Of a DNA stretch of 64,000 nt, positions 1 through 64,000 are shown piece after piece. Origin of the DNA: a virus (taxonomy: Duplodnaviria; Caudoviricetes); the IMG/VR virus record IMGVR_UViG_3300028549_000507, positions 64,001-128,000 of that record. One strand, given 5' to 3'. The translations under genes and the position numbers were made by a program. The stretch's first letter is position 1. The number at the start of each line of letters is the position of its first letter. Under the pieces are notes generated by a model. It was not told where the DNA came from. It did not search any database and saw only the letters and a list, made by a program, of their open reading frames with translations.

Positions 1-853
1 TCACAGAATACACTGGGTATTTTGGAATAATAGTTTCAACCCCACGAACAGGTCTAATTTGACCAACTCTATTATCAATATTTACAACAGAAGTCATACC
101 TAATGAAGTTATCAATACCTCAAGATCTAATGATAATTGTTCACTCGTAGTATATATTCTATTTCTATTTCCACCATCGGTAATATAAAGACCCTCAAGT
201 ATACCTTTTCTAAATTTTACAGATTGTTTTATAGCATCAAGATTTAGAGATTTTGAATGAGCTTTCCCTAAATTTGTCCAAGTTTGTATAAGATTTATAA
301 TGCGTTTATCACTAGTACTAACCGATACAACATTGTTTGCTATGGGATTTATATTCCAAATAGGATTTGTCAAATCTACAATCTTACCAAAGATCCCAAC
401 CTTTTCAGAATTCATACTTAAGATAAGTCTATTGTAGTTTGAAATATCGCCATTCTTACATTCGTGGATACTACTAGAGATATTTCCATCTCCTAAATAT
501 GCCCCAACAATAATACCGTCTTCATATGAGATATCCAACTCACTATTAGATCCGAGTACAGATGAGTTCAACATTAGATAATTTGATCTAGATAGTTTAT
601 CAGTTCGAATATCTCCAGTCATTGTTGGAAATAAATGATCCTCAGTAGCAATCATTACCTTATTGTTGGTAGTTTCGATTCTATACATAGATTTATTATC
701 TCTAGGAATCTTAACTAGTTCACCATTACACCAAGAACCATCGTGGAAGATTTTATATTTACCAATATTAGAGTTATATAACTCTTCAAATGAGAGTCTC
801 ATAACTCCATCTTTTTTACTATTGATCAAGCAATCCTCACCACCATCGAAGCA
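1..853 (-). mobile_element. Intein with LAGLIDADG homing endonuclease inserted in NrdD (C-terminal end outside the window)
   Basis: Block A CFDGGED starts at 853 right after extein SMC; block B ATEDHLFPT; LAGLIDADG-like motifs GIIVGAYLGDG and KGILEGLYITDG. Confidence 0.88.
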
Positions 854-1984
854 GCACATCGACACTCTATTGCCAGTACTTACATTGATATTGTATCTAT
901 GCATTTCTCGTACAGCAACTTTTTTAAGAAAGTCTTGTTCAACTACACGGAATTTACCAGTCTCATCATCAAATACTTTAGTCATATTTATTGTAGATAC
1001 TGGGAATGTGATCTGTCGATTATTCTTTGTTTGGTCACCTTTTTCAAAGATATCCATATAGATATTTTGAAGTTCAACAATCAAATCTGCGATATAATTA
1101 ACTTTTTCATCACCATGTAAATAATCGGTATCCATGAACATGTGTTCCATAGTACCATATATCCCTTTAATTTTAGTTCTATCAAAGATAGAAATATTGG
1201 TAAAAGGAGATTCTGCACCATTTCTAGATGTGTGATTTACTGAGTGAATAATTGTCTGGAATAGATTTTCAAGAGTCTTTCTAACTATATAATTAGTTTT
1301 AATATCCTCAAGATTAACTCTACCTATAGATGTATTTACACCATCTGCGTACATAATAAGATGGGCAATATCAAAGAATAGAGTTGAGATAGCAATAGCA
1401 CCAGCCAAACTATTACTCATCTCATGAACGGTTTCTAAAACCTGTTGGATATAACTATCAACACGTTTTGCAGGAGCCGAATGAAGAACTCCCCAAGGTC
1501 TACCCTCGATAATCAATTTACTAAAGTCAGCAGCATAACAATATACAGAAAGAATTTGTGTACTATCGCTAACGGTAAGATCGAAAGAATACAGTAATCC
1601 AGATAAGCGTTTAGCTTCTTCTTTACCATAGATTTCTTTCATAGCTCTATATAGATAGTCATATCCTGTAATCTTTTGGAAGCTAGCTTGAGCATCTGCA
1701 AAGATCTGTTTGATAGTCTTCTCTGTTTTATTAGAGTTATCATCTACCATACCGGCAATAGTATCTTGTTTAAACTGTGCTGACATAGACATTTCAACAT
1801 TTTTTACAAAGTCGAAATTCGCAGGAGCCATTCCATGAATTTTCATAAGTTCATGAGCAACATTATCAATATGATCTTCAGGAATAATTCCGGAGTGTCT
1901 CAGGTTATCCTTAAGAGTATTTGAAATATTCTTCTGCAGTCTACTTGTTTTCGACGAGTAGTCGAATTCTAAGGTCTCATTCAT
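1..1984 (-). CDS. nrdD: Class III (anaerobic) ribonucleotide reductase large subunit, intein-containing, runs off the window start
   Basis: Not in the ORF track (no stop in window). Hand translation from ATG at 1984: MNETLEFDYSSK...YCYAADFSKLIIEGRPWG...HEMSNSLAGAIA...HTSRNGAESPFTNISIFD...FPVSTIN...RVSMC|CFDG. Open frame to position 1; adjacent to nrdG. Confidence 0.88.
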   Translation of the reverse strand, partial: MNETLEFDYSSKTSRLQKNISNTLKDNLRHSGIIPEDHIDNVAHELMKIHGMAPANFDFVKNVEMSMSAQFKQDTIAGMVDDNSNKTEKTIKQIFADAQASFQKITGYDYLYRAMKEIYGKEEAKRLSGLLYSFDLTVSDSTQILSVYCYAADFSKLIIEGRPWGVLHSAPAKRVDSYIQQVLETVHEMSNSLAGAIAISTLFFDIAHLIMYADGVNTSIGRVNLEDIKTNYIVRKTLENLFQTIIHSVNHTSRNGAESPFTNISIFDRTKIKGIYGTMEHMFMDTDYLHGDEKVNYIADLIVELQNIYMDIFEKGDQTKNNRQITFPVSTINMTKVFDDETGKFRVVEQDFLKKVAVREMHRYNINVSTGNRVSMCCFDGGEDCLINSKKDGVMRLSFEELYNSNIGKYKIFHDGSWCNGELVKIPRDNKSMYRIETTNNKVMIATEDHLFPTMTGDIRTDKLSRSNYLMLNSSVLGSNSELDISYEDGIIVGAYLGDGNISSSIHECKNGDISNYNRLILSMNSEKVGIFGKIVDLTNPIWNINPIANNVVSVSTSDKRIINLIQTWTNLGKAHSKSLNLDAIKQSVKFRKGILEGLYITDGGNRNRIYTTSEQLSLDLEVLITSLGMTSVVNIDNRVGQIRPVRGVETIIPKYPVYSV

Positions 1985-2036
1985 TTGTACGCCTTTCTCC
2001 AATATTACCACATTTGAAAATATTAGAAATAGAAAG

Positions 2037-2546
2037 TTATTTGTATTTAAAAACGCCGTCGATACTTAATAGATTGAACTCTTTATCATAAATCTTTTGA
2101 TTTTTAGATGCGAGTATCAAACTATCGTCTGTGAGTTTTGATTTTTGGATCTTTTTCCTATCAAATACACCAGACTTTAAGAATGTGAATGGGATACTAT
2201 TATCTCGAGCTACATTGATATCATATCCGGTATAGATTATTAAATTATAACCGGTATCCAATAGTTTTGTAGATAATAGTTTGGTTAACTCAATATTATT
2301 CTTGAATAGAGGATCTCCTCCAACAAATGATACATTTTTAGTGCGAGATCTTCTGCACCGTGATATTATTTCTAAGTAAGCTCTATCTGAGAACTCTTCA
2401 ATATCATCTACAACTTCGGCAGGAATTGCCAATGAAGGGTTGTGACAGTCTTTACAACCTATGTCACAACCCTGAAAGAATACAGATACACACATACAAC
2501 TACTATCTGGGTAATCTATAAAATTACTTTCAATATAAGTTATCAT
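2037..2546 (-). CDS. nrdG: Anaerobic RNR activating protein (radical SAM)
   Basis: FFQGCDIGCKDCHNP (CxxxCxxC), VSFVGGDPL, IYTGY; directly upstream of nrdD. Confidence 0.92.
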   Translation of the reverse strand: MITYIESNFIDYPDSSCMCVSVFFQGCDIGCKDCHNPSLAIPAEVVDDIEEFSDRAYLEIISRCRRSRTKNVSFVGGDPLFKNNIELTKLLSTKLLDTGYNLIIYTGYDINVARDNSIPFTFLKSGVFDRKKIQKSKLTDDSLILASKNQKIYDKEFNLLSIDGVFKYK

Positions 2547-3013
2547 TGTACACCTGTATGACCAAATCCACCATCACCACGAACTGTTTCACTAAGGGTT
2601 TCTGCTACAACATAGCGGGCATGAGAAACTTTTGCAAGCACCAATTGTGCAATGCGTTCTCCTCTGCGTATTGCGAAGTCGACCTTAGAGTGGTTTATTA
2701 ATATAACCTTAACTTCTCCACGATAGTCGGAATCAATTGTTCCGGGAGTATTCAATACAGTTACTCCGAATTTGGCAGCAAGTCCACTTCTAGGTCTAAC
2801 CTGAATCTCTAATCCATGAGGAATCTCGAAAGAAAGGCCTGTTGGGACTTCCATAATACTTCCTGGCATTAGAATTGTTTCTTCTTCAATACAAGCACAA
2901 ATATCTGAACCAGATGCACCTTCGCTCATTAGTCTTGGCAATGAGATATCATCTCCAAAGTTTTCAAGTTTAACAGTATTAATTGCAACTTGACTAGAAC
3001 ATCCACAACCCAT
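2543..3013 (-). CDS. dut: Trimeric dUTPase
   Basis: Motifs RSGLA, GTIDSDYRGE, RIAQL, RGDGGFGHTG. Start placed at ATG 3013 behind a GGAGG SD (track start 3049). Confidence 0.95.
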   Translation of the reverse strand: MGCGCSSQVAINTVKLENFGDDISLPRLMSEGASGSDICACIEEETILMPGSIMEVPTGLSFEIPHGLEIQVRPRSGLAAKFGVTVLNTPGTIDSDYRGEVKVILINHSKVDFAIRRGERIAQLVLAKVSHARYVVAETLSETVRGDGGFGHTGVQ

Positions 3014-3077
3014 ACGATCCTCCAATAAAAATAATAATCCGTCAATCAAATGTTTGACTTCTATTTATTTTTTATTG

Positions 3078-3109
3078 AAAAAAAAAAGTACACATCCGAA
3101 ATTGTGTAC
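3078..3109 (-). terminator. Intrinsic terminator
   Basis: GTACACA-8nt-TGTGTAC hairpin followed by T10 on the minus strand. Confidence 0.7.
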
Positions 3110-3120
3110 AAAAATCATTA

Positions 3121-3132
3121 CACTTATATGTT
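3121..3132 (-). promoter_or_regulatory. AACA-N6-TR (late-type) promoter motif
   Basis: AACA TATAAG TG upstream of dut, but it lies 5' of the 3078-3109 terminator. Confidence 0.4.
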
Positions 3133-3190
3133 AAAATGTTATGACTAAATCTTTTAAGAAGTTTCTCAAAACTTCGATACACTCTCTCAC
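3131..3190 (-). CDS. Putative 19-aa micro-ORF MRECIEVLRNFLKDLVITF
   Basis: GTG start with AGGGG SD, between early-type motif 3224-3239 and terminator 3078-3109. Confidence 0.4.
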   Translation of the reverse strand: MRECIEVLRNFLKDLVITF

Positions 3191-3223
3191 GATATCCCCT
3201 AGATATTTATTAGTATTGTATTA

Positions 3224-3239
3224 CACTAATAAATATATA
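3224..3239 (-). promoter_or_regulatory. TATATAT-N7-YR (early-type) promoter motif
   Basis: TATATAT TTATTAG TG. Confidence 0.6.
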
Positions 3240-3264
3240 CATCAAAAAGAAGTCAAAAAATCAA

Positions 3265-3290
3265 TAGTGTAGGGATTTCTCCCTACACTA
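3265..3290 (-). terminator. Hairpin terminator after the small-gene cluster
   Basis: TAGTGTAGGGA-TTTC-TCCCTACACTA 11-bp stem with T-rich tail on the minus strand. Confidence 0.65.
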
Positions 3291-3296
3291 ATTACT

Positions 3297-3551
3297 CTAA
3301 ACGATATCATCTCTATTAAACATCTTTTCAAAACTAAATCGTTTATTTCCACTAAAATGGATATCGACAAATTCGGATAATTCTCTAGACCACAACGATC
3401 CCACAGGATGATCTCCACCATCATCTAGTTGTAAGTAGTTTACAATATCCTTTTTACAATCATTAGCCCATCTAGATATACTTATTACAAGGTATCTCTT
3501 ACCTTTCCAATGTTTATAAATACCACCTACTATAACTCTTTCATTAGGCAT
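3297..3551 (-). CDS. DUF1653-like small protein
   Basis: GGIYKHWKGKRYLV...VNYLQL...WSRELSEF pattern. Confidence 0.7.
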   Translation of the reverse strand: MPNERVIVGGIYKHWKGKRYLVISISRWANDCKKDIVNYLQLDDGGDHPVGSLWSRELSEFVDIHFSGNKRFSFEKMFNRDDIV

Positions 3552-3578
3552 ATTATACCACTTCTTACTATGTATTAT

Positions 3579-3965
3579 TTATACTTCTGTAATATATGTG
3601 ACGAACTTTGAAGTTATCGGACCATCATGTATTAATGATAAAAATTCCAACCATTCATCAACATAAACTCCATCAGAATTTCTATTTATACACATTCTCC
3701 AATTAACTCTTCTAACTCCGTCAATTCTAGATGTAGAATTAGTTTCATCAAAGTTTAAACATCTGACATTATAAAAATCAACACGACCAATTACAATTCC
3801 ATAGCAATGTTTAACAGATATAGATATAATTGTATCTTTATCTGTTCTAAGTGTAGTGTTTCCTGTTTCATCAATTATGAGTAAGCTCTCATAAATTTTA
3901 GATGCAGTCGGAAGTTTATCTTTAACATTGTAAACGTAATTATCTATTTTAATCTCGTTAGACAT
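3579..3965 (-). CDS. Hypothetical protein
   Basis: ORF with GGAG SD, co-oriented in the cluster. Confidence 0.7.
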   Translation of the reverse strand: MSNEIKIDNYVYNVKDKLPTASKIYESLLIIDETGNTTLRTDKDTIISISVKHCYGIVIGRVDFYNVRCLNFDETNSTSRIDGVRRVNWRMCINRNSDGVYVDEWLEFLSLIHDGPITSKFVTYITEV

Positions 3966-4137
3966 ATTGGACTCCTGATGACCTTGCCACGCATGATATT
4001 AATTTAGAATTTAGTTGAATTACTTTCTTCTGCTCATCGATAATCATTTTAGTAAGATCTTCTTTACTATATTCAATATAACCGTGCTCATACTGAAAAT
4101 GATTAAGAACTCCATCTATAACTTTATCTTGCATCAT
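3958..4137 (-). CDS. Hypothetical 59-aa protein (MMQDKVIDGVLNHFQYEHG...)
   Basis: Hand-translated; ATGA overlap with the upstream gene; fills the gap. Confidence 0.65.
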   Translation of the reverse strand: MMQDKVIDGVLNHFQYEHGYIEYSKEDLTKMIIDEQKKVIQLNSKLISCVARSSGVQYV

Positions 4138-4367
4138 TCAACCTTATTCAATGGGTCCAAATACTTTACAGTTTCAAGTATTATTGCATCTCTAGCGAGT
4201 ATATCGATTTTACCATCATTATAGTCTTTATAAATCTTCACAATTGAATCTTCACAATGAGGGATATATTTTGTAGTTTTACCACTCGAAATATTAGCAG
4301 AAACCATCAGAAGTACTATTATACTTAATATAAGAACTACTGATAAAACTTCTTTAATATTTTCCAC
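4134..4367 (-). CDS. Small membrane-anchored hypothetical protein
   Basis: N-terminal hydrophobic helix VLSVVLILSIIVLLMVSA. Confidence 0.7.
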   Translation of the reverse strand: MENIKEVLSVVLILSIIVLLMVSANISSGKTTKYIPHCEDSIVKIYKDYNDGKIDILARDAIILETVKYLDPLNKVE

Positions 4368-4368
4368 T

Positions 4369-4769
4369 TTAAACCTCTCCGTCTGCTATTGTTTTCAATA
4401 TTCTATATACAACATCCTCCGGAGTATGTCCATCATACTCGTGGATACTAGTCTCATATGAAGGAATTTTAAATACTTCCCAATACTTTATATTGTAATG
4501 GTTAGATATACATCCTGAAGGTAGCTTAGCGCTAACTATAAACATATCATCTTTCCCAAAACAAGCTTCACCATCATGATGCTTCATACTTTTATGAACT
4601 TCATACATACCTTCTGATGCCCATTTATTGAATATCAATGCATTGTAGATAGTTCTAAACACATACAATTCTTCAAAGGTATGATAACCATCATTAACTT
4701 TAGAAGCATCTTCGACCGTTGCGATTTCAATCTTCTCTTTTCCATCATCCTTGTAGAATACAGATTCCA
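4369..4769 (-). CDS. Phage protein resembling the WDGH-domain family
   Basis: DGYHTFEELY...HHDG...FIVSAKLPSGCISNHY...YDGHT. Start taken at ATG 4769 (GGAG SD); a longer start is possible. Confidence 0.65.
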
Positions 4770-4846
4770 TAATAGCTCCTAATACTGTTAAAATTAGTTT
4801 TATAAGTTTGGATATTATAACTTTAAATATAGAAAACATGTAGCCC

Positions 4847-5050
4847 TCATCGTTTATTTGATAAATGTTTTGTAATTTTCTTACCATAACTACCATACAG
4901 TTTATAGGATTGTATACCTATTTTACAACTGTCGTATGAATTTGATTCACAATTTTTATTATCACAATAGTTAATAGGTACAACTTTTGAGAATGCACTC
5001 GGATTAGAGTATTTATTAACTTTCCTCCATTGAAATTTAGACTTCACCAT
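4847..5050 (-). CDS. Small Cys-containing hypothetical protein
   Basis: ORF just downstream of promoter motifs at 5078-5109. Confidence 0.5.
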   Translation of the reverse strand: MVKSKFQWRKVNKYSNPSAFSKVVPINYCDNKNCESNSYDSCKIGIQSYKLYGSYGKKITKHLSNKR

Positions 5051-5077
5051 AATGTAAACCCACCCAGTTTTAAATTA

Positions 5078-5109
5078 CATTTGGTTGTTGGATCGTTATT
5101 TAATATATA
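5078..5109 (-). promoter_or_regulatory. Tandem early-type (5094-5109) and late-type (5078-5089) motifs
   Basis: TATATAT TAAATAA CG and AACA ACCAAA TG. Confidence 0.55.
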
Positions 5110-5126
5110 AACTATATTAGTTATTG

Positions 5127-5157
5127 AAAAAAAAAGTAGGGGGAGAATTTCTCCCCC
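5127..5157 (-). terminator. Intrinsic terminator
   Basis: GGGGGAGA-3nt-TCTCCCCC hairpin followed within 4 nt by T9 on the minus strand. Confidence 0.75.
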
Positions 5158-5167
5158 AGTATTATGA

Positions 5168-5221
5168 TTAATCTTCATCGCACAATGGCGGAAGAGTAAC
5201 CCAAGTATTTGGATGCAACAT
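5168..5221 (-). CDS. Putative 17-aa micro-ORF MLHPNTWVTLPPLCDED
   Basis: AAGGAGG SD 5 nt before ATG; sits alone between early motif 5320-5335 and terminator 5127-5157. Confidence 0.55.
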   Translation of the reverse strand: MLHPNTWVTLPPLCDED

Positions 5222-5319
5222 AGCATCCTCCTTTTCAATATGTCCACTTCCCTTAAATCAGGGGTCAATACATTGATAGACTTTCAATGTATTCAGATGA
5301 TCAATATTGTATATTTCAT

Positions 5320-5335
5320 CACTATTAAATATATA
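5320..5335 (-). promoter_or_regulatory. Early-type promoter motif
   Basis: TATATAT TTAATAG TG. Confidence 0.65.
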
Positions 5336-5373
5336 ATCTATATGTACGGTTATTACAAAAATAACAATCATTA

Positions 5374-5385
5374 AACAATTTAATG
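5374..5385 (+). promoter_or_regulatory. Late-type promoter motif for thyX
   Basis: AACA ATTTAA TG, ending 38 nt before the ATG. Confidence 0.6.
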
Positions 5386-5422
5386 TGGATATTTAACCAA
5401 AATTTATTAAAAGGCGTTTTAC

Positions 5423-6805
5423 ATGAATGTTCAAGCTATTTCAATCGTACCTCCAACAGAAGCTAAAGATAACTATGCACTGACTCCAGAGCTTTGTGCT
5501 GCTGTATTGGCTAAGTTTTCAAGATCAAATGATGGTTTAGATACAATTATGAAAAATGTTGATATCGAAAACTCTCAGAAATCAGTAGATAACATATTTA
5601 AGTTTATCGATTATGGACATGCTTCTATTGGTGGTCTTACTGGCGGGATTCCGATTGTATTGGACGGAATTTCGATGTTCTTGGCATACAAACTATTCGA
5701 TATTGCACAACTTACAGATGGTCAGGAATCATCTACTCGATATATTACTATGACAAAAGAATCTCTTTTAAGTCCTGAGGAAATGGGTATTGATGATCCA
5801 GAACTTGCGGAACAATATCTTTCGGTTATGGGTGAAGCGTTTGATGTATATAATGAAGTATACAATGATCTCGATAGACTCGCAAAAGAACAACCTGAAT
5901 TAACTCGTATTCCAAAAGACGTAGCTCCTAAAGTAAGAGAGCGTATGCTTAAAAATTACGCATTAGATAGAGCTCGCTATTTCATTCCGTTCGGAACAAA
6001 GACATCTGCAGCATATATTATGACTGCTCGAGTATGGGCTGATACGATTAAACGTCTTGAATCATACGAAGTACCAGAGTTTAAAGAAGCTGCTTCTAAA
6101 ATTCGAGTTGAACTTGAGAAGTATTCTAAAAACCTCATCAGACATAGTCATGCTGATGATAACTCGATTTATGTTGCGAAGATGGAAAGTGATCTTTGGT
6201 TTAATAGTGACACTGAATATGATTCTGAAATTATTGGGTTGTATGATAGTGAACATTATACTCAACTTGATGATTTTAATCATAAAATCGATACAAGATA
6301 TGATGATTATGATGTACTTCAATCCGTTAAAACAAAATTGAACAGATATGCTCAATATTGTCATGAGATTAAGAACCGCACAATCAGATTTCTTATTAAA
6401 GGTATTACTATTGCGGAACTTCGCGACCTAAATAGACATAGATCAGGACATCGTTTCTCGGATCTTAATGTTCGCGGACTTTATATTAGTAAAGAAGTTC
6501 GTGATATGAAGAATCCTAAAATTGATGAGTTCCTTTCAAGATATGTTGATCTTGTTAGAAATATGAAAGATTACTCTTATGGTAATGAGTTGAATATCAT
6601 TCCATATAGCTTCCTCCTAGGAACTCAGGTAGATTTCGAACACACTACTCAGTTGGATAAATTTATCTATGAAGCTGAGCTTAGAACTGGCCTTGGTTCT
6701 CACTATATGTATGCTCACCACTTTACTTGTTTAACAATGGACTTTATTGATAAAAATCCATTGTTTGAAGATTATATCGAACTCGGTACAGCCGAGCCGG
6801 AATAA
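5423..6805 (+). CDS. thyX: FAD-dependent thymidylate synthase (long ThyX/Thy1 type)
   Basis: AKFSRS, DYGHASI, QESSTRY, DRARYFIP, RDLNRHR motifs. Confidence 0.85.
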   Translation: MNVQAISIVPPTEAKDNYALTPELCAAVLAKFSRSNDGLDTIMKNVDIENSQKSVDNIFKFIDYGHASIGGLTGGIPIVLDGISMFLAYKLFDIAQLTDGQESSTRYITMTKESLLSPEEMGIDDPELAEQYLSVMGEAFDVYNEVYNDLDRLAKEQPELTRIPKDVAPKVRERMLKNYALDRARYFIPFGTKTSAAYIMTARVWADTIKRLESYEVPEFKEAASKIRVELEKYSKNLIRHSHADDNSIYVAKMESDLWFNSDTEYDSEIIGLYDSEHYTQLDDFNHKIDTRYDDYDVLQSVKTKLNRYAQYCHEIKNRTIRFLIKGITIAELRDLNRHRSGHRFSDLNVRGLYISKEVRDMKNPKIDEFLSRYVDLVRNMKDYSYGNELNIIPYSFLLGTQVDFEHTTQLDKFIYEAELRTGLGSHYMYAHHFTCLTMDFIDKNPLFEDYIELGTAEPE

Positions 6806-6900
6806 AAAAAAATAAGTATTGTTTTACCACTAAACTAATAATGGGCTCTACCCATTATGCGGGATTCGGACCCGCGACTGTATACCTAATCTCTAGAGTC
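6804..6900 (-). ncRNA. Circularly permuted tRNA-like small RNA (T arm - loop-closed acceptor stem - D arm - U9 tail)
   Basis: T arm GCGGG/TCCGAAT/CCCGC (6875-6859); acceptor ATAATGG (6858-6852) with CCATTAT (6844-6838); U8 A9; D arm GTTT/AGTGGTA/AAAC (6835-6821); ends pair as GGTAT/ATACT; promoter motif immediately upstream. Confidence 0.8.
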
Positions 6901-6915
6901 ACTATTATATATGTA
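6900..6915 (-). promoter_or_regulatory. Early-type promoter motif driving the tRNA-like RNA
   Basis: TACATAT ATAATAG TG (one mismatch to consensus); predicted +1 = G6900; no CDS downstream on this strand. Confidence 0.6.
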
Positions 6916-6931
6916 TGTAAAATTTATTTTA

Positions 6932-6943
6932 AACATATCAATA
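6932..6943 (+). promoter_or_regulatory. Late-type promoter motif
   Basis: AACA TATCAA TA before ATG 6968. Confidence 0.55.
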
Positions 6944-6967
6944 GTGACAACTCTTATTAAAGGAATA

Positions 6968-7567
6968 ATGATGGAAACCCAAATTCAAGTATTTAACAGA
7001 CTATGTGCTCTAACGGGAACAGTCACAGTATTGGCTGCTGATGAAATTCTCATGCCTCATTGTGCTGATATTGGCGGAAGAGAAGATTATATAAGATCTA
7101 GTAAAGAAGAATTTTATATAACAAAAGAAAACTACCCAATACATATCGGTAAGACAGTGGTATGCCCTATCGTTCAGAAGAATAGTACAACTAGATTCGC
7201 AGATTCTATTGTAACTCTTACATCTGACAATATCCATAAATATATTACTAATAACTATACATATAGAGAAGCTAAGGATCCTACTGGATATGTTAATCGT
7301 TATGAAGTATTTACTATAAATGCCATGGGTAAATCTTATACAAATATCCTAACCGGAACAGTCGTAACTCATACCGATGCCAATAATGATTCTACAGTAT
7401 CATTCTTGATTGATACCGATATCAGCGATTCTATTTCTGCATATTCTCCTACTATAGATAGGAATTATACGTATGAAGGGAAACAAGGATATTTGAGAAA
7501 AAGAGTTATAATGAATGTTAGAAACATCGATACTCTTGAATTTGAAATCTTTAAAGTGCATCCATAA
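6968..7567 (+). CDS. Hypothetical protein
   Basis: ORF; start moved to ATG 6968 (AAGGA SD, downstream of the promoter motif). Confidence 0.75.
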   Translation: MMETQIQVFNRLCALTGTVTVLAADEILMPHCADIGGREDYIRSSKEEFYITKENYPIHIGKTVVCPIVQKNSTTRFADSIVTLTSDNIHKYITNNYTYREAKDPTGYVNRYEVFTINAMGKSYTNILTGTVVTHTDANNDSTVSFLIDTDISDSISAYSPTIDRNYTYEGKQGYLRKRVIMNVRNIDTLEFEIFKVHP

Positions 7568-7577
7568 AATACTATAA

Positions 7578-7605
7578 ATAGTGGTGAGTGTAAACTCACC
7601 ACTAT
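7578..7605. terminator. Bidirectional hairpin between convergent genes
   Basis: ATAGTGGTGAG-TGTAAA-CTCACCACTAT. Confidence 0.7.
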
Positions 7606-7610
7606 TATTA

Positions 7611-10310
7611 TTAGTTCTTTTCTTTCCAATAATATTGATGATATGAACCTCCATTAAGATTCATCTCAATACTCTCAGCAGTCTTTTTAACAGCAACTTC
7701 ATCGGTTACATCTAAGTCGAAAAAGTTAGGATCAGATTCTTCTAATAACTTCTTTACCACATCTTTATGATATTCCATTATATCAAACTCACCTAAATCG
7801 ACGCCATTATCTTTAAGGAAATCTACAACTTTAGAGAAGTCAATCTTCGCAGTTATTATAGATATAGCCTTTGACATAAGATCATTATAAGTAATGAGTT
7901 CTGTTAGATTCTTTTTACCTATAGCAATCTCTTTTATAATATCCTCTATCAGTAATAGCATTTGTTTATTTAATTCAGATAGAGTTAATTTATAGTTAGT
8001 ATTTTCAGATTTAACTATAGCATCTGCTATGAGTTTATCGATATCTATATCTTTAAGGGAAATTAATCCTTTTTCATCAATGATTTTATTAAGATCATTT
8101 AATGTAATAAATATAGAAGTATCAATCTCTTTTCCGATAACCACATATCCAGTAGAATCTTTTACTTCTGCATCCTTTTTAAGAGTAGCCCAGTCTGTAA
8201 GTGATTCTAATGTAATAAGTCCTTTATTGAAACGAACTAACAAATCTTCCATATTCTCCATCATAATTTTCATTTTATTGATATTTGATAGATAATCATC
8301 GACAATCGAGGATATATCATTAAGAATAGGATCATCTTTTAAAGTATTCATTAATTCTGTTATATATTGGTTAAATGTTTTATTTACCAAGATATTAATA
8401 TCATTCTTTATATTATTGAGAGCAACTTCAAGAAGATAATTAAAATTCACATTATCAATTGTCTTTATATTATTTGTAATAATATAGTTATTCACTATAA
8501 CTTGAGCAGTGTTTCCAGAAGGATCATTTGGATCTACAACAAATGTGCCATCTTTAATATCTCCAATAACATTCTTTATTATAGTTATTAGATCATAAGA
8601 TATAAACTCTTGAAATTTAGTATCTATGAATATAGCGATATCCTTAAAAATATCTTTTATAATATTCTGTATTTCGGCATCTGTAAGACCATTTGTAGTA
8701 TTTACAGTTATATTTGTTATATGCTGGTTTATCCAAAATAGAATAAGAGTTGCGGCAGTGGTGTCTTTACTCGGATCATTACTCTTAATTTCGCCAGCCT
8801 CATCCTTATTTATAATAGCTTTAACCTCTTCGGATGTAGTATCTTTTATTGTATCAGCAGTTTTCTTACCATCTTCGACAGGTTTAACTGCGTTAACAAC
8901 TTCCTCATACATCTGTGGTTCGGTAATTATAACCATATCTAAAAGAGGAAACATATACTTAATCTTAGCAGGATCAAACAGGAAGTCCTGAATTTCCAAT
9001 GTATATTTATATGCAGATTCCCACATCTCTTTAAGCTTATCAAACTTCAATATATCAGTAGATGGCATAAATTTACCAAGTTCAGCATCAAGTTTTTTTC
9101 CAAGATTAGTCATTATCTTATATTTTAATCTATCTGCTAGTTTTGGATTATATATTGCATCTTGTTTTGGAACATTTTCATACATATAAACATATAGTCT
9201 TTTTATGTTTAAGTTCCTAGGATCTATATATGTAAATTTATCTTTAATGTCATCAAAGAGTCCACCAACTTTTTTACCAATTTTAGATCTTTTAAATCTT
9301 GAGGATTTCATTGTAAATCCATCAAGGATCTTAGCACCAATACCAGTAGCAGTTATAGGATTGCCATTAGCATCTAATTCGGGCTTATATATCGGAGCTA
9401 TAGCATCAATTTCACTACCGAGGATAGCAAAACGTCCACCAAATTCTTTATCATTTATACCGAATACAGAAGGTTTAACATCTGCTTTTTTTAGTAGCCC
9501 TGAGAATACTTCTTCATCAACGTCAGTATAACTATTCAAAACTAATAATTTAATCAGTTGAACCATGTTACCTTTTACTTCCCTACACATACTCTTCATA
9601 CCAGAAACAACCTCTGACGGTTGGGATTCATCTAATGACAATGACTTACACTCATTGTATATATCAGAATATTTACCTACAACATATTCTACATTTTTAT
9701 AACATCCGAACTGTGCAGATATCACTCCATCTGAATGATATAAGTCCGATCTTAGTCCACTATACTCGATTTCCCAAAGATTATTCCACCATTTAAGAGT
9801 GTGAGATAATCCTCTACTAACTATTAGTTTTCGTATATAGTTATTATCATGCTCAAGATCCGCCCCTGTTATATCAAATGCCAACAGAGATGCAGTATAT
9901 ACTATGTCTGGTATAAATATTCTACTTAAGAGTGCTCCAATTAGATCATCAAGCAGTCCTCCGGCGATATTCTCAAGAGCACCCAATGCTCCAGTTAATT
10001 TATCTACACCAAGTTTCTTGAGTTTAGAACTATCTACTTTGATGGAATCCGCAAGTTTACCTTTAACATCAGCTAAACTTGGCATTCCGCCCTTTATATC
10101 TCCGAGAACCCCAGCAATTTTACCTATACTTAGCTTAGATTTACCAGATATCAACGTGCCAGATTTTATAGTATCAGAATGAGTCTTCATGCTTTGTTTG
10201 AATTTTACTAAACTCTTTCGAAACTCACTCTTGTCATCACCGGTTTTTTTATCGTACGTTCCCTTTTCGCCTTCAAAGGCGGAATTTATTAATGGCGTTG
10301 GTTCACTCAC
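7611..10310 (-). CDS. Large hypothetical protein, probably virion-associated
   Basis: 899-aa ORF, GTG start with GGAGG SD, late-type motif at 10335-10346; no recognisable catalytic motif. Confidence 0.75.
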   Translation of the reverse strand: MSEPTPLINSAFEGEKGTYDKKTGDDKSEFRKSLVKFKQSMKTHSDTIKSGTLISGKSKLSIGKIAGVLGDIKGGMPSLADVKGKLADSIKVDSSKLKKLGVDKLTGALGALENIAGGLLDDLIGALLSRIFIPDIVYTASLLAFDITGADLEHDNNYIRKLIVSRGLSHTLKWWNNLWEIEYSGLRSDLYHSDGVISAQFGCYKNVEYVVGKYSDIYNECKSLSLDESQPSEVVSGMKSMCREVKGNMVQLIKLLVLNSYTDVDEEVFSGLLKKADVKPSVFGINDKEFGGRFAILGSEIDAIAPIYKPELDANGNPITATGIGAKILDGFTMKSSRFKRSKIGKKVGGLFDDIKDKFTYIDPRNLNIKRLYVYMYENVPKQDAIYNPKLADRLKYKIMTNLGKKLDAELGKFMPSTDILKFDKLKEMWESAYKYTLEIQDFLFDPAKIKYMFPLLDMVIITEPQMYEEVVNAVKPVEDGKKTADTIKDTTSEEVKAIINKDEAGEIKSNDPSKDTTAATLILFWINQHITNITVNTTNGLTDAEIQNIIKDIFKDIAIFIDTKFQEFISYDLITIIKNVIGDIKDGTFVVDPNDPSGNTAQVIVNNYIITNNIKTIDNVNFNYLLEVALNNIKNDINILVNKTFNQYITELMNTLKDDPILNDISSIVDDYLSNINKMKIMMENMEDLLVRFNKGLITLESLTDWATLKKDAEVKDSTGYVVIGKEIDTSIFITLNDLNKIIDEKGLISLKDIDIDKLIADAIVKSENTNYKLTLSELNKQMLLLIEDIIKEIAIGKKNLTELITYNDLMSKAISIITAKIDFSKVVDFLKDNGVDLGEFDIMEYHKDVVKKLLEESDPNFFDLDVTDEVAVKKTAESIEMNLNGGSYHQYYWKEKN

Positions 10311-10334
10311 ATTACCCTCCAGTTATTTATATCA

Positions 10335-10380
10335 CATTAAGATGTTTTAAGAAAAAAAAGAGGCATTATAGCCTCTTTTT
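10335..10380 (-). promoter_or_regulatory. Terminator (10352-10380) followed by late-type promoter (10335-10346)
   Basis: AAAAAGAGGC-ATTATA-GCCTCTTTTT hairpin; AACA TCTTAA TG. Confidence 0.7.
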
Positions 10381-10963
10381 AATCCAGATCTTTAGCTTCA
10401 AAGTTCAATTGAACTTTGATAATGATATGGATTAATTCCAGAATACCAATAACGTAGTAAGCACTTCTCCAATCAAGAGTCAATGCTAATACTACACTAA
10501 ATCCAACCCCAGCAAGTCCACAGATAGCCTTTACGCTATTACGGATCCCGCGATACTTTTTCGCATCTTTAGGAGTCGAATTTCTAGTTAATACATCTCT
10601 AAGCCATTCATCATAACTTAGCCTTGTTAAAGCCGACAATGCAAATAACATTGTCAGCGTTATGGCGAATACCTTTGGATCATTTGATCCGAAGAAGCAC
10701 CATAGAAAAGCTAATATGTGAAAAGTCCAACCTAGCTTTTCCGATATTCTGTGCGGTAACATGACCGCAACTCCATCGAATAATGGGAATATTCTTCCCA
10801 TCGATGATATGAGCCCAATAGCCTCGGGATTCAATAATCCCAATACCATTGCAGATATTGTACTGGCACTACCGCCAGTCAATGCATTGGAACTATCCCT
10901 AAGGATAGTTTTAAGTCTCAACGACTTAACCTTATCTTCTGGAATTTTTATAAATTCATGCAT
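10379..10963 (-). CDS. Multi-pass membrane protein
   Basis: Several hydrophobic helices; early motif at 11002-11017 (TATATAT ATAGTAG TG). Confidence 0.75.
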   Translation of the reverse strand: MHEFIKIPEDKVKSLRLKTILRDSSNALTGGSASTISAMVLGLLNPEAIGLISSMGRIFPLFDGVAVMLPHRISEKLGWTFHILAFLWCFFGSNDPKVFAITLTMLFALSALTRLSYDEWLRDVLTRNSTPKDAKKYRGIRNSVKAICGLAGVGFSVVLALTLDWRSAYYVIGILELIHIIIKVQLNFEAKDLD

Positions 10964-11038
10964 AAATCCTCCTATAAATTATACGCATTCTTTATTTTCA
11001 TCACTACTATATATATAATTAAATTATACACTATATAC

Positions 11039-11070
11039 AAAAAAAAGAGGTAATAATCCCTCTTTTTTTT
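11039..11070 (-). terminator. Intrinsic terminator at the end of the 15782-11072 accessory operon
   Basis: A-run, AGAGG-loop-CCTCT, T-run. Confidence 0.7.
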
Positions 11071-11071
11071 A

Positions 11072-11704
11072 TTAACCATCCTCTTTTGAAAGTTCATATT
11101 GTTTAGTAACCTCATACAAATTTGAATTTGGATCTTTTGTTTCCAAATCATGTACCAGTAGCGATAACACATGCTTGCGCACATGAGATATATCTGGTCG
11201 TAATATTTCCTTCTTTGCAAATTGTAAATTACGAGCAACCTTAACCTTTTCGGCAAAATCTCTAGCTGCAATGAATGCTACAACTAATCGTCTAAATGCT
11301 ACATCGCCGACACCTTCTGTGCCGAGTTCAATAATTTTAGACACAACTCCAGACGAAATTGCATGAAAACCATCACTCATATCGGAATAATTTGCCGCAT
11401 ATGACAATTCGCTAGAGTTAATAGTTCTAACTGAACAAGTGTCTCTGAGAACGATCCAAAGTCTATCATCAATATTTTCAAAGATATTGATGATATTTGA
11501 CATAGTTCGTCGATTCATGAAGATGTCAAATGTATCAATATCCATCATATACGTTGGAAGATATTTTTTAGTTACATGGAAATTTAAGACTTTATCTTCA
11601 TCTTCACAATATCTGATACGAATGAAAGGTTTGTCATCGATATTCGTGAAATCTTGAGGAATGTGTTCCTCAAGAATTTCAAATGTTTTTGGTTTTGGTT
11701 TCAC
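11072..11704 (-). CDS. Hypothetical protein
   Basis: 210-aa ORF in operon. Confidence 0.75.
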   Translation of the reverse strand: MKPKPKTFEILEEHIPQDFTNIDDKPFIRIRYCEDEDKVLNFHVTKKYLPTYMMDIDTFDIFMNRRTMSNIINIFENIDDRLWIVLRDTCSVRTINSSELSYAANYSDMSDGFHAISSGVVSKIIELGTEGVGDVAFRRLVVAFIAARDFAEKVKVARNLQFAKKEILRPDISHVRKHVLSLLVHDLETKDPNSNLYEVTKQYELSKEDG

Positions 11705-11891
11705 ATTGTCCTTCTTTCTGCAAAGTATTGTATACTCCTATACATTTTTGACACACATTACCGTGATTATACTCATGCAACGATTCGAATTCTTCAATTT
11801 CCATAATTCCGTCACCATATGATCGTACAACAACTGGAGATACTCCACATAGTTTGTCAAAAGTATCAACTCTAACCAAGTGCTTTTTCAT
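11679..11891 (-). CDS. Small hypothetical protein (CxxC)
   Basis: ORF, VCQKC. Confidence 0.6.
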   Translation of the reverse strand: MKKHLVRVDTFDKLCGVSPVVVRSYGDGIMEIEEFESLHEYNHGNVCQKCIGVYNTLQKEGQCETKTKNI

Positions 11892-11902
11892 AATACCCTA
11901 TT

Positions 11903-12232
11903 TCAATGAATATTGTCATTTTTAGATTTATAATGCTCACAGTTTTTGTAACATCTACCTTGGCTAACAACACGACATCCCCAAGGATATTCTACATTAT
12001 CAATCGTAACAGTATGATTACAATGTATACAATCAATCTGACACAATGTTGGTTTCAAATCAACTTCAAAACTTTTGAGTATAGATTTTCTAGAAACAGA
12101 TGATCTTTTAGATACCTTTTTAATAATATCTTTAAGATCTTCTACTAGGTATGCTGGAAATACCTTAGGGTAGTTCTTCTTAAGTACTGATCCCATTAGT
12201 AGAGACATAAACGACATTTCAGGACTCATCAT
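11903..12232 (-). CDS. Hypothetical protein with Cys-rich C-terminus (possible Zn binding)
   Basis: CQIDCIHC...WGC...CYKNCEHY. Confidence 0.7.
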   Translation of the reverse strand: MMSPEMSFMSLLMGSVLKKNYPKVFPAYLVEDLKDIIKKVSKRSSVSRKSILKSFEVDLKPTLCQIDCIHCNHTVTIDNVEYPWGCRVVSQGRCYKNCEHYKSKNDNIH

Positions 12233-12238
12233 TTTAAA

Positions 12239-12607
12239 TTACTCCAAATCTTCCGATGCTAGTTTGAAAGATGGATATCGATCCACGAATATATTGTAAG
12301 CTATATTAAAGAATTTGTTAACCGTAATAAGGAATCCTTCTTCTTTAATATTCCATCCTTCTGGAGCGTTCTCGCACATAGATTTCCATTTCTTATGGAA
12401 TTCCATAGTTCTCGATACACACTTCTCAATAGTATGAGATTGTACTGTATGAGAAACTCTACCCTGCGGCAGGTGTAGTCCGTTCTTATACTCATTGAAA
12501 AACTCGACCAACAAAGGTGCTAATACATTATTAAAAGATTCATTATATTTAAAACTTTTAGGATCATGGATCTTAAGATACTTTTCAATATATTCTTTAG
12601 CTTTCAT
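12239..12607 (-). CDS. Hypothetical protein
   Basis: ORF with GGAG SD. Confidence 0.7.
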   Translation of the reverse strand: MKAKEYIEKYLKIHDPKSFKYNESFNNVLAPLLVEFFNEYKNGLHLPQGRVSHTVQSHTIEKCVSRTMEFHKKWKSMCENAPEGWNIKEEGFLITVNKFFNIAYNIFVDRYPSFKLASEDLE

Positions 12608-12628
12608 TTAGTTTCTCCATTTTGTTAT

Positions 12629-12901
12629 TTAAATATAATATCTTGAGAATTCGATATCGATTGTAGTTAGAGCTAGTTTTGCTATATCATTACAGTCCGA
12701 AAGAGCATACGCAACATCGATTGCAGAAAGCCATTTTTCAATACTGTCATGTATTTCAGTTATGGATTTAAGAGCATAATTTTTAATTTTATCCTCAATG
12801 ATATGTGATGCTTCATGATCTCTACGAGATGAGCTAATCCTAAGATTTTCAATCATCTTGTTTAGTTCTAGTTCGGTAAGTTTCCCTATTTTAGTTTCCA
12901 T
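12629..12901 (-). CDS. Hypothetical protein
   Basis: ORF with GAGGG SD. Confidence 0.7.
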   Translation of the reverse strand: METKIGKLTELELNKMIENLRISSSRRDHEASHIIEDKIKNYALKSITEIHDSIEKWLSAIDVAYALSDCNDIAKLALTTIDIEFSRYYI

Positions 12902-12916
12902 TTTGTATACCCTCTT

Positions 12917-13295
12917 TCAAACTTTATATACATGTTCGAACCATACTTTAGTTGCGTCATCAACAATTCCGTTATAATTTATAGTAATCTCTTCCCCACG
13001 TTTAATATGACGTATTGACTCTAAAATAATCGTTTTAGAGTCAATACATCTATGATATTTTGCATTTGGTTTATATGAATGATTATATATTGATCCATAA
13101 CCCAATGCAATTGCTGACTGTTTTTCTTCCCAATTGAAATAGTAATTATATAAATAAGTTTTATCTATTTTTTTTAGTATCTTTCTCGTTTAAAATAATG
13201 ACAGGACAAATTTCAATAATTTCATTTTCTTTAATATCCGTCAGCGAGAATACCCCATTTCCATGAAGTGGGGATTTTCTAATTTCAATATTCAT
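12917..13295 (-). pseudogene. SET-domain protein-lysine methyltransferase split by a +1 base in an A8 tract
   Basis: 5' part MNIEIRKSPLHGNGVFSLTDIKENEIIEICPV; A8 at 13168-13175; removing one A restores ...DTKKIDKTYLYNYYFNW...LGYGSIYNHSYKPNA...GEEITINY. Span 379 nt = 126x3+1. Confidence 0.85.
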
Positions 13296-13309
13296 TAAAC
13301 ATTGATTGT

Positions 13310-13540
13310 TCATGAGTGAGCTCCTCCAAATAATATTTTCATAGATGTTGGAACTTCAGTTCCTGTTAAATCGGATCTCACCAACGTTCTTGCACGACCT
13401 TCGTCAGGAGCACATACCATTGCAAATTTCCCAGCTTCATAACCGCCTTCAGGTGTCTCGGTTCCACGATGACTTCCACGTCTTACCAAACCTTTCAGTT
13501 TTTCTTTTTGTTCGGTGAGATTTCTGTTATGTTCATCCAT
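13310..13540 (-). CDS. Small hypothetical protein
   Basis: Start MDEHNR at 13540 with GGGAGG SD. Confidence 0.6.
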   Translation of the reverse strand: MDEHNRNLTEQKEKLKGLVRRGSHRGTETPEGGYEAGKFAMVCAPDEGRARTLVRSDLTGTEVPTSMKILFGGAHS

Positions 13541-13562
13541 ACGCTTAACCCTCCCAGGTCTT

Positions 13563-14039
13563 TTATTTATAAAGTACATTAACAAGTTTCTTATCATCAC
13601 CGACGATAGGAATTGTTATTTGATAGGGTGAAGTTGTTCCAACAACTTCCCTAGATTGTGTCATCATCGAGTATGGTTTCTTCCCTGTTATGAGGAATTT
13701 TGACAAGAAAGATTTAAACTTAACTCTCTTAAATATCTTTGATTCACACGGACTATTTGTTGACGCTAAACTGTAAAACTCATTGACGGTATTCTTCATA
13801 CTCACAATTTGTTTTTGAAATTGTGTTGTATCAATACCATGAGAATTCAACTTAATGATTCTAGACTTTACAACACGGCGTTTCAAGTAATAGAATGCTG
13901 ACAAATCTTTAACATTTGTCATATCAATGAATTTCTCAATGATATCTATTGCCGTAACGATCGTATTAAATCTGTAAGTTTCGAAACGATTTTTACACAT
14001 CGCAATGTTTACAATCTTTTTAGCTACGCGTTTATTCAT
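13563..14039 (-). CDS. Basic hypothetical protein
   Basis: ORF with AGGA SD. Confidence 0.7.
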   Translation of the reverse strand: MNKRVAKKIVNIAMCKNRFETYRFNTIVTAIDIIEKFIDMTNVKDLSAFYYLKRRVVKSRIIKLNSHGIDTTQFQKQIVSMKNTVNEFYSLASTNSPCESKIFKRVKFKSFLSKFLITGKKPYSMMTQSREVVGTTSPYQITIPIVGDDKKLVNVLYK

Positions 14040-14054
14040 TTGTAATCCTCATCC

Positions 14055-14468
14055 TTATTTAAAATGGTTTCCTGAAGATTGTTCAGTTTCTATAACCAAC
14101 ACTTCTTCAACAATATATCTATCATTGAAGTCCGGCATATCTCTATACAATGCTTCTACATAGTCGTCGTAAATTTGAAATTTACATACGCGTTCATATT
14201 CTTTACAATTATCCCACTCAGTTTTACGATCCCGTAATATCGCTACTGCTGTATCATGAGTGATTGAGATATCCTGTTTAGCGTGCTCCAGTATAACATC
14301 ATTGATCAATTCGTTAATGTAAGATGTATAGTTCTCTCTAAACATCTTACATTTTGTCACCGTTACTGTAGGATCATACATTTCAGTTTGTTTATTCATA
14401 ACCATCACATTAATTGTATTTTTCTGCGATAGTTGAAACATTTTATTTACAAGATCGAGCTTTTTCAT
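14055..14468 (-). CDS. Hypothetical protein
   Basis: ORF in operon. Confidence 0.7.
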   Translation of the reverse strand: MKKLDLVNKMFQLSQKNTINVMVMNKQTEMYDPTVTVTKCKMFRENYTSYINELINDVILEHAKQDISITHDTAVAILRDRKTEWDNCKEYERVCKFQIYDDYVEALYRDMPDFNDRYIVEEVLVIETEQSSGNHFK

Positions 14469-14947
14469 TATACAATCCTTTGATTAATCTTCTTTCTTAT
14501 GGTAGGTATATCTTTTGGGTCTCCCAAAAATGCCCCAACAGAATGGAAACAAAGAACGTCTACAGAAACGTTTCGACGTTCAGTTTCATTATTGATCATT
14601 TTATTAATTAATTCAATGCCGGTATTTGACACACACGCCGTAATTACTCTGGATTGTAATCCCAATGTATCTACCCTACTTTTTGTTATAGAATCATTCC
14701 ATAGCATGTCTAGCCATCGTTCAGTGAGACACCCGCTGTGTAGTTCATAACCACGATTAAAAGTTCTGTAATAATCGACGATTCTATCGATATCCTTTAT
14801 GTTTACAAAGCGAAATTGTGCCCCCCAAGTTCCATGGTTTCCGGAATAGTAATCTAGAAGACCTCCACAAGTATTTCTATCCAACCAACATGGTGCATAG
14901 AACTCTCCGTTGAATTCTCTAACTAACGGATCAGTTTTCGCAATCAC
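14468..14947 (-). CDS. Hypothetical protein
   Basis: ORF with GGGAGG SD; stop overlaps the next start. Confidence 0.7.
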   Translation of the reverse strand: MIAKTDPLVREFNGEFYAPCWLDRNTCGGLLDYYSGNHGTWGAQFRFVNIKDIDRIVDYYRTFNRGYELHSGCLTERWLDMLWNDSITKSRVDTLGLQSRVITACVSNTGIELINKMINNETERRNVSVDVLCFHSVGAFLGDPKDIPTIRKKINQRIV

Positions 14948-14972
14948 GATAACCTCCCGGTTATTTTATCAA

Positions 14973-15203
14973 TTACCATACATTCGCCATATTAAATGGT
15001 GTAACCTTTAGCGTGTCCCCAATATTTCCAAGATTTGTTTTGGATGTAAATCTATACCCCTGTATACCGTCTGTTGTAGATATAACTTCGTAAACGGTTT
15101 GTTTACCGTTTATACTGACTATAACACACGTTTGAAGTTTATGGGTTGCATTTCCACATGATGTTATTAGAATGGATAAAATTAATATCAATTTACTCTT
15201 CAT
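14973..15203 (-). CDS. Small putative lipoprotein
   Basis: MKSKLILILSILITSC, lipobox-like. Confidence 0.65.
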   Translation of the reverse strand: MKSKLILILSILITSCGNATHKLQTCVIVSINGKQTVYEVISTTDGIQGYRFTSKTNLGNIGDTLKVTPFNMANVW

Positions 15204-15221
15204 GATTTTTCTCCTTAATAA

Positions 15222-15371
15222 TTACTCTATAATTAATTCATCGAGGTTTCCTACAATGAGTTCACTAGGTTCATAACTAAAATCGATATATTCAATCTGC
15301 ATTGTATCGGGATCAAACCCTTCGTCCACAAACATTTGGTCGATTTTAGCTTTTATTTCTGTCCAAGTCAT
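15222..15371 (-). CDS. Small acidic 49-aa protein (MTWTEIKAKIDQMF...)
   Basis: Hand-translated, AGGAG SD. Confidence 0.65.
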   Translation of the reverse strand: MTWTEIKAKIDQMFVDEGFDPDTMQIEYIDFSYEPSELIVGNLDELIIE

Positions 15372-15389
15372 GATTTTTCTCCTCGATAA

Positions 15390-15575
15390 TTACTTAAAGT
15401 TTGGCAGTGTAGCCGAATCGAGAGATACATTATCCCCAAAACGATGGTTCACTAAATAATAATTCCCATTCTCATCTTTTAGATATTTACCGTCTAACTT
15501 TTCCGGAATTCCGTCTGTTGAGCAACCGATTAAAAACACACATAGAAATGGTAACATCTTTTTCATATTTTTCAT
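15390..15575 (-). CDS. Small putative lipoprotein
   Basis: MKKMLPFLCVFLIGC, lipobox-like. Confidence 0.65.
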   Translation of the reverse strand: MKNMKKMLPFLCVFLIGCSTDGIPEKLDGKYLKDENGNYYLVNHRFGDNVSLDSATLPNFK

Positions 15576-15782
15576 TTATCCAACCGTTTCCGTCGGGGCG
15601 TTTTGTTTATTAAACTCTTGAAAGGCCGCCTCAAGGTGTTCACAATCGTACACAGGTTCATCACTCTCTCCAATTGAGAAATACCATGAGTCTGCTCCAT
15701 ACCTATAATAAGTTCCTTCATCGGTATACATAGCAAAACATTCTAATACCGAAACACGTTCTACTTTCATAAAATCCTCCAT
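15576..15782 (-). CDS. Small hypothetical protein
   Basis: First ORF after early motif 15799-15814. Confidence 0.65.
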   Translation of the reverse strand: MEDFMKVERVSVLECFAMYTDEGTYYRYGADSWYFSIGESDEPVYDCEHLEAAFQEFNKQNAPTETVG

Positions 15783-15798
15783 TAGATTAGTTATCTCA

Positions 15799-15863
15799 TA
15801 CTTCTTAATATATACTCAATATGTTAATTTAAAAAAAAAAAGAAGAGGGATTAATCCCTCTTC
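15799..15863 (-). promoter_or_regulatory. Terminator (15832-15863) followed by early-type promoter (15799-15814)
   Basis: GAAGAGGGA-TTAA-TCCCTCTTC hairpin with T-run; TATATAT TAAGAAG TA. Confidence 0.7.
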
Positions 15864-15940
15864 AATATATATCCTAGAAACAAATACGTTTCATTGCAAC
15901 CATCCCATATGGAAACTTTATTATTATCCACGATAATCTC

Positions 15941-16030
15941 CTACTTAAATTTAAATCCCACAATACAGTTTGGTGCTACATAATATACTACAAGAATCAC
16001 TATTAATGTCATCGAGATTCCTTCAACCAT
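15941..16030 (-). CDS. 29-aa hydrophobic micro-ORF MVEGISMTLIVILVVYYVAPNCIVGFKFK
   Basis: AGGAGG SD; single transmembrane-like segment. Confidence 0.5.
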   Translation of the reverse strand: MVEGISMTLIVILVVYYVAPNCIVGFKFK

Positions 16031-16050
16031 TTCATTCCTCCTAGATTTTC

Positions 16051-16089
16051 AAAAAATAAAAATACTTGGAGCATAATTGCTCCAAGTAT
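16051..16089 (-). terminator. Intrinsic terminator
   Basis: ATACTTGGAGCA-TAAT-TGCTCCAAGTAT 12-bp stem with T-rich tail on the minus strand. Confidence 0.75.
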
Positions 16090-16095
16090 AATCGT

Positions 16096-16929
16096 TTAAA
16101 CAAAGTCCATTTCATCAAATACAGTATTGGTATGCTGTACTGATTCATACTCTTTCATTATCCCTGTTTTATGAGCTGTTTCTAACTCTTCAACATCATC
16201 CACACCACCAGAAAGATCCAGTCGTGATACGGAATTTGAATAATTTTTCATAGCTTCCTCAACTTCAATATCGATTCTCTTTATACATTTTTCAACGTAC
16301 TTATAAAGTTTCTCAAAGTTAAGGTTCTTATCAACCATCAATGATACTTTAGAAAGCGTATTTAGCATAGCCATCAACATCGCTTTAATATCATTCTTAT
16401 CATAATCAACACCTTGACCCAGTACTTCCAGATCTCCATTTGCACGACAACATTCAGAATCACCTCTCAACCAATATTCATAGATAACTCCATTGAATGT
16501 AGCTGGTAGAAGGTCTTCTTGTGTTGGTCCGCGTTTAACTAGTGAGACTATATCAATAAGTCTTCCACTAGAATCATACTCATTTTCATCATCCTCATCT
16601 CTAAAGTAATCACTTAGAGTAGAAGTTAGAAATTTCGATAAGATGAGTAGATGCTCTTTATTTCTAAATGGATTGAATGGTACAAGGATTGGGCTATCCT
16701 TTGTATCAAAATAGTCTTTTCCCGAATCCGGGACATAAAGGTGTTTTCCTGAGAGCGTGATTCCAATCGTATCTCCAATTTTCTGAATAATTCCATCATT
16801 GTTTACATGGAATCCTACATAATTCAAAATCGGACCAATTACAACATTCATCATTGTTCTGTAATCTGTATCATTAATCGACATTATCGGACTCCTTCTT
16901 TCGTTTAAAAATGTCAAGGGTGTAATCAT
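16096..16929 (-). CDS. Hypothetical protein
   Basis: ORF; real start probably MSIND within it. Confidence 0.7.
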   Translation of the reverse strand: MITPLTFLNERRSPIMSINDTDYRTMMNVVIGPILNYVGFHVNNDGIIQKIGDTIGITLSGKHLYVPDSGKDYFDTKDSPILVPFNPFRNKEHLLILSKFLTSTLSDYFRDEDDENEYDSSGRLIDIVSLVKRGPTQEDLLPATFNGVIYEYWLRGDSECCRANGDLEVLGQGVDYDKNDIKAMLMAMLNTLSKVSLMVDKNLNFEKLYKYVEKCIKRIDIEVEEAMKNYSNSVSRLDLSGGVDDVEELETAHKTGIMKEYESVQHTNTVFDEMDFV

Positions 16930-17437
16930 ACTCTAGAAGATCTAGTATGAATTTAAACTTCCCCCAACTTAATGCATTCTTTTTATATAACATATTCCGA
17001 TCATTATTCATCGCAATCTTTTCATGATTAGAATATAGTCGTTTGAAACCGCCAACAGTAGTTTCCTCCTGTATTAATATCGATTTCATTATAGCCATGA
17101 GATCCTCATCTTTAGGAGTTATCTCTAGTCGAAGCGGTTGATCATCTCCCTCAGATTGTACATCAGGAAGTCTAACGCTTTTGAAGCTATCTGACACAGC
17201 TCCTAATCCCTTACTCATCCGCCGTCTCATTACAAGTTCTGGAGTATTGCGATATACTGTTCCATTCACTATGTAGATGCAGATTATATTAGGCACTTCT
17301 TCATGCGTATGGTATATACCTATAAATATATAGTATATACCATTTATGATGATCTTTTGGTATCGCTTCGTGATGTGCGAGGTTCCAAATAAATTCATCA
17401 CATAATTATGTATTCCAACATTATCCCTATCGCTCAT
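16874..17437 (-). CDS. Hypothetical protein, possible C-terminal helical DNA-binding domain
   Basis: ORF; overlapping early and late motifs at 17477-17496. Confidence 0.6.
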   Translation of the reverse strand: MSDRDNVGIHNYVMNLFGTSHITKRYQKIIINGIYYIFIGIYHTHEEVPNIICIYIVNGTVYRNTPELVMRRRMSKGLGAVSDSFKSVRLPDVQSEGDDQPLRLEITPKDEDLMAIMKSILIQEETTVGGFKRLYSNHEKIAMNNDRNMLYKKNALSWGKFKFILDLLEYDYTLDIFKRKKESDNVD

Positions 17438-17499
17438 AACGGATCCCTTTCATCATGAATATTTTAAACATTCGTTCAAAATGATATATATATGTTAAT

Positions 17500-18138
17500 T
17501 TACGATTTGCCTTTCATAATATTCAGACCCAAATTCAACATTAACAAATTATTACTATAGATATTTTTCATATAGTTTTTCAAAGCATAAGCCATAGCCA
17601 CGAAATCTTCAGCATACATTGCTATAATTGGACCTGCTTGGTTTCTAATAGATATACCTTCGTACAATATACCAGTATCACTATCTCTAATTGCGGCAGG
17701 ATAAAATTGAATGTATTCGAAATCATTCTTATTTACTGTAGGATTATATGGAGCCGGAGTTCCTAATCCTACTAATTTATTCTGACCATCAACCCTGAAT
17801 AGGTGTCTATAACTATCTAATTTCAACCAGTCTAAACATATGTTTAGACTGTCGGCTATCAGTGGGAATTGTTTCTGAGTAAAGAATGATGCTGCCGATT
17901 TAACATATCGTTTATTTTCTTCATCAAACTCTTGTTTTTGAAACCCTATGATAGCTTTACCATACGTATCAAGTGATATTGTTTTAAAATTCCTATTACT
18001 AGAATCCGGATAAGTCTGGATTATAGGAGAAGTTTTATACTTATCATTAATAGTATCATCCTTATCAACCATAAGGATGACTACAATTTTAAACCCTCTA
18101 CATTTGTATACGGTATCCACAATATTTTTAAGACGCAT
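17500..18138 (-). CDS. Hypothetical protein
   Basis: Start moved to MRLKNIV (18138, GAGGGG SD) to avoid overlap with the helicase. Confidence 0.7.
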   Translation of the reverse strand: MRLKNIVDTVYKCRGFKIVVILMVDKDDTINDKYKTSPIIQTYPDSSNRNFKTISLDTYGKAIIGFQKQEFDEENKRYVKSAASFFTQKQFPLIADSLNICLDWLKLDSYRHLFRVDGQNKLVGLGTPAPYNPTVNKNDFEYIQFYPAAIRDSDTGILYEGISIRNQAGPIIAMYAEDFVAMAYALKNYMKNIYSNNLLMLNLGLNIMKGKS

Positions 18139-18145
18139 ATTCCCC

Positions 18146-19669
18146 TCACGAAAAAACTTTTTCAATCCGACCATCAGACTTACATTCATAATGTAGTATC
18201 TGATTTTTATGTTTTTCATGGTTGAGAAGTCGTTTATCTGTCTGACGTTTCATCCCCTCGAATGCTCCGTCAGTTAGATCAACAAACCAACCCTTAGGAT
18301 CTCTTATTCTACCTCTCATCTGTCGAACTATTTGTTCCGACGAGATAGGGATAGCATTTATTATCATTACGAGATTTTCAACATCTAACCCTTCTCTATT
18401 TGAGATAGTTGCAAATATTATATTCCGATTAAGTTCTTCATGACGCTTTTCTTTAGCGACATTTCCACTAGTATCTCCGATTGTAGGACGAAATCCTTCA
18501 AAGTAATCGGAAGTATTAATTATCTTATTCAAAGCATCTTTTACAATATTAATACCTTCCAAATATTGGATGTATATTAGTACCTTTTTACTTGGATTGT
18601 ATGAATATTGTCTAAAGATTTTCTTTATAAAATATGCAAGTACGTTCACAAATAATCTAGTTCTAGACTCACTTCTAAATATGTATTTAAAATACAACAA
18701 TGCATGAACCCCTCTTCTAGGTTGGATTCTAAATAGATCCATTCTAGTTGGAGTCGTATAATACTTCATCATTATAATATTAAACTTATTTATTTCATGA
18801 GTCTTTTCACCAAATGATCTAAAATTCTCTCTAAAGATTTTCTTATATAGAGAATCTTGTCTATAATCACTTCTTGTAGGAGTAGCTGAAAGAAATAGAG
18901 TTCTTTCAACTGAACTATTTACAAGTATTCTAATAATCTTCATGAAATGAGAATGGCATTCGTCAAATATCTGAAGACCGATGCCAAATCGCTTATAAAA
19001 CCTATTTAGAATTTCTGTATCATGCTTCAATCCTGCAATCAATGAATCTAATGCGATAACATAATAAGCTCCCATAGGAGAATCTGAGTCATCCATTAGT
19101 TTTTTCATATCTTGCCAAGTCTTTATATAGAATAAATTCTCACCAAGAGTACAATCCGTAAAACTAAGTATACGATCAACCCACTGATTTGATAGGTTAG
19201 TAGATGTTACAAGCGTAGGCATCTGTAAAGCTGTCGATCCCATAATCGCACATACAGTTTTGCCAAATCCAGTATCCAATGTTAATAGTCTATGAGACTT
19301 ACATTTATCCGCAGAACCAAGACCTACTATAAAATCAACAGATTCTTTTTGAACTTTATCCCGAGGAGCCGCAGTACAGGTTACACCTTTTATCCTACGA
19401 CTTTCCACATGTTGATCACTTGTATCTATAATATTTTTAGTATAAATACCGTCTGCCACTAGCTTTCCTAGTACAAAATTAAGACCAACTCCGGATGGAA
19501 TTTTCATTATCCTCAACTTCGTATCATAGAAATATCCAACATGAGTAACTCTTTTCTCTATATAATCGAATATAGATAGAGACTTCTCTAGAGTTGGAGA
19601 CATGTTTGGAGTATACCCATATATGTAAACGGCAGATCTTCTAAGTTCAATTTTAAGTTCATCTTCCAT
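18146..19669 (-). CDS. Superfamily 2 helicase (UvsW-like)
   Basis: Walker A LDTGFGKT, IFDECH, SATP, REGLDVENL, QMRGRIR. Confidence 0.9.
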   Translation of the reverse strand: MEDELKIELRRSAVYIYGYTPNMSPTLEKSLSIFDYIEKRVTHVGYFYDTKLRIMKIPSGVGLNFVLGKLVADGIYTKNIIDTSDQHVESRRIKGVTCTAAPRDKVQKESVDFIVGLGSADKCKSHRLLTLDTGFGKTVCAIMGSTALQMPTLVTSTNLSNQWVDRILSFTDCTLGENLFYIKTWQDMKKLMDDSDSPMGAYYVIALDSLIAGLKHDTEILNRFYKRFGIGLQIFDECHSHFMKIIRILVNSSVERTLFLSATPTRSDYRQDSLYKKIFRENFRSFGEKTHEINKFNIIMMKYYTTPTRMDLFRIQPRRGVHALLYFKYIFRSESRTRLFVNVLAYFIKKIFRQYSYNPSKKVLIYIQYLEGINIVKDALNKIINTSDYFEGFRPTIGDTSGNVAKEKRHEELNRNIIFATISNREGLDVENLVMIINAIPISSEQIVRQMRGRIRDPKGWFVDLTDGAFEGMKRQTDKRLLNHEKHKNQILHYECKSDGRIEKVFS

Positions 19670-19684
19670 TTTGTGCCAATCTAT

Positions 19685-19876
19685 TTAATAATCCACTGGA
19701 TCGTTGAATGCACGATGTTTCTTATGATCATAAGGGTTACACTTTTCACATCCACATCCTTTAAGATGGAATGATATCTTTCTTTTTGGTGGAGGAATTG
19801 TTCCTCCAAGTTCTAATGAGTTACGTTTTTGTTTCACAATATCATAACCTAACAAGTTTGCTATAAATTTTAACAT
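19685..19876 (-). CDS. Small hypothetical protein
   Basis: Start MLKFIA with AGGAG SD; late motif AACA CTTAAT TG at 19900-19911. Confidence 0.6.
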   Translation of the reverse strand: MLKFIANLLGYDIVKQKRNSLELGGTIPPPKRKISFHLKGCGCEKCNPYDHKKHRAFNDPVDY

Positions 19877-19970
19877 TAAATCTCCTAGTAAAAACACTAC
19901 AATTAAGTGTTTGAGAAGATTTATATAAAAAATATAGTAGGAGGAAAATCCCCCTACTATAAATTATCAA

Positions 19971-22082
19971 TTAAAACAAGTACTTTCTAGTTTCTCTAAA
20001 TTCAACACCATTATCTTCGAATACTTTATTCTTGAAGAAGATATCGAATATTCCAGGAACAGACTTCTTAAGACTTTGTGGATCTTTAAGTTGTCTACGA
20101 AGTTCTTGGAATGCGATAGAACTAAATAAGTCAGCTTTCTGAATAGCTTGCGTAAGTTTTACAAACTTAATATTAGGTTCAACCTTAGTAGAATAGTCAG
20201 GTCGTATAATACTATCATTTTCACTTCGCATAAGATTCATTATAAGCGTTTCAATATGAATCATCATACCTTTTGTAGTCAAATCCGCCTTGAATAAAAT
20301 ATCGATGAAATCAACGATAGGATCTTCAGGGCAAGTATATAATGAAGTTTTAGCTCCATCAATAATCGATTTAGTAATACGAAGGTATTTAGAAACTTCC
20401 TCTGTAAGGAGTTTGATCGAGAATATAGGCTCGCTTTGATCTAGGTTTTCAATAGAAATAGATACAAATTCCATATCTTGGAACTCACTCTCCCAGTTCA
20501 CATCCTTATTCTCACTCTCAACTTCAGCAATACTATCAACCACATCCTCATATCGAACCATATCCATGGCTCCAGAATTTGAGATATACCCAATAATATA
20601 GTCACTTATATTGATGAAGAATGATTTATCTTCTAAATCCATTGCTCGCAATACACCATTCTCAACAACGAATAGCATATCTATATATTTGGAATAATCC
20701 AATCCATCTTCAACTTCTTTAGAGTCAATAATATTCTCACTAGATATAATATCACTAACAACTTCAAACGGAATTAATATCTTGATATTACTATCACTCT
20801 TCTTTAGACAGATCTCATTGTTTTCAATGATGAAATATCTAAATAAAGTATCACCAGTAATCTCCTCGGCACTAGTTCCTGTAGCATGTTTGGACGACAT
20901 GCCTAACTGAGTTAGAGGGTTAATCAATTTAATCCCAACAAATCCTCCGATTCTACAATCTTTAAGGATCTTATGTTTATTACCAAAACATATAGAACAA
21001 ACCTTATTAAGACGATGTCCTGTAATACATTTGGTATGAGATCTAATTTTAACAGTAGTTCCGATAAGTTGGGTATCTTTTATAGATATCTCTTTTAGAA
21101 GTGGACCTTTCTCATCAATAAGCATATACTTACCTTCAAGAATCTCCAAATGCTTATGATTCTTTACATGATACGATAGGTAGAATTTAGTTCCACAATC
21201 ATATATAGAAGAATCTAGCTCAGTATTGAGACATGCCAAATTCACCTTACGAGATAAATATCCCGAATCAGGAACTGCTTCCTTCTTAACGATAATTGCA
21301 TTTCTAGTAGTTACAGATTCTGCAAAGAATTCGGAATTAGTCTTCATACCGTGCATCCATCCCTGTTTGATCATTACAGGGAGAATAGATTTATCGATAT
21401 CAATACGAGGTCCTACACCTACAAACATCTGTCCCACTTGAAGTTTCTTCAACATGTTTGATGTTATGAATGGGTATAGACAACAACTAGCATCTTTCTC
21501 GATAATTTCATAGAACTTTTGAGAAGCTGCTTCTAGATATTCTTCGGCAGCACTAGGACTCATATCGTCACTAAGAGTTCTATTATAGATATCCGCAAAC
21601 TCAGGAGATCTAGTTTCTAATGCCATAATATCATATAAGCTAAATGTATTTGACATTATATCACCGTAAATACGAGCAATTCTAACAATTCTCTGTTTTA
21701 CGGTTGAGATGATATCATAATTATCAAAGTCGCAACCAAGTTCAACAAATCTAGAAATAATCTTATTCATTATACCAAGGTAACTTCCCTTGGTTGAATC
21801 TGACATATCATAAACATTATCTTCGGTAATCGGAAATCCGAAAGCAGAGTTGAACAACCACAATATAGAGTTCATATAGAATGATGAAAAATCCATAAGA
21901 TATCTTTTACCATCATCCGTAACCACATATAATGCTTTATGTACAATATCCGGATCGTCGATAACAGTCCCTTCCATCTTAACTAGAAGTCTAAGATGTG
22001 ATAAATATCTAAGTTTCGGATCTTCAATACTAGTAATAGTTCTAGTATTAAATAGAATCCGATCCAACTGGTCTTCAGACAT
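19971..22082 (-). CDS. rpoC: RNA polymerase beta-prime C-terminal subunit (probably non-virion RNAP)
   Basis: Bridge helix SGYLSRK, DCGT, Zn-site RSHTKC...VCSICFG, trigger-loop region PLTQLGMSSKH. Confidence 0.9.
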   Translation of the reverse strand: MSEDQLDRILFNTRTITSIEDPKLRYLSHLRLLVKMEGTVIDDPDIVHKALYVVTDDGKRYLMDFSSFYMNSILWLFNSAFGFPITEDNVYDMSDSTKGSYLGIMNKIISRFVELGCDFDNYDIISTVKQRIVRIARIYGDIMSNTFSLYDIMALETRSPEFADIYNRTLSDDMSPSAAEEYLEAASQKFYEIIEKDASCCLYPFITSNMLKKLQVGQMFVGVGPRIDIDKSILPVMIKQGWMHGMKTNSEFFAESVTTRNAIIVKKEAVPDSGYLSRKVNLACLNTELDSSIYDCGTKFYLSYHVKNHKHLEILEGKYMLIDEKGPLLKEISIKDTQLIGTTVKIRSHTKCITGHRLNKVCSICFGNKHKILKDCRIGGFVGIKLINPLTQLGMSSKHATGTSAEEITGDTLFRYFIIENNEICLKKSDSNIKILIPFEVVSDIISSENIIDSKEVEDGLDYSKYIDMLFVVENGVLRAMDLEDKSFFINISDYIIGYISNSGAMDMVRYEDVVDSIAEVESENKDVNWESEFQDMEFVSISIENLDQSEPIFSIKLLTEEVSKYLRITKSIIDGAKTSLYTCPEDPIVDFIDILFKADLTTKGMMIHIETLIMNLMRSENDSIIRPDYSTKVEPNIKFVKLTQAIQKADLFSSIAFQELRRQLKDPQSLKKSVPGIFDIFFKNKVFEDNGVEFRETRKYLF

Positions 22083-22110
22083 ATTTCCTCCGTTTAAAAG
22101 ATGTCATATA

Positions 22111-22144
22111 CATTAAATTGTTTATCGTCAAATTATAATATATA
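22111..22144 (-). promoter_or_regulatory. Tandem early-type (22129-22144) and late-type (22111-22122) promoters
   Basis: TATATAT TATAATT TG and AACA ATTTAA TG. Confidence 0.65.
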
Positions 22145-22172
22145 TCTAAAATGACAAGTTGAATAAGATTAA

Positions 22173-22202
22173 ATAGTAGCGTAGGATTCCCTACGCTACT
22201 AT
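22173..22202 (-). terminator. 13-bp hairpin, probable terminator
   Basis: ATAGTAGCGTAGG-ATTC-CCTACGCTACTAT. Confidence 0.7.
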
Positions 22203-22204
22203 AA

Positions 22205-22471
22205 TTATTTAACAACTGTACAGGATGACACGAAAGAGCAATTACCACAGTGGGGTTTAACTGCATACTTTTCTTCATCACAATAACATGGAGAATACCC
22301 TTCATCAATCTGCATTTTCCGTATTCTACTGATTCTAGACTTGAGTTCCATCGATTTATGATAAAGAATCTTTTCTTCATCATTCTCAACCTCTAAAGGC
22401 ATATGATCGCCAGTAGACTCAGTACTTCTTCTCAAGATACGTTTGATGACACTTTTAATAAATTTTCTCAT
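22205..22471 (-). CDS. Small hypothetical protein, Cys-rich C-terminus
   Basis: CYC...HCGNCSFVSSC; GGAG SD. Confidence 0.65.
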   Translation of the reverse strand: MRKFIKSVIKRILRRSTESTGDHMPLEVENDEEKILYHKSMELKSRISRIRKMQIDEGYSPCYCDEEKYAVKPHCGNCSFVSSCTVVK

Positions 22472-22553
22472 TTTGTAGCTCCATTTCTTTTCAATAAAAT
22501 GTTCATTCGCAACATCATATTAGATAATAAATTTTATAATTTTTGGAGAGATT

Positions 22554-23249
22554 ATGTCTACTAGTACTAAAAGTCCTGCTAGGGTCAAGGCTGAAAAGAG
22601 TATTTATGATTTATTTGATGCATTAGATCATAGTGGCTATAATAGTGGTATGTATAAAGAATTATTTTCAACTATGAATGATACTGAATTTAAATCATAT
22701 ATGAGGGATTTATATGAAGAACGACAGTATGTTTACATGGAAGTCGATACAGCTAAACGTGAATTAACTATGGATAAGATTTTTAAAGCATGTGAAAAGA
22801 TTGGCTTTGAAACTCATAAATATGTAAAATATAGAGATTCACAAGAATCAAATGGCGAAAGTACAAGTACAGTCACAACTGAACCGATTCTTATTCTATA
22901 TATGCCTATAAAAAGACTTCAACAAATGTTGAGTAAAAAGAATAGTGCATCAGGAGATATTGATAAAATAAATCCAATGACAGGCACAGTTACAAGTGAT
23001 AGTAAATCTGCCGGTATAAATGATACTCAAACGTTCGGATTAATAACTACCGGTCAAACAGAGGTTATTAAAGAGTTACTTGGACCTAGAGCGGATGATG
23101 AAAGATCGAAAAAACAAATGTTACATATGATTGAAGAACGTGGCGATGTTTCTCTTAGAGATCTGAATATAGATGTTAAGAATAAACAATCTGTAAATAC
23201 CATGAAAGTGTTCCTTAGATCTGTAAATATTGATGTTGAAATAGTTTAA
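22554..23249 (+). CDS. RNA polymerase beta C-terminal fragment (probably virion RNAP small subunit)
   Basis: KRLQQMLSKK...ELLGPRADD aligns by eye with the bacterial beta C-terminal KLHHLVDDK...EMLTVKSDD region; late motif AACA TCATAT TA at 22511-22522. Confidence 0.7.
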   Translation: MSTSTKSPARVKAEKSIYDLFDALDHSGYNSGMYKELFSTMNDTEFKSYMRDLYEERQYVYMEVDTAKRELTMDKIFKACEKIGFETHKYVKYRDSQESNGESTSTVTTEPILILYMPIKRLQQMLSKKNSASGDIDKINPMTGTVTSDSKSAGINDTQTFGLITTGQTEVIKELLGPRADDERSKKQMLHMIEERGDVSLRDLNIDVKNKQSVNTMKVFLRSVNIDVEIV

Positions 23250-23250
23250 A

Positions 23251-23280
23251 TAATAGAGAGGGAGTAGTCCCTCTCTATTA
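23251..23280. terminator. Bidirectional terminator between convergent genes
   Basis: TAATAGAGAGGGA-GTAG-TCCCTCTCTATTA. Confidence 0.75.
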
Positions 23281-23284
23281 TATA

Positions 23285-25666
23285 TTAATATTTAGATCCA
23301 CCTCTAACAGGAGGTACTGCTACAAACTGATTCTGCAAATTTATAATTGTAGCACCAATGCTACCAGTACTATTTCTTCGAAGGATTTTCTCAATATATG
23401 ACATCGGATTAATAGCATCACCAAGTAATCCTAAGAATCCCGCTTCTCTACTCTCGGAATTTCTACCTCGTGTAGCTTGAGTCATCTTTTGAATCCATCT
23501 ATCAAATCTCGATCCAGTATATCTCTGCTCAGAAATCGTTAAACCTCCAAGTATATTCATGTAGGATGTAAATCCATCATTACCTTGGAACAATGGAGCC
23601 CATAAACCTTTAGACATACCCATCATAATCGCAGGAGATAAATCCTTTATAGATAATGAAACTTTTATAGTTTTAGGAATAATACTAGAGCCAGCATATA
23701 CCCAATTATTCTTATCATCTCCTCTGGTGATTGAAAGACTTTCAATCATCCCCATAGGAATTTGAAAATAGCCCGGCATATGAACTCTAACCATAAATGG
23801 ATTTGTATAAGTTCTCTTACCAATTTGTCTAGGCATAGACATCGCTATAAGCATTAGTAATGGAACATATGTATTTTCGAAAATGGCTAAAGGGTGAGCA
23901 TACGGACTTGTGAATGTGAAATCCATACTGATACTTCTAGTAAAAGAAGACTCAGACCACATATCAGGCAATACCATACGACCTTCACCTGTAACAACCG
24001 TAGAAACGTCTCCTCTAAACAATGAGTTTTTAATATTCTCAAATCGTTTAATACCGGCGTCAATAGTAGATGTTACAGCGTTACCTTCTCCGGTGACAAA
24101 ATTATTAGCTTTCGAAGCTGCTGTTTCTGCTGCTTGAGAGTTTAATGTTGCCATCATCGGGTTAGGTTGGGATGAGTTGGATATAGATTCAGATATCGAT
24201 ACATTCTTTCCTACAAGAAAAGGAAGCATACCTTTATGACCACCACGGTTTTCAGGCCTAAATGATCCTGCTAGTATTCTTCGACGTATACCCATATAGG
24301 CTCCGCCGTAATCCTTATCTTCAGTCGGAGAAGATTTAATTTTATCTTTAAATAATTTAAAGAATTTATCTTTAGTGTCATCGAATGTAAACTCCGCTTT
24401 CTCAGAATCTATTTCACCAGTAGCCTTAACACCTTCCCCAGTTGCAGTAACCGCATCGGATATACCATCTTCCTTCTCATATGCACTTTCCATCGCCGCA
24501 GAAGTTCCTCCAGAGAATGCTTCTGCAGGAACTGAGAGGTTGAGCATAATTGCTACTTGTTGAGCCATATCTTCAAAGAATTGGTCATATAGGTCAGTAT
24601 CCAATTCAAATCTCGCAAACTGTTTAAGTCCTAGAAGTTTATCAAATGGATATGATACAATATTCCAAGTCCCACGAAGAACGGAACCCAAAGCATGGAA
24701 CGGAAATGTTAATATATTCTTTAGAGATAATCCACCATCACCTCTAATTCTTTTACTAACTGCGGCTTCATTTGTATTACCTTGATCTAGTAAAGTATTT
24801 GAAATCAAACTAGAATTATACTTTATACGACCAACCTCAAATGTTGCAACAGGAAAGTTTGAATTTATCTTATTATTATAAACTCTTCCAATAAACGGAA
24901 ATGCTCTATCACTTCGAACGTCATCGTGTGGATTGAATTGGAATGGAGGATTTATAACATTTGCATCCCCAATTCCCATACCCCTACTTTTACCATTCTT
25001 CTTCTTATCAGAGAGAGGTTCACCTTCACGTTTAGCGTGATTATTATCTCCCCACAACGCATCGGCAACAGAGTCTAGTATCCCTAGGATACCACCATCA
25101 CCTTCTGCAGTCAGGTCGATTACCATCCCATGTTTATTAGCCTCTTCCAAAGTAGATACGCCTATTGGTACATATTGTGAGTTATTTTCATCGAAACCGA
25201 ATCTTTTTAACGAATTTTTAAGACTACTCGTCATTTTGTCAGTCATATGTGAACCAATATTATTAATCGTATCTACGACTGCGGAACTTCCTACAAATGT
25301 TTTTCTAGTATAATCAGTAAATGTAAGACCGGCAACATCGACGCTAGCTTTAAATTTACCAGTACCAGAACTATCGGGGGTAGAAGAACCAATATCAACC
25401 GATGATACATTTGGTTTAGTTTCAGGGTTAGGATTAACAAAATCCGTATTACTTTTGGGAGAAACTTTTAATTCCTCACCACTACCAGCAGTAACAGATA
25501 CTGTTCCTAATGGAGAGTCCTGCGGAGTTTCATTTCCCAGCGCAGGATTGCTAAATTCCGGTTTACCATAATCCCCAATATAAGACGATGTATTTCCTAG
25601 AGATTCTCTCCCCAAATTATCCAAACCATCATTCTCAAACTCAAGCACTCCTTCAGTTTTTGCCAT
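23285..25666 (-). CDS. Virion structural protein (baseplate/tail-initiator-like C-terminal domain)
   Basis: PDMWSESSFTRSISMDFTF...PFMVRVHMPG...GMIESLSITRG pattern; follows the tape-measure-like gene. Confidence 0.6.
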   Translation of the reverse strand: MAKTEGVLEFENDGLDNLGRESLGNTSSYIGDYGKPEFSNPALGNETPQDSPLGTVSVTAGSGEELKVSPKSNTDFVNPNPETKPNVSSVDIGSSTPDSSGTGKFKASVDVAGLTFTDYTRKTFVGSSAVVDTINNIGSHMTDKMTSSLKNSLKRFGFDENNSQYVPIGVSTLEEANKHGMVIDLTAEGDGGILGILDSVADALWGDNNHAKREGEPLSDKKKNGKSRGMGIGDANVINPPFQFNPHDDVRSDRAFPFIGRVYNNKINSNFPVATFEVGRIKYNSSLISNTLLDQGNTNEAAVSKRIRGDGGLSLKNILTFPFHALGSVLRGTWNIVSYPFDKLLGLKQFARFELDTDLYDQFFEDMAQQVAIMLNLSVPAEAFSGGTSAAMESAYEKEDGISDAVTATGEGVKATGEIDSEKAEFTFDDTKDKFFKLFKDKIKSSPTEDKDYGGAYMGIRRRILAGSFRPENRGGHKGMLPFLVGKNVSISESISNSSQPNPMMATLNSQAAETAASKANNFVTGEGNAVTSTIDAGIKRFENIKNSLFRGDVSTVVTGEGRMVLPDMWSESSFTRSISMDFTFTSPYAHPLAIFENTYVPLLMLIAMSMPRQIGKRTYTNPFMVRVHMPGYFQIPMGMIESLSITRGDDKNNWVYAGSSIIPKTIKVSLSIKDLSPAIMMGMSKGLWAPLFQGNDGFTSYMNILGGLTISEQRYTGSRFDRWIQKMTQATRGRNSESREAGFLGLLGDAINPMSYIEKILRRNSTGSIGATIINLQNQFVAVPPVRGGSKY

Positions 25667-25744
25667 ATCAATCCTCTTTATTTTTAAACTCTCCTATTTA
25701 AAATGTTATATGGGAATAACATAATTATTCCCATATAAACATTA

Positions 25745-26068
25745 CTTACCTTTCCAACAGTAGCGGCACCTTTTTGTGTATTACTAGCAGACTTAGCAGC
25801 CGCAGAAGTATTCACATTCATGATCGTTGACCGAGCTTCAGCACCATATTTACCTTTGGTAACATCGACGTTTGCAGCTTTAGCCAATTCACTACTATTA
25901 TTAATGCTTACCTTTCGCAACAGTAGCGGCACCTTTTTGTGTATTACTAGCAGACTTAGCAGCCGCAGAAGTATTCACATTCATGATTGTTGACTGAGCT
26001 CCAGCGCCATATTTACCTTTGGTAACATCGACGTTTGCAGCTTTAGCCAATTCACTACTATTATTAAT
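25745..26068. repeat. Tandem direct repeat, 161 + 162 bp, duplicating the 3' end of the giant gene
   Basis: 25745-25905 vs 25907-26068: 4 transitions clustered in ~20 bp plus one indel. Confidence 0.95.
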
Positions 26069-29000
26069 ACTATACTGTCTACTTCCATCTTTGAATTGGG
26101 ATAATACTAATATATCTCCCTTTCCACTAGTCGGAACATATACAGTTTGGTACCCGATTAACACACCCTGATGGTTAATAGGAATGTCTCCAACAAGAAT
26201 CGAATGGGTTTTCTTAGTAACCGCATCGGTTATAAATTTATTTACAGCGGCAGTATCTCCACCTCGTTTAACAATATCACCCTTAGCTTTATTTGCACCT
26301 AAGTAACTACTAATAGCTGCAACTATTGCGTTAGGAGTACCTTCTTTAGTTTTAGATTCCGCAGTTTGAACCATACTAAATTCTTTCTTATCACCACTGC
26401 CCCAAGAATACATCGAACTAAAGTCATTCAGATTAGTTTCCCCATCATTCTGACCACCTGTCTTTTCACCAGAATCATCATTAGTCGAATCGACTTTATT
26501 TCCATCCATAGTGAACGTTTTCTCGGTAACTGGATCAAATGTGAACTCAACTTTACCAGAACCTTGCTTATAATCGCTAGATACTGGCGACGAAGTGTCC
26601 GGTGTATCTGATCCACCGCCGCTAAAAAAATCTTTAATTCCAGCACCTATTTTACCAAATAACCCTTCATTCTTCTTAGCAGCCTCAGCTTCTTTCATCT
26701 TTCTGAGCTCAGCAGAATCTTTAGAATCATCACCCTTTTTACGTTTTCCAATTCCACTACCACCATCAAGTAATGATTGTGCAATAAGCTCATTCGTAAT
26801 CTTAGTAAGACTAAAGTTCTCGGCTGTAGTTCCGGCAATACTAAGTAATGCGGATATAACACTTGAGAAGAATGATTCGCTAACACCATTATGCCTTGTT
26901 TGTTCGGCATACATAGCTCTTAACGCATCCAACTCCGTATTTATATTAGCAGTAATTCCAGTCATAGCTTTAACCAATGGTTGTCCAACACTAGATTTTT
27001 CAGTAACAGCTTTAGTCAGTTTTTCCTGATCAACTGGTTCCTTTACCTGTTGTTTGACATCTACAGTTGCCGCTACTGCTGCACTTACAGCAGGAATTTT
27101 ATTATCAAGTTTAAGATCTTTCTTAACAGCTTTTACAGCATCGCCCTCTAGAGGATTATTACTTCCGCCAGGAGCATTTGGACTAAGTTTAGTATCTATA
27201 GCTCCACCAGAAGTAGTGATAGGTTTAGTTACAGCGGCAGAAACACTTCCAGCTACAACGCCCCCAGCTACAACGCCCCCAGCTACAACAGGTGCGGCAG
27301 AAACTACCGGCGATGCAGAAACGACTGGTGCAACCTTTTCAGAACTTGCAACTTCTTTAGCATCAGCAGCAACTTCATCATCGTTAGATTCAGATAGTTT
27401 AACATCCGAATCCTCAGTTGATACTTCACCCTTTTTAGGTGTGACTGGTAAAGATTTTACAAGCTTAGCAGCTTCAGAAAGGAATTTCTCTCTAAATAAT
27501 CTCTGACGTTCTGCGTCTTCCGGTGAAGATGGAACTCCTCCAGTAACGCCGTCTCCGCCAAATTGTTTAGAGAGTTTAGCTCTAAGCTTTTCAACGGCTT
27601 CATATTTAGTAGATTTCCAAGTATTGAACGCATCCATACCCGCAGCATCTTGACCAAATCCAAGCATTGCAGCATCCTTTTTACCGGATCCCATCATACC
27701 TTGCCAAATGTTCTTAGTCTCAAATTCGGAAAGAGGACCGTCAGGAACTCCAAGTATCCCAGCTTTAGCAGATGTAAACTTCTTGAAATCCGCAGCATAC
27801 TCTTTTTCTTCACTACTTCCAAATATAGAATGGAATGTGGTTACTATAAGATCTGTAGGGATTAAACCGAATAATAATGAACTAAGTACATTAGCCAATC
27901 CGGATGTTAATCTCATACTTATAGTAGGTTTAGCACCTTTACCTAATCCAAAGTATCTAGAGGTACTATTCATACCTGTGAGGAAATCGTTTATAGTAAG
28001 AGCAATCCCTATAGGACCAATCAAACTTGCCAATTTCTTAAATATTTTACTACCAATGCCTTTTAACATTGACGGTTTCAATATCTTAGGAATTGCTGCA
28101 GAAACTTTAGCCGCTACACCGGGCTTTATAAATTTAGCCAACTTCTTACTATTAAGAAGTCTATTTATGAAATCGGAAATCATTTTAGGAATCTTTTGAA
28201 TATTTTCAACTATTCCTTTTCCTATTTTTCCACCATGTTTAGAAATCTTTGCTCCAAGTTTAGACCCGATACCTTTTACAGCATTGAATCCGCTTTTAAG
28301 ACCTTTACCTAAAAGTTTAACTGTAGGAACTCGAGCTTTAAGAACTGATGTAGACTGTGTAGATCTCTCGGAAAATCCTAATTCTTTTCCATCAAAACCA
28401 TACTTAGAATCACCTTCTACGCCAGCAGCATTTCCAGCAATATCTCCGACACTGCCATTCTCATATAAACCAGACTCTTTAGCTTGTTGGTGTTTATCAA
28501 ATATACCTTTTTTAGCAACAAGTCCGATAGTAGCCACAGAAGCAGCTCCAGCAGCCAATCCTCCGAGAAGTTTTCCATTTCTCTTCAAGAATCCACCTAT
28601 ACCACCGCCACCTTCTCCATCACCTTCGCCAACTTTTCCATTCTTCATCTCTTTTACGAGTTGTTTCTGGCGTTTCTTTTCAGCTCTTTCATTGAAGTAA
28701 GTTCCAAGTATCTTCTTAATATCTTTAAGAGAACTATTACTTTCCTCAGCCACAGAGTCATCAGAACCTTCATTATTGTCGAATACTTGATCTTGAATAC
28801 TACCTTCTCTAAACCCATTATCAGGATCTATACCAGTTTTAACATCTTCTTCCGAAGAAGTTTTCTTACTACCAAGATAGCCTCTAACCTTATCAGCTAT
28901 ACCGGACTTAACTGATTCAAACTTATTCTTCAATGAGAATTTCTTCTTAGAAGATGGAGCATTACTCTCAGTTTCACCCAACTTAGAGTTTACAGCATTT

Positions 29001-32000
29001 TCGGAAGATTTGGTTTTAAGTTTAGACCACTTTTCTTTTATCTTATCGATGAAGCTAAGTTTCTTATCTACAGCAGATGTATCCTTAGTATCGTTACCAT
29101 TCTTAGCATTTGTTTCAGAATTAGCGATATCATCAAGTTCAATGATTACCTCTTCTTCAGTCACATCTTCTATAACAGCTTCAATTTCTTCATCACTAAT
29201 ATTATCAATTTCAACGTTTCTCTTAGCAAATAATCTTCTTACGAGTTCCGGAATATGGGGTTGAACCTTTTTATTCTTACCACTAAACAGAAGAATTATA
29301 TATTTGATAGGAGATAACAGGAAACCTGCAGCAAATGATGTTGCCAATAATGCTGCACCAGTGGCTCCAATAAGAAGTGTCAATGCTGCTTTAAGTGCGA
29401 ATCCGGTCAGCTTAAGAGCCGCCATTATACCAAATAATAAAGCCTTAAGACCTAATCTTAATATCAATTTTACCGCTTTAAAGAATAGTATACCAGTTCC
29501 CCAGATAGCTTTACCTAGTAATTTGATAGCACCTATACCACCTTTAATCATAAGTACACCGGCATCTTGTCCAGCATTAAAACTACCTTTGAAAGCAGCT
29601 CTAATCATGGCACCGATATCGCCCTTCTTAACGGTCTTCTTTTCTTTTTTGTTCCTACTACGAATAGTACTAACAGGCATAGGTGAAGATGTTTCAGGTT
29701 CTTCTACTTCCTCAATGTTATTTTGTAGTTTAGAATTTGAAGAATGTATTCCTCGTGATTTCTTAGAAGAAGTGTCACTAGAAATCTTTCTTCTTCTAGA
29801 CCCTATACCTACATATTGAGCATCGTCTTCAGACTTAATCTTTTTCTTCCTAAGACCAGATCCGCCACTAGTTGTATGTGTTTCATTTTCTACAATAGGA
29901 TCTGTAGATGCTGATAATTTCGAATTATTTGCAGCAGTTATCTGTACATATTTTCGTTTAGCATCTTCAATTTTCTGTAAAGATTTCTTCTTTACATTGT
30001 CATAAATAGAAAGGAATTTAGTTTTGACACTGCTACCAGACTTAGCAATCTTCTCCTTCAAAGAATCTTTCTCTTCTCCAGTAAGATTTGGATCTTCATC
30101 AATTATCTTGATTTCTTCTTCGATATTCTCAGGAGTTTTTCCGAATTTAGAAACTATACCAGCTATAAGATTACTACCTCTTCCGCCACCTTTTTTAGAC
30201 ATACCCATTCTAATCATAGTAACTTCGTGAAGTATCTCATTCAAAGCATCTTTCTCAGACATTTCCGGTCTACGTTCGACACTATTCATCTCATCCGATA
30301 CACTGTTTCCGATACCAAATATCTTATTTGTAAACTTAGATACGCCACGTTTAATAGTTTCACTAGCAGAGGTTATAGTATCCTTACCAACAGTTGAAGC
30401 AGTTTCTAATAAGTTACCACCAGTTGTCAGTACATTCTTACCAAATTTACCAGCACCGTCAATAGCAGATTCTAAGAATTTACTACCACCACGACCGATA
30501 TTAGCCAATGAATCCATCGCACCTTTACCTAAATTAGCAGTACCATCTTTAACTGAGTCACTCGTTAGGAAATCTGATACAGATTTTAGGAGGTTTCGTG
30601 CTCCTTTAAATCCACTCTTAACACCACCTTTAACAGTGTTAAATACTTTTCCACCCATTTCAATACTTTTATTGATAACGGAACGACTAACGCCAAAGAC
30701 TTTACCGATCCCATATTTAGCTTTTTCAGCAAAATATCTTGCACCAGATCTACTATAGTTTATAACTTTCTTAAATATACCTTTACCTTTATCAGTAGTA
30801 TCACGAAGATTCTTCTTCATTTCCTCAACTGCTTCAGGTGATAGTCCTGGTAAATCTCCAGAGAATATTTTAGCAACAAGTATCTCAAAGCTTCCAAACA
30901 TTTTTCCAAATGTTTCTTTCAATGAGAACATATTTTCATTCATATTACCGAAAGTTTTAAAGCCATGCTCTCTAAACTCATCAAAGAATTTAGCATTTGT
31001 AGCATGAGATCTATCTATAGCATCTACTATGGATTTATTATCAACGATAACTTCACCACGTTTTGGAGCATCTGGTAGAGGTTTTGTACTCATATTTGTA
31101 TAAAGTAAATTGTATATATCACTATTTACTTTAAATATATTACTCAACCCACTAACAACTTCACTATTATCGATCTTGTAATTATTTACAGTATTACGTT
31201 TACCCTTCTTCGAACCAGTCATATTCTTAGAAGATTTATCTCCATCTAAGAAACTTTTATCAAAGTCAGAAATAGTTCGCTCTTTAACAGTCTCAATCTC
31301 ACCCATTACTAACTCGCTAGCGAGTTTACCTAAGTCTACATCAGCTTTAATACCTCTACCATATATATCATCTTTGAGCTCAAGTATAGCATCATTGAGT
31401 TTCCGTTTAGCCGCTGTAAATAAACCAGTTTTATCATGAGCTATATAATATTTTAATAGAAGTTTATCTTTTTCAGTGGCAGGTTTACCATCTTTATCAT
31501 ATGTAATCAAGTCTTCAAGACTAAGACTATCATCAGATGCCAAGATATTTATAGCATCATTAACAGTTTCTAATCTACCAGTTTCCAAGTATTGTGATAA
31601 TTGAGATTCCTGTCTATCGCTTTCTCCCCCCATCAATTCTGTAAATGATTTGAGGAAAGTATCAAGATTTGCTTCAACATCTTCAAATTGTTCTTCAGCT
31701 ACACCTTTTCCATCTGCAGATTTGGCATTCTCTCCAAATTGAAATTTATATATGGCATTACTAGCACTATCGAGGAAGCTTTCAAGTTTATCACTAATAG
31801 CCGATTTTACTTTATTATCACCGGAAAACTTAGATGAAAGTATTTCATATGATCTTTTACGACGTCTATCAGCTAAAGCTTGTTCACGCTTATCAGCATT
31901 AAGTGCCGCAATTTCAGCATTTTCATTTTCTTCTTTAAGTTCTCTCTCACGAATAACTGAAGTCTTATTTTTATAATAATTCTCCATTGTATCTGTGAGA

Positions 32001-34291
32001 TGTTTTGGAGTTCCATCTTTTGGGAAAACGAATATACCACCAAGCAACAACTCATATATATTAGATAATACTCCAAGAGGGGACATTGCTGCCGCTTTTG
32101 CCACGCCGTCACTAAATCCAACATCGCTCGGATTCATATTTCCGATTGTAGACTCCCGCCCACCAGCACTAATCTTAAGTTCTTCCATCGCTTTAATAGT
32201 TTTAGCTTTTTGGATATTGTGCTCAAGAGTACCTTCTGCAAAGTCACCAGATCTATCAAGGATTTTAATACGCTCTTCTTGCGTAGTTTGACGTGCATCT
32301 TGGATATAATTTGCAAGCAAAGATGATCCAGATCCGTCATTCATCATCTCTTGTACTTCTTCATTAAAGAATTTTCCAAGACGCATACGTATAGAATTCA
32401 TAGATCTGGTAAACAGTTCTTGGTCATTCTGAGTATACTCTGTTCTAAATGATTCAACGAATCTAAGAAGATTATTCTTATCCTTCAACTTATTAGTCAG
32501 AAGCTTCTGATAAGCTCCATCTCGCATAAGTGCTTCTGGGGTAAAGTGGTAGTTTAACCCTGCAATATTTTTGATAATCTGATCAACGTCGGCACTATAT
32601 GATTTGGAATATTTTCCAAGATCCATATCATATTGATATTGATCTTTAGCAAGGTTTTCTTGAAGAGTTGCAAACTCTTTAGAATCCTTAGAGATCTTTT
32701 CAGATCTAACTAATTCATTTATACGATCTTTTTCAGCCTTAAGTCTATCAGCTCGTTCTTTTAACTCAGCATTACCTTCAAGAATATATTTTTCACCAGC
32801 AATTTTAGACTTATCAGTCAAGGCATTCATATCTGAATTACCTTCATAAATATTCTTTACAGCATATTTATATTCTTTAATTGCAAATGAACTTTTTCTA
32901 AACGTATTAAGTTTATGATCGAAATAAATCTCTTCACTACCGCTATTAACAGCCAGTATCTTAGATAAAAGTCCAGGAATAGCTTGAGTTACTGAATTAT
33001 AGAATCGTTTGTCGAAATTAGCTTTCGCATTCAATTCTTTATCATCGAATCCTGTCTTAAACTTGTTGGTAGACAATTCTTTAACGCCAAGAAAAGATGA
33101 TAATGTTCTGAGTAATGGATTGTCACTAGTATTCGCAATGGTGTTAAACATTGTATTTATAGTTGTAGGTAGCCCTTCAACGGTTTCATTAAATCTTCCA
33201 AGCTTATCTTTAACTTTAGAGTTCATAAATAAACCAGGAATTTCAGGGAGAACCAACTCCATAAGAGCATTACCAGCACTCTTTTTACCCATCATACCTT
33301 GCATAGATCCAAGCATACCAAGGCTTCCGGCAATCTGACCTATCGGGCTATCCTCAATCCACCCTTTTATATTATCCATCACAGCATTAGAATAACCTTC
33401 ACCATTGAAACCGAAACCAAAGATGTCATTCATGACAGATTTACCTTTGTTTTCTCTTTCAAATTTTGGCACATACGTATTCTTATTAATCTGATTCAAG
33501 AGTTTTATAGTATCTTGTTGTAGTCCTAGAGATTTAGTAGAAAATTCCATTGCTGCTTGAGCGGAAGTTTGTCCTACTGTACCGAGATATCTGACAATTT
33601 TTCCAACATTACTATCAATGTTGGCCATATAGCCAACATTTTGAAGATGTCTCATGTCACTTCTATTCTCAGACCTAACATGCAACTTAGCATTCTGCCT
33701 AGTACCAGCTTTGAATACTTCTTGTTGCATATTTAAATTAGCTTGTGTACTTTTTACAGTAGCCGTAACGATGTGTTCTGCTGATTTTTTGTAAGTACTA
33801 TCAAGTTGAAGCTTGGAGTCATTACTAGAATCATCTTCATCGCCCCAAGAATCATCGCCAAACATAGAATCCATACTAAAGTCATCGTCAGATGTACCGA
33901 ATGTAAAGTCACCCGTTTTAGCAGCTTTAGCAAAGTCTCCAAGAACTTCTTTCAAGCTATCTTTCATTATAGATCCAAGAGCCTTACCAGCAGTCTTCTT
34001 TCTATATGATTCAGATACTTTATCAAGTCCATCCTTAGATCTCTGGATAGTATTGTTTTTAGCGCTATCTAATTCTCGGACCATATTTGTGACAGAAGGG
34101 AATAACGCATCCCCCAGACCCATGGCGGCAGTCTTAACAGTTTTGCCAAGATTTTTAGCATAACTGCGTATACCGCCCGGCTCAGAATCTTTTCCTCCAT
34201 CAGAATCAAAATCTCCTAAGGGAAAAAACTCATCTTCCCCATAGTCGAAATCATCATCTCCGAAGTCGTCAAAATTCTTATTATTAGCCAT
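25901..34291 (-). CDS. Giant tape-measure-like virion protein (2796 aa)
   Basis: Length, helical low-complexity composition, Gly/Lys repeats, central hydrophobic segment (LKALLFGIMAALKLTGFALKAALTLLIGATGAALLATSFAAGFLL), position among tail genes. Confidence 0.65.
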   Translation of the reverse strand: MANNKNFDDFGDDDFDYGEDEFFPLGDFDSDGGKDSEPGGIRSYAKNLGKTVKTAAMGLGDALFPSVTNMVRELDSAKNNTIQRSKDGLDKVSESYRKKTAGKALGSIMKDSLKEVLGDFAKAAKTGDFTFGTSDDDFSMDSMFGDDSWGDEDDSSNDSKLQLDSTYKKSAEHIVTATVKSTQANLNMQQEVFKAGTRQNAKLHVRSENRSDMRHLQNVGYMANIDSNVGKIVRYLGTVGQTSAQAAMEFSTKSLGLQQDTIKLLNQINKNTYVPKFERENKGKSVMNDIFGFGFNGEGYSNAVMDNIKGWIEDSPIGQIAGSLGMLGSMQGMMGKKSAGNALMELVLPEIPGLFMNSKVKDKLGRFNETVEGLPTTINTMFNTIANTSDNPLLRTLSSFLGVKELSTNKFKTGFDDKELNAKANFDKRFYNSVTQAIPGLLSKILAVNSGSEEIYFDHKLNTFRKSSFAIKEYKYAVKNIYEGNSDMNALTDKSKIAGEKYILEGNAELKERADRLKAEKDRINELVRSEKISKDSKEFATLQENLAKDQYQYDMDLGKYSKSYSADVDQIIKNIAGLNYHFTPEALMRDGAYQKLLTNKLKDKNNLLRFVESFRTEYTQNDQELFTRSMNSIRMRLGKFFNEEVQEMMNDGSGSSLLANYIQDARQTTQEERIKILDRSGDFAEGTLEHNIQKAKTIKAMEELKISAGGRESTIGNMNPSDVGFSDGVAKAAAMSPLGVLSNIYELLLGGIFVFPKDGTPKHLTDTMENYYKNKTSVIRERELKEENENAEIAALNADKREQALADRRRKRSYEILSSKFSGDNKVKSAISDKLESFLDSASNAIYKFQFGENAKSADGKGVAEEQFEDVEANLDTFLKSFTELMGGESDRQESQLSQYLETGRLETVNDAINILASDDSLSLEDLITYDKDGKPATEKDKLLLKYYIAHDKTGLFTAAKRKLNDAILELKDDIYGRGIKADVDLGKLASELVMGEIETVKERTISDFDKSFLDGDKSSKNMTGSKKGKRNTVNNYKIDNSEVVSGLSNIFKVNSDIYNLLYTNMSTKPLPDAPKRGEVIVDNKSIVDAIDRSHATNAKFFDEFREHGFKTFGNMNENMFSLKETFGKMFGSFEILVAKIFSGDLPGLSPEAVEEMKKNLRDTTDKGKGIFKKVINYSRSGARYFAEKAKYGIGKVFGVSRSVINKSIEMGGKVFNTVKGGVKSGFKGARNLLKSVSDFLTSDSVKDGTANLGKGAMDSLANIGRGGSKFLESAIDGAGKFGKNVLTTGGNLLETASTVGKDTITSASETIKRGVSKFTNKIFGIGNSVSDEMNSVERRPEMSEKDALNEILHEVTMIRMGMSKKGGGRGSNLIAGIVSKFGKTPENIEEEIKIIDEDPNLTGEEKDSLKEKIAKSGSSVKTKFLSIYDNVKKKSLQKIEDAKRKYVQITAANNSKLSASTDPIVENETHTTSGGSGLRKKKIKSEDDAQYVGIGSRRRKISSDTSSKKSRGIHSSNSKLQNNIEEVEEPETSSPMPVSTIRSRNKKEKKTVKKGDIGAMIRAAFKGSFNAGQDAGVLMIKGGIGAIKLLGKAIWGTGILFFKAVKLILRLGLKALLFGIMAALKLTGFALKAALTLLIGATGAALLATSFAAGFLLSPIKYIILLFSGKNKKVQPHIPELVRRLFAKRNVEIDNISDEEIEAVIEDVTEEEVIIELDDIANSETNAKNGNDTKDTSAVDKKLSFIDKIKEKWSKLKTKSSENAVNSKLGETESNAPSSKKKFSLKNKFESVKSGIADKVRGYLGSKKTSSEEDVKTGIDPDNGFREGSIQDQVFDNNEGSDDSVAEESNSSLKDIKKILGTYFNERAEKKRQKQLVKEMKNGKVGEGDGEGGGGIGGFLKRNGKLLGGLAAGAASVATIGLVAKKGIFDKHQQAKESGLYENGSVGDIAGNAAGVEGDSKYGFDGKELGFSERSTQSTSVLKARVPTVKLLGKGLKSGFNAVKGIGSKLGAKISKHGGKIGKGIVENIQKIPKMISDFINRLLNSKKLAKFIKPGVAAKVSAAIPKILKPSMLKGIGSKIFKKLASLIGPIGIALTINDFLTGMNSTSRYFGLGKGAKPTISMRLTSGLANVLSSLLFGLIPTDLIVTTFHSIFGSSEEKEYAADFKKFTSAKAGILGVPDGPLSEFETKNIWQGMMGSGKKDAAMLGFGQDAAGMDAFNTWKSTKYEAVEKLRAKLSKQFGGDGVTGGVPSSPEDAERQRLFREKFLSEAAKLVKSLPVTPKKGEVSTEDSDVKLSESNDDEVAADAKEVASSEKVAPVVSASPVVSAAPVVAGGVVAGGVVAGSVSAAVTKPITTSGGAIDTKLSPNAPGGSNNPLEGDAVKAVKKDLKLDNKIPAVSAAVAATVDVKQQVKEPVDQEKLTKAVTEKSSVGQPLVKAMTGITANINTELDALRAMYAEQTRHNGVSESFFSSVISALLSIAGTTAENFSLTKITNELIAQSLLDGGSGIGKRKKGDDSKDSAELRKMKEAEAAKKNEGLFGKIGAGIKDFFSGGGSDTPDTSSPVSSDYKQGSGKVEFTFDPVTEKTFTMDGNKVDSTNDDSGEKTGGQNDGETNLNDFSSMYSWGSGDKKEFSMVQTAESKTKEGTPNAIVAAISSYLGANKAKGDIVKRGGDTAAVNKFITDAVTKKTHSILVGDIPINHQGVLIGYQTVYVPTSGKGDILVLSQFKDGSRQYSINNSSELAKAANVDVTKGKYGAGAQSTIMNVNTSAAAKSASNTQKGAATVAKGKH

Positions 34292-34303
34292 AAAGAACTC
34301 CGA

Positions 34304-34576
34304 TTATATAACATTAGTTAATTTCATAATGCAAAGAATTATTATAATAATTGATAAAACTATAAGATATATCTTAAAGCTTTTTTCATATTTTTCAAAT
34401 TTCTTCATAAAGAGTAACATAGATTTTAATTCACTATTACTAATATTCAAGCCTTCACTTTTATATTTTTTATTTGCATAATAATATAATATGAATAAAA
34501 GTGCCACTGAAACCGCGTTAAATTGTAATACTATAAGTGTACTAGCTACTACCAAATCCGTAATAAAACCATTCAT
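34304..34576 (-). CDS. Small two-TM membrane protein
   Basis: Two hydrophobic helices. Confidence 0.7.
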   Translation of the reverse strand: MNGFITDLVVASTLIVLQFNAVSVALLFILYYYANKKYKSEGLNISNSELKSMLLFMKKFEKYEKSFKIYLIVLSIIIIILCIMKLTNVI

Positions 34577-35268
34577 TTTCCACCCTCCAACGATTGTTGT
34601 TTCTCAAGGAATCTGCTTTTTAATTTTTCAACAATCAACTTTTCAACATCCATAGATTCGATACCTTTATATGTATTATTCTGTATCATAGTTGGAGTAT
34701 ATTTTACGATATCAGGAATTTTATCAGGATCTTCATCCATCATTGCATTGAATTCTACAATTTTACCTCTAGCTTCATCGCTCATATATTCTTCATACTC
34801 TCTGAAGAATGATCTCCAATTACCTTCTACCATTCTTGGATGTATCTTTAAGCTTCCGGAATGTACAAGTTTGTGAGCCGTAGGATTTAGTGGAACTAAG
34901 CCCACTTTAAAAGAATAGTGTAAATAGTTTACTTCTTCTTCAACTTTCCATGGCTCAAAATGAGGATCCTCAGCATCTAATCTATAATGTTTAGTAGCTA
35001 CAGCTTCCACAATGTCGAATAAACATAGTGGGGAATGATGAAGTTCTATGATGAATCCGTTATCCATAGAATAATCTTTATAAAAACTACATTTATTAAT
35101 GTCCATAGTTCTTTTTAAGTATCCTATAAATTCTCGATATTCAAATATTCTTCTAATTCTTGCTGTCATATATTTGATAATCTTAACGTCTAAAACTCTA
35201 TACTTTCCATCAAAACTAGGTAATGGAACATCATCATCATAGACATATACGGTAGGAGTCTTTTTCAT
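34573..35268 (-). CDS. HNH-like protein
   Basis: IELHH...VGLVPLNPTAHKLVH; late motif AACA TCATAA TG at 35293-35304. Confidence 0.55.
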   Translation of the reverse strand: MKKTPTVYVYDDDVPLPSFDGKYRVLDVKIIKYMTARIRRIFEYREFIGYLKRTMDINKCSFYKDYSMDNGFIIELHHSPLCLFDIVEAVATKHYRLDAEDPHFEPWKVEEEVNYLHYSFKVGLVPLNPTAHKLVHSGSLKIHPRMVEGNWRSFFREYEEYMSDEARGKIVEFNAMMDEDPDKIPDIVKYTPTMIQNNTYKGIESMDVEKLIVEKLKSRFLEKQQSLEGGK

Positions 35269-35415
35269 AGTCCCTCTTAATTCTTTTTATTACATTATGA
35301 TGTTTGATAATTGATTTTTTAAAATGGATTATACATACATATTTAATAGTGGAGACATATGAGTATATGCACTCTACAGTACTATTAATTATTATTATTA
35401 TTAAGGGAGGCCATC

Positions 35416-35736
35416 ATGGCTTTTGTAATTTGTGATGACGGTAAAAAGACAGTAAACCTTAAAAAGGTTAGCGCAACTGAAGTATCATCTGTTGATGGGT
35501 GTATCAAAATCACGTTCCTCATGGATAATGGTATCGAAGATGAAATCGATATTGAACATGATTCTATTAAAGCTGGAGTTAACGTGTATACACGACTCTG
35601 GTCTGTAAAGGCCGGAGAATCAATGAATCTCATCTCAATGATGGACCTTCTTATGAAGGATGAAAACGTATACATGGACCTTCAGGGAAGACTTATGCTT
35701 TCTGCAGCGCCGCAGAAGAAGCATACTCCTAAGTAG
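35416..35736 (+). CDS. Hypothetical protein
   Basis: GGGAGG SD; early-like motif TACATAT TTAATAG TG at 35336-35351. Confidence 0.75.
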   Translation: MAFVICDDGKKTVNLKKVSATEVSSVDGCIKITFLMDNGIEDEIDIEHDSIKAGVNVYTRLWSVKAGESMNLISMMDLLMKDENVYMDLQGRLMLSAAPQKKHTPK

Positions 35737-35750
35737 TAAGTTGTAAAATA

Positions 35751-35787
35751 AAAGAGAGAGGATTAAATCCTCTCTCTATTTTTTTTA
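35751..35787. terminator. Bidirectional terminator
   Basis: AGAGAGAGGA-TTAAA-TCCTCTCTCT flanked by A and T runs. Confidence 0.75.
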
Positions 35788-37650
35788 TTTAGTAACCCGA
35801 TAAACAGTCGCCTGTCCAGGATAGATACTAAGCATCTGATTAGAAGAGATGAGTGTACCAACAGACCCAAACACAGAACTCATAAGTTCATAGTCAGTAT
35901 TAGCGGGAACAAGTGGATTTACCACATCATATTCTTCCAATCCTGCAAGTTTACCCTTAACAAGGTCGAATACTTTAGGACTTTCATCCGTAGTATATAC
36001 GTCAGAAATGATCTTCTTAGCAGCAGGAGTATCTTTACCAACCATATTTTCAATAGCAACAGTATATGCGGCTTTGAATGCTTCAGATACAAATCCAACA
36101 ATATCAGTAACGATAGCAGACACATGCTCTTCACTGTTACCGACGATTACATGGATATCATTTGAAACGATATTATTAGTAATATCTTTAACCATTTTAT
36201 CAAAGTTATCAGCAATGAAGTGCGTAATAGTTACATTACCACCAAGAGTTACACCGTGTTCGATAGATGAATGACATGCCATAATAGCATCATCAATGAT
36301 CAATCTACGAGCACGACGCTCTTTATCATTAGCTCCACCAACACGAATAATAGACATATCACTATTCAACATAGAGATACGGCGTCTAAGAGATTCTACT
36401 GATGCAAATGAAAGGATTCCTTCATTCAAACTAACTTCACCAATACGTTTTTCGATATGAGAAATACGCTCACGTACAGCTTCTTTATCTCCGCCACCAC
36501 GTTTGATGTTAGTTTTAAGCTGTGTACCTTTGAACTGAGCGGCATTACCCAAGAATTTTTCAATAAAGTCAACATTGGATTTGAAATCCATAATCTTACC
36601 TTTATTTGTTTCAACGATTTCACATCCAAGAATGATTCTAAGATCTTCAAGACGATCTCTAGATTTTTCATTCTCACCGTTAATAGATAAACAAACAAGA
36701 GGCTCTTTTTCATGAAGAACTGGTACATTTCCGCGCATCTCAGTATTACGAGTACAACGTCTTACGATACTATTGATCACCGGCTGATCGAAATCTTTGG
36801 CAACGAGAACAAGAGGTTTTCCAAGCTGGAATATAACATAGTCGATAACTTTGTTAACATTCTCAAGATCCGACAACGTAAGCGGTCCATCGATAAGAAG
36901 GAATTTAGGTTCTTCAAGAATACAAGTGATTCTATCAGTCTGGTTTGCCATGATAGGGTTAATAAATCCGGCACCGAAGTCGAATCCGATTTCTTCTTCA
37001 ACGAAAGTTTCATCAGTAGTACCGAGTTCAGTAGATACATATACATACTTACTATCGCGTTTTGTATACAGATTTGCAACAAGATTACCAATTTCAGGAT
37101 CATTATTTGCAGATACAGTAGATACACGTCTAATAAGTTTATCTTCGAGATCTCTATCAAGATCTTTAAGGATATATTTTGTATTTTTACAAGTATTAAT
37201 CATGATATACTTACGAATCTCTTCAAGAATAAGTCTGATAGAGATTGTAGGGAGCTTACATCCGATATGAGGATGAGCTTTTACGATATCATACTCTCTA
37301 AGATATTTATACAAAGCATACGCGATGATAATACCGGAAGTAGTACTGTCTCCGACTTTAACATTCATACGTTTTGAGATATCTTTAATGATCTCAGCGA
37401 TGAAATGTTTAACTTGGTCATTGAATTTATATTCCTGAACAACTGTAAATCCGTCTTTAGTAGGATATACTGGAACTGTTGCGTCGATATGCGAAATCAT
37501 ACACAATCCGCCACCAGGTCCCAAAGTTCTTTCGACACTACTTGCCATTTTACCGAATACGAAATCTACATTCGAATGAAAATCTACATCATTGATGATA
37601 TTTTCATCTTTCAAAACATCCGATATCTCTCTAACTGTTGCTTCCGACAT
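35785..37650 (-). CDS. groEL: Phage GroEL-like chaperonin
   Basis: TLGPGG, TKDGFTV, VGDSTTS, IIRVGG...KERR...IDDAIMA...GGNV. Confidence 0.92.
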   Translation of the reverse strand: MSEATVREISDVLKDENIINDVDFHSNVDFVFGKMASSVERTLGPGGGLCMISHIDATVPVYPTKDGFTVVQEYKFNDQVKHFIAEIIKDISKRMNVKVGDSTTSGIIIAYALYKYLREYDIVKAHPHIGCKLPTISIRLILEEIRKYIMINTCKNTKYILKDLDRDLEDKLIRRVSTVSANNDPEIGNLVANLYTKRDSKYVYVSTELGTTDETFVEEEIGFDFGAGFINPIMANQTDRITCILEEPKFLLIDGPLTLSDLENVNKVIDYVIFQLGKPLVLVAKDFDQPVINSIVRRCTRNTEMRGNVPVLHEKEPLVCLSINGENEKSRDRLEDLRIILGCEIVETNKGKIMDFKSNVDFIEKFLGNAAQFKGTQLKTNIKRGGGDKEAVRERISHIEKRIGEVSLNEGILSFASVESLRRRISMLNSDMSIIRVGGANDKERRARRLIIDDAIMACHSSIEHGVTLGGNVTITHFIADNFDKMVKDITNNIVSNDIHVIVGNSEEHVSAIVTDIVGFVSEAFKAAYTVAIENMVGKDTPAAKKIISDVYTTDESPKVFDLVKGKLAGLEEYDVVNPLVPANTDYELMSSVFGSVGTLISSNQMLSIYPGQATVYRVTK

Positions 37651-37659
37651 TGAAATCTC

Positions 37660-38010
37660 CTAGATTTTTATAGTAATCGTTTTTGTCTTTTTGTTTTCTC
37701 TGATAACCGGTGACTTACTGCCATTTTTCTTTAAACAGTCTGACAATTGGGATACGTCTTCCATAGTAATCTCTTCAACATTCTTTATATGGAATATTGC
37801 ACCATTTTTTTGGAAGTCCATAGCTATAGCAAATTTATGCGGACTATGATCTTTATGGTGCAACCCGTGTTGTAAATTGAAAAGATTCACAGACCTAAAC
37901 ATAGTTGTTATAGAAGGTACATTCTTAAATCCACAAACCTTCTTAGCAGTAACTCCACTATTGTCAGCTAACTCATTCACAAAGTTATTTAAAGTATTTT
38001 CAGTAGTCAT
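37660..38010 (-). CDS. Hypothetical protein
   Basis: ORF with AAGGAG SD, upstream of groEL. Confidence 0.7.
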   Translation of the reverse strand: MTTENTLNNFVNELADNSGVTAKKVCGFKNVPSITTMFRSVNLFNLQHGLHHKDHSPHKFAIAMDFQKNGAIFHIKNVEEITMEDVSQLSDCLKKNGSKSPVIRENKKTKTITIKI

Positions 38011-38067
38011 TATTTATTCTCCTTAAGTATTACAATGCATATTATAAAATCGCATTATTTTACTCCT

Positions 38068-38274
38068 TTACATATTTTTAATTAGTTTTTCAATATCGGG
38101 ACCTTGGGACTTACGCTTATTTAGGTTTTCCAACCTCGATTTTACCATCGCTCTCATCATAGGCATATCCATATCCATCAATTCTTGGTAGGTTATCTTA
38201 CCTGAAAAGAGCTCTAGTACCGAATCTAACATGGACGTGAAGGCATACTTTACATCAGTATTACCTTCACGCAT
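38068..38274 (-). CDS. Small protein following the baseplate-hub-like gene
   Basis: ORF LFSGKITYQELMDMD. Confidence 0.6.
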   Translation of the reverse strand: MREGNTDVKYAFTSMLDSVLELFSGKITYQELMDMDMPMMRAMVKSRLENLNKRKSQGPDIEKLIKNM

Positions 38275-38282
38275 ATCATCTG

Positions 38283-39854
38283 TTACATATCGATTATTGA
38301 GTCCATCATCGAGGCTGCCCGTGTAAAAAGTATATCCCGCATATCAAGAACAGTATCTTTCTGTGCACCATTACATTTTGGGCAGACACTATCTTTAATT
38401 CTGAAGTGGATTCCTTCTTTTTTCATAAGCTTACGATGCTCAGTACCCTCAGCCAATACTTTATAATCTTCTTTAGAAAGATTCATGAGGATTGGCGGAA
38501 TCATAATAGATTTCACATTAACGTATGTAACGTGGATCTTTTTACCATGCTCAGTTTCACTCTCTTCATAGAGAGGAACAATGAGCTTCCTCGTATAAAG
38601 TGCATGCTTATATGCAAGAACTTTAGATACTGTTGATTTTGTAATACGTTTATCAAGAGCCATCCACGAAATCGGATACAGAACTCGTCTAACGATATCA
38701 TCAGATTCACCAAGATCAGATTTAATATACTTAAGGAAGTTAATTACATCTTCCATATTAGGCATACCTTGGAATACTTTGATCTTAGAATCAGGAAGAT
38801 ATGTTGGTTTTTCAATCATCGCTTGTCCAACAAGGAATGATTTAATATTAGATCTATCGGCACCGGCTTTAATTTGATCGATTACTTTCTGATCAATATC
38901 TTCTTTAGATGATTCTGATACAAATGTAATGTCCATATTATCTCTAGACTCTTCGAATCTATGATTACAATGGTCACATACAGATGTGTATTTGTATATT
39001 CCGGGATAGTTCACATTATGTACTCCCCAATATATACAGAAGAAGTCAGGATATTTAATATTTCTAAGCCATTCATCAAATTCTAATTCTTTTTTGAATG
39101 TAGAATTCTTAGTATGCTCATATGCACTAAACAATTCTTGTTCAATTTTCTCAACCACATCCATATCATTAGATGATCTATGGATACCGAGCATTTCAGC
39201 ATTGGTAAATGTAGTAATATCATAGAAAATTCCAGAATATGGAAGAATTGTTCTAGTTACACCCTTAGGACCTACGAATGGTCCACCTTTAGATCCAACG
39301 ATATATTGGTCTACGATAGCTCTCTGATAATCATCGGAGTCTACAACTTTAATATTACTACTTGGGGTAAAGTTTGCAAACTTTTTAGATGCTTTACTTT
39401 CACCATGCTGACCAATGTGTACATGAACGAATTTTTCCTCATCCTTTGTAGAAACTTCTTCTTCTACAGAGATTTCAACAGATTCATCTCCAAGATCATC
39501 AGATTCTACCAACTCAGAAACTTCATCATCACCAAAATCATCTTCTAATGATGTATGGAACTCTCCAAGTTCGGGAACTTCATTTTCAGTAATATCAATC
39601 TCAACATCCGCATCATCTACAAGGATGAGTTCTTCAGATGTTTCGACGATATCCATATTCATACCCTCTTCAACTAACGCAGTTGCTCTTGATGCGGTCG
39701 GTGGAAGTGGGAGTGGTTGTGGAACTCTCCGTACATTTTTTTTCAATCTAGGTTTCACTTCTTCAACCGGAACATCCTCAAGAACTTCTTCAACTGGAGC
39801 TGTAGCTAGGTCACTGTCGTCTGGGATTCGCAAATCATCATTTGTACTAGGCAT
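38283..39854 (-). CDS. Baseplate hub/assembly-like protein with acidic N-terminus
   Basis: CDHC and CPKC motifs; late motif AACA ATATAT TG at 39906-39917. Confidence 0.55.
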   Translation of the reverse strand: MPSTNDDLRIPDDSDLATAPVEEVLEDVPVEEVKPRLKKNVRRVPQPLPLPPTASRATALVEEGMNMDIVETSEELILVDDADVEIDITENEVPELGEFHTSLEDDFGDDEVSELVESDDLGDESVEISVEEEVSTKDEEKFVHVHIGQHGESKASKKFANFTPSSNIKVVDSDDYQRAIVDQYIVGSKGGPFVGPKGVTRTILPYSGIFYDITTFTNAEMLGIHRSSNDMDVVEKIEQELFSAYEHTKNSTFKKELEFDEWLRNIKYPDFFCIYWGVHNVNYPGIYKYTSVCDHCNHRFEESRDNMDITFVSESSKEDIDQKVIDQIKAGADRSNIKSFLVGQAMIEKPTYLPDSKIKVFQGMPNMEDVINFLKYIKSDLGESDDIVRRVLYPISWMALDKRITKSTVSKVLAYKHALYTRKLIVPLYEESETEHGKKIHVTYVNVKSIMIPPILMNLSKEDYKVLAEGTEHRKLMKKEGIHFRIKDSVCPKCNGAQKDTVLDMRDILFTRAASMMDSIIDM

Positions 39855-39976
39855 AATTTATCTCCATAAGGTAAGATAGAATTGAATTTTTGGGTTATAA
39901 CTTTCCAATATATTGTTTCACTGTATATAATTTTATATAAATGTTGGAGCAAAACGCCCCAACATTTATATATTTA

Positions 39977-42900
39977 TTAGAATTTAAAATCCATTCCGTC
40001 ATCTCCACCTTCGGAATCGCCTCCAGCGTCTCCGCCTTCCTCACCACCAGCGTCTCCCCCGGTATCATCTCCTCCAAAATCTCCACCACCAGCGTCTCCC
40101 CCGGTATCTCCACCAGTATCTCCGCCGCCACCATAGTCATCGCCACCTTCTTCGCCAGATTCTTCATCCTCAACAAGCTCTTTATTATACGTTTTAAGTA
40201 TATTAAACCATTTGGGAGTTTCTAATCTAGCACGTTCGATAACTTCATCAATAGTAGCCCAGTCTGTAGACGTTGAGAGTTCTTTGACAAGGAGTCTCTT
40301 AGTAAGACCTACCAATGTCTCCCACTCTTTACTATCTCCAGAGAAGTCACCATAGTACATCTTAACAATATCTTCAGCAAGTGTAGATATATTACCAAGT
40401 TCTTCAGTAATCTTCGTAACTGTAAGATTCTTAGGGGCTGGGAATTTGAATTCGATTTTAGTAATATCAATTTCAATCTCACTTTTGACACCTTTTCCAG
40501 CACTCTGTTGAACATCTGCTGAACCAGTATTTACCAATTTAAGAGTAGGAATAGTTACATCTGAATAGTGTACTAAGAGCTTAATCGCTTTAGTTATAAA
40601 CTTAGAGTAATTTACCATTCTATCAACAATAAGATTTCTATAATCTATTCTATGTTGGGTCTGAGATGCAACATATTCATCTTGAGACATCATATCCAAT
40701 GTAGTTGGAGGTACTCCAATTTTCATAATGATAGATTTAAGAGTTCTCTCTGTAAAATCATCGTCAATATCTACATTATTTACACGCTCAATCTGAGTTA
40801 CTTCGTAAAGCTTTTCACCATTGATATTTGGAATAATCAATCGTTTAAAGTTACCAACAGATCGTACAATATTATCTGTACCCCCGAAAAGGGTTCGTGC
40901 TGATACATTTCGAGTTGAAGCATTCTGACTTATCATACCCACAGTCAAACCCAATTCTCTCGATTTACCAACATTAACTTCCATAACTTCAGTGTCAGAA
41001 GATTTCATAACTTTTATCATCAATGATGAAATAAGAGATGAAATATACATATAACAACTAAAGAGTGTTCCATCAAGGATACTTAAAGGAAATCCATTAT
41101 CATCAAGTTCTCTAGACATGTATACCATATGGGATTCAGGTATAAATGAGAATCGTACTTTATTCTTAAACATGATATCATCTCGTATCAGATTCATGAG
41201 AGATGATTGGAATGTTGCATTATCAATAAGAGAATCATCACCAAGACGTTTAACGATAGTCTTAATGAGAATGCTGCGGATCAGTTCAGATTTTCTATCA
41301 CTCTGACCACTATTACCAAATTGACCTCCATTATATGGAGTATTTGGACCATTTCCGGATCCTGAAAGAATAGGAGCCATGATCGTAGATGGAGAGAATG
41401 CTCCACTTGAGAATGGATTATTACTATCCACAGCAGATGAACCAGAGTTAGCAACTAACGCTTTATCTTCTCCAACACCAAGTCTTCTGATAATATCGAG
41501 GAATGATCCTTTATCTTTTTTGAGAAGAAGGAAGTTATCCCCTTTAGTCCGCTCATATTCCATTACATAATAACCAATATGAACTCCTCCAGAAGAGATA
41601 GGAATAACATGTTCGGGCTCATACTCAGTGAATATTGCACGTTTATTCTTAACAGATTTAACATATGCTTTAGGGTCGATAAAATCATCAGTAATATCTA
41701 TTTCAAGATTGTCAAGGTTAAATGTTTTCTTTTTAACATCGTCACCTTCTAATTCATTACCATCGCCAACTCTATAGAAATCATCTATAGCACCTTTAGA
41801 ATCATCTATAGTTTTATAGAATCCTTCAGGTTTTAATCTTTTAGAAGCTTGATATAGTGGAGTTTTTCTATGGTCCACAACTTCAATACTTCTATCAAAT
41901 GCTACAATGATATCCTTGATATGTTTCTTGATAGAACTCTCTTTAGAGAATACATGTTTAGGTTCTTCAAGTTTACCCATAAATGCATTATAAGATTCCA
42001 ATGCCTCTTTATACTTGACAGTTCCATCTTTACCATTAAGAATCGATATCTTTTCAGTATTAAATGATGATTTCAATTCTTCAATGCAAACCTCAGAATA
42101 TTCGTCAATGATATCATCACTAATGATTGAATCTGTAAAAGTTTCAATACTTTTATCAGCTTTCATTCTAACATAATCGTCAGATTCTGTACTGGTTAGG
42201 AGGTTTAGACTTTTTTTAATATACGCCTGACTTACTCCTTTAATCGGACTAGGCTTAAGATATGATTCTTCAGAAAACATACTTGCAAGATTTAAAGACT
42301 CAACTCCATGAGGAAGCCCTTTATTCTTCTTAATCTCTTCATTAATCATATTAATCACATCATCTTGTGGGAGAACGCTAAATGGTTTCACACCATAAAC
42401 TTCTGCAGCCCTAATATATCTACGCATTTTATCTTCGAAGTTATATTCTTCAAGAAGATCGGTAATTTTACCTTCAATGGTATTTTTATTATTCTCATCC
42501 AATTCGTTATAGAAGTTTTTAACGAATGTTCCACTAAATTCATCTCTATTTATGATATCTTTTACGATAACCCAAATAGCTTTATCGAGTTCAGGGATAA
42601 TCTGACACACTTTATTATACTCAGGCATAAGTGCGAAGTGATTTCTAACACCTGCAACCATTTCTTCAATAATATTACTATCACTAAGCTTATCAACTAC
42701 ATGAGAATCCTCTGTAATTTGATGAGATCCTGATGGATTTGTGAAAGATTCATTAATCTTTAAATCCCGAAGAAGAGTCATCTTATCTTCTTGTTGCATT
42801 GTCGATGTTAACAATGATACATATTGAGAAGCATTAGATCCCTTAGTATTACCAGTCTTCTGTGTCGAAGGGGTTAATCTATCGGATAGAGTCTTTCTAG

Positions 42901-43042
42901 TTTCCTCGAGCAGTTTATCATTATCTCTTAGGAAGTCCGGAGATATTCCATATGTGGATGATGTTAAGATGTCTAAAGCATCCCTAGTCGGACCTTTCGC
43001 AGCATCATCACCCTTAATAGGGCCTTTATCTTTTTCAGCCAT
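39977..43042 (-). CDS. Portal protein (T4 gp20-like) with Gly/Asp-rich tail
   Basis: IPELDKAIWVIVKDII, FEDKMRRYIR...VYG, EVMEVNVG and KIGVPPT resemble gp20-type portal blocks. Confidence 0.65.
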   Translation of the reverse strand: MAEKDKGPIKGDDAAKGPTRDALDILTSSTYGISPDFLRDNDKLLEETRKTLSDRLTPSTQKTGNTKGSNASQYVSLLTSTMQQEDKMTLLRDLKINESFTNPSGSHQITEDSHVVDKLSDSNIIEEMVAGVRNHFALMPEYNKVCQIIPELDKAIWVIVKDIINRDEFSGTFVKNFYNELDENNKNTIEGKITDLLEEYNFEDKMRRYIRAAEVYGVKPFSVLPQDDVINMINEEIKKNKGLPHGVESLNLASMFSEESYLKPSPIKGVSQAYIKKSLNLLTSTESDDYVRMKADKSIETFTDSIISDDIIDEYSEVCIEELKSSFNTEKISILNGKDGTVKYKEALESYNAFMGKLEEPKHVFSKESSIKKHIKDIIVAFDRSIEVVDHRKTPLYQASKRLKPEGFYKTIDDSKGAIDDFYRVGDGNELEGDDVKKKTFNLDNLEIDITDDFIDPKAYVKSVKNKRAIFTEYEPEHVIPISSGGVHIGYYVMEYERTKGDNFLLLKKDKGSFLDIIRRLGVGEDKALVANSGSSAVDSNNPFSSGAFSPSTIMAPILSGSGNGPNTPYNGGQFGNSGQSDRKSELIRSILIKTIVKRLGDDSLIDNATFQSSLMNLIRDDIMFKNKVRFSFIPESHMVYMSRELDDNGFPLSILDGTLFSCYMYISSLISSLMIKVMKSSDTEVMEVNVGKSRELGLTVGMISQNASTRNVSARTLFGGTDNIVRSVGNFKRLIIPNINGEKLYEVTQIERVNNVDIDDDFTERTLKSIIMKIGVPPTTLDMMSQDEYVASQTQHRIDYRNLIVDRMVNYSKFITKAIKLLVHYSDVTIPTLKLVNTGSADVQQSAGKGVKSEIEIDITKIEFKFPAPKNLTVTKITEELGNISTLAEDIVKMYYGDFSGDSKEWETLVGLTKRLLVKELSTSTDWATIDEVIERARLETPKWFNILKTYNKELVEDEESGEEGGDDYGGGGDTGGDTGGDAGGGDFGGDDTGGDAGGEEGGDAGGDSEGGDDGMDFKF

Positions 43043-43054
43043 TTAGTTTTTCTC

Positions 43055-44689
43055 CTAGTAAGTTAATCCGCGTATAGCTTGTTGACACAATTTACCAAGT
43101 GATCTGATAGTCGTACCATCTACACCCGTGAGATTTCCTAAGCTATGTATATGCTTATGTGCATTTTCATTTGCTTCTTTAGTAAATACGCCTACAACGG
43201 AAATCATGTCTCCATCATAGTCTCCATTTAGAGCCGATAGATAACCTGGGAAGATTATAAGCGAGTCTGTAAACATCGCAGATATATTTTCCATATCTTT
43301 CTCTCTATCGATAACTGGGAAGAATGGGTAAACACTATCTCCAACTCTAGCCTTTACAGTTCTATTGTAAGGAATAATAGACATCTTTGATGGATATGTA
43401 TTATTATGGTCTTCAATAGGATATCGTGTTATATAAATGTGTTTATCTTTTACAGTATTATATGCGGCAATATAGAATAACTCTAGGAGAGTTAAATTCT
43501 TATATCTACCTTCATATCCGCCAGAGATAACATCATTGTATTCGTCCTGAACTTCGGATATATCATCATGGTAATATACTATAGTTCTATTTACACCATC
43601 TTCACATGGTAATTGGAAATAATCCAATCTATGCTCAGGAGCTTCATGGAATAGTTCTATAAGATTATAGATATAATTCGATGTAAGAACTGTTTGCCAG
43701 TCGCTAGATAGTCTATGGCGAATGATATTCTCAGCAACAATACCCTTTTTAGGATCTTTAAGTGCCATCATATACTCAGAACCTTGTAAGAAGTTCATTA
43801 TAATATCACGAACACCATGAACAATGAAAGGTGCAAAACATTTAATACATGCAAACAGTGGGAGAGTCGTTCTTTCAAATGTTACAGTCATATCTTTAGG
43901 ACTAGCAACTTTCGAAGTATCCAATCCGGATATAACAAGTCGTGCGGCGAAGTCAATACTTTTACCCATAACGTATTTATGGATAAACCCTTTACGTCCT
44001 CCTTGAGTTTTTATAACCATCTCATGAAATTCGATAAGAGCATTATTGATATCTTTATATGCGTCACTAACATCATTATCAAGCGTCGTAAACATTGAAC
44101 TTGTTGATTTCATAATAGATACCAGATTGATAATCTTAATATAAAGATTATTAAATTCATTTCTATTACCACCGTCACGCATATCTACATCTCTATAGAA
44201 TGCTGGCATAACGAGTAGTTTACTCATGAATATCTGTTCTTTTTCTAAACTCTTAATGAATCTGGATCTATTGAAACGTATACCAGACTTAACATCTCCA
44301 GTATCAAACTTCAATTTCTCCCAATTTTCATATAAGAAATCAACTCCAGATCCAACTTTAGCATCACTCGGAGCAACTCCTTCTACTTTACAGATGTCAC
44401 CATCTTTGATATAGAATTCACCATCACCATTTATCAAATCCATATACTGTCTTTTAAGAGATTTCAACTCAAATAAACAGTGTGGATGAACGAATTTTAC
44501 AGATAAATCGATATATGCAAATCTCTTTTTACGTTCTTCTGTGCCCGGGAATCCAAATATCTCGTAAGACGCAAGTCCCTCAGGATCAGGTTCGCCCGGT
44601 CTTTCAAATATCTTAGAGGATACAACTTCAACAAGTCGTTCACCTGCTATAAGTTTATCATCAACCTTTAAAATATCGTATTTAAACAT
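43055..44689 (-). CDS. rpoC: RNA polymerase beta-prime N-terminal subunit with catalytic motif (probably virion RNAP)
   Basis: LNGDYDGD (NADFDGD equivalent), GRKGFIHKYVMGKSIDFAARLVIS, TRYP. Confidence 0.9.
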   Translation of the reverse strand: MFKYDILKVDDKLIAGERLVEVVSSKIFERPGEPDPEGLASYEIFGFPGTEERKKRFAYIDLSVKFVHPHCLFELKSLKRQYMDLINGDGEFYIKDGDICKVEGVAPSDAKVGSGVDFLYENWEKLKFDTGDVKSGIRFNRSRFIKSLEKEQIFMSKLLVMPAFYRDVDMRDGGNRNEFNNLYIKIINLVSIMKSTSSMFTTLDNDVSDAYKDINNALIEFHEMVIKTQGGRKGFIHKYVMGKSIDFAARLVISGLDTSKVASPKDMTVTFERTTLPLFACIKCFAPFIVHGVRDIIMNFLQGSEYMMALKDPKKGIVAENIIRHRLSSDWQTVLTSNYIYNLIELFHEAPEHRLDYFQLPCEDGVNRTIVYYHDDISEVQDEYNDVISGGYEGRYKNLTLLELFYIAAYNTVKDKHIYITRYPIEDHNNTYPSKMSIIPYNRTVKARVGDSVYPFFPVIDREKDMENISAMFTDSLIIFPGYLSALNGDYDGDMISVVGVFTKEANENAHKHIHSLGNLTGVDGTTIRSLGKLCQQAIRGLTY

Positions 44690-44704
44690 AACTATTCTCC
44701 AAAA

Positions 44705-45529
44705 TTAAATTACAGATAAACCTTCGTTGAATATAGTTAGTTCACTATTATTAGGACCAACTCTATCACTTTTATATAACTGGTATGCTACCTCGAAATA
44801 TCCGGCTTCTATACCATTATGTACAGAAGGACCAATTAGATTGAGGTTATATCTATGAGAATCCTCAATATAATCGAATGCATGTCCTAAGTTTTGCAAA
44901 ATAAAAATATCAACTTCTGCGCAATTTTTGACCAAAAATTCATATTCATTTTTATAATTATCCAATGTAGCTACACTAATTGGAATATTAAATCTTCCTG
45001 TAAAGTAATTATCGTAGAATGACTTTGCAAAGGATTCGATTCCTTCAAAATGAGTTCTAAAACAGAGTAAGACATTCTTATATATAGGCTCACATCTAAA
45101 GAATGGCATAAAGAATGATGACGCTGGTGATTTTTTAAGGATCTCTGCGTAATTATCTTTTTGGAAATCTTTTATAAATTGATCAGTTAGAGTTACTTCA
45201 TATTCCGTAAGGAAAAATGATTTAACAAATGTAATATAATCAGTATTATCATATCCTCTGTAGAAGAATTTAGTGTAATCCCAAACTATACCGGCATCTT
45301 CATGAACGTATTCTAAAAGACATTCTACCAATCCTATAGTTGTGAACTGCATCATATCATCCCAAAACAATATGACGCTTTTCTTAGATTTTTCTTTTGG
45401 AGAAAACTTCTCTTCCATCTCACGATAATGTCCCATAGTCATTTCGGTATTATCGAACGTTATGGTTTCCTCATCACTTAACAGTCGTTTAAATATATTA
45501 GTGGCATTTTTCTCGGAACTTAGATTCAT
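44705..45529 (-). CDS. HAD-like / conserved jumbo-phage protein
   Basis: VILFWDDMMQ resembles a degenerate HAD motif I; late motif AACA TATTAA TA at 45554-45565. Confidence 0.45.
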   Translation of the reverse strand: MNLSSEKNATNIFKRLLSDEETITFDNTEMTMGHYREMEEKFSPKEKSKKSVILFWDDMMQFTTIGLVECLLEYVHEDAGIVWDYTKFFYRGYDNTDYITFVKSFFLTEYEVTLTDQFIKDFQKDNYAEILKKSPASSFFMPFFRCEPIYKNVLLCFRTHFEGIESFAKSFYDNYFTGRFNIPISVATLDNYKNEYEFLVKNCAEVDIFILQNLGHAFDYIEDSHRYNLNLIGPSVHNGIEAGYFEVAYQLYKSDRVGPNNSELTIFNEGLSVI

Positions 45530-45582
45530 ATCGCCCTCTTTTAATTTATTAACTATTAATATGTTTTGGATATAATTATATA

Positions 45583-45622
45583 AAAAAAAGAAGAGGAGAC
45601 AAATGTCTCCTCTATATTTTTT
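45583..45622 (-). terminator. Intrinsic terminator
   Basis: AGAGGAGAC-AAAT-GTCTCCTCT with A/T runs. Confidence 0.7.
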
Positions 45623-46337
45623 AGAAATCTAATTCATCATCTTGATAAATACCATTACCGCCGCCACTATTGCCACCACCAGAATTTCCTCCACGAGGAC
45701 TATATGTCGGTTTATTATAGCTTCCGCCGCCACTATTACCGCCGCCATTTTTGTTAGCGACAACATTAAACAGTTTCTGCATAGAGGCGTTCTGCCACAT
45801 GAACATTGACCATTGTGAAACAACGTTACACAGACGGAGGAATGTTACATCACCAACGTCAAAAGTTGTGCCGAATGATGTATTAGCTTCAACTTCCCCA
45901 ACCAATCTCATATCACACAATACTACTGAATTAACTGTAGAGTTACGACCGACTGTAATCTGAATTCTCTTAACACCTTCAACTTCAACAGTGTCGAATT
46001 TGATTGTAGAGAATACTACAGGTTTACCATCAATATATCCACTTACATTCATGTAGAAATTGCTAATATCGCTGTATGGTTTTCCTGCACGATATTCTTC
46101 AACTCGACTTTTGAGGATAGACTGGAGCATACCGTTGAGGATAAAGATATGACTTTCTCCAATACTTACTTTATTATCCTTATTTTCAGAAGATTTTTCA
46201 CCTTTCTTCCAAAAATTCATATTCAGTCTACCTGCATATGCTCCAACATTGAAGCCGCAACCGCCATTGATTCCATCAAAGAACCCGTTTTCAATATTAT
46301 ATCCCATTGAAAGCGGTTTTGTAAAATTCTCAGACAT
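45621..46337 (-). CDS. Probable single-stranded DNA-binding protein
   Basis: Gly/Asn-rich linker and acidic-hydrophobic tail QDDELDF typical of SSB C-termini. Confidence 0.6.
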   Translation of the reverse strand: MSENFTKPLSMGYNIENGFFDGINGGCGFNVGAYAGRLNMNFWKKGEKSSENKDNKVSIGESHIFILNGMLQSILKSRVEEYRAGKPYSDISNFYMNVSGYIDGKPVVFSTIKFDTVEVEGVKRIQITVGRNSTVNSVVLCDMRLVGEVEANTSFGTTFDVGDVTFLRLCNVVSQWSMFMWQNASMQKLFNVVANKNGGGNSGGGSYNKPTYSPRGGNSGGGNSGGGNGIYQDDELDF

Positions 46338-46350
46338 GGATACCCTCGTT

Positions 46351-47592
46351 TTAAAAATTGTTTATAGGACTTGATACATTTGTTTCAAAAGATGTCATGG
46401 AATTTATTGTATCATATGTAGAAGATTGGTATTTAATACCCCTAACGCCAGTTTCAATTCGTTTTTTGCTATTATCTCCAAGGAGAATTGTCAAATCGTA
46501 TTTAAGATCGGTTAATCTACCGATTACTCTACAATTATCACACATCATAACGATATCAGCTAACGCGTTTGATACGCCAAAGTCTTCAATAACATAAGAA
46601 ATAAAGTCCACTATTATATCTGTTGGGGCTGGATTATAATAAAATTTTACTGATGGTAGAACTAACCTATTAGTATCAGAATCAAATATGAAATCTACAG
46701 AGTTTATCTGGTATCTCTGGCAGATTCTGAATAATCTCGAGAATAATTCATTTATAAGGCTAGTCATTAAACTAAACTTAATATGTAATGGCATAAAGTC
46801 TTTCATAGTACTCATGACATTATTATCATTATCCAAATAAGTTAACTCGGAATTGACATTATTATCATATTCATAATCCAAATCACCTCTATCAGTTATT
46901 CTATTATGCACAAGCTTATGTCTAGTTGTAACACTATCGAATAAATGTTTTCCAGGGATTCTACCCGAATGAGTTATTATAGGATCTTCCCTATTAGCTT
47001 CAGCATGCATTCTGCTATAGAATTGTGGTTTCGGAATTGGCAATATAGTTTGGAAAGTATCTCCGTCAAAAGATACTTCCAATTTAGCAGCCATTTCCAT
47101 AGTATTCATCGTGACACTTTTTCTAAAATGACTTGTGGACAATTTCATATCCATCATATTTAGAATACTAACGCCCATCGGAGCAGATGTCATAGAACCA
47201 TTATTATCCCATAGCCCTATGTATGACGTATACGCATTAAGTATTCTAAAATAAGAGTCATATATAGAAGAATCAGTAACAACTCCATCAGTTAGATCTG
47301 TAGTTATGGGTATTTGTATTTCCCCATTATACACGGTTTTACATAAAACTATGCCAGGATTAAAATTTGTATCATAGTTATATCTACCATCTAATACTGA
47401 TAGATTTATCAATGTACATTTAACACTATGTATACCTTCAATAGCACTGCGTTTTAGATCCACATCGGAATGTAGGATTATGACACGTTTTCTATCCAAA
47501 ATATCTACACAACCATTAAATGAATCATCGTATAATAAACCTATACTTTCCTCATCTATAATATTTTCTTTAGATATAGTTGGAATAAACAT
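46351..47592 (-). CDS. Hypothetical protein
   Basis: 413-aa ORF with GGAGG SD. Confidence 0.75.
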   Translation of the reverse strand: MFIPTISKENIIDEESIGLLYDDSFNGCVDILDRKRVIILHSDVDLKRSAIEGIHSVKCTLINLSVLDGRYNYDTNFNPGIVLCKTVYNGEIQIPITTDLTDGVVTDSSIYDSYFRILNAYTSYIGLWDNNGSMTSAPMGVSILNMMDMKLSTSHFRKSVTMNTMEMAAKLEVSFDGDTFQTILPIPKPQFYSRMHAEANREDPIITHSGRIPGKHLFDSVTTRHKLVHNRITDRGDLDYEYDNNVNSELTYLDNDNNVMSTMKDFMPLHIKFSLMTSLINELFSRLFRICQRYQINSVDFIFDSDTNRLVLPSVKFYYNPAPTDIIVDFISYVIEDFGVSNALADIVMMCDNCRVIGRLTDLKYDLTILLGDNSKKRIETGVRGIKYQSSTYDTINSMTSFETNVSSPINNF

Positions 47593-47606
47593 CTATCCTC
47601 CAATCT

Positions 47607-47813
47607 TTACCGATCAATCTTCAAATCAGCGTTACATCGTCCGGCTTTGTCAAGAATGAGCCATCTTACGAGATTAACTAAATCTCTCTTAGAATGACGT
47701 TCTCCAACAAGCGTCATTGCAAGCATATCGGCTGCAAATCCTTCAGGAGTATCAAGCTCCATAGGATGAGATGCGGTTATCTCATCCTCATAAGTCATCT
47801 TTTTTTCACTCAT
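47607..47813 (-). CDS. Small hypothetical protein
   Basis: First ORF after early motif TATATAT AGAATAT TG (47842-47857). Confidence 0.7.
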   Translation of the reverse strand: MSEKKMTYEDEITASHPMELDTPEGFAADMLAMTLVGERHSKRDLVNLVRWLILDKAGRCNADLKIDR

Positions 47814-47864
47814 AGGTTCTCCATAGTAAATTGTAATTTGTCAATATTCTATATATATTTAAAA

Positions 47865-49877
47865 TTACAATATGGTTAATGGTGATATATGATTTCTAGA
47901 ACTATTAACTCTGTTAATATATATCCCTATACTTGGTAGTAACGATGTTAATGAATTAACATGTCTTTCAACAATATTATTCACATCAATAATATCAACT
48001 AACCAAGGTGGGAGTTTTTCAAGAGTATCAGGTACAGCAACAGTTCTAAGTCCAAATTTTACAAGATCTGGATGAGGTGGTAGATCGAAAATTGCAGCTT
48101 TCAATGCATGTCTCACACTATCATCCTTAACCATATAAAGATCGGCAACCTTCTCGACTTTAGTTTTAAATACATAAATCTTATTATAAGGTTCAATCTT
48201 ATTGCTAGGATAAAGATGATTCCAGATCTCAACACCTCTGATTCTACTATCACTATATGGGTTAGATTTCATACTATTCTTATAGGACGAAGTTATCCCA
48301 AATGTAACATCTCCCGAAAGTAGGCTATTTCGTATAGATGATTCTAAATCATATATACGTTTCATAATACGCATCACAGAAACATCTTTTACAGAATGAA
48401 TCTCTTTGAATATTATATCATTCATAGTCTTACTAACGAATTTATTCATATTAGAACCGGTCAAAGCTAGTCCAGTATTATTAACTTTATTAACAATAAC
48501 ACCTTCTCTTAACACAGTCCATGCTGAATAATTCTTCTTAATGAATGGGTATAGTATCAAACTCTTAAAGAAGAATTCATTTTTCAATGCAATTCGTTGA
48601 CAATGCTCTTTTGGAACATAGCAATTTCTTGCCATATTTCTACCCATAAAATTACATATGTCAGTAGATATATAGTTCATGATATTAGCAGCACGGTAAA
48701 CGTCAGACTCATCATAATATGTATCAAATTTATAGTCTCCAACTGAAGCCACAAAACCTGTCCATTCATCCAATCGCACGATGATTGAGTCTGTATCAGA
48801 GATTGGTACGATATATCTTCCACGATTAACATATTTATCAACTCTATCATAAGTTCCTATAGGAGTTGTTACAAAGTGTTGAAGTACCTCACACAATTCA
48901 TCCAGTTTTGGAATATATGCACAAGACTCATTCTTAACCATAACTTCTCTAAGAGGGGAGTTGAATTCCAATTTAGCTTTCATAATTCTATTAATGATAT
49001 CCATAACATCAACATTCATACTTAAGAATTTGTATAGATTATATCTATAATAAAAACTTATAGCTTTAGAAGGATCTTTGGATATATTTAAAGCTAAAAG
49101 GTATAGTGATTTACTATTCTTAGCAACCTCACGCTCATGCTCAGGAACAAATGCCAACAATTCAATCATTCGAACTTTAATCTGTTCAAACGTTGGTACT
49201 ACGATATTATATTTAGTTATAAAATCGATAGACATTGGTAAATTCAGTATCTCATTTATATATGAGTAGAACTCATTCATATCTTTGAATACCATATTAT
49301 TGCCAAGAAGCTTCTCAACAGTCCATAGCATTTCAGAAATCAATTCTCTCGCTTGGAGAGTGATCATTGAACTAGAGTCTGGAGAGTAGAAGAATCCTCC
49401 GGGCATAGTCGTAATACCATATGAAGAGTTATTATTCTCTTTTCTTGTATTTTGCAAGTTATCATTTTTACGAATACCGCCAACATCATTAGCTTCTTCG
49501 GCAATAAGTAGAAGTTTCTTTAAGTCACTTCGCTGTTTAAGCCATAGTATTAGAAGCTCGGATAGCTCTGACATCCTTACATAATGTCTAACCGTAAAGG
49601 TTCCATTTGCACCAATTATAAGGTGATTATCCTGAACCATTATAAGTACGTCGTTAAGTTCCATTTCCCAAAAACGTTCTTCGTAAATATTTCGCATTTT
49701 CGCAATAGGATTATGTGATTTAGCAAGTATTTCATCAAGGTATCTATTGATTCCATCTTCCTTAATCCCATCATTCCCATAAATATTACGAAGCGTCTCT
49801 TTAACCTTAAGTTTCCAAAAAGCTTTAAGAGTCATACCTGCTGATTGAGGTATCTTATCTTCAATACTAATATCCAT
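47865..49877 (-). CDS. Family B DNA polymerase, polymerase-domain subunit (split phiKZ type)
   Basis: QNTRKENNNSSYG (KxxxNSxYG), ISDTDS, LKNEFFF; late motif at 49899-49910. Confidence 0.9.
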   Translation of the reverse strand: MDISIEDKIPQSAGMTLKAFWKLKVKETLRNIYGNDGIKEDGINRYLDEILAKSHNPIAKMRNIYEERFWEMELNDVLIMVQDNHLIIGANGTFTVRHYVRMSELSELLILWLKQRSDLKKLLLIAEEANDVGGIRKNDNLQNTRKENNNSSYGITTMPGGFFYSPDSSSMITLQARELISEMLWTVEKLLGNNMVFKDMNEFYSYINEILNLPMSIDFITKYNIVVPTFEQIKVRMIELLAFVPEHEREVAKNSKSLYLLALNISKDPSKAISFYYRYNLYKFLSMNVDVMDIINRIMKAKLEFNSPLREVMVKNESCAYIPKLDELCEVLQHFVTTPIGTYDRVDKYVNRGRYIVPISDTDSIIVRLDEWTGFVASVGDYKFDTYYDESDVYRAANIMNYISTDICNFMGRNMARNCYVPKEHCQRIALKNEFFFKSLILYPFIKKNYSAWTVLREGVIVNKVNNTGLALTGSNMNKFVSKTMNDIIFKEIHSVKDVSVMRIMKRIYDLESSIRNSLLSGDVTFGITSSYKNSMKSNPYSDSRIRGVEIWNHLYPSNKIEPYNKIYVFKTKVEKVADLYMVKDDSVRHALKAAIFDLPPHPDLVKFGLRTVAVPDTLEKLPPWLVDIIDVNNIVERHVNSLTSLLPSIGIYINRVNSSRNHISPLTIL

Positions 49878-49990
49878 CCAAACTCTCCTTTAAACTAACA
49901 TTAAGGTGTTTTCTGATTTATATTTTTAAATCCCCTCATCTTAGAAACATTATAATGAATTAAAATTATCCCCAGTATATGGAGCAAGTT

Positions 49991-50455
49991 ATGAGTAAAA
50001 ATTTCGAAGTTACAAAAGCAATGCTTAAACATTGTCCTTCACTCGTAAGAAGTGAAGAAACCGTACACCAGTTGGTCATGCGTGGATTCCTCGATATGCA
50101 TACTGGAATGGAATCTATTGATATCCTTAAATCTCTCGAAGATGATGATCAGGTAGGACATGAAGCAGAACCTGCAACTGAAGCAGAACCATCTGATGGT
50201 CTCAAATTCCCAGATATCCATGCTGCTGTAGTTATCAAAACTACAATGGAACTCGCATCTGGTGATGAGAAAGAAGCATTCAATCGTAAGCTTGATGAAC
50301 TCAATCTCGCATTCCAGACAGCTTTTAAAAGACGTAAAGCGGATATCATCCGTCTCGTAAAAGAAGTTGTTGAAATTGACGGTGCCGTAAATGATGAAGC
50401 AGTAGCTATTGCTAAAGCAATCAAAGATGATCAGATCGTAGTTATCAAACGATAA
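49991..50455 (+). CDS. Helical hypothetical protein
   Basis: Start MSKNF with GGAG SD; late motif AACA TTATAA TG at 49946-49957. Confidence 0.7.
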   Translation: MSKNFEVTKAMLKHCPSLVRSEETVHQLVMRGFLDMHTGMESIDILKSLEDDDQVGHEAEPATEAEPSDGLKFPDIHAAVVIKTTMELASGDEKEAFNRKLDELNLAFQTAFKRRKADIIRLVKEVVEIDGAVNDEAVAIAKAIKDDQIVVIKR

Positions 50456-50465
50456 TACATTAATA

Positions 50466-50490
50466 AATACCGGGAGTATATCCCGGTATT
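50466..50490. terminator. Hairpin between convergent genes
   Basis: AATACCGGGA-GTATA-TCCCGGTATT. Confidence 0.7.
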
Positions 50491-50512
50491 TATATATATT
50501 TTAATGACGTTA

Positions 50513-51355
50513 TTAAGCTAATGCTCCGATATACTTATTAACAATTGTTAATATAGCATTTTTTACATCACCATTTGAATCATCTATAAGTAATGCGGAA
50601 TCTCTAAGATTAGTAATATCTCCTGAAATAATATCTAGGAGGTCGTTCAAACGATCTCTTTCACCATCTAATATAGATTCTTTATTTATAACAGTTAATT
50701 CCTTGGCAGCCAATGCTACTTCTTTATCAGCTAGATTACTTATACGTTTTCTAAAACTAGACTCAGATATATCATTAGCTCTCTTAGAATCTTCGTAACT
50801 CTTAGTTTTTGATTCAACATATTCATTATAACTTGTAAGTTCTCTTAAAGTCTTTGACGTTTCAAAGTAAACATTTACAGGATAATCGCCAAATTCTTTA
50901 ATATTTCTAAGAGATTTCTTTAAATCTTTTTCAAGATTTTGAAAGAATTCTCCTCTATCATACGTAAGAGCACTATAAGATATAACATCCTCAACTCTTA
51001 CAATAATTTTATCACACTCAATAAGTCTATCAGTCCTATCAAAGTTTATAGTAAACTTAGGAATTAGTATAGGATCAGTGTCTTCAACTATCCCTTGAAT
51101 AGGATCATCTTTAACAAGAACCGCTACATATATAGTAGGCTCTACTTGTAGAGTTGTTACATATGTCGATATACTCATACCATGTCTAGCAAAATACTCA
51201 GAGAAAATAGAGTCTACACTATAGTATTTACCTTGTTCTTCTGAGGTTATCGCGACTATTTTAACTGTTGCGAATTCCGGATTATCACTATCCCATGGAG
51301 TCTTATATCTAACATTATAAAACTCCCCTATATTAAGTCTATTCATCAAAACCAT
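50513..51355 (-). CDS. Probable virion structural protein with C-terminal coiled coil
   Basis: ORF in a late operon. Confidence 0.6.
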   Translation of the reverse strand: MVLMNRLNIGEFYNVRYKTPWDSDNPEFATVKIVAITSEEQGKYYSVDSIFSEYFARHGMSISTYVTTLQVEPTIYVAVLVKDDPIQGIVEDTDPILIPKFTINFDRTDRLIECDKIIVRVEDVISYSALTYDRGEFFQNLEKDLKKSLRNIKEFGDYPVNVYFETSKTLRELTSYNEYVESKTKSYEDSKRANDISESSFRKRISNLADKEVALAAKELTVINKESILDGERDRLNDLLDIISGDITNLRDSALLIDDSNGDVKNAILTIVNKYIGALA

Positions 51356-51358
51356 AGA

Positions 51359-52774
51359 TTATCCTCTCTTATACGCATGAAGTACGAATGTCATACCGAG
51401 CATATCAAATTTAATACTAGAAATGATATCAATGTTACCATCTCTAACCCTATCGACTCTGAAATTTAGAGATGGATTTAAGTTTAATGCTTTAGATATT
51501 TCATCATCATTCATATAGACAAAATCAACCCAATCATTCACGCCTATAAGATATTTGACGAAAAGTTTAATATGGAATGAGAATGATTCCCAAACAACAC
51601 TATCAGACTTTGCACCAGTAAATCTATTGTTATAATTTGGAAACAATGTTTGTATAGGATGAGTAACGATATCGGAATGAGCTACAAATGGGAATAATAT
51701 ATTTTTATCAGCTTTACTGGTAATGTTGAATATATCATCTTTAGAGTTGGCACATTCGATATTAAATACATCAATATTATCCCCAACAGTTAGAATCTCA
51801 TTATCATCCAAGTCAAGTATATTCATAATATTGGATATACTTAGAATATTGGAAGATAGTGAACCTATAGTTCCATCATTATTTACAAAATATGCTGGAA
51901 ATATATTAACATCTCCAACTGTAAATAGGTCTGGATAGTCTCTAACCAAGTATTGGTTAGCTACAATTCCATATAACAGCAAATACTTATCAGTAAGATA
52001 TCCCTTAATGGCCGATATTTTTTGTTGGTCAAGAGGTTGATATTTGTCCGATAGGTGACAATATATGAAGAATGTTCTTACATATGAATATACGAAAGTA
52101 GTACCTTCATGATGTCTATATGTAGTATTAAACTTCGATATATTTGTATAATTTCTATCACTTTCAAATTTGAATGGAGAATCTATAGGATCATTCATTA
52201 AATTTGATAAACTGGTAGTACTAACTGTATAATTATTTTCATCATGAGTTATATCATAGTATCCGATCTTATTCCAATTGTAGAAAATAAGATCATCAGG
52301 AGTAAGATATATCGTCATTGAGTAATTGTTATCAAGTATTTTATACTGAAAATTTAGTTTAGATATTCTATTTGGAATGTATAAACTTCTATGCACCGCA
52401 AGACTACCCGCGGTATAATTCGGTAATGTATCAAGAATTCTAGATATTTCTAAATCAGTTTTAGAATGATCCAAATTTATCTGTGATAATTTGTTAGTAA
52501 GAGCATTGATACCGCTAGTATCGAAATCTGTTATATTTGCGATATATTCATCGCTTTCAAACATATTCTCTATAACAAGATTATTATAACCATTAACTAA
52601 ACTGTGCGGTTTTATTAGAAAACTAAAGACATCACTAATAGAGTAGTCAAATATAGGATTTACTGCATCGGCTACAGTAAATCCAAATTTAGATTTAAAT
52701 GAACTACCATTAGGGATATCTAAAGATTTATTTTCATAATAAAACCCTACCATTGTAAAAGTAGGAGTTGACAT
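51359..52774 (-). CDS. Probable virion protein, paralog of the next gene
   Basis: Shares GFYYE..KFGF and YPDLFTxxDVNI with 52776-54131. Confidence 0.65.
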   Translation of the reverse strand: MSTPTFTMVGFYYENKSLDIPNGSSFKSKFGFTVADAVNPIFDYSISDVFSFLIKPHSLVNGYNNLVIENMFESDEYIANITDFDTSGINALTNKLSQINLDHSKTDLEISRILDTLPNYTAGSLAVHRSLYIPNRISKLNFQYKILDNNYSMTIYLTPDDLIFYNWNKIGYYDITHDENNYTVSTTSLSNLMNDPIDSPFKFESDRNYTNISKFNTTYRHHEGTTFVYSYVRTFFIYCHLSDKYQPLDQQKISAIKGYLTDKYLLLYGIVANQYLVRDYPDLFTVGDVNIFPAYFVNNDGTIGSLSSNILSISNIMNILDLDDNEILTVGDNIDVFNIECANSKDDIFNITSKADKNILFPFVAHSDIVTHPIQTLFPNYNNRFTGAKSDSVVWESFSFHIKLFVKYLIGVNDWVDFVYMNDDEISKALNLNPSLNFRVDRVRDGNIDIISSIKFDMLGMTFVLHAYKRG

Positions 52775-52775
52775 A

Positions 52776-54131
52776 TTATACTGCCTTTGATACTATAAAT
52801 TTTACACTATTAAAATTGAAAGTTACAGTATTAGTGGAAGAAACATACGTTACTTGGTTCTCTATAAGTGTCGTCGGAATTGTCACATTCTTAGTAACCT
52901 TATCAACGGCAATCTTTAAGAGTTTATAAAACTTTTCACTAGCATTACACGCCGAGAATGCTTTAGTATCGATATCCGAATACATATTATAAGCATTGCT
53001 TAATACGACTGATATAGGTCTAGTTTGATCGGCTATAGCAACATTATAAGCTATAGCCATTGTCGAAATATCTGTAAGATTCGGTCGATATATAGGAAGC
53101 ATTTCTGCATTTTTAAAATTGTTATCAGTAGAGTTCACGCCATTTCTAACAAGAATATCCGTTATATCTTTAACATTATAGGGAACTTTATTTGTAATAT
53201 TTGGAGTATATACTGCCAAGATATTCACATCTTTATTAGTAAATAAATCCGGGTAATGATCAATAGCTAAATTAAAATCATTATTATAAGCCGCTAATAC
53301 AAATTTACGTATTTCATCAAGAATGATATTTGTATTAGTAGATATATCCTCCAATGAATATAGGAAGAATATATGATCATAAAATTTAGCAGCATTTATC
53401 GATTTTCTAAGTGGATAATATTTAACAACGTAACTGGTCTTATGGTCGTATCGAGCATTGCCGAATATATCGATATGTTTTTGACTAATCTTGGTTTCCC
53501 ATTCACCTTTAGATATAGTATCCCAACCTGGAGTTTCATATGCATCACTATCGGTATACAGGTATACTTCAATACGATTTATATACTCATCAGCGAGTAG
53601 TTCGTCCGGGTTAAAGAATATTTCAAACATAACAGGATCAAGTGTAGCAGTAACATCCAAGTCAAGTTTAAACATCACCTTCTTAATACGTCCAGCGCCC
53701 ATAGTATCATCTAACACAACTTGAAGAGTATCTTTTACATAATATGACCAATTTGTACTATTAGTATTTACATAATTTACAATATTTGTTTCAGGTGTAC
53801 CATCATTGTTTACATCCGAATTAAACTGATACTTGTAAAGGAGTGATATAATCAACATAGCTTGATCAAATGCGGTCGCCCAATCACTCTGTTTGAAGGT
53901 TGTAGAGTCTACACTATATATGAGATTTCCAAAGTTACCATTTGCATTGGCGAATGTGCTAATTGGTTTCTTGAAAATATCATTAACTTTACTTATAGTT
54001 GTTTCAAATATAGGTACATTTACTCCGGTGTTGAATCCGAATTTTTCAAACGGACTATGACTTTTATTATAATCCTGTGATCCTATTTCGTAATAGAATC
54101 CTTTAATCTTTTCAAAATCAGATATAGACAT
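52776..54131 (-). CDS. Probable virion protein, paralog of the previous gene
   Basis: Same shared blocks; late motif AACA TTATAA TG at 54164-54175. Confidence 0.65.
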   Translation of the reverse strand: MSISDFEKIKGFYYEIGSQDYNKSHSPFEKFGFNTGVNVPIFETTISKVNDIFKKPISTFANANGNFGNLIYSVDSTTFKQSDWATAFDQAMLIISLLYKYQFNSDVNNDGTPETNIVNYVNTNSTNWSYYVKDTLQVVLDDTMGAGRIKKVMFKLDLDVTATLDPVMFEIFFNPDELLADEYINRIEVYLYTDSDAYETPGWDTISKGEWETKISQKHIDIFGNARYDHKTSYVVKYYPLRKSINAAKFYDHIFFLYSLEDISTNTNIILDEIRKFVLAAYNNDFNLAIDHYPDLFTNKDVNILAVYTPNITNKVPYNVKDITDILVRNGVNSTDNNFKNAEMLPIYRPNLTDISTMAIAYNVAIADQTRPISVVLSNAYNMYSDIDTKAFSACNASEKFYKLLKIAVDKVTKNVTIPTTLIENQVTYVSSTNTVTFNFNSVKFIVSKAV

Positions 54132-54221
54132 TTTAGTCTCCTTTAAAGATTTTATTTATCATACATTATAATGTTTTGATAAAAAAAAAGGAGACGTATT
54201 ATATACGCCTCCAAATTAATA

Positions 54222-55352
54222 CTAGATTCTTCCTGTACGGAATGAGTCTAGTAGTTTCTTAGATGTAGGAATCTCTTCCCCAACCACAACTTCAACATTA
54301 TTTTTACGAATGTTATAGTGGAATACATCTTTCTTAAGAGCATTTAGCGAGTCAACACCGTTGCCCACATCATCCGCAGAATCAAGTTCTTTGAGTTCAT
54401 CAAATCTCTTACGATATGCAACAGTCTCTTTACGGAGACTGTTAAACCCGTGAAATGCGACAACTCCAACTTCATCACTCGTATATCCGAATTTGTAATC
54501 AAGATGAACACCTGCAAGTACAGCTTCTTCATATAGTTCGCAATTCTCTTCAGGAATCTCCGCCATAACGTGTTTAACTTTATTAGATCCGGGCTCAACG
54601 AATGGACTCTTGTCAACATTACACTCTCTCAATCTATTGAATGAATGTAATCCTGGATAAGCTAATCCTACACGTTTATCATTCAAATCTAGAACTCCAC
54701 CAGTCTTAGACTGATGAGAACCAGTAACGTAATCCATAAATAATGTTATAGACGTTTTATTGGCGGTAGTACGACGATCATTAAAGGATGACCCTTCGCC
54801 AGTATTCTTAACCAGAGCATATCTCCCACCATTCAGGAAACTAGTCTCAATTTCCCCAAGAGCAAGTAGATTATTTTTATGAATAGTTATACCTTCATCA
54901 AATGATGGAAGTAGCGCAAATCCAATAACTGATACATATTTAATATCTGTCTGCTGTTCCATAAGATTAAACAATGTATTTGTAAGGGCTGGTCCAATAC
55001 CTGAACCAGTGCCTCCACCAGTCGTAAAACATGTTGCAACAACATCGATATCATCTTCAATAACGCGTTCTCTGATAAGATCGATTAATTTATCATAATC
55101 GAATTTATCAGCAAAGGTATCGAGAGCCAAATCGCGATTCTTACCGGCACCACCATCCATAGTTCCAACATGAAACTTACCATTGAGTAATGCTGTATTA
55201 AACATTCCGAGCTCATCAGCACAGATGTTTACATAGATCGGTTCACCGTATTTAGAGTTTTTACCACCCTTTTGAGATTTCAGCTTAGTACTAATTTCTT
55301 TAGCATAGTTACTTCCACCAAGACCGATTCCGATAGGCAATACTTTAATCAT
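54222..55352 (-). CDS. phuZ: Tubulin/FtsZ-family protein (PhuZ-like)
   Basis: GIGLGGSN, DGGAGKN, signature GGGTGSG. Start MIKVLP at 55352 (AGGAG SD); early motif at 55386-55401. Confidence 0.9.
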   Translation of the reverse strand: MIKVLPIGIGLGGSNYAKEISTKLKSQKGGKNSKYGEPIYVNICADELGMFNTALLNGKFHVGTMDGGAGKNRDLALDTFADKFDYDKLIDLIRERVIEDDIDVVATCFTTGGGTGSGIGPALTNTLFNLMEQQTDIKYVSVIGFALLPSFDEGITIHKNNLLALGEIETSFLNGGRYALVKNTGEGSSFNDRRTTANKTSITLFMDYVTGSHQSKTGGVLDLNDKRVGLAYPGLHSFNRLRECNVDKSPFVEPGSNKVKHVMAEIPEENCELYEEAVLAGVHLDYKFGYTSDEVGVVAFHGFNSLRKETVAYRKRFDELKELDSADDVGNGVDSLNALKKDVFHYNIRKNNVEVVVGEEIPTSKKLLDSFRTGRI

Positions 55353-55452
55353 GAAAATCTCCTTTGATTTCATTAAACATTCATTCGTAATATAATATAT
55401 AATCACATTACCATTTTGAATTAAAGATAGTGAGGGTAATTCCCTCACCACT

Positions 55453-56016
55453 TTACTTAATTATTGAAAACCCTACACTGGCACCATATTTAAAAGAAAT
55501 CGATTCATAATCATTACTAATCATTCCAAGATTAACTCCTAGAATAGTTCGTCCGATTGTGAGATGCGGCGTTGTTGATAAATCAAATCCACCACCACGA
55601 ATGTAGTTTCCTCCAAATAAGATACCAAACCCTATGAAATTATCAAGTTTGAGTTTAGATACTGAATATGCTATTTCATCAAACCCTTCATTGATAGTTT
55701 CATCAAGCTTATCGTTTTGAGATTTAAGGGATAAGAGTTCATTTGAAGCCTTATCTAAATTATCCTTGATAAGGTAATTCGTCAAACGTATCTCTTTTAT
55801 AGTCGCAATATTAGCAGAATCATTAAACTCCAATAATGTCCTTACCGAATCTACTTCAGTAATAATACCGCATAAGCGATATATCATTTCAACACTTTCT
55901 TTGTAAGTTTTGGGAAGATCTCGTTCATAGATGTCACCTTTATATTTAAATGTAACAACTTCTCCACCCATAACAAATGATACAGCAATAACTATTAATA
56001 ACAATACTGTTTTCAA
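55453..56016 (-). CDS. Secreted coiled-coil protein with beta-rich C-terminus (spanin-like candidate)
   Basis: Signal peptide MKTVLLLIVIAVSFVMG, coiled coil, alternating-aromatic beta strands ending YGASVGFSIIK. Confidence 0.5.
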   Translation of the reverse strand: MKTVLLLIVIAVSFVMGGEVVTFKYKGDIYERDLPKTYKESVEMIYRLCGIITEVDSVRTLLEFNDSANIATIKEIRLTNYLIKDNLDKASNELLSLKSQNDKLDETINEGFDEIAYSVSKLKLDNFIGFGILFGGNYIRGGGFDLSTTPHLTIGRTILGVNLGMISNDYESISFKYGASVGFSIIK

Positions 56017-56018
56017 AA

Positions 56019-56363
56019 TTATTCCTTTTTCTTAAATCCGCTATCTTTTATATTAGATTCAATAGAGGTATCTAGACTGATTATTTTATTACCAATAATA
56101 TCTCTATCACTCATCAATGATTCGATCTTTTCTTCTATATGTTGAGACTCTTTTTTAGAATCTTCAACATTATCCTCAATACGACCTACAGTCTTTTTAG
56201 ATTGTTTAGTCGTATCTTTGATAGAATCTTCTAGATCAGAAATAGTCTTCTTAACTTTAGACTTACTTCCTTTTTTGATAAATGTATTCATTATAAATGT
56301 AAATACCACAACAATAAATGCTGCTATTGCTCCCATTGGACCATATTCATTAAGAATTTCCAT
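56019..56363 (-). CDS. N-terminal TM + coiled-coil protein (i-spanin/holin-like candidate)
   Basis: GAIAAFIVVVFTFIM followed by a charged coiled coil. Confidence 0.5.
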   Translation of the reverse strand: MEILNEYGPMGAIAAFIVVVFTFIMNTFIKKGSKSKVKKTISDLEDSIKDTTKQSKKTVGRIEDNVEDSKKESQHIEEKIESLMSDRDIIGNKIISLDTSIESNIKDSGFKKKE

Positions 56364-56366
56364 TAG

Positions 56367-56549
56367 TTACTCCATCGAGATAGAACGTTTATCGGGAGCA
56401 CTATTCCACTGCTCTTCAGTAATTTGATTCAAGTCTGTAATAGGTTTAGAAAAAGTCCCATTACCCAACCCTTCACGTACAACATTGAGTCCCGTAGAAT
56501 TACCATTATCAGGTTTCGGTGTTCCAGGAAGTCCAAATTTGCTATTCAT
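56367..56549 (-). CDS. Small hypothetical protein
   Basis: ORF in operon. Confidence 0.55.
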   Translation of the reverse strand: MNSKFGLPGTPKPDNGNSTGLNVVREGLGNGTFSKPITDLNQITEEQWNSAPDKRSISME

Positions 56550-57094
56550 TTTCTCGAATCCTTCTTTAAAAGATTTAAAAACTTACTCTCTACATTGTGT
56601 ATAATATTAACAAAGAACAATACAACCTTTGTTGTCTTACTATACAATTTTGATCTCGGTGGCAGTTTCTTATGAGATTTCACAACAAGCTCTAATTCAT
56701 CCACCACCTTACGAAGATTACCGTATAAGCTATTACATACGCCAGGACAATCGATGTCTACCCCAATCGCATTGCACGAATTTTGCGACTTAAACGCCTC
56801 TTCAAATTTATTAGCAATCTCTGAGATTTTGATGTTAAATGCTCTTTCCTCATCTAAGATATTTTTAAGGTATATATTCTCATGAATCATACCTTTCAAT
56901 CTTCGACCCATCCAGAATATTCTATCAATATCATCTTTATCAGCTCTACCAATCCTACATAGTTCGGCAAGAGTTTGAACATTTTCAAACTCCTCCACGA
57001 ACCAGTAGTCAGTATGCGGTTTGCGCACATTATTTTTGGATTCTTCAGACATAAAACCCCCTAACATTACACTCGGTAACAGTTTATGAGACAT
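56546..57094 (-). CDS. Hypothetical protein
   Basis: ORF in operon. Confidence 0.65.
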   Translation of the reverse strand: MSHKLLPSVMLGGFMSEESKNNVRKPHTDYWFVEEFENVQTLAELCRIGRADKDDIDRIFWMGRRLKGMIHENIYLKNILDEERAFNIKISEIANKFEEAFKSQNSCNAIGVDIDCPGVCNSLYGNLRKVVDELELVVKSHKKLPPRSKLYSKTTKVVLFFVNIIHNVESKFLNLLKKDSRK

Positions 57095-59459
57095 CTATCC
57101 CTATGAAATCAAACGCTTTAGACGTAATTTTTCTAGGAGTATTGAGATTTCTCAAGTTTATAGTTTTTAGGCTAGAAGTTCCTGTTTCGGATATAAATAT
57201 TCCCAACTGATCTCGTATTTGTAAATCAACAACCCCGACACCTGTACAAGTGTATCCTTCAAATAAGTATAGTTTCTTTAATTTATTTGTTCTATTCATT
57301 TGTGGGATATCACTGATTTTAATAGTATAAACACAACCACCTACAAGTTTTGAATCTAACAATACTACCAAGTGATTATATTTAATAGGATCAACCAGTG
57401 TCATATGTACGCCAACCCCACTAGAGAATCCACTCTGCACACCACCAGCGGTCTTCCCTTTAACGGGAATGTCGGTTATCTTAATATACTGATACTCACC
57501 TTTTTCATTTGTGAAAAGGATGAACTTATCACTATCTTCTTCTCTTACAAATAAACAATTTTCAATTATAGTATTTGTATTCGATATTCTATTCGTTATA
57601 GTTTCCGATTCGAGTCGTTTAAGTTGACCATCATTCGTTATACAAACAATAGTTCCACTAGAACCATATATAGGACATGCTATTTTTATATGATTATCAG
57701 CTTCTTGAGAAGGTATCCAGCAATTCACAGTCGTAGGGAGTATCGAATTAACACACCCATTCTCATAGAATATCGCTATCGAAGAAATATTTTCATCAAT
57801 TCTATGTGATCCAACGATTTCTTTAACCCATTTGCCATCAATCTTAACACCCTTGAACCCGTTCAGAATCTTCTTACCCGATATAATGTTCGAAGAGTCG
57901 AATATTCCTATACTATTTCTAGTAGAAAGTATTGCTCCATTAGAAATTACGATATCTTCTCTATCCATTAGTCTAGAAAGAACTTTTGTACGTCTAGGTC
58001 TACCGTATTTAGAAATTAATTCATCGAGATCGTTTATAAGAATATCGTCGATTCGGGTTAGATCTGTAGCGTTTGTAATGATACTAACTCTAATCTTTTC
58101 AATATTCTTTGCAAGGTCATCTTTAGATCTCTTTGTAAGTGATCCAAGTTGCATCTCATAAATACCTTTAGCTTGAATAAGCGTAAGATCAAACTTCTTT
58201 TTGAGATTTAAGACAGTTATATCTTTTGAATCGTTCGAAGTTCTAATAAGATCAATAACCTTATCCACATTATCGTATACTTTATAGAGACCGTCTAGGA
58301 TGTGTACTCTATTTTCAAGACTATTTATGACATGAATAATCTTTCTACGACGGTTATCATAGTTTACATCATACCAATCTTTGATAACATCTCGGATTGT
58401 ACAACGTTTAATTTTACCATTAAAGTTAGTTGTAAGTATAAAACTGTTTGATATTTGAAGATTTGTATTTTTATACAAGTTATCAAGTATCTCAACAAGA
58501 TTAACCCCACTCTTACAGTTTACAGCGATATACGGGTTACCATTATTGTTATCCTTACATTCGCCAGCATACAATATTCCACCAGCCATGATTGGATTTT
58601 TAGGATTTCCCTTATCATCTTTATCATTCTGTATAAACTTGATCTTCGAAATTATAGAATCGAAGTCATAAGGTATTGGTAAACTGCGGATAATAATTCT
58701 ATTATTAACATTATCAATCTCAGCATCACCACGAAGCTTAATAGTTGTAGAAAACTCCGCATCATAGTAACATTTCCTGAGGTCGTCGCCGTTTGTGATT
58801 GTACATCCATTTACATAATCCGGGTAAATATTTCTTGATAATTCGTACGATGTAACACTTTTGTTTCGTATATATCGTTTACAAATTTCAGCAATATCAA
58901 TCAAATTATGTTGTGGAACATCCGAAGTAAATGACTCAGCAATACCAAAAGAACCATTGATAAGTAACAATGGAATCTTAGTAGGAACGTACATCGGCTC
59001 ATACTCACCAAAGTCGGCTTCAGATTCGATCATCTCCATAGCATGTTTATCCATAAGAGATACCATTACATCCCAACCGAAATCTGATACTTTGGTTTCA
59101 ATGTATCTTGGAGCTGCTGCCGACATATCAGATATATTACCAAATGATCCCTTAGGATGCAATAGTGCATGATTATTTACAACATTACGAGCAATATTCA
59201 CAATAGAATCTGTAATAGATTTATCGCCATGAGGATGATATGCAGCAACCATACCTCCGAGTTTATTCAACTTAGTATTTGAATAAATCTTATTTTCCCA
59301 ACAAACATACATGATACGGCGTACAACAGGTTTCAGCCCATCAAAACTACTAGGAATCATTCGATCGAATGTAGCTATGCCATACTTGTAGATATCATCT
59401 TTAACACGGTCTACTACCTCTTCTTCATCAGGCATATTCTCAGGGTTCAAGATCATCAT
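57084..59459 (-). CDS. gyrA: Type IIA topoisomerase (gyrase/topo IV) subunit A
   Basis: DGLKPVVRRI, YHPHGD, catalytic AAAPRY, full-length C-terminal domain. Confidence 0.92.
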   Translation of the reverse strand: MMILNPENMPDEEEVVDRVKDDIYKYGIATFDRMIPSSFDGLKPVVRRIMYVCWENKIYSNTKLNKLGGMVAAYHPHGDKSITDSIVNIARNVVNNHALLHPKGSFGNISDMSAAAPRYIETKVSDFGWDVMVSLMDKHAMEMIESEADFGEYEPMYVPTKIPLLLINGSFGIAESFTSDVPQHNLIDIAEICKRYIRNKSVTSYELSRNIYPDYVNGCTITNGDDLRKCYYDAEFSTTIKLRGDAEIDNVNNRIIIRSLPIPYDFDSIISKIKFIQNDKDDKGNPKNPIMAGGILYAGECKDNNNGNPYIAVNCKSGVNLVEILDNLYKNTNLQISNSFILTTNFNGKIKRCTIRDVIKDWYDVNYDNRRRKIIHVINSLENRVHILDGLYKVYDNVDKVIDLIRTSNDSKDITVLNLKKKFDLTLIQAKGIYEMQLGSLTKRSKDDLAKNIEKIRVSIITNATDLTRIDDILINDLDELISKYGRPRRTKVLSRLMDREDIVISNGAILSTRNSIGIFDSSNIISGKKILNGFKGVKIDGKWVKEIVGSHRIDENISSIAIFYENGCVNSILPTTVNCWIPSQEADNHIKIACPIYGSSGTIVCITNDGQLKRLESETITNRISNTNTIIENCLFVREEDSDKFILFTNEKGEYQYIKITDIPVKGKTAGGVQSGFSSGVGVHMTLVDPIKYNHLVVLLDSKLVGGCVYTIKISDIPQMNRTNKLKKLYLFEGYTCTGVGVVDLQIRDQLGIFISETGTSSLKTINLRNLNTPRKITSKAFDFIGIDVS

Positions 59460-59484
59460 ATCCTCCGAAATTAAAATTTATACA

Positions 59485-59624
59485 AAAAATTAAAGTGATG
59501 TGTGGGGATTATCCCACACATCACCTTTTTCACTATACCTATCCTAGTATTTTTGGATAGGAGCTAAGATAGATATAATGCAATCTATCGTAGGAATGTT
59601 AAAGGAGCTTAAAATCATACCTAC
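59485..59624 (-). ncRNA. Candidate structured small RNA or regulatory leader of gyrA
   Basis: Late motif AACA ATTTAT TG (59624-59635), three consecutive hairpins, then a 12-bp terminator hairpin at 59495-59524. Confidence 0.4.
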
Positions 59625-59651
59625 AATAAATTGTTGAGTATTTAATAAATT

Positions 59652-60221
59652 TTAATATCCAAACATTTCGAGAATCTGTTTATTTAGAATCTCTTCTTCC
59701 CGTTCTTTAGGAAGACCTATCAGATTGATCGCACATGTATCGTATAATTCTTCAGACTTATGCACATAAACTCCGAGGATAATGAAATCTGTAAGATCAC
59801 CGTCGAACATATCAGCATGATATGATCTGGTATAGTATCCGTTTGTACCATGTTCAGCAGGAGCTGCTACAACAGATTGCATAAGTTCTACAAATTTATG
59901 TATAGAACCTTTCCAACCTTTCTTGTAATTATCCTGACCAAATGCGGCAATAATAATTTCAACATCATCAGTAATGTCGATTTCTCCATCATTCATACGC
60001 TTGATAAGGGCATGAAGGGATGGTTCACAATACTTAAGAGAGTCCATAACTTGAAGACTCACAATAACAGTACCAGTTCCATCCTGCTTACCATGTTTAA
60101 TCTTCTTGAGAGACTTACAATATTGTTTAAGTTTTCCAATTCTTACATCTGTTTTATCAGATATAACGCCGAAAACATCATCAAAGAAGTCTACAACAAA
60201 TTCTCTAGTTTCACTAACCAT
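59652..60221 (-). CDS. Hypothetical protein
   Basis: Start MVSETR with GGAGG SD; early motif TATATAT ATAAAAG TG at 60252-60267. Confidence 0.75.
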   Translation of the reverse strand: MVSETREFVVDFFDDVFGVISDKTDVRIGKLKQYCKSLKKIKHGKQDGTGTVIVSLQVMDSLKYCEPSLHALIKRMNDGEIDITDDVEIIIAAFGQDNYKKGWKGSIHKFVELMQSVVAAPAEHGTNGYYTRSYHADMFDGDLTDFIILGVYVHKSEELYDTCAINLIGLPKEREEEILNKQILEMFGY

Positions 60222-60286
60222 GTGTCCTCCACATTTAAATTTATATAAGATCACTTTTATATATATAATCAAATACCAAGTTTGAA

Positions 60287-62335
60287 TTAATCCGGCTTTA
60301 CACCGATATTTACAACATCAACGATTTCATCAGTATAAATCGAGTACCCAAGTTGTTGCATAAGTGATACAAATGCGTCACTAGGAATACTACTATCGAT
60401 GTCTTCGCTCTTGATATTTACATTATGATATACAAATGGATCTTCCTCAATAAGCATTTTAGCAACACGATCACGATGTTTCATATTAGTTCCACATCCC
60501 GCAAGGAATCTGTTAACTATTTCCGGCGAACATCTATTCATCGCAATATTAACTTCCATCTCTCCAAACTTAATAGGAGTAGTTTTAAGCGGAAGAACTT
60601 TATTCTTAGACACAGATTTATCAGGCAATCCGTACCCATTAACACTACTAATTGATACTGAAGACGATTTACCTTCTGTAGTATGTTTTAGTACCATGAT
60701 ATATTCTTCACCGATAACTACAGCATTCTTAGAAGTATACTTCTTGATACCATGAATAGTATCAATTGTAACCTCAACGCTAGATGGATGAACGTCAAAT
60801 TCCATATAAATCTGCTTCATCTCTTCAAATGTAAGGTTCTTGAAAGAATGCTGTCTCACATATAATCCGCCAGATTCAATAGTTTGAATGAAGCGAGTTC
60901 TATGTTGAGGGGTTGGAAGATTCTTATAGTATTTAACAAGCTCACCATGACTATCGGCATCAACACGACTCATAAATCGACTAAGAAGTTCAAACTTTGA
61001 AGAAAGATTTGGAAGATCTTTCATCTTATCGACTATACGAGTAGATATGAAATTAAGTTCCTGTTCATACATTTGACCAGGATTACTTCGGCCAACAACG
61101 CCACAAGGATTGAAAATGATCTCAGCTCTAACACCATAAGCATCAAGAGGCATCATGTCGTCCGGTATAATCTTGGTAATAACTCCTTTACCACCAAATC
61201 TATTTGTGAGTTTGGAACCCTCAGACAAACACATTTCTTTTGAGATTGTAAATTTAACAAATGCAAATTCAAAAGGATTTTCGGTAGTTTTATTCATATA
61301 TTTGATATTATCATCAGTACACGCGTCATAATGATTTTTATAATAAGTATACTTCGTATTCGCATACGTTGTAACTTTATATGCTTTATCTCGAATATAA
61401 GGTTCGAGGTGTTTGATAATCTTAATCTTATAATCCATAGACAAATTGTAATACATTAACAATTGTTTTCTATGCTCATAATCTTTTAGCAATTCCGCAT
61501 TATTATTTACAACAACATCGATATCAATGATTCTCCCTTTTGCATGGAAGATTTCATCATTAGTATTTGTGATATTATTCAACGAGTTAGAAGTTGTATC
61601 ACAAACAACATTACTAGAATCGATAGTACGCTTTATACAGAATATACCATCAGATACTTCTGTAAAGATGTCGGGAAATCCTTTATAGAAGTCCGGAGTT
61701 CCGTATTTATTGAGGAGAATATCATTGAAATTCAAAACTAATTCAATAGTCTTGATTGATGTATAAGTAACTCGTTTAGCAAACGATTCTGATACAACGA
61801 TACCATCTTCAATATTATCTTTTGTGGAAATATATGCAACATTCCCATTAATACCGTATCTATAGTTAAGATTTTCATCATGACTATGAGTCTTAGATAT
61901 AATTGAACCAGGCTCAATCATCGCCCCAACAGTCTTATAATCAAGATCAACCATAGGTTTAGTATACCCATGTTCTTCTGCGAGATTCTCGTAATGTTTA
62001 TTTTCAATAATATCAATAACACCGGTAATAGTATCTTGAACGATCAGAGTATAATGGTGTCCAGGATTGGAAGGAAACTTATCAATTCGATGTAATATCT
62101 TATATTGAGCTTTGGCTATCCGTAATGAATCGTTAAAACTACCGAATTCTTTTTCAAATCCAGTATATAGTCTAGGAACTTCGGAGTTATTTAGAATCAA
62201 ACTCTGTTCGAAATACGTTCCAACAAGATGCAATCTACTACCAGACGACTTATTATAAAGTGTCATATTATAAATTCCACCAACTTTTTCAGGATCTAAC
62301 GAATCAGATGCCAAAAGTTCTTCTTTAAGCCCCAT
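60287..62335 (-). CDS. rpoB: RNA polymerase beta C-terminal subunit (probably non-virion RNAP)
   Basis: NIEDGIVVSESF, GSKLTNRFGGKGV, NPCGVVGRSNPGQ, KFGEME. Confidence 0.92.
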   Translation of the reverse strand: MGLKEELLASDSLDPEKVGGIYNMTLYNKSSGSRLHLVGTYFEQSLILNNSEVPRLYTGFEKEFGSFNDSLRIAKAQYKILHRIDKFPSNPGHHYTLIVQDTITGVIDIIENKHYENLAEEHGYTKPMVDLDYKTVGAMIEPGSIISKTHSHDENLNYRYGINGNVAYISTKDNIEDGIVVSESFAKRVTYTSIKTIELVLNFNDILLNKYGTPDFYKGFPDIFTEVSDGIFCIKRTIDSSNVVCDTTSNSLNNITNTNDEIFHAKGRIIDIDVVVNNNAELLKDYEHRKQLLMYYNLSMDYKIKIIKHLEPYIRDKAYKVTTYANTKYTYYKNHYDACTDDNIKYMNKTTENPFEFAFVKFTISKEMCLSEGSKLTNRFGGKGVITKIIPDDMMPLDAYGVRAEIIFNPCGVVGRSNPGQMYEQELNFISTRIVDKMKDLPNLSSKFELLSRFMSRVDADSHGELVKYYKNLPTPQHRTRFIQTIESGGLYVRQHSFKNLTFEEMKQIYMEFDVHPSSVEVTIDTIHGIKKYTSKNAVVIGEEYIMVLKHTTEGKSSSVSISSVNGYGLPDKSVSKNKVLPLKTTPIKFGEMEVNIAMNRCSPEIVNRFLAGCGTNMKHRDRVAKMLIEEDPFVYHNVNIKSEDIDSSIPSDAFVSLMQQLGYSIYTDEIVDVVNIGVKPD

Positions 62336-62351
62336 TTAACTCTCCCTTTTG

Positions 62352-62392
62352 AAATTATATATTACTCACGTACAATGAGTAATATATAATTT
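62352..62392. promoter_or_regulatory. 17-bp perfect inverted repeat containing the early-type promoter of the beta subunit gene
   Basis: AAATTATATATTACTCA-CGTACAA-TGAGTAATATATAATTT; minus-strand motif TATATAT TACTCAT TG at 62373-62388. Confidence 0.7.
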
Positions 62393-62414
62393 AAATAACT
62401 TTTTAACCCTCACG

Positions 62415-63908
62415 TTATTTTACTGAGTCATAGTGAGAACCTTCGCACTCACAGTAACCATTTTCACTATATTCAACAAGTTTCTTAATGATATCCACAT
62501 TAGTAGGACTAACATACCCGTCACCAAGACCAGTATACATATCACCAACAGCAGCCAATGCTTGTTCATTATAGTATGCATATTCACCCAAATCTTTAAT
62601 ACCATATCTAGGATATGGTGAAGTCATTGAAAGAATGATAGACATTCTCCATTCAATAGGCATATTAGCAAATCGTTTCAAATCTAATTCACCAAATTGA
62701 TTCATGATAATTACATCATTACCCATATGATATTTTGCAACAAAACTAATAGCTCTCGAAAGAATTGGATTTTCCAAGCATTTATCGATAAGATTCTTTC
62801 TTGTGAATTTAATCTCTGGCAGTATAGTGATATACATAGACATTGGGCTTCCCTCGATCCCAAATTTCTTAGCCAGAAGATATTCAAAGTCACTAAGTTC
62901 AGGACGATATCCAGTACGTTTGTCGAATACAAATCTAAATTCATTTGCAGATACATTAGATTTATTCTTAATCAGATCAAGAGCGTTTACAGAACCGCGA
63001 ATACTATCACCATAGATAGGATTTCTATCATCGATGGTTTCTTTCTTGGCGATTCTCCACATACCGAATGACTGATAAATCTGCTCATATCCACCCTTAA
63101 GTTTTTCACCTGCTTTAAGGTTTGGATGGTAACTCTTAGGTCTATCAAACATTCCCATCGGAACTTCTTTACTAAGGTGGTTGATAAGGATAAGGATGAT
63201 ATTATATTCATCCAATACACCTTTAACCTTTCTCAAGAATGCAGTATTATCTTTAGCTTCACGCATACCATCCATATTCTCAGACATCTTATCAATAGCT
63301 TTGAATTCCTTCTTACCATCAACTTGCTCTTCTTGAGTCTGAGCAATTACGAGTGCCGGAATACTATCAACGATCACTACTGTTGGGGGATAAATTTCAA
63401 TATGTTTACCAGATACATCTGCATATGGTGTAACTACTTTGAATTTATCTTTCTTAGCAGATTTGGAATGAGCAATTCGTCTAATCACATCATACACATC
63501 ACCAATCGAGATTGGAGGCGAAGGTGGAATATATCGACATTTCTGTCTAAATTCTGATTCACTCCAACGGTTAAGTGTCATAATACGGTCAGGAGTAGTA
63601 TTTCCTTCTGCATCAACGAATACAAGCATAGCTCCCCAACATCTGTCAACGATAGATCCGCCAAGTTGTACCATTGTTGTAGTTTTACCAGTACCGGATT
63701 CACCGATAGCACTATAGATTCTCGGGAAAAGTCCACCATTAGGAAGGATTAGTCCTGTATCAATATTCTTATCTTTATAAGCAGTCGGATAGTCAAAGTA
63801 TGTAAATCCACTCATATGACCAATAGCTTTACATTCTTCAGTACCAATATCGCCAAACATATTTGACTCTAAAATGTACTTAGGATCCTTAGGTCTTCCA
63901 ATAAACAT
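62415..63908 (-). CDS. recA: RecA/UvsX-like recombinase
   Basis: Walker A GESGTGKT, FVDAEG, VIVDSIPAL, LINH, KGG, IKNK. Confidence 0.88.
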   Translation of the reverse strand: MFIGRPKDPKYILESNMFGDIGTEECKAIGHMSGFTYFDYPTAYKDKNIDTGLILPNGGLFPRIYSAIGESGTGKTTTMVQLGGSIVDRCWGAMLVFVDAEGNTTPDRIMTLNRWSESEFRQKCRYIPPSPPISIGDVYDVIRRIAHSKSAKKDKFKVVTPYADVSGKHIEIYPPTVVIVDSIPALVIAQTQEEQVDGKKEFKAIDKMSENMDGMREAKDNTAFLRKVKGVLDEYNIILILINHLSKEVPMGMFDRPKSYHPNLKAGEKLKGGYEQIYQSFGMWRIAKKETIDDRNPIYGDSIRGSVNALDLIKNKSNVSANEFRFVFDKRTGYRPELSDFEYLLAKKFGIEGSPMSMYITILPEIKFTRKNLIDKCLENPILSRAISFVAKYHMGNDVIIMNQFGELDLKRFANMPIEWRMSIILSMTSPYPRYGIKDLGEYAYYNEQALAAVGDMYTGLGDGYVSPTNVDIIKKLVEYSENGYCECEGSHYDSVK

Positions 63909-63909
63909 A

Positions 63910-63999
63910 TTACGCTCCCACTTCTTCTAATGAATCAATTCGTTTACAATCATCTGAAATCAATATAGTCAGTTTTCCATAAATAAATGAATCCTCATC
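63910..63999 (-). CDS. 3' end of an upstream gene (partial)
   Basis: Open frame DEDSFIYGKLTILISDDCKRIDSLEEVGA* ending 1 nt before the recA ATG. Confidence 0.55.
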   Translation of the reverse strand, partial: DEDSFIYGKLTILISDDCKRIDSLEEVGA

Positions 64000-64000
64000 T

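What the first reader, a model, noticed from the sequence alone, without database searches (positions are those of the whole stretch)
6804..6915. Phage-encoded circularly permuted tRNA mimic with its own promoter
Seen in sequence (minus strand from G6900): GACTCTAGAGATTA-GGTAT-ACAGTC-[GCGGG TCCGAAT CCCGC]-[ATAATGG G TAGAG C CCATTAT]-TA-[GTTT AGTGGTA AAAC]-A-ATACT-TA-T9. This is T arm, then a perfect 7-bp acceptor stem closed by a short hairpin instead of ending in CCA, then U8/A9 and a canonical D arm. The two RNA ends pair where the anticodon stem would be (GGTAT/ATACT, extendable to ~12 bp with G-U pairs). Elbow identities are kept: U8-A14, G15-C48, G18G19, G19-C56, G53-C61, U54-A58; only position 55 is C rather than U. 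An early-type promoter sits exactly upstream and no CDS uses it. Established: this T-acceptor-D order matches the tRNA-like domain of bacterial YrlA Y RNAs and permuted tRNA genes of red algae and archaea. Inference: with no anticodon loop, no CCA and no Ro60 gene in the window, it may be an early non-decoding elbow decoy for host tRNA-binding, tRNA-cleaving or tRNA-sensing defence proteins. A standard tRNA scan would probably miss it.
Basis: partly seen in the sequence, partly recalled or inferred. Interest (0 to 1): 0.92.

Follow-up and report, generated by a model that had tools for sequence, protein, structure and literature searches.

The report
Stand-alone phage tRNA-shaped small RNA
A roughly 200-kb phage carries a compact promoter-to-terminator unit for a ~92-base RNA shaped like a tRNA with its acceptor end sealed and no anticodon loop. 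It has the body plan of bacterial YrlA "Y RNAs", but neither the Ro60 protein gene nor the Ro60-docking handle that normally come with them.

Summary
On the minus strand, 6897-6804 reads: 12-bp terminal helix, T arm, closed 7-9 bp acceptor hairpin, U8/A9, D arm, U9. All tRNA elbow identities are kept except C55.

- **Family match:** Rfam's YrlA model is the only family that matches. It scores 26.9 bits (E 1e-4 for the 200-kb contig), minus strand only, below the curated cut-off of 69.
- **Promoter:** I first read the orientation wrongly and then corrected it. The phage's AT-rich "early" motif, similar to the AR9 virion-RNAP consensus, fires on the minus strand. It sits directly upstream at 6917-6899 and no ORF follows it.
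- **Terminator:** T runs of 8 or more on this strand are almost always terminators.
- **Conservation:** a 94%-identical relative has 2 changes in 95 nt, against 13% at third codon positions (P 2e-4). One of those changes breaks an acceptor pair.
- **Missing partners:** the held contig (72% complete) has no Ro60/TROVE, vWA, TerD, RtcB or CCA-adding gene. The RNA lacks the handle that tracks TROVE genes in other phages (6/6 against 0/9).

Best reading: an early, Ro60-independent YrlA-type tRNA-body mimic. Its function as a decoy or binder of tRNA-recognising proteins is inferred, not shown. The scan has noted many phage YrlA-like RNAs beside Ro60-like genes; this one is an orphan variant.

The parts
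6899..6917 (-). Phage promoter motif of the presumed early (virion-RNAP) class. Read on the minus strand it is CATACATATATAATAGTGA; the genome consensus is ATTATATATTTAATAGTGA.
   Evidence: The PWM scores 26.3 bits, rank 18 of 23 sites above 20 bits, and 22 of the 23 have this orientation. Orientation test: 18/23 have an SD-preceded ORF 19-209 nt downstream on the minus strand, against 4/23 on the other strand. 11/23 have a T run 4-23 nt upstream. The motif resembles the AR9 early consensus AAATATATATTAT-N6-G (PMC5312081). It is unchanged in the 94% relative.
6804..6897 (-). Predicted ~92-nt non-coding RNA. The 5' end is estimated 6 nt after the motif's TATAAT, by analogy with AR9, and is uncertain by about 3 nt. 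The 3' end lies within the U9 tract.
   Evidence: Fold, Rfam YrlA match, no ORF downstream of the promoter.
6882..6894 (-). 5' strand of the terminal helix (AGAGA-U-UAGGUAU). The inner 5 bp occupy the place of the 3' strand of the anticodon stem.
   Evidence: 7 + 5 bp, with three G-U pairs that would be C-A mismatches on the plus strand.
6859..6875 (-). T arm: 5-bp stem GCGGG/CCCGC and loop UCCGAAU (U54, C55, C56, G57, A58).
   Evidence: Read directly. It aligns to the YrlA T arm consensus.
6838..6858 (-). Closed acceptor stem: 7 canonical pairs plus G-C and U-G, with a 3-nt loop AGA. There is no free 3' end and no CCA.
   Evidence: In the 94% relative U70 (6854) is C, giving an A3-C70 mismatch.
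6821..6837 (-). U8, A9 and the D arm (GUUU/AGUGGUA/AAAC), with A14, G15, G18, G19 and A21.
6804..6819 (-). 3' strand of the terminal helix (AUACUUA) running into a T9 tract (6812-6804). Together they form the terminator.
   Evidence: of 28 T runs of 8 or more on this strand, 24 directly follow a stable hairpin, one follows tRNA-Met, and one is this. Such runs are depleted on the other strand (7 against about 23 expected). The relative has T8.
6931..6943 (+). Neighbouring late-type promoter (AAACATATCAATA, AACA-N6-TR class) for the divergent 199-aa ORF. It is not part of the RNA but shares the control region.
   Evidence: The PWM scores 20.0 bits, 11th best in the contig, about 25 nt before the ATG at 6968. 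The AR9 late consensus is AACA-N6-TA/G (PMC5312081).

Best explanation
This is a self-contained early gene for a ~92-nt non-coding RNA. It copies the body of a tRNA (acceptor/T-arm helix, D arm and the D-loop/T-loop elbow) in the circularly permuted layout of YrlA-type bacterial Y RNAs. The RNA ends meet where the anticodon stem would be, and the acceptor end is sealed by a loop.

**Shown or directly read:** the architecture, the promoter motif and its orientation, the terminator context, and purifying selection against a 94%-identical relative.

**Inferred:**
- The phage's virion-type RNA polymerase transcribes it right after infection, by analogy with the AR9 early promoter consensus.
- It folds into the tRNA L-shape.
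- It has no anticodon loop, no CCA and no Ro60 handle, so it acts by occupying one or more proteins that recognise the tRNA body rather than the anticodon. Candidates are RNase P, the CCA-adding enzyme, T-loop or D-loop modification enzymes, and acceptor- or elbow-directed host toxins or sensors.
[quoted passage not shown] Processing into a two-piece tRNA-like molecule is therefore possible.
For: **Architecture and significance.** (MFE -25.3, z -2.9). (YrlA 26.9 bits, E 1.1e-4 in 200 kb, minus strand only, single hit). (the re-permuted sequence is called a tRNA).

**Promoter.** define the motif. One search shows it fires on the minus strand (18/23 against 4/23 with a downstream SD-ORF) and that no ORF follows here. 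PMC5312081 gives the AR9 early and late consensus sequences, and both motif classes exist in this contig.

**Terminator.**: T runs of 8 or more on this strand are terminators in at least 24 of 28 cases, and tRNA-Met is likewise followed directly by T9.

**Selection.**: 2 substitutions in 95 nt against 27/204 at third codon positions in the flanking genes (binomial P 1.7e-4). One of the two (A26 to U) lies in a linker and adds a pair to the terminal helix.

**No Ro60 link.** No TROVE. A profile of four phage Ro60 proteins gives a best E of 0.45. No VWA_2 or TerD. The neighbouring 899-aa protein has no Ro60-like fold match.

**No handle.** In other phages the handle GTTACTTC occurs in 6/6 TROVE-positive records and 0/9 TROVE-negative records. 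It is absent here.

**Precedent.** A phage record rated 100% complete (233 kb) without TROVE carries two YrlA-like RNAs preceded by TATAAT-like boxes.
Against: - No RNA data of any kind exist.
- Only one relative could be compared and it is 94% identical, so there is no covariation.
- One of its two changes (U70 to C) breaks an acceptor pair on the proposed RNA strand, yet would be a G-U wobble on the opposite strand.
- The promoter site is among the weaker ones (rank 18/23, 4 mismatches to the 19-mer). At that mismatch level roughly 5 of 18 same-strand hits could be chance. Its predicted +1 base is U, not the usual purine.
- C55 replaces the near-universal U55, which in tRNA pairs with G18 and is the TruB target. 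This could weaken the elbow.
- The YrlA score is far below Rfam's cut-off.
- The contig is 72% complete, so a partner gene may exist.
- The proposed protein targets are pure inference.
Confidence: 0.58

Rival explanations
1. It is an ordinary Y RNA (YrlA-type) that works with a Ro60/Rsr-like ring protein. That protein would be encoded in the missing ~28% of the phage genome, be too divergent to detect, or be supplied by the host. The RNA would then gate or tether Ro60 as in bacterial Rsr-YrlA particles.
For: Its only family match is YrlA. In my sample, 4 of 5 phage records rated at least 90% complete that carry such RNAs do encode TROVE. Earlier scan notes report very divergent phage Ro60-like proteins, and one case where the gene lay just outside the window. 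The contig is 72% complete.
Against: Published YrlA RNAs lie within 4 kb of Ro60 on the same strand (PMC4201824). Here nothing Ro60-like lies within 200 kb by Pfam TROVE, by a phage-Ro60 profile, or by VWA_2 or TerD. The same-strand 899-aa neighbour shows no such fold. The RNA has neither the GNCGAAN0-1G motif nor the GTTACTTC/CTTGTTCC handle that tracked TROVE 6/6 against 0/9. Its terminal helix is a plain 12-bp AU-rich stem with a single unpaired U.
Confidence: 0.17
2. It is a decayed leftover of a tandem tRNA duplication or of a captured YrlA gene. It now serves only as hairpins (terminator or insulator) between thyX and the divergent promoters, or is constrained by plus-strand mRNA structure. 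Its tRNA likeness would be historical.
For: The single stem substitution in the relative keeps pairing on the plus strand but not on the minus strand. The region is crowded with other signals that could explain part of the conservation. ARAGORN also accepts the reverse complement.
Against: All four helices are perfect and every elbow identity but one is intact in a 33% G+C genome, in both variants, despite 13% divergence at third codon positions. The loops are as conserved as the stems. The plus strand has no U tract after the hairpins, so it is not an intrinsic terminator for thyX. A dedicated promoter with nothing else to transcribe points at it. The G-U pairs, the YrlA match and the U9 tract are all specific to the minus strand.
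Confidence: 0.12
3. It is a cis-antisense regulator. The early RNA is fully complementary to the thyX 3' untranslated / thyX-ORF199 intercistronic region of plus-strand transcripts, and would control their stability or read-through by duplex formation.
For: It lies antisense between two plus-strand genes. ORF199 has a late-type promoter motif just upstream and I saw a similar motif before thyX (not scored). No plus-strand terminator follows thyX.
Against: An antisense role does not require, and would not preserve, tRNA loop identities or the four-way junction. A tightly folded RNA is a poor antisense partner. No evidence of timing overlap exists.
Confidence: 0.06

Closest known systems
YrlA (Y RNA-like A; Rfam RF02553), the tRNA-mimicking Y RNA bound by bacterial and mycobacteriophage Ro60/Rsr (Chen et al. 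2014, PMC4201824)
   Same: The same permuted layout: terminal helix from the 5' and 3' ends, a short variable region, T arm, closed acceptor stem, U8/A9-type linker, D arm. It keeps the same conserved tRNA tertiary-pair nucleotides and a similar size. A 7-bp acceptor stem also occurs in the M. smegmatis member, which is cut by RNase P and receives CCA.
   Different: The score is 26.9 bits against a cut-off of 69. No Ro60 gene lies within 4 kb, or within the 200-kb contig. There is no GNCGAAN0-1G motif and no internal-loop 'handle'. It has C55 instead of U55. It is encoded among nucleotide-metabolism genes behind a phage early-type promoter, not beside rsr or in a tRNA cluster.
Handle-bearing YrlA-like RNAs of TROVE-encoding phages in IMG/VR
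   Same: Phage-encoded, with the same T-acceptor-D body. Rfam YrlA matches were scored for five of the six and are sub-threshold (39-45 bits).
   Different: They carry a conserved 5' GTTACTTC and often a 3' CTTGTTCC handle. Their records encode a TROVE protein in 6/6 cases. The window's RNA has neither.
Handle-less YrlA-like RNAs of a TROVE-less phage rated 100% complete, 233 kb (locus L110, two paralogues beside a tRNA cluster and a GOLLD RNA)
   Same: tRNA-body mimics in a jumbo phage with no detectable TROVE gene. Each has a TATAAT-like box upstream and a terminal helix made from its two ends.
   Different: Their terminal helices are longer and share their own conserved sequence (CCAATGCTTATTTCTT / TTAGCTTGG). 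They have U55 and sit at the edge of a tRNA cluster. There is no sequence relationship to the window's RNA beyond the tRNA-like core.
Circularly permuted tRNA genes (Cyanidioschyzon merolae and some archaea) and two-piece tmRNA
   Same: The 3' half of the tRNA body is encoded before the 5' half, and the acceptor ends are joined by an intervening loop.
   Different: Those are processed into decoding tRNAs or functional tmRNA with an anticodon loop or tag template and a CCA end. Here there is no anticodon loop to restore. ARAGORN detects no tRNA or permuted tmRNA. How those genes are processed is stated from my own knowledge, not tested.

Membership tests
YrlA / Y RNA (Rfam RF02553; Chen et al. 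2014) | Scores at or above the family's curated covariance-model threshold (69 bits) | tested here: not met
   26.9 bits over the full-length model. It is significant for the contig (E 1.1e-4) but far below the gathering score.
YrlA / Y RNA (Rfam RF02553; Chen et al. 2014) | tRNA-like domain in the order T arm, closed acceptor-like stem, D arm, with conserved tRNA tertiary nucleotides | tested here: met
   U8, A14, G15/C48, G18, G19/C56, G53/C61 and U54/A58 are present. Position 55 is C.
YrlA / Y RNA (Rfam RF02553; Chen et al. 2014) | 5' and 3' ends pair into a terminal stem | tested here: met
   7 + 5 bp helix. It is short and AU-rich and partly made of the terminator U tract.
YrlA / Y RNA (Rfam RF02553; Chen et al. 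2014) | Encoded within about 4 kb of a Ro60/TROVE gene on the same strand | tested here: not met
   No TROVE in the 200-kb contig. The phage-Ro60 profile gives a best E of 0.45. No VWA_2 or TerD. The 899-aa same-strand neighbour has no Ro60-like fold. Caveat: the contig is 72% complete.
YrlA / Y RNA (Rfam RF02553; Chen et al. 2014) | Ro60-binding module: GNCGAAN0-1G near the 5' end, or in phages the GTTACTTC/CTTGTTCC handle | tested here: not met
   No match in 6740-6990 on the minus strand.
YrlA / Y RNA (Rfam RF02553; Chen et al. 2014) | Bound by Ro60/Rsr in vivo | not testable with these tools
   Needs immunoprecipitation or pull-down.
tRNA (RF00005) / permuted tRNA gene | Complete cloverleaf with an anticodon loop, or halves that can be rejoined into one | tested here: not met
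   No tRNA by ARAGORN or Rfam at E up to 10. It is called a tRNA only after an artificial anticodon loop is inserted.
Intrinsic terminator of thyX (plus strand) | G+C-rich hairpin followed by a U tract on the strand of the gene | tested here: not met
   The plus strand has hairpins but no T run after them. The T9 is on the minus strand.
Phage early (virion-RNAP type) transcription unit, as defined for AR9 (PMC5312081) | Extended AT-rich conserved motif a fixed short distance before the start site, recurring before early genes | tested here: met
   The motif recurs at 23 sites, 22 on one strand, with 18 followed by SD-ORFs. This site scores 26.3 bits. Early timing itself is inferred by analogy, not measured.

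The most novel reading that the evidence does not exclude
The phage's injected virion RNA polymerase makes, in the first minutes of infection, a Ro60-independent tRNA-body decoy. The RNA neutralises or hijacks a host protein that reads the tRNA elbow or acceptor, for example an acceptor- or elbow-directed tRNA toxin or sensor of an anti-phage system, or RNase P or the CCA-adding enzyme. It may first be cut by RNase P and CCA-tailed into a two-piece tRNA-like molecule. This would be a protein-free RNA counter-defence built from the YrlA scaffold.
Probability: 0.2. Interest if true: 0.85.

Novelty: new variant of a known kind. Interest (0 to 1): 0.55.

Why it matters
Y RNAs that mimic tRNA are known only as partners of Ro60. 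What the tRNA-like module itself binds has been an open question since it was described (PMC4201824).

A version stripped to that module alone, with its own early phage promoter and no Ro60 handle or gene, isolates the question. Whatever binds this 92-nt RNA is a candidate for the long-sought effector of the tRNA-like domain.

If the partner is a host defence or tRNA-processing factor, this would add a class of RNA-only phage counter-measures. The unit is small enough to synthesise and test in vitro even though the phage is uncultured.

Tried and rejected
**1. Promoter orientation.** From I first concluded that the early motif pointed away from the RNA, toward ORF199. Searches showed this was wrong: the motif fires on the minus strand.

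**2. Relatives.**
- Protein-anchored scans of IMG/VR with thyX, ORF199 and the 899-aa protein found nothing.
- A metagenome scan with the ORF199 alignment found nothing.
- An exact DNA pattern in IMG/VR found nothing.
- The thyX homologues are bacterial (Fibrobacterota/Chitinispirillia, about 50% identity) or from unrelated phages without the element.
- The one informative relative (P0122, 76% aa identity, same synteny with a 164-nt gap) has no retrievable DNA.
- L137 is the same phage, 100% identical across the aligned intergenic region.

**3. C55-variant pattern scans.** Metagenome and genome contig scans returned mostly tandem identical tRNAs with encoded CCA. No homologue was found.

**4. 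RNA evidence.** No RNA holder was listed for the locus.

**5. Runs X4 and X5.** Nothing could be laid.

**6. ORF199.** No Pfam, PHROG or PDB sequence match. The AlphaFold model was unusable, pLDDT 35.

**7. The 899-aa neighbour.** No Pfam, PHROG, PDB or Atlas lead. It has 69 remote homologues with no informative Pfam domain in the eight I scanned. The N-terminal model (pLDDT 60, core 80-90) has no significant fold match in PDB or BFVD.

**8. Sigma-70 scan.** TTTAAA-18-TATAAT lies at 6933-6904, but such matches occur at chance frequency in this AT-rich DNA.

**9. ARAGORN on the re-permuted sequence.** It turned out to be a weak test of strand and loops.

**10. Literature.** Searches found no description of a Ro60-less phage tRNA-body RNA in the held library.
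Full report
**Context.** The window is bases 64001-128000 of a 200,251-bp IMG/VR virus record rated 72% complete. It has 33% G+C and two ordinary tRNA genes far away, Arg-TCT and Met-CAT. It derives from microbial-mat and biofilm metagenomes.

The finding lies in a 162-nt gap between two plus-strand genes. One is a 460-aa ThyX-family thymidylate synthase at 5423-6805 (Pfam Thy1). The other is a 199-aa ORF of unknown family at 6968-7567. Both are embedded among minus-strand genes.

**The observation.**
- a 5' strand AGAGA-U-UAGGUAU
- six unpaired bases
- a T arm (GCGGG, loop UCCGAAU, CCCGC)
- a hairpin whose first seven pairs have the geometry of an acceptor stem, closed by a 3-nt loop after two extra pairs
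- UA
- a D arm (GUUU, loop AGUGGUA, AAAC)
- one A
- the 3' strand AUACUUA running into nine U

RNAfold gives this four-way junction as the minimum-energy structure: -25.3 kcal/mol, z -2.9, 1 of 200 shuffles as stable. The complementary strand folds less well and loses the terminal helix, because its three G-U pairs become C-A.

Spacings equal those of a tRNA with the anticodon loop removed: 7-2-4-7-4-1-5 on the D side and 5-6-5-7-5-7 on the T side. The tertiary-pair nucleotides are U8, A14, G15 with C48, G18, G19 with C56, G53 with C61, and U54 with A58. All are present except position 55, which is C.

**Is it more than chance?** A scan of all 4227 Rfam families finds nothing at curated thresholds. 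With E-value reporting, the only family with a meaningful full-length match is YrlA. It covers 6799-6896 on the minus strand at 26.9 bits, E 8e-4 for the 351-nt search and 1.1e-4 for the whole contig, where it is the single hit. This is well below the family's gathering score of 69.

ARAGORN sees no tRNA or tmRNA. When I rejoined the halves around four different artificial anticodon loops, it called a tRNA each time. Controls weaken this test. It still% of versions with random loops, 17% with shuffled loops, and the reverse complement.

The strand assignment therefore rests on four things: the strand-specific YrlA match, the loop identities, the G-U pairs and the U tract.

**Promoter, including a correction.** A 19-nt AT-rich motif recurs in the contig. 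A weight matrix finds 23 sites above 20 bits, 22 of them in one orientation. One of them lies at 6899-6917 with 26.3 bits, rank 18.

I first assumed the motif fires in the direction in which I had written it. That would point it at ORF199 and leave the RNA without a phage promoter. I noted this in my notebook. The reading was wrong.

Several sites lie just after a minus-strand terminator and just before a minus-strand leader and ORF. A systematic test then settled it:
- Read on the minus strand, 18 of 23 sites have a Shine-Dalgarno-preceded ORF 19-209 nt downstream, and 11 have a T run 4-23 nt upstream.
- Read on the other strand, only 4 of 23 have such an ORF.

So the motif (minus-strand consensus ATTATATATTTAATAGTGA) is a minus-strand promoter. 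The copy at 6917-6899 ends three to six bases before the terminal helix of the RNA. This site is one of the few with no ORF behind it.

The motif resembles the experimentally defined early, virion-RNA-polymerase promoter of jumbo phage AR9, AAATATATATTAT-N6-G(+1). A second motif class in this contig, AAACATnTnAAT(G/A), matches AR9's late consensus AACA-N6-TA/G (PMC5312081). A late-type copy on the plus strand at 6931-6943 serves ORF199.

By that analogy the RNA is an early transcript starting near 6897. The timing is an inference.

**Terminator.** The contig has 28 T runs of eight or more on the minus strand. Of these, 24 directly follow a stable hairpin, one directly follows tRNA-Met, and one is the T9 after this element. 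On the plus strand such runs are depleted, 7 against about 23 expected from composition.

The T9 is thus very likely a terminator for minus-strand transcription. The next upstream minus-strand gene ends in its own strong bidirectional terminator at 7577-7606. What terminates at the T9 must therefore start between 7577 and 6900. That fits the promoter at 6917-6899.

The plus strand has no U tract after the hairpins. The structure is therefore not an intrinsic terminator for thyX.

**Conservation.** Close relatives are scarce. One NCBI contig is the same phage, 100% identical across the aligned intergenic region. A Logan contig encoding a 76%-identical ORF199 keeps the synteny with a 164-nt gap, but its DNA could not be fetched.

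A biofilm-metagenome contig of 9.1 kb is 94% identical over 6300-7500. In the flanking coding sequence it differs at 37 of 611 positions and at 27 of 204 third codon positions (13%). In the 95-nt RNA core it differs at 2, binomial P 1.7e-4 against the third-position rate. In the whole 162-nt gap it differs at 3, P 3e-7.

The two changes in the RNA are:
- A26 to U. This is a linker base, and the change adds one pair to the terminal helix.
- U70 to C. This turns the 3:70 acceptor pair into A-C on the RNA strand, but would be G-U on the opposite strand.

The U tract is one base shorter in the relative. So the element is under constraint, but there is no covariation. The single stem change is mildly unfavourable to the model.

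**Comparison with known systems.** Chen et al. (PMC4201824) define YrlA RNAs by four features:
- a terminal stem
- a 5' GNCGAAN0-1G motif thought to bind Ro60
- a tRNA-like domain in the order (V), T, acceptor-like, D
- a location within 4 kb of Ro60 on the same strand

They found such RNAs in 254 bacteria and 22 phages. They showed that the M. smegmatis member, the only one with a 7-bp acceptor stem, is cut by RNase P and receives CCA.

To see the phage side directly, I scanned IMG/VR for a T loop and a D arm separated by 19-32 nt. Of 121 hits, 11 have a fully complementary closed acceptor and 8 more have six of seven pairs, far above chance. Those I scanned with Rfam (8 loci) match YrlA at 32-45 bits, none reaching 69.

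I checked fifteen of their records for TROVE. Six have it and nine do not. Among the five rated at least 90% complete, four have it. The six TROVE-positive RNAs all carry a 5' handle GTTACTTC, and four also carry CTTGTTCC at the 3' side. None of the nine TROVE-negative ones does.

One record is rated 100% complete (233 kb) and has no TROVE. It has two paralogous handle-less YrlA-like RNAs with their own conserved terminal helix and a TATAAT-like box upstream, next to a tRNA cluster and a GOLLD RNA.

The window's RNA belongs with the handle-less group. It has no GNCGAA motif, no GTTACTTC or CTTGTTCC, and a plain AU-rich 12-bp helix.

**Search for a partner.** The contig has no match to Pfam TROVE, RtcB, the CCA-adding/poly(A) polymerase family, VWA_2 or TerD. 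A profile built from four phage Ro60 proteins finds nothing among all ORFs of 80 aa or more (best E 0.45).

The two nearest genes are uninformative. ORF199 has only two homologue clusters and an unusable model. The 899-aa protein lies on the same strand 0.7 kb upstream, behind a strong late promoter. It has 69 remote homologues, and the eight I scanned carry no informative domain. Its all-helical N-terminal core shows no significant fold match, Ro60 included.

Because the contig is incomplete and very divergent Ro60-like proteins exist in jumbo phages (earlier notes), a partner cannot be excluded.

**Interpretation.** The best-supported reading is a stand-alone, early-transcribed YrlA-type tRNA-body mimic that does not use Ro60.

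What the data show:
- a complete promoter-RNA-terminator unit
- a significant, strand-specific tRNA/YrlA-like architecture
- purifying selection

What is inferred:
- early timing
- the L-shaped fold
- action by engaging proteins that recognise the acceptor/T-arm helix or the elbow rather than the anticodon

[quoted passage not shown] C55 argues against TruB modification and may alter the elbow.

I put about 0.58 on this reading as a whole: that it is a functional, Ro60-independent tRNA-mimic RNA. I put about 0.2 on the specific decoy or counter-defence version.

The rivals are an ordinary Ro60 partner whose protein gene is unseen (0.17), a relic kept as hairpins or constrained by plus-strand signals (0.12), and a cis-antisense regulator (0.06).

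**Novelty.** YrlA-type tRNA mimics, including phage ones, are published. This scan has already recorded many beside Ro60-like genes on other DNA.

What is different here:
- no handle, and no partner gene in 200 kb
- reduction to the bare tRNA-like module
- the C55 T loop
- a dedicated early-type promoter in a nucleotide-metabolism region

That makes it a new variant of a known kind. Its interest is moderate, and would be high if the partner turns out to be a defence or tRNA-processing factor.

Noticed in passing
window 6899-6948: A 50-nt AT-rich palindrome (9-bp arms GTCACTATT / AATAGTGAC). Its low-coordinate arm overlaps the minus-strand early-type promoter and its other half overlaps the plus-strand late-type promoter of ORF199. 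It produces spurious weak Rfam hits (K10_TLS, mir-3688). It may couple the two divergent promoters.
   Followed up: partly
whole contig (e.g. window 3223, 5319, 11001, 60251; genome 16286, 27452, 43249, 58951): Two promoter classes like those of phage AR9. The early-type class has 23 sites, 22 of them firing on the minus strand, mostly before small ORFs that follow a terminator. The late-type class (AACA-N6-TR) has about 56 sites on both strands.
   Followed up: partly
window 5376-5388 (+) (approximate): thyX itself appears to have an AACA-N6-TG late-type motif about 35 nt before its ATG. The early-type motif at 5319-5337 fires away from it, into a ~190-nt minus-strand unit ending at the terminator at 5157-5135.
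   Followed up: no
L003:1590-1625 (genome about 188290-188320, minus strand, just upstream of tRNA-Met): A hairpin GGGAA...TTCCC whose loop reads like the 5' part of a tRNA (GTAACTCAGTTGGTTA, D-loop-like). This may be a tRNA fragment or a second tRNA-derived element.
   Followed up: no
L113, L127, L026, L044, L040, L115 (IMG/VR phage contigs): YrlA-like RNAs of TROVE-encoding phages share a conserved handle (5' GGYGTAG...GTTACTTC, often 3' CTTGTTCC). The literal GNCGAAN0-1G motif of bacterial YrlA is absent from the five I checked (L115 was not). The 5' handle tracked TROVE presence 6/6 against 0/9.
   Followed up: partly
L110:2735-3150 and 9181-9694: A 233-kb phage record rated complete has no TROVE gene. 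It has two paralogous handle-less YrlA-like RNAs at the edge of a large tRNA cluster, and a GOLLD RNA (156 bits) inside the cluster.
   Followed up: partly
L098:3984-4095 (minus strand): A closed-acceptor permuted tRNA-like element between two tRNA genes. After its D arm it continues into what looks like an anticodon stem strand and a CUCAUAA loop (CAU anticodon). It could be a split or permuted tRNA-Met rather than a Y-like RNA.
   Followed up: no
window 5423-6805: The 460-aa ThyX is about twice the usual ThyX length. Its nearest homologues (about 50% identity) are mostly from Fibrobacterota/Chitinispirillia assemblies, plus a few phage-like contigs. This may hint at the host lineage or at gene capture.
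   Followed up: no
whole contig: T runs of 8 or more are strongly asymmetric: 28 on the minus strand, nearly all terminators, against 7 on the plus strand where about 23 are expected from composition.
   Followed up: partly
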